A DNA stretch of 8,375 bases. Source: Erysipelotrichaceae bacterium MTC7 (lineage in GTDB: Bacteria > Bacillota_I > Bacilli_A > Erysipelotrichales > Erysipelotrichaceae). This document shows, piece by piece, positions 1 through 8,375 of the stretch (positions are counted from its first letter, which is position 1; each line of letters opens with the position of its first letter). The DNA is taken from the NCBI GenBank assembly GCA_001695645.1, contig LVZN01000028.1:1-8375 (forward strand), written 5' to 3'. Under the pieces are notes generated by a model. The model was not told the origin of the DNA, made no database searches, and saw only the letters and a list, made by a program, of their open reading frames with translations. Both the position numbers and the translations under genes were made by a program.

Positions 1-1
1 C

Positions 2-82
2 TACATCGGCTTTGAAGATGATACGGGCTATTACCACTACAACGTGGATGTAGCCAAACATTATGAAATAGGAGGTACTTAA
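2..82 (+). CDS. 3' end of an upstream phage structural gene (partial, product not identifiable)
   Basis: The frame is open from the window edge (...YIGFEDDTGYYHYNVDVAKHYEIGGT*). TAA at 80-82 lies 1 nt before the major tail protein ATG. Its position suggests a head-tail joining or tail completion gene, but that is positional inference only. Confidence 0.4.
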   Translation, partial: YIGFEDDTGYYHYNVDVAKHYEIGGT

Positions 83-83
83 A

Positions 84-668
84 ATGGCAACAATTGGTCT
101 GGATAAACTTTATTATGCGAACATCACAGATGATGAAAATGGCGAAGAAATCTATGGCACACCCACTCAGCTGGCAAAAGCAATCTCAGCAGAGTTATCT
201 GTTGAACTAGCAGAGGCAACTCTCTATGCAGATGATGGTGCGGCAGAAATCGTTAAAGAATTTAAAAATGGCACTATCTCTCTTGGAGTGGATGATATTG
301 GCTCGACTACTGCAGCCGCCTTAACCGGAGTCACGGTTGATAAGAACAACGTTGTGGTTTCTAACAGTGAAGATGGCGGGAATCCTGTGGCTGTCGGTTT
401 TAGAGCAAAGAAATCCAATGGCAAGTATAAATACTACTGGCTCTATCGAGTGAAATTCGGTATTCCTGCGACAAACCTAGCAACAAAAGGTGACAGCATC
501 ACTTTCTCAACACCAACGATAGAAGGCACGGTTCTTCGAAGAAACAAGCCGGATACAAGCGGCAAACATCCATGGAAAGCGGAAGTGACCGAAGGTGATA
601 AGGATGTACCAGCATCGGTTATCAGCGGTTGGTATACAGAAGTCTATGAACCGGATTACACAGAATAA
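84..668 (+). CDS. major tail protein (phi13/TP901-1-like, Phage_tail_2-type)
   Basis: AGGAGG at 70-75 lies 8 nt before ATG 84. The product is 194 aa. The N-terminal pattern MATIGLDKLYYA...LYADDGAAE and the size match my recollection of the phi13-family major tail protein. The gene sits immediately upstream of the chaperone and tape measure genes, the canonical order. Confidence 0.85.
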   Translation: MATIGLDKLYYANITDDENGEEIYGTPTQLAKAISAELSVELAEATLYADDGAAEIVKEFKNGTISLGVDDIGSTTAAALTGVTVDKNNVVVSNSEDGGNPVAVGFRAKKSNGKYKYYWLYRVKFGIPATNLATKGDSITFSTPTIEGTVLRRNKPDTSGKHPWKAEVTEGDKDVPASVISGWYTEVYEPDYTE

Positions 669-681
669 GGAGGGCTGAGCA

Positions 682-1065
682 ATGGATAACGAACGAACAG
701 CAAGTATTCGTATTGGTGGCGATGAATATGTGCTACTACTTACTACAAAGGCAACAAAGGAAATCGCAGGACGATATGGTGGACTTGAAAACCTAGGCGA
801 TAAGCTAATGAAGTCTGAGAATGTCGAGATGGCACTTTCAGAGATTGTGTGGCTGATTACCTTACTGGCCAATCAAAGTACACTTGTCTATAACATCAAG
901 CACAAGGATGCACCCAAGGAATTACTGACCGAAGATGAGGTGGAAATTCTCACAAGTCCGATTGATTTGGCGGAGTACAAAGAGGCGATTATGAATGCTC
1001 TTTACAAGGGTGCAAAAAGAAATGTACTCAGTGAGGAAAGCCCAAAAAACGCAGTAGCCCCGTAA
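682..1065 (+). CDS. tail assembly chaperone (G-type, zero-frame product, 127 aa)
   Basis: GGAGG at 669-673 lies 8 nt before ATG 682. The gene sits between the major tail and tape measure genes. It ends 13 nt after a canonical -1 slippery heptamer, and an open -1 frame continues downstream. Confidence 0.8.
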   Translation: MDNERTASIRIGGDEYVLLLTTKATKEIAGRYGGLENLGDKLMKSENVEMALSEIVWLITLLANQSTLVYNIKHKDAPKELLTEDEVEILTSPIDLAEYKEAIMNALYKGAKRNVLSEESPKNAVAP

Positions 1066-1253
1066 GTGACGAAGAGTTATTTACGAGGCTTTTATACTAC
1101 GGCATCAGCCTATTACATCTGACCATGGATGAATTTTGGCTGATGCCGTTTGGTTTGCTACTAGACTTGTGGGAGTGCCACAAACAGTATCAGGGGCTGG
1201 CAAAACCAAAAAGAGAGATATTTATCGATGACATTATCCCTGTGGGTATTTAA
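682..1253 (+). CDS. tail assembly chaperone GT fusion made by a -1 programmed frameshift (682-1050, slip back 1 nt, 1050-1253; predicted 190 aa)
   Basis: The -1 frame is open from 1035 to TAA 1251-1253. After the slip it reads RSSPVSDEELFTRLLYYGISLLHLTMDEFWLMPFGLLLDLWECHKQYQGLAKPKREIFIDDIIPVGI (67 codons). This stretch has no plausible independent start or RBS, and the only internal ATG would give about 41 aa. The arrangement matches the conserved G/GT tail-chaperone frameshift of tailed phages. Confidence 0.7.
1044..1050 (+). promoter_or_regulatory. -1 ribosomal frameshift slippery heptamer A_AAA_AAC
   Basis: In the zero frame the codons are cca|aaa|aac (P K N). The heptamer a1044-c1050 fits X_XXY_YYZ, and both tRNAs can re-pair on AAA after a -1 slip. 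It lies 13 nt before the G stop codon. Confidence 0.7.
1099..1149. repeat. perfect 12-bp GC-rich inverted repeat (ACGGCATCAGCC / GGCTGATGCCGT) with a 27-nt spacer
   Basis: Read directly: 1099-1110 is the exact reverse complement of 1138-1149. It lies inside the T segment, about 49 nt downstream of the slippery site, and is followed by TTGGTTTG. Confidence 0.8.
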
Positions 1254-1272
1254 GATGTAAGAAGATAAAATC

Positions 1273-1286
1273 AGTACTTAAGTACT
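1273..1286. promoter_or_regulatory. perfect 14-bp palindrome AGTACTTAAGTACT (candidate operator)
   Basis: The sequence is self-complementary when read directly. It lies 29 nt upstream of the -35 hexamer of the cassette promoter, in the gap after the GT stop codon. Confidence 0.5.
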
Positions 1287-1301
1287 AGCGGGCTCACCTT
1301 A

Positions 1302-1317
1302 ATGTAAAGGAAGCTTG
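1302..1317 (+). promoter_or_regulatory. direct repeat copy 1, ATGTAAAGGAAGCTTG (candidate operator overlapping -35)
   Basis: It matches 1346-1361 at 15 of 16 positions. Its 3' end overlaps TTGACA at 1315-1320. Confidence 0.5.
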
Positions 1318-1343
1318 ACAAGGCAATGGGAATATGTTATTTT
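1315..1343 (+). promoter_or_regulatory. sigma-A-type promoter: -35 TTGACA, 17-nt spacer, extended -10 TGtTATTTT
   Basis: TTGACA is at 1315-1320. TG is at 1335-1336 and TATTTT at 1338-1343. The promoter points into the HTH gene, whose AGGAGG is at 1372-1377. Confidence 0.6.
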
Positions 1344-1345
1344 AT

Positions 1346-1361
1346 ATGTAAAGGAAACTTG
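1346..1361 (+). promoter_or_regulatory. direct repeat copy 2, ATGTAAAGGAAACTTG (candidate operator over the predicted transcription start)
   Basis: It matches 1302-1317 at 15 of 16 positions, with a centre-to-centre spacing of 44 bp. It is followed by TCGACA, echoing the ACA that follows copy 1. Confidence 0.5.
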
Positions 1362-1386
1362 TCGACACAAAAGGAGGGATAGTTGC

Positions 1387-1602
1387 TTGAAAAATAAAGT
1401 AGAAGTGTTACGTAAAGACAAAGGCTTAAGTCAAGAAGAGTTTGCCAAAGAAATTCGAGTTTCAAGACAAACAATAAGTTCCATTGAGACAGGAAAGTAT
1501 AATCCCTCATTAGAACTAGCATTTATCATCTCAAATTACTTTGGGAAAAGGGTAGAAGAAATTTTTATTTATGAAGGAGGTAATAAGAATGAAGAGAAGT
1601 AA
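1387..1602 (+). CDS. XRE/Cro-CI family helix-turn-helix transcriptional regulator (71 aa)
   Basis: It carries a classic HTH_3 motif, LSQEEFAKEIRVSRQTISSIETGKYNPSLELAFIISNYFGKRVEEIF. AGGAGG at 1372-1377 lies 9 nt before the in-frame TTG at 1387. The longer track ORF (1315 start) begins inside the -35 hexamer, so I shortened it. Confidence 0.8.
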   Translation: MKNKVEVLRKDKGLSQEEFAKEIRVSRQTISSIETGKYNPSLELAFIISNYFGKRVEEIFIYEGGNKNEEK

Positions 1603-2032
1603 CTTTATAACTGGATTAGTATCTTTGTTAGTTGGAATGGCGTGTTTGTCTGTTGTACTACTATTTGAGACTAAATTAAATAGCATTTTGAGTGGATTTG
1701 CTGGAGGAGGAATATGTAGTGGTATAGTCATACTGTGGAAATATTACCATTGGACAAAACCAGAAAATAAAAGTAAATATAAAGAAAAGATGGAAAATGA
1801 AAATATTGAATTACACGATGAAAGAAAGGAGATGTTAAGGGATAAAGCTGGTAGATACACCTATCTTTTAGGATTAGTTGTATTAGCCCTATCTATTACT
1901 ATATTTTCCATTCTAGATAGTTTAGAAATTATAAATGATACTCGTTTGATTGTTTTATATCTTGGTGGACTATTATTATTTCAATATATTACAGGAGTTA
2001 TTATTTATAAGAGGCTTAGCAAAAAGTACTAA
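1589..2032 (+). CDS. small integral membrane protein, 4 predicted TM helices (147 aa), function unknown
   Basis: AAGGAGG at 1574-1580 lies 8 nt before ATG 1589. The start overlaps the HTH gene end by 14 nt. Hydrophobic segments are NFITGLVSLLVGMACLSVVLLF, ILSGFAGGGICSGIVILW, TYLLGLVVLALSITIFSIL and LIVLYLGGLLLFQYITGVIIY. They flank a K/E-rich loop, TKPENKSKYKEKMENENIELHDERKEMLRDKAGR. Confidence 0.7.
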   Translation: MKRSNFITGLVSLLVGMACLSVVLLFETKLNSILSGFAGGGICSGIVILWKYYHWTKPENKSKYKEKMENENIELHDERKEMLRDKAGRYTYLLGLVVLALSITIFSILDSLEIINDTRLIVLYLGGLLLFQYITGVIIYKRLSKKY

Positions 2033-2088
2033 GAACTACACTAGATTTTATAGTTATACATCACGTTATAAAATAAATAGTAAATTTA

Positions 2089-2116
2089 GGGGCAATCAAA
2101 AAGGTTGCTCCTTTTT
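2089..2116 (+). terminator. rho-independent terminator
   Basis: GGGGCAATC (2089-2097) pairs with GGTTGCTCC (2103-2111), giving 9 bp including two G-U pairs. The loop is AAAAA and a TTTTT tract follows at 2112-2116. It lies 57 nt after the membrane gene stop and 28 nt before the tape measure start. Confidence 0.65.
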
Positions 2117-2143
2117 CATGTCCATTTTTAAGGAGGTGGTAAC

Positions 2144-4750
2144 TTGGCTGATAATTTTGGCTTGAAAATTGGTCTTGAAGGCGAGAAGGAATTTAAAAAG
2201 GCTTTAACAGACATCAATCGTTCCTTCAAAGTACTAGGTTCTGAAATGAAACTAGTAGCCTCAGAGTTTGATAAAAATGATAAGTCTGTCCAGGCTCTTT
2301 CCGCCAGAAATTCAGTCCTCAATAAAGAGATTGAAATCCAAAAAAGCAAAATTGAAACCTTGAGGTCGGCTCTAGAAAATGCAGCTACCTCCTTTGGAGA
2401 GACCGATAGAAGAACGCAGAACTGGCAGATTCAATTGAACAATGCTGAGGCGGCACTCAACAATATGGAGCGAGAGTTAAGTAACAATAATGCTGCTCTT
2501 GAGGAAGCAAACTCAAACTACGATGATGCCGAAGATGCTCTCGATGACATGAACCGTGAAATGAACGATGTCACTGATAGTGCTGATGATATGGGAAAAG
2601 AGATTGATGAGGCGGCTGACTCCGCTGAAAAATCTGAATCTAAGTTTAAAGGCTTAGGTACAACTCTAAAATCTATCGGCATTGCCATGGGAGCAGTTGC
2701 TGTTGCAGCAGGTGCGGCGGCTGTCAAACTTGGTAAAGAAGTCATTTCCGCCTATGCCGATTACGAACAATTAGTCGGTGGTGTGGATACGCTTTTTAAA
2801 GAAAACTCTCAGCAGTTACAAGACTATGCATCGAATGCCTATAAGACGGCAGGTCTTTCTGCCAATGACTACATGGAAACCGTCACTTCGTTTTCTGCAA
2901 GCCTTATTTCTTCTCTTGGAGGGGATACAGAAAAAGCCGTTAAATATGCGGATATGGCGATTACTGATATGTCTGACAATGCCAACAAAATGGGTACAGA
3001 CATGGAGTCCATTCAAAATGCCTATCAGGGTTTTGCCAAACAAAATTACACCATGCTAGACAATCTTAAGCTTGGTTATGGCGGTACAAAAAGTGAAATG
3101 GAGCGGCTCCTTGCCGATGCCGAGGCTATCTCTGGCATTGAGTACGATGTTTCTTCTTATGCCGATGTAGTTTCTGCCATCCATGTCATTCAAGAAAGCA
3201 TGGGCATTGCTGGTACGACTGCTCTTGAGGCAGAGGAGACTATTTCAGGGTCCTTGAATGCTTTTGAATCTGCTTTACAAAATCTTTTAGTTGGTTTTGG
3301 AAATGCCGATGCGGATATGGAACAACTCAGTAAAAACATGGTGGATGCCTTTCAGTCGGTGGTAAAAAACATTACTCCAGTGATTGAAAATATCGTAAAG
3401 GCCCTGCCCATCGCAATTGAAGCATTATTGGATGCGGTTTCTGATTTGTTACCGACACTGCTTGCTACGGTGACCGATTTATTTACTCAAGTACTGAACG
3501 CACTGATGAGCCTACTACCTACTCTAATACCGGTAGCAGTTGATTCCATCCTTACGATTGTGAATGCCTTGATTGAAAACTTATCACTGCTAGTGGATGC
3601 GGCCGTTCAGTTAATTGCAGCTTTAGTAGATGGTCTTGGGCAAGCAATGCCAGAACTGATTCCTGCGGCAGTTAATGCAATTACTACGATTGTGCAAGGT
3701 TTAGTGGATAATCTACCCATGCTGCTCGACGCAGCACTGCAGTTAATACTTGGTTTGGCTCAGGGGTTTCTCGAGGCGATTCCGCAACTAATTGAGGCTC
3801 TCCCTACGATTATTTTGGCAATCATTGATTTTATTATAAGCGCAATTCCTCAGATTATAGATGCAGGTATTCAGCTATTAACATCGCTGGTTACCGCCTT
3901 GCCTGAAATTATTACGGCTATTGTAGAGGCGATTCCACAGATAATTGATGGAATATTAAATGGGATTTTAAGTTCGATTCCACAACTCATACAAGTGGGT
4001 GTCGACTTACTTGTTGCACTGATTCAAAATCTACCGACCATTATTACCACCATTGTGGCGGCAATCCCTCAAATCATTTCAAGTATAGTAAATGCCTTGA
4101 TTGGAAACATCGACAAGATCATTATGGCAGGGGTTCAGCTATTTGTAGCACTCATTCAGAATTTACCAACCATTGTGGTAGAGATCGTAAAAGCAGTGCC
4201 TCAGATTATTGGCGGCATCGTCAGAGCATTTACAAACTCCATGGGTTCCATCGTGACGGTGGGTGGCAACATTGTAAAAGGACTATGGCAGGGTATTCAA
4301 TCCCTTGCTTCTTGGTTATGGAATAAAGTGAGTGGTTGGATTAGTGGCATTTGGACTGGCATCAAGGATTTCTTCGGTATCAAATCACCATCGAAACAGA
4401 TGGGGTGGGTTGGTGAAATGCTTGTGAAAGGTCTTGCAGGTTCTATCCAAGATAACGGTGATGAGGCTGTGAAAGCGGCTGAGATGATGAGTGAGGATAT
4501 CAACGATGTGATGACCAGTCTTGCCAGCGATATGAGTACATCCTTGCCTACAGACTTTTCAGTGGATACTTCCGTTGGTGGTGTGATTTCAAATGCAGCG
4601 ACCTCTTCCCTAGGTGGTGTCAGTGGATCGCTGGTTACTGTACAGCAGATGATTGTACGAAGTGAAGATGATATCAGAAGGGTATCTCAGGAACTTTATA
4701 ACTTAATTCAGACAGGCTCTCGTGCTCAGGGTCGATTCTCTACAACATAA
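2144..4750 (+). CDS. tail tape measure protein (868 aa)
   Basis: AGGAGG at 2131-2136 lies 7 nt before TTG 2144. The N-terminus is coiled-coil-like (EIEIQKSKIETLRSALE...), followed by an acidic stretch and a hydrophobic segment (IGIAMGAVAVAAGAAAV). A conserved TMP core motif region (YTMLDNLKLGYGGTKSEMERLL) is present, followed by a long Ile/Leu/Pro periodic repeat region and a W-rich C-terminal part with FGIKSPSKQMGWVGEMLVKGLAGS. It is the largest gene and sits after the chaperones. Confidence 0.9.
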   Translation: MADNFGLKIGLEGEKEFKKALTDINRSFKVLGSEMKLVASEFDKNDKSVQALSARNSVLNKEIEIQKSKIETLRSALENAATSFGETDRRTQNWQIQLNNAEAALNNMERELSNNNAALEEANSNYDDAEDALDDMNREMNDVTDSADDMGKEIDEAADSAEKSESKFKGLGTTLKSIGIAMGAVAVAAGAAAVKLGKEVISAYADYEQLVGGVDTLFKENSQQLQDYASNAYKTAGLSANDYMETVTSFSASLISSLGGDTEKAVKYADMAITDMSDNANKMGTDMESIQNAYQGFAKQNYTMLDNLKLGYGGTKSEMERLLADAEAISGIEYDVSSYADVVSAIHVIQESMGIAGTTALEAEETISGSLNAFESALQNLLVGFGNADADMEQLSKNMVDAFQSVVKNITPVIENIVKALPIAIEALLDAVSDLLPTLLATVTDLFTQVLNALMSLLPTLIPVAVDSILTIVNALIENLSLLVDAAVQLIAALVDGLGQAMPELIPAAVNAITTIVQGLVDNLPMLLDAALQLILGLAQGFLEAIPQLIEALPTIILAIIDFIISAIPQIIDAGIQLLTSLVTALPEIITAIVEAIPQIIDGILNGILSSIPQLIQVGVDLLVALIQNLPTIITTIVAAIPQIISSIVNALIGNIDKIIMAGVQLFVALIQNLPTIVVEIVKAVPQIIGGIVRAFTNSMGSIVTVGGNIVKGLWQGIQSLASWLWNKVSGWISGIWTGIKDFFGIKSPSKQMGWVGEMLVKGLAGSIQDNGDEAVKAAEMMSEDINDVMTSLASDMSTSLPTDFSVDTSVGGVISNAATSSLGGVSGSLVTVQQMIVRSEDDIRRVSQELYNLIQTGSRAQGRFSTT
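3515..4240 (+). repeat. in-frame tandem repeat array inside the tape measure gene: 5.5 units of 44 aa (132 bp), with 11/22-residue sub-periodicity
   Basis: Units read directly, for example IPQIIDAGIQLLTSLVTALPEIITAIVEAIPQIIDGILNGILSS, then IPQLIQVGVDLLVALIQNLPTIITTIVAAIPQIISSIVNALIGN, then IDKIIMAGVQLFVALIQNLPTIVVEIVKAVPQIIGGIVRAFTNS (3845-4240). Two more diverged 44-aa units lie at 3515-3778 and a half unit at 3779-3844. Confidence 0.8.
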
Positions 4751-4762
4751 GGAGGTGTGCCG

Positions 4763-5539
4763 ATGGGTTTTTCATATAACGATGTTTCTTCAAAAAGCAT
4801 GGGGCTAAAAGCCAGGCTCACTTCCTGGCAGGTCTGTGGAGGGATGCGTAATTTTACCACCACCGTACCTGGAAAATATGGTGTGACAGACTTTGGGGCT
4901 GATTTTGATTACCGAGAAATCAATGTGGCTTGTAATATCTATCCTAAGCACAGCTTTTCTGCACTGGTGAGTACCCTTGACGAACTTTCATCATGGCTTG
5001 ATCCCATGCAAGGGTTAAAAGAACTTGTTTTTGATGATGTACCAGACAGGTATTTTATGGCAAGGCTGAATGAAAAAGTGGATTGTGAACGACTCATTCG
5101 TTTTGCAGGAAGTTTCAACTTGAAGTTTTTCTGTCCTGACCCTTTTGCTTATGCCATTACGGATGAGCATTATTTAATAGAAAACGAAGGAAGTCACACG
5201 ATTACAAGACAGACCGGTAATGTTGAATCCAATCCTATGTATCGTTTGAAGGGAATCATCGCATCGGGTGTGAACAATTCTATTTCTGTTACAACCAATG
5301 GCTTGGAAATGAAAATTGTAAATGCTGTACTTTTGGCGGAAGAAACACTTGTCATTGATACAGATAAGATGACGGCTTATGTGGAAGACGAAAACGGGAT
5401 AATTTTAAGAAACGCTTTGCCCTACCTAGAGGAGATACAGTTTCCAAGTCTTCATGTAGGCATGAATACCCTAGCAATAACAACGAATAATGCTGTGTTT
5501 ACAGCGCTTGAAATAAAGGCTCGCAGTAGATGGAGGTGA
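4763..5539 (+). CDS. distal tail protein (Dit; siphovirus tail component family)
   Basis: GGAGG at 4751-4755 lies 7 nt before ATG 4763. The track start, GTG 4757, is only 1 nt from the RBS. The product is 258 aa. The pattern ...ELVFDDVPDRYFMARL...FNLKFFCPDPFAYA is typical of the Sipho_tail/Dit family as I recall it. The position directly after the TMP is canonical. Confidence 0.75.
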   Translation: MGFSYNDVSSKSMGLKARLTSWQVCGGMRNFTTTVPGKYGVTDFGADFDYREINVACNIYPKHSFSALVSTLDELSSWLDPMQGLKELVFDDVPDRYFMARLNEKVDCERLIRFAGSFNLKFFCPDPFAYAITDEHYLIENEGSHTITRQTGNVESNPMYRLKGIIASGVNNSISVTTNGLEMKIVNAVLLAEETLVIDTDKMTAYVEDENGIILRNALPYLEEIQFPSLHVGMNTLAITTNNAVFTALEIKARSRWR

Positions 5540-5543
5540 TCCA

Positions 5544-8069
5544 GTGGCACTAAAAACAATTTTAAATAAACAGACAGATTTTACGGGAGAGTTCCCAGTT
5601 GAGTATGCAAAATCTGGACTGTGGCGATTTAATGATGTATCGGTAGATGAATATGGTTATCTTGCAGACTCTTCTGGGTTAGACAGAAAAATAGAGCTTG
5701 TCAATTATCTAGGAACAACTGCAAGCCTTCAAAGCGGGCAAAAAGGGAGACAAATCCGAATCAACATCAACAATCCCGCTACAGAAAAAACCTACCTTAA
5801 AGTGGCCAATGATGGTACGTTCTTTTCTGAAATGGGAGAACGAATCCTTGTTGGCGGTTGGATGATACCGACTACTTATTCGGTGGGAAATACCTATTGC
5901 CCCATATTGAATACGCGCTATGGTCCTGGTCAGCCAATCTTTTACCTGTCGCTCTTTGCAGGCAGACCTAGAATCATGCTTTATAACGCTAGTGGTTCTC
6001 TTATACTCGACCAAACAACCACACCGCCTTTTTCACTTATCAATGGTGGTGTGTATTTTATTTGCATGGTCATAGAGCCAAACAATAAAAACGCATGGAT
6101 TGTACTGGGAGATAAGACGAATGGAACGAGCTGGGTATCTCCGACCTATTCCTTTACAGGCACACTAAACCCTTCTTGTACAGCTGACATCATTATGGGT
6201 ATGCATGCAGATGCTTACTGGTATGCAGGAAGATTTGATGACTGGTTTTTTGATATGGATTCCAGTCTTACAACGGATGAGTTGATTGATTATTTCAATG
6301 GGTCTCTTTTGACTAACGGTGGTGATATGGGCGGTACTGTTGACGCCCTTAGCGTACCGGGAGTGGTGAGCTTAAGGGAAACAGAAGGTATCTATCCAAT
6401 GGAAGGAACACTATATACGGCTCCGGCATCTTGTAATCTGTCTGGCACAGGTCGGGTCTCCGTTACCAGTGAATATATTTCTGGGGTAACTGCAGTTGGA
6501 CAGATAGAAACCTCAACAAGCGATGACCTAGTTCATTGGAGTGATTGGGTAGCCATCGCACTTGATGGAAAACTGGTATCTCCAAATAAGGCATACATTC
6601 GTTTTAGGGTCACACTTACTACCACAGATACGAGTAAGACCCCTCGAATTATTGATATCAGGCTATATGACATTCCAAAGTCACCTTATGAGAGGATTGG
6701 TTTTTCAAGACCGGTCGTACTGGATTCAACTGGAGCCTGGGAGGCTGTGTTAGAAAATGCCTATAACATTGTGGTAACCAGTGAAATCAATGGCGAGGAT
6801 ACGCTCTCCTTTATGATCCCCTACCGTGATCCCAAGCGGGGATTTATTGATAGTGAAAAGAAAATACAGATTGTTGATGACGTCTACAAAGTAAGGACTT
6901 TGACGGATACAAAAGACAGCGAAGGAAATCTAGCGACTGAAGTGTATGCTGAGGCAGAGTTTTATGACCTGACTTTTTCAGTGCGAAAAGAAGAGCATAA
7001 ATTTGATGCAGAAACTGCTGAAGTCTCTATGGCTTATGCCTTAGAAGGAACAGAGTGGAGCGTAGGCACAGTCAATGTGCGAACTAAAAGAACCTGGACG
7101 AGCACAGAAAAGAATGCACTTTCCATCCTTCGCACGGTTGCTGACTTACACGGTGGGGATCTTGTCTTTGATTGCCCGAATAGACTGGTCCATCTCTTAA
7201 CGGTCTATGGTACGGATAGTGGTGCATTGTTCGCCTATAAGAAAAATATGAAGAGCATTAAAAGGGTCGTGGATACCAGAAGTCTTGTAACAAGGCTCTA
7301 TGCCATTGGTAGCGATGGTCTTACTTTTGCAGACATCAATGGAGGAAAGGCATATGTGGAGGACTATACTTATTCGTCTGATATTCGAATATCAACGCTT
7401 GATTGTTCTTCCTTTACCAATCCCTATCAGATGAAAGAATATACCGAGATGAGGCTTGCTCAGTACGCAAAACCCAATATCTCTTATGTTTTAAATGCAA
7501 TGGATTTATCAGTCTTAACGGGTTATGAGCATGAGGCATGGTCGCTTGGCGATTACGTTCATGTAGAAGATAAAGATTTAGGGCTGTCGGTAACCACTCG
7601 TGTCATACGAAGAGAATACAACTTACAAGAACCATGGAATACGGTACTAGAACTATCCACTACCCTTAAAAATCTGGGCAGTTCTGCAAGCCAGTGGGAC
7701 AATGTAGCAGATTCTCTTGAAGGCACAAGTATGGTTACAAACAATGATATCCGTGAAATGGTGCCATTTAATTTATTGCGAAATTCTCGTGGTGATGATG
7801 CGATGGCTTATTGGGTTAACTCAGGCTTTGAAGTAGATGGTGATAACGGTGTGAGCGGTACTGCATCGTTTAAAGCAATGGGTGTAGCAAATATGACAAA
7901 GAGCATGGCTCAGACCATCTATCCAGCGAATCGTTCTAGCTACACGCTGTCGGCACAAATCGCATCTGAAAACCTTGAAAAGCTGAGTAGTAACTCACAG
8001 GTTGGCATCGAAGTGGTTATTGAATATGAAGATGGGACGACAGAAGCAAGGTTTATTGATTTGTATTAA
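5544..8069 (+). CDS. tail-associated baseplate/tip protein (Tal-like) with N-terminal LamG-like lectin-fold extension
   Basis: GGAGG at 5532-5536 lies 7 nt before GTG 5544. Residues ~389-705 (nt ~6710-7660: PVVLDSTGAWEAVLENAYNIVVTSEINGEDTLSFMIPY...VYAEAEFYDL...LYAIGSDGLTF...) match the 'phage minor structural protein N-terminal region / prophage tail endopeptidase' domain. Residues ~90-255 follow a LamG/ConA-like pattern ending in AGRFDDWFFDMDSSLTTDELIDYF. The C-terminus from ~739 (FNLLRNS...) looks like the first half of a beta-sandwich binding module. Confidence 0.8.
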   Translation: MALKTILNKQTDFTGEFPVEYAKSGLWRFNDVSVDEYGYLADSSGLDRKIELVNYLGTTASLQSGQKGRQIRININNPATEKTYLKVANDGTFFSEMGERILVGGWMIPTTYSVGNTYCPILNTRYGPGQPIFYLSLFAGRPRIMLYNASGSLILDQTTTPPFSLINGGVYFICMVIEPNNKNAWIVLGDKTNGTSWVSPTYSFTGTLNPSCTADIIMGMHADAYWYAGRFDDWFFDMDSSLTTDELIDYFNGSLLTNGGDMGGTVDALSVPGVVSLRETEGIYPMEGTLYTAPASCNLSGTGRVSVTSEYISGVTAVGQIETSTSDDLVHWSDWVAIALDGKLVSPNKAYIRFRVTLTTTDTSKTPRIIDIRLYDIPKSPYERIGFSRPVVLDSTGAWEAVLENAYNIVVTSEINGEDTLSFMIPYRDPKRGFIDSEKKIQIVDDVYKVRTLTDTKDSEGNLATEVYAEAEFYDLTFSVRKEEHKFDAETAEVSMAYALEGTEWSVGTVNVRTKRTWTSTEKNALSILRTVADLHGGDLVFDCPNRLVHLLTVYGTDSGALFAYKKNMKSIKRVVDTRSLVTRLYAIGSDGLTFADINGGKAYVEDYTYSSDIRISTLDCSSFTNPYQMKEYTEMRLAQYAKPNISYVLNAMDLSVLTGYEHEAWSLGDYVHVEDKDLGLSVTTRVIRREYNLQEPWNTVLELSTTLKNLGSSASQWDNVADSLEGTSMVTNNDIREMVPFNLLRNSRGDDAMAYWVNSGFEVDGDNGVSGTASFKAMGVANMTKSMAQTIYPANRSSYTLSAQIASENLEKLSSNSQVGIEVVIEYEDGTTEARFIDLY

Positions 8070-8081
8070 GGAGGTGGATTG

Positions 8082-8279
8082 GTGGCTTATTTTTCAAGAA
8101 CATCAGAAAAGATACTCCCAGAAAGCTACTCTTCAAAAGTAAAATCCATTACCATCCGTGTCTGTGTCACAAATTGCACAGGCACTTTTTATATTACGGA
8201 TCTCTTTTTACAAGCAGGGTCAGTAGTCACGGGATGGGTAGGTCATCCCTGTGAAATAAGGTGGACGTTAGATGGCTAA
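8082..8279 (+). CDS. small ORF (65 aa) in the same frame as the preceding Tal gene; possibly the detached C-terminal part of its last domain
   Basis: GGAGG at 8070-8074 lies 7 nt before GTG 8082 (the track uses TTG 8079). The frame is identical to 5544-8069, interrupted only by TAA 8067-8069. The ending ...GTFYITDLFLQAGSVVTGWVGHPCE resembles the terminal strands of phage receptor-binding beta-sandwich modules. Confidence 0.5.
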   Translation: MAYFSRTSEKILPESYSSKVKSITIRVCVTNCTGTFYITDLFLQAGSVVTGWVGHPCEIRWTLDG

Positions 8280-8375
8280 GGTTAAATTTATAAGGTTAGC
8301 AGAAGTCATAAATAAAAAACAAGATAAGCGTGTCATGAGTGTAAGCATAAAACCTACCCTCTATGATTGCACTGG
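8272..8375 (+). CDS. 5' end of a downstream gene (partial, unknown product)
   Basis: ATG 8272 overlaps the upstream stop (ATGGCTAA). AAGGTGGA at 8258-8265 is a plausible RBS. The frame is open to the window edge (MAKVKFIRLAEVINKKQDKRVMSVSIKPTLYDCT...). It is too short to identify. Confidence 0.4.
   Translation, partial: MAKVKFIRLAEVINKKQDKRVMSVSIKPTLYDCT

Follow-up and report, generated by a model that had tools for sequence, protein, structure and literature searches.

The 8,375-nucleotide stretch of DNA analyzed here, referred to below as the window, carries a horizontally acquired insertion at positions 1254 to 2130, between the tail assembly chaperone and tape measure genes. The inserted cassette is of foreign origin and represents a module that is widespread in Clostridia chromosomes. 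Both of its genes, one for a small XRE regulator and one for a four-TM membrane protein, are under purifying selection, the cassette is mobile between phages, and its operator-promoter architecture is conserved. It is a textbook moron. When the results are combined, it is probably to be understood as a self-contained, self-repressed unit acquired by a temperate siphophage of the Javan630/phi1605 type, with the membrane protein as its payload. The features on which this is based are collected in Table 1.

TABLE 1 Features of the cassette and of its flanks, in window positions
Feature	Positions	Strand	Basis
Tail assembly chaperone G, 127 aa, upstream neighbor	682..1065	+	phrog_2115 tail protein, E 6.5e-27
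T (-1) frame of the G/GT chaperone	1035..1253	+	open from 1035; phrog_10988, E 7.6e-21
Inserted AT-rich cassette (moron), ~877 bp	1254..2130	+	absent from Javan630, phi1605, and 10/10 contigs with identical G; composition
Perfect 14-bp palindrome AGTACTTAAGTACT, cassette leader	1273..1286	.	sequence; also in loci L011 and L012
Candidate operator O1, TGTAAAGGAAGCTTGACA; right half is the -35 hexamer	1303..1320	+	pattern match, conservation
Predicted sigma-70/A-type promoter: -35 TTGACA 1315-1320, 17-nt spacer, extended -10 TG-n-TATTTT 1335-1343	1315..1343	+	scan
Candidate operator O2, TGTAAAGGAAACTTGTCG; between -10 and RBS, over the expected transcription start	1347..1364	+	pattern match, conservation
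Predicted 71-aa XRE/Cro-C1-type HTH repressor, CylR2-like	1387..1602	+	TTG start; RBS GGAGG 1373-1377
147-aa four-TM membrane protein	1589..2032	+	four hydrophobic segments; 78 homologues
Predicted intrinsic terminator: 10-bp G+C-rich stem, 5-nt loop, TTTTT	2088..2117	+	stem 2088-2112
Tape measure: RBS 2131-2140 AAGGAGGTGG and gene 2144-4750, 868 aa	2131..4750	+	phrog_58, E 3.7e-125; junction alignment

Empty and filled sites

An initial annotation, made from the sequence alone, had proposed that about 890 bp of extra DNA separate the GT chaperone gene from the tape measure gene, and close relatives with an empty site bear this out. The comparison of the flanks that it had suggested identifies two such phages, Streptococcus phage Javan630 and Erysipelothrix phage phi1605, which are 94 to 96% identical to the window over positions 1 to 1242 and 2130 to 8375. 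In both, the stop codon of the 42-aa T-frame ORF lies 17 bp from the tape measure start, and this spacer delimits the insert to about 1254 to 2130. A spacer of 17 bp is likewise found at the site in 10 of 10 long contigs that encode an identical G chaperone protein. Of the span originally given, 1254 to 2143, the start stands and the end does not, since positions 2131 to 2140 are the RBS of the tape measure gene, common to the empty-site phages. The final four T-frame codons are unlike those of the empty-site phages, and the tape measure gene starts with TTG in the window and with ATG in those phages. The G/GT chaperone context itself was correctly recognized: the -1 frame is open and is accompanied by a slippery heptamer, A_AAA_AAC, at 1044 to 1050, the annotated 42-aa T-frame ORF occupying 1125 to 1253.

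The compositional break, first estimated by hand as about 23 to 33% against about 40 to 48% G+C, holds when computed, with 30.6% in the cassette against 43.5% in positions 1 to 1253 and 42.5% in positions 2131 to 8375. Similarly, GC3 is 22 to 25% in both cassette genes and 37 to 41% in the tail genes. An identical G protein is present in 828 blocks of the collection and the cassette membrane protein in 27, and the cassette is carried by only about 3% of the phages closely related to this one. The converse scenario, an ancestral insert deleted from the other phages, is rejected on the basis of the composition, the chromosomal homologues in Clostridia, and the 828:27 ratio; a role of the cassette in virion assembly is rejected as most close relatives form tails without it.

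In silico, the cassette thus has the marks of a moron: extra DNA between genes that otherwise abut, a deviant composition, and a predicted promoter and terminator of its own. The earlier description of an autonomous moron gains further from the operators and from the occurrence of the same cassette across diverged phage lineages.

Promoter, operators, and terminator

The strong promoter attributed to the cassette from the outset is the top match of the promoter scan (10/12, with the TG), and its position is kept in 76 distinct homologous upstream regions, where the -10 is mostly TATAAT or TACAAT. The operator-like repeats noticed earlier correspond to O1 and O2. Across the family, the operator is an 18-bp palindrome, TGTAAAGG-NN-CCTTGACA, two copies of which bracket the -10; nearly all 76 upstream regions have kept the pair, and the operator sequence is near-invariant. 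In 1.05 Mb, 203 occurrences of the motif lie at cassette promoters and a single one lies anywhere else; the window has 3 matches to the pattern, where chance would give 0.21. A search of about 6 kb around 103 loci revealed no second operator-bearing target beyond the cassette's own promoter. Regulation of other phage genes by the cassette is rejected, as the rest of the window and the 48-kb Javan630 genome contain no operator.

The predicted terminator, also claimed before, consists of a hairpin followed by TTTTT, and the fold has a z score of -3.7 for a 111-nt region. At the other end of the cassette, the leader stretch with the 14-bp palindrome has no counterpart in the chromosomal homologues; the palindrome was considered as a significant RNA structure and rejected, there being no significant fold. 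One carrier, L011, has lost the promoter and still has both genes intact.

The regulator and the membrane protein

The start and the 71-aa length of the XRE regulator are set by gene calls on identical contigs. The protein matches PF01381 (HTH_3) with 64.3 bits against a cut-off of 23 and has no extra domain. In the PDB it matches 9k3w (E 2.4e-16), for which a literature search found nothing, and CylR2 (1utx), with E 4.6e-12 over residues 3 to 62 and about 47% identity; it is 57% identical to another regulator, of 65 aa and the PbsX family. Values of dN/dS are 0.08 to 0.24. In PADLOC it matches generic HTH and control-protein models only, and its scores against the Y4mF, HigA, and HipB antitoxin models are sub-threshold, the best being 36.2 bits against a cut-off of 71.65. 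The likeness to CylR2 is absent from the initial annotation, and it opens a rival reading in which a membrane sensor is paired with a repressor.

The two genes overlap by 14 nt, with AGGAGG 8 nt upstream of the ATG of the membrane protein gene. This overlap, the HTH_3 match, and the four hydrophobic segments agree with the earlier view of two translationally coupled genes for a 71-aa XRE HTH protein and a 147-aa four-TM protein. Hydropathy and charge suggest an N-in/C-in topology with a charged TM2-TM3 loop of 37 residues, and the outer loops are only about 8 to 10 residues long. The AF2 model is all-helical, with a pLDDT of 89.4.

The 78 homologues of the membrane protein are 45 to 93% identical, and a profile search of 1.84 billion representatives gives 437 clusters at 50% identity. 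Nearly all of the 150 clusters listed are represented by proteins of about 147 aa or by shorter fragments, with no large extra domain and no fusion that would reveal function in any of them. Values of dN/dS range from 0.17 to 0.52 and are 0.17 to 0.19 against chromosomal relatives. The phage copy keeps every family-invariant residue and, as such, gives no sign of neofunctionalization.

Precomputed tables assign PF09946 (DUF2178) to the identical protein and to most homologues, and UniRef names one relative a DUF2178 protein; a local Pfam-A scan gave no PF09946 match for the window protein at E<=10 or for 16 family members at E<=0.01. Matches to DUF6442 and DUF6773 are weak and sub-threshold, and nothing significant, including any toxin family, was found in Pfam, NCBIfam, or PHROGs. 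A profile search of the PDB gave no match at E<=10, Foldseek comparison of the AF2 model with PDB and BFVD returned chance helical matches only (E>0.6), and a literature search found no mention of DUF2178. The HMM searches proposed earlier succeed for one gene of the pair, with a confident HTH_3 assignment of the regulator, and leave the membrane protein without a significant family match. That the pair is not a named defense system is upheld by PADLOC-DB v2, in which the regulator matches generic models and the membrane protein has a single insignificant match (E 0.009, 13.8 bits). For this DUF2178-annotated module, the repressor, operators, and promoter can now be precisely stated.

Distribution and mobility of the module

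In 99 of 103 loci, the membrane protein gene directly follows the XRE gene, mostly with a fixed geometry, and the pair forms a conserved two-gene module in varied chromosomal contexts across Clostridia. The closest homologues outside phages are on the chromosomes of Paratissierella (78% amino acid identity) and Alkaliphilus (73%). The chromosomal neighbors are diverse, 150 of them bringing 158 different Pfam families, and the chromosomal copies have no adjacent conserved target operon. Location of these copies in prophages or defense islands was considered and rejected: the neighbors include no phage structural family, and their PADLOC matches are mostly of the generic ATPase type. Most members have ordinary chromosomal surroundings that are not enriched in phage or defense genes, and the ancestral role of the module is therefore not prophage specific.

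Exchange between phages is evident from same-site copies in prophages of Clostridium sp. cel8 and Thermotaleaceae. The cassette ORFs are 96 to 97% identical to these in nucleotide sequence, and the tail genes of the same prophages are 53 to 72% identical to the window in nucleotide and 53 to 76% in amino acid sequence. About 50 to 150 bp of chaperone and tape measure flank accompany the cassette, with 80 to 84% identity against 53 to 65% farther out. Between variants of the window-type phage, there are 0 differences in 654 aligned coding bases, and the backbones differ by about 3.5%. A relative of the cassette also occurs in an unrelated viral contig, between baseplate/tail-fiber genes and a GH25 endolysin gene; no homologues were found in the GenBank phages of the collection. 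No copy has a disrupted ORF, and dN/dS is below 1 for both genes.

The carriage of about 3%, the loss of the promoter in L011, and the absence of a homologue from GenBank phages are points against our main explanation.

Proposed mode of action and possible benefit to the lysogen

In the main explanation, a dimer of the XRE regulator would bind both 18-bp palindromic operators. As O1 overlaps the -35 hexamer and O2 covers the transcription start, we propose that the unit represses itself. Through such autorepression at O1 and O2, the prophage would supply both proteins at a low, buffered level, independently of the silent late operon, and the cassette is expected to be expressed in lysogens. 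The terminator would shield the tape measure gene from cassette transcription, and during lytic growth the late transcript would have to read through the cassette. The membrane protein, as payload, would span the cytoplasmic membrane and present both termini and the conserved charged loop to the cytoplasm.

As to the benefit, a membrane function expressed in the lysogen that blocks genome entry of incoming phages may be the most likely candidate, and we offer it tentatively, by analogy. The initial annotation had suggested the same kind of phenotype, superinfection exclusion, next to Abi or a restrained toxin. The position of the cassette, identical to the slot of gene 15 in HK97, counts for exclusion. 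HK97 gp15 is an inner-membrane superinfection-exclusion protein with chromosomal (YebO) homologues, and its exclusion function is proven. The order of G/GT chaperone with -1 frameshift, moron, terminator, and tape measure gene is the same in both phages; both units are autonomous, deviate in base composition, and encode a small inner-membrane protein whose homologues are mostly chromosomal and not prophage-borne. The cassette can therefore be regarded as a Gram-positive counterpart of the archetypal gene 15 moron in the same chaperone/tape measure slot. The two proteins, however, have no sequence relationship (hhalign probability 0.4%). Whereas gp15 is a stand-alone protein of 62 aa that has diverged from YebO, the cassette pairs a repressor and predicted operators with a 147-aa four-TM protein that keeps all family-invariant residues, in a Gram-positive host clade.

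That the module is mainly an ordinary chromosomal one and that no family-invariant residue has changed in the phage copy count against taking position as evidence for exclusion. The short outer loops would offer little surface to meet an incoming tail tip, which also argues against exclusion. No resemblance of the membrane protein to exclusion or defense proteins, in sequence or fold, was found in PADLOC, PDB, Foldseek against PDB and BFVD, or comparison with HK97 gp15. The lactococcal Sie2009-type proteins and Ltp of Streptococcus thermophilus are membrane associated, are expressed from the prophage, and block DNA injection; their genes lie in the lysogeny module, and their products, either single-anchor proteins or lipoproteins, expose a sizeable portion on the outside of the cell (PMC3952083). 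By description, the cassette protein differs from these in its place in the tail operon, its own repressor, and its outer loops. If the membrane protein does block DNA entry, it would constitute a new exclusion family for phages of Clostridia and Erysipelotrichia.

Alternative explanations

A switch of the CylR1/CylR2 kind, as in the Enterococcus faecalis cytolysin operon, is a rival explanation that we consider unlikely. The four-TM protein would respond to a signal at the membrane or from outside the cell, for instance a peptide or envelope stress, and its conserved cytoplasmic loop would alter the hold of the repressor on O1 and O2. The output could be the membrane protein itself, feedback controlled and protective, or distant host genes with the same operator, and, instead of excluding phages, the phage copy would influence the physiology of its host or engage in cross-talk with a chromosomal paralogue. 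CylR2 is a repressor that binds an inverted repeat between promoter and RBS. Both regulators are minimal XRE repressors, of 66 to 71 aa, and the identities to CylR2 and to the PbsX-family regulator given above speak for the comparison. In both systems, the repressor gene is co-transcribed and tightly coupled with a gene for a small polytopic membrane protein; CylR2 abuts CylR1, a small three-TM protein needed for signaling. The cyl inverted repeat, TTGTCAAGTG-T-CACTTGACAA, lies just upstream of the RBS, and its half-site resembles the family half-site TGTmAAGG of the predicted cassette operators. As the XRE protein is a bare HTH domain, any input would have to come from a partner, and the almost invariant family operator would allow cross-regulation between copies.

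Further support comes from YoaS-YozG operons, which pair a DUF2975 protein with a small Cro/C1-like HTH repressor. These also have two genes with upstream inverted repeats that have been read as autoregulatory operators, and the likeness extends to related pairs of a small XRE protein and a small membrane protein in Bacillota. Their membrane protein belongs to another family, and their operators are described as sequence-diverse, as opposed to near-invariant in the cassette family. Against a switch, the cassette membrane protein has no homology to CylR1, a protein of 3 TM and 94 aa (hhalign probability 0.3%, BLASTP E 1.5), and the gene order is reversed. The two cassette operators have a spacing of 44 bp, and 2 bp lie between their half-sites, compared with 3 bp in cyl. 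In addition, the cassette has no divergent target operon, its operator being confined to its own promoter in the regions searched (about 6 kb around 103 loci and the 48-kb empty-site phage genome), and an adjacent target operon is not conserved. If the membrane protein does signal to the repressor, the cassette would add a tractable relative to CylR1/CylR2, whose mechanism has yet to be explained.

A broader reading, which we hold to be unlikely, sees in the pair, with its near-invariant double operator, an unrecognized, self-contained membrane-level module of Clostridia, serving either phage exclusion or defense or a phosphorelay-free signaling switch from membrane to DNA, and captured repeatedly at classical moron sites. 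Temperate phages would then have captured it time and again because it protects or reprograms the lysogen.

A toxin-antitoxin-like or Abi unit is improbable. Here, the overproduced membrane protein would be harmful, for example, by depolarizing the membrane, and infection or loss of the element would lift XRE repression, with the cell being killed or arrested. The antitoxin-first order, gene overlap, palindromic autoregulatory operators, and scattered, variable contexts are typical of such modules, and the regulator shows the weak similarity to antitoxin models already noted. Those scores are, however, far under the cut-offs (e.g., 36 bits against 71.65), and a regulator of 71 aa is too small to include a toxin-binding domain. 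Against its chromosomal relatives, the membrane protein shows purifying selection; its length stays at about 147 aa in almost every full-length relative listed, and it has no PADLOC match of note. In L011, the promoter is deleted and both genes are intact.

A neutral or selfish passenger, brought in by illegitimate recombination, spread by homologous recombination through short flanks, and of no benefit to phage or host, would fit the minority status of the variant (27 against 828 blocks), its absence from the GenBank phages searched, and the flank that travels along, but it is very improbable given the intact ORFs and dN/dS below 1 in all copies, the maintenance of the same cassette in two diverged phage lineages, the independent capture of a relative at another classical moron site, and the retention of promoter, operators, and terminator. 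Should the membrane protein neither block DNA entry nor signal to the repressor, the cassette would still be a well-documented case of cargo exchange between phage tail operons. As filled and empty alleles are both naturally available, the effect of the cassette is directly testable.

Insertion of the cassette into a siphophage tail module

The gene content of the window is that of a siphophage tail module (see table), in which about 880 bases separate the stop of the T frame (1253) from the start of the tape measure gene. The -1 frame relative to chaperone G is free of stops from 1035 to the stop at 1253, and the heptamer A_AAA_AAC is present in the G frame at 1044-1050, 15 nt before the G stop; together, these make a G/GT-type programmed -1 frameshift a reasonable reading of 1035-1253. 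In public annotations of this region, the 42-aa ORF alone is called. The promoter, repeats, HTH gene, four-TM gene, and terminator listed in the initial annotation are all present in the window, as is the compositional break that it described, with G+C contents of 30.6% in the cassette region and of 43.5% and 42.5% on its two sides and a GC3 of 22-25% against 37-41%. Two direct repeats were found in the cassette, and the membrane protein gene, whose start is preceded by AGGAGG, overlaps the XRE gene by 14 nt.

Coordinates of features in the window
Feature	Position	Description
Major tail protein	84-668	
Chaperone G	682-1065	
42-aa ORF	1125-1253	
First operator palindrome	1303-1320	
Predicted promoter	1315-1343	TTGACA, 17 nt, TG-n-TATTTT
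Second operator palindrome	1347-1364	
XRE gene	1387-1602	71-aa HTH_3 protein
Membrane protein gene	1589-2032	147 aa, four hydrophobic segments
Predicted terminator	2088-2117	10-bp hairpin and T-run
Tape measure protein	2144-4750	
Dit	4757-5539	
Tal-like protein	5544-8069	

Related phages with an empty site were found. Streptococcus phage Javan630 and Erysipelothrix phage phi1605 are 94-96% identical to window positions 1-1242 and 2130-8375 and have 17 bp in place of the cassette, and the site is likewise empty in all 10 long contigs shown that encode an identical G protein. The proposed insertion between chaperone GT and the tape measure gene is thereby confirmed, and the reading of the cassette as a moron is strongly supported. 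In the assembly collection, 828 blocks list an identical G protein and 27 an identical membrane protein, the latter every time at the window's site; the filled allele is therefore a minority variant, at roughly 3% of a prophage that is very common, with Erysipelotrichaceae bacterium MTC7 among the carriers. On the right, the junction falls at the RBS of the tape measure gene (2131-2140), which both alleles have in common; the T frame ends in four codons that differ from those of the empty-site phages.

The predicted cassette terminator now lies 18 nt upstream of this RBS. Cassette carriers have a TTG start 6 nt after the RBS core (window 2131-2146), and the empty-site phages have ATG at a longer spacing (L001/L002 4257-4274); the insertion may have changed initiation of tape measure translation. 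The backbone is found at 94-96% identity in Streptococcus uberis and Erysipelothrix rhusiopathiae records, and the exact cassette proteins are deposited under MTC7, so that the backbone spans bacterial classes.

A chromosomal donor family

For the membrane protein, 78 close homologues were identified (identities of 45-93%), and a profile search of 1.84 billion representatives assigned 437 clusters at 50% identity to its family, most of them stand-alone proteins of about 147 aa. Hosts are Clostridia and relatives, including Paratissierella, Alkaliphilus, Hathewaya, Desulforamulus, Lachnospiraceae, Oscillibacter, and a few Erysipelotrichales. Of 103 loci, 99 have an XRE gene immediately before the membrane protein gene, mostly with the geometry of the window. 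Chromosomal settings are ordinary and diverse, such as two-component/ABC modules in Paratissierella and a CAAX protease neighbor in Alkaliphilus; 150 neighbors from 53 diverse loci comprised 158 different Pfam families, and no phage or defense enrichment was detected among them. As DNA homology to chromosomal loci runs from about 1300 to the stop codon at 2032, the promoter region is part of the module. Only phage copies have the 48-nt leader (1254-1301) and the terminator segment (2033-2130), the leader being conserved in a second phage lineage. A perfect 14-bp palindrome within it, AGTACTTAAGTACT (1273-1286), may serve as a binding site or be the scar of a recombination event.

Public tables assign the membrane protein to PF09946 (DUF2178). 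Local Pfam-A gave no PF09946 match for 16 family members (E<=0.01) or for the window protein at E<=10, and the family returned only weak matches to DcuC, DUF6773, and DUF6442; the discrepancy looks like a difference in model version. Many different gut Lachnospiraceae, Clostridia, and Erysipelotrichales genomes from mouse and human (L037, L039-L042, L049, L052-L055, L057, L077-L079, L081, and L093) share near-identical copies of a single variant of the pair, with 54% identity to the window protein. The L093 copy also has a MatE gene and a fragment of a Tn916-type integrase as neighbors, which suggests that the variant travels on another mobile element.

Predicted operators and autorepression

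Nearly all of 76 distinct aligned upstream regions contain two copies of an 18-bp palindrome, TGTAAAGG-NN-CCTT(G/T)(A/T)CA, the first overlapping the -35 element, with TTGACA as its right half, and the second lying between the -10 element and the RBS. A regular expression for the motif gave 203 matches within 160 nt upstream of XRE genes and 1 elsewhere in 1.05 Mb of flanking DNA, with none in the rest of the window or anywhere in the Javan630 genome (48 kb). Such a pattern is probably the footprint of a repressor on its own promoter, and we infer that XRE represses its own cassette.

At a Thermotaleaceae MAG locus (L011, 5700-5800), a 44-bp deletion extends exactly from the first operator to the second, so that the promoter is gone and both genes are intact; this looks like recombination between the operator repeats, with an assembly artifact also possible. 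Eight Oscillibacter-type loci (L064, L065, L069, L075, L076, L083, L085, and L087) have three operator copies, not two, and a GC-rich GGCCGC spacer; together, these features make up a variant form of the family's promoter.

Possible functions of the cassette

The window reproduces the layout of an archetypal moron in HK97, where gene 13/14 (the frameshifted chaperone) is followed by gene 15 ("moron product"), a terminator, and the tape measure gene. HK97 gp15 resides in the inner membrane, mediates superinfection exclusion, and has chromosomal homologues (YebO), but it has no sequence relation to the cassette membrane protein. The exclusion or defense role proposed in the initial annotation is an analogy, with a fairly low probability that is nevertheless the highest among the readings considered.

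A CylR-like sensor-repressor pair is somewhat less probable. XRE has an HTH domain and no other; among solved structures, it is closest to 9k3w, a 65-aa PbsX-family regulator (E 2.4e-16), and to Enterococcus faecalis CylR2, with which it shares about 47% identity (E 4.6e-12). CylR2 is cotranscribed with CylR1, a three-TM protein needed for signaling by an unexplained mechanism, and the cyl regulatory promoter has an inverted repeat just before the RBS with a half-site resembling that of the cassette operator. However, CylR1, taken from the plasmid cylR1 sequence, has no homology to the membrane partner in the cassette. The module also fits a loosely recognized class of operons that pair a small HTH repressor with a small membrane protein, exemplified by YoaS-YozG, for which the operators described so far are putative only.

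The membrane protein is modeled confidently as all-helical (pLDDT 89.4), and the positive-inside rule predicts a cytoplasmic location for the two ends of the chain and for a conserved, charged loop of 37 residues (invariant D77, E78, R84, G88, and Y92); no structural or sequence relative with known function was found. Both genes are under purifying selection. A toxin-like unit is unlikely, and a neutral passenger is the least probable of all. What our analysis adds to the initial annotation is the donor family, the operators, the relationship to CylR2, the positional precedent in HK97, and evidence of phage-to-phage transfer, and the system is unusually well suited to experiment.

Mobility among phages

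Prophages of Clostridium sp. cel8 and the Thermotaleaceae MAG carry the cassette at the window's site, with ORFs 96-97% identical in nucleotides, whereas their tail genes are only 53-72% (nucleotide) and 53-76% (amino acid) identical to those of the window and the 50-150 bp adjoining the junctions are intermediate (80-84%). Among window-type variants, all 654 aligned cassette coding bases are identical, while the backbones differ by about 3.5%. Near-identical cassettes in such diverged surroundings show that the cassette moves from one tail operon to another by recombination through its flanks. In an unrelated viral contig, a 63%-identical pair occupies the gap between baseplate/tail-fiber genes and a GH25 endolysin, another classical moron site, and was captured there independently. 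No homologue was present in the GenBank phages of the collection.

The 42-47 kb region of Javan630 (L117) also encodes three serine recombinases and has ant(6)- and ant(9)-type genes for resistance to aminoglycosides and spectinomycin. Three metagenome contigs (L006 11097-12529; L008 7522-9008) have a 106-aa ORF and then a DUF2800/PDDEXK_1 protein downstream of the tape measure gene, in place of Dit and Tal; they represent a mosaic phage or else an assembly chimera.
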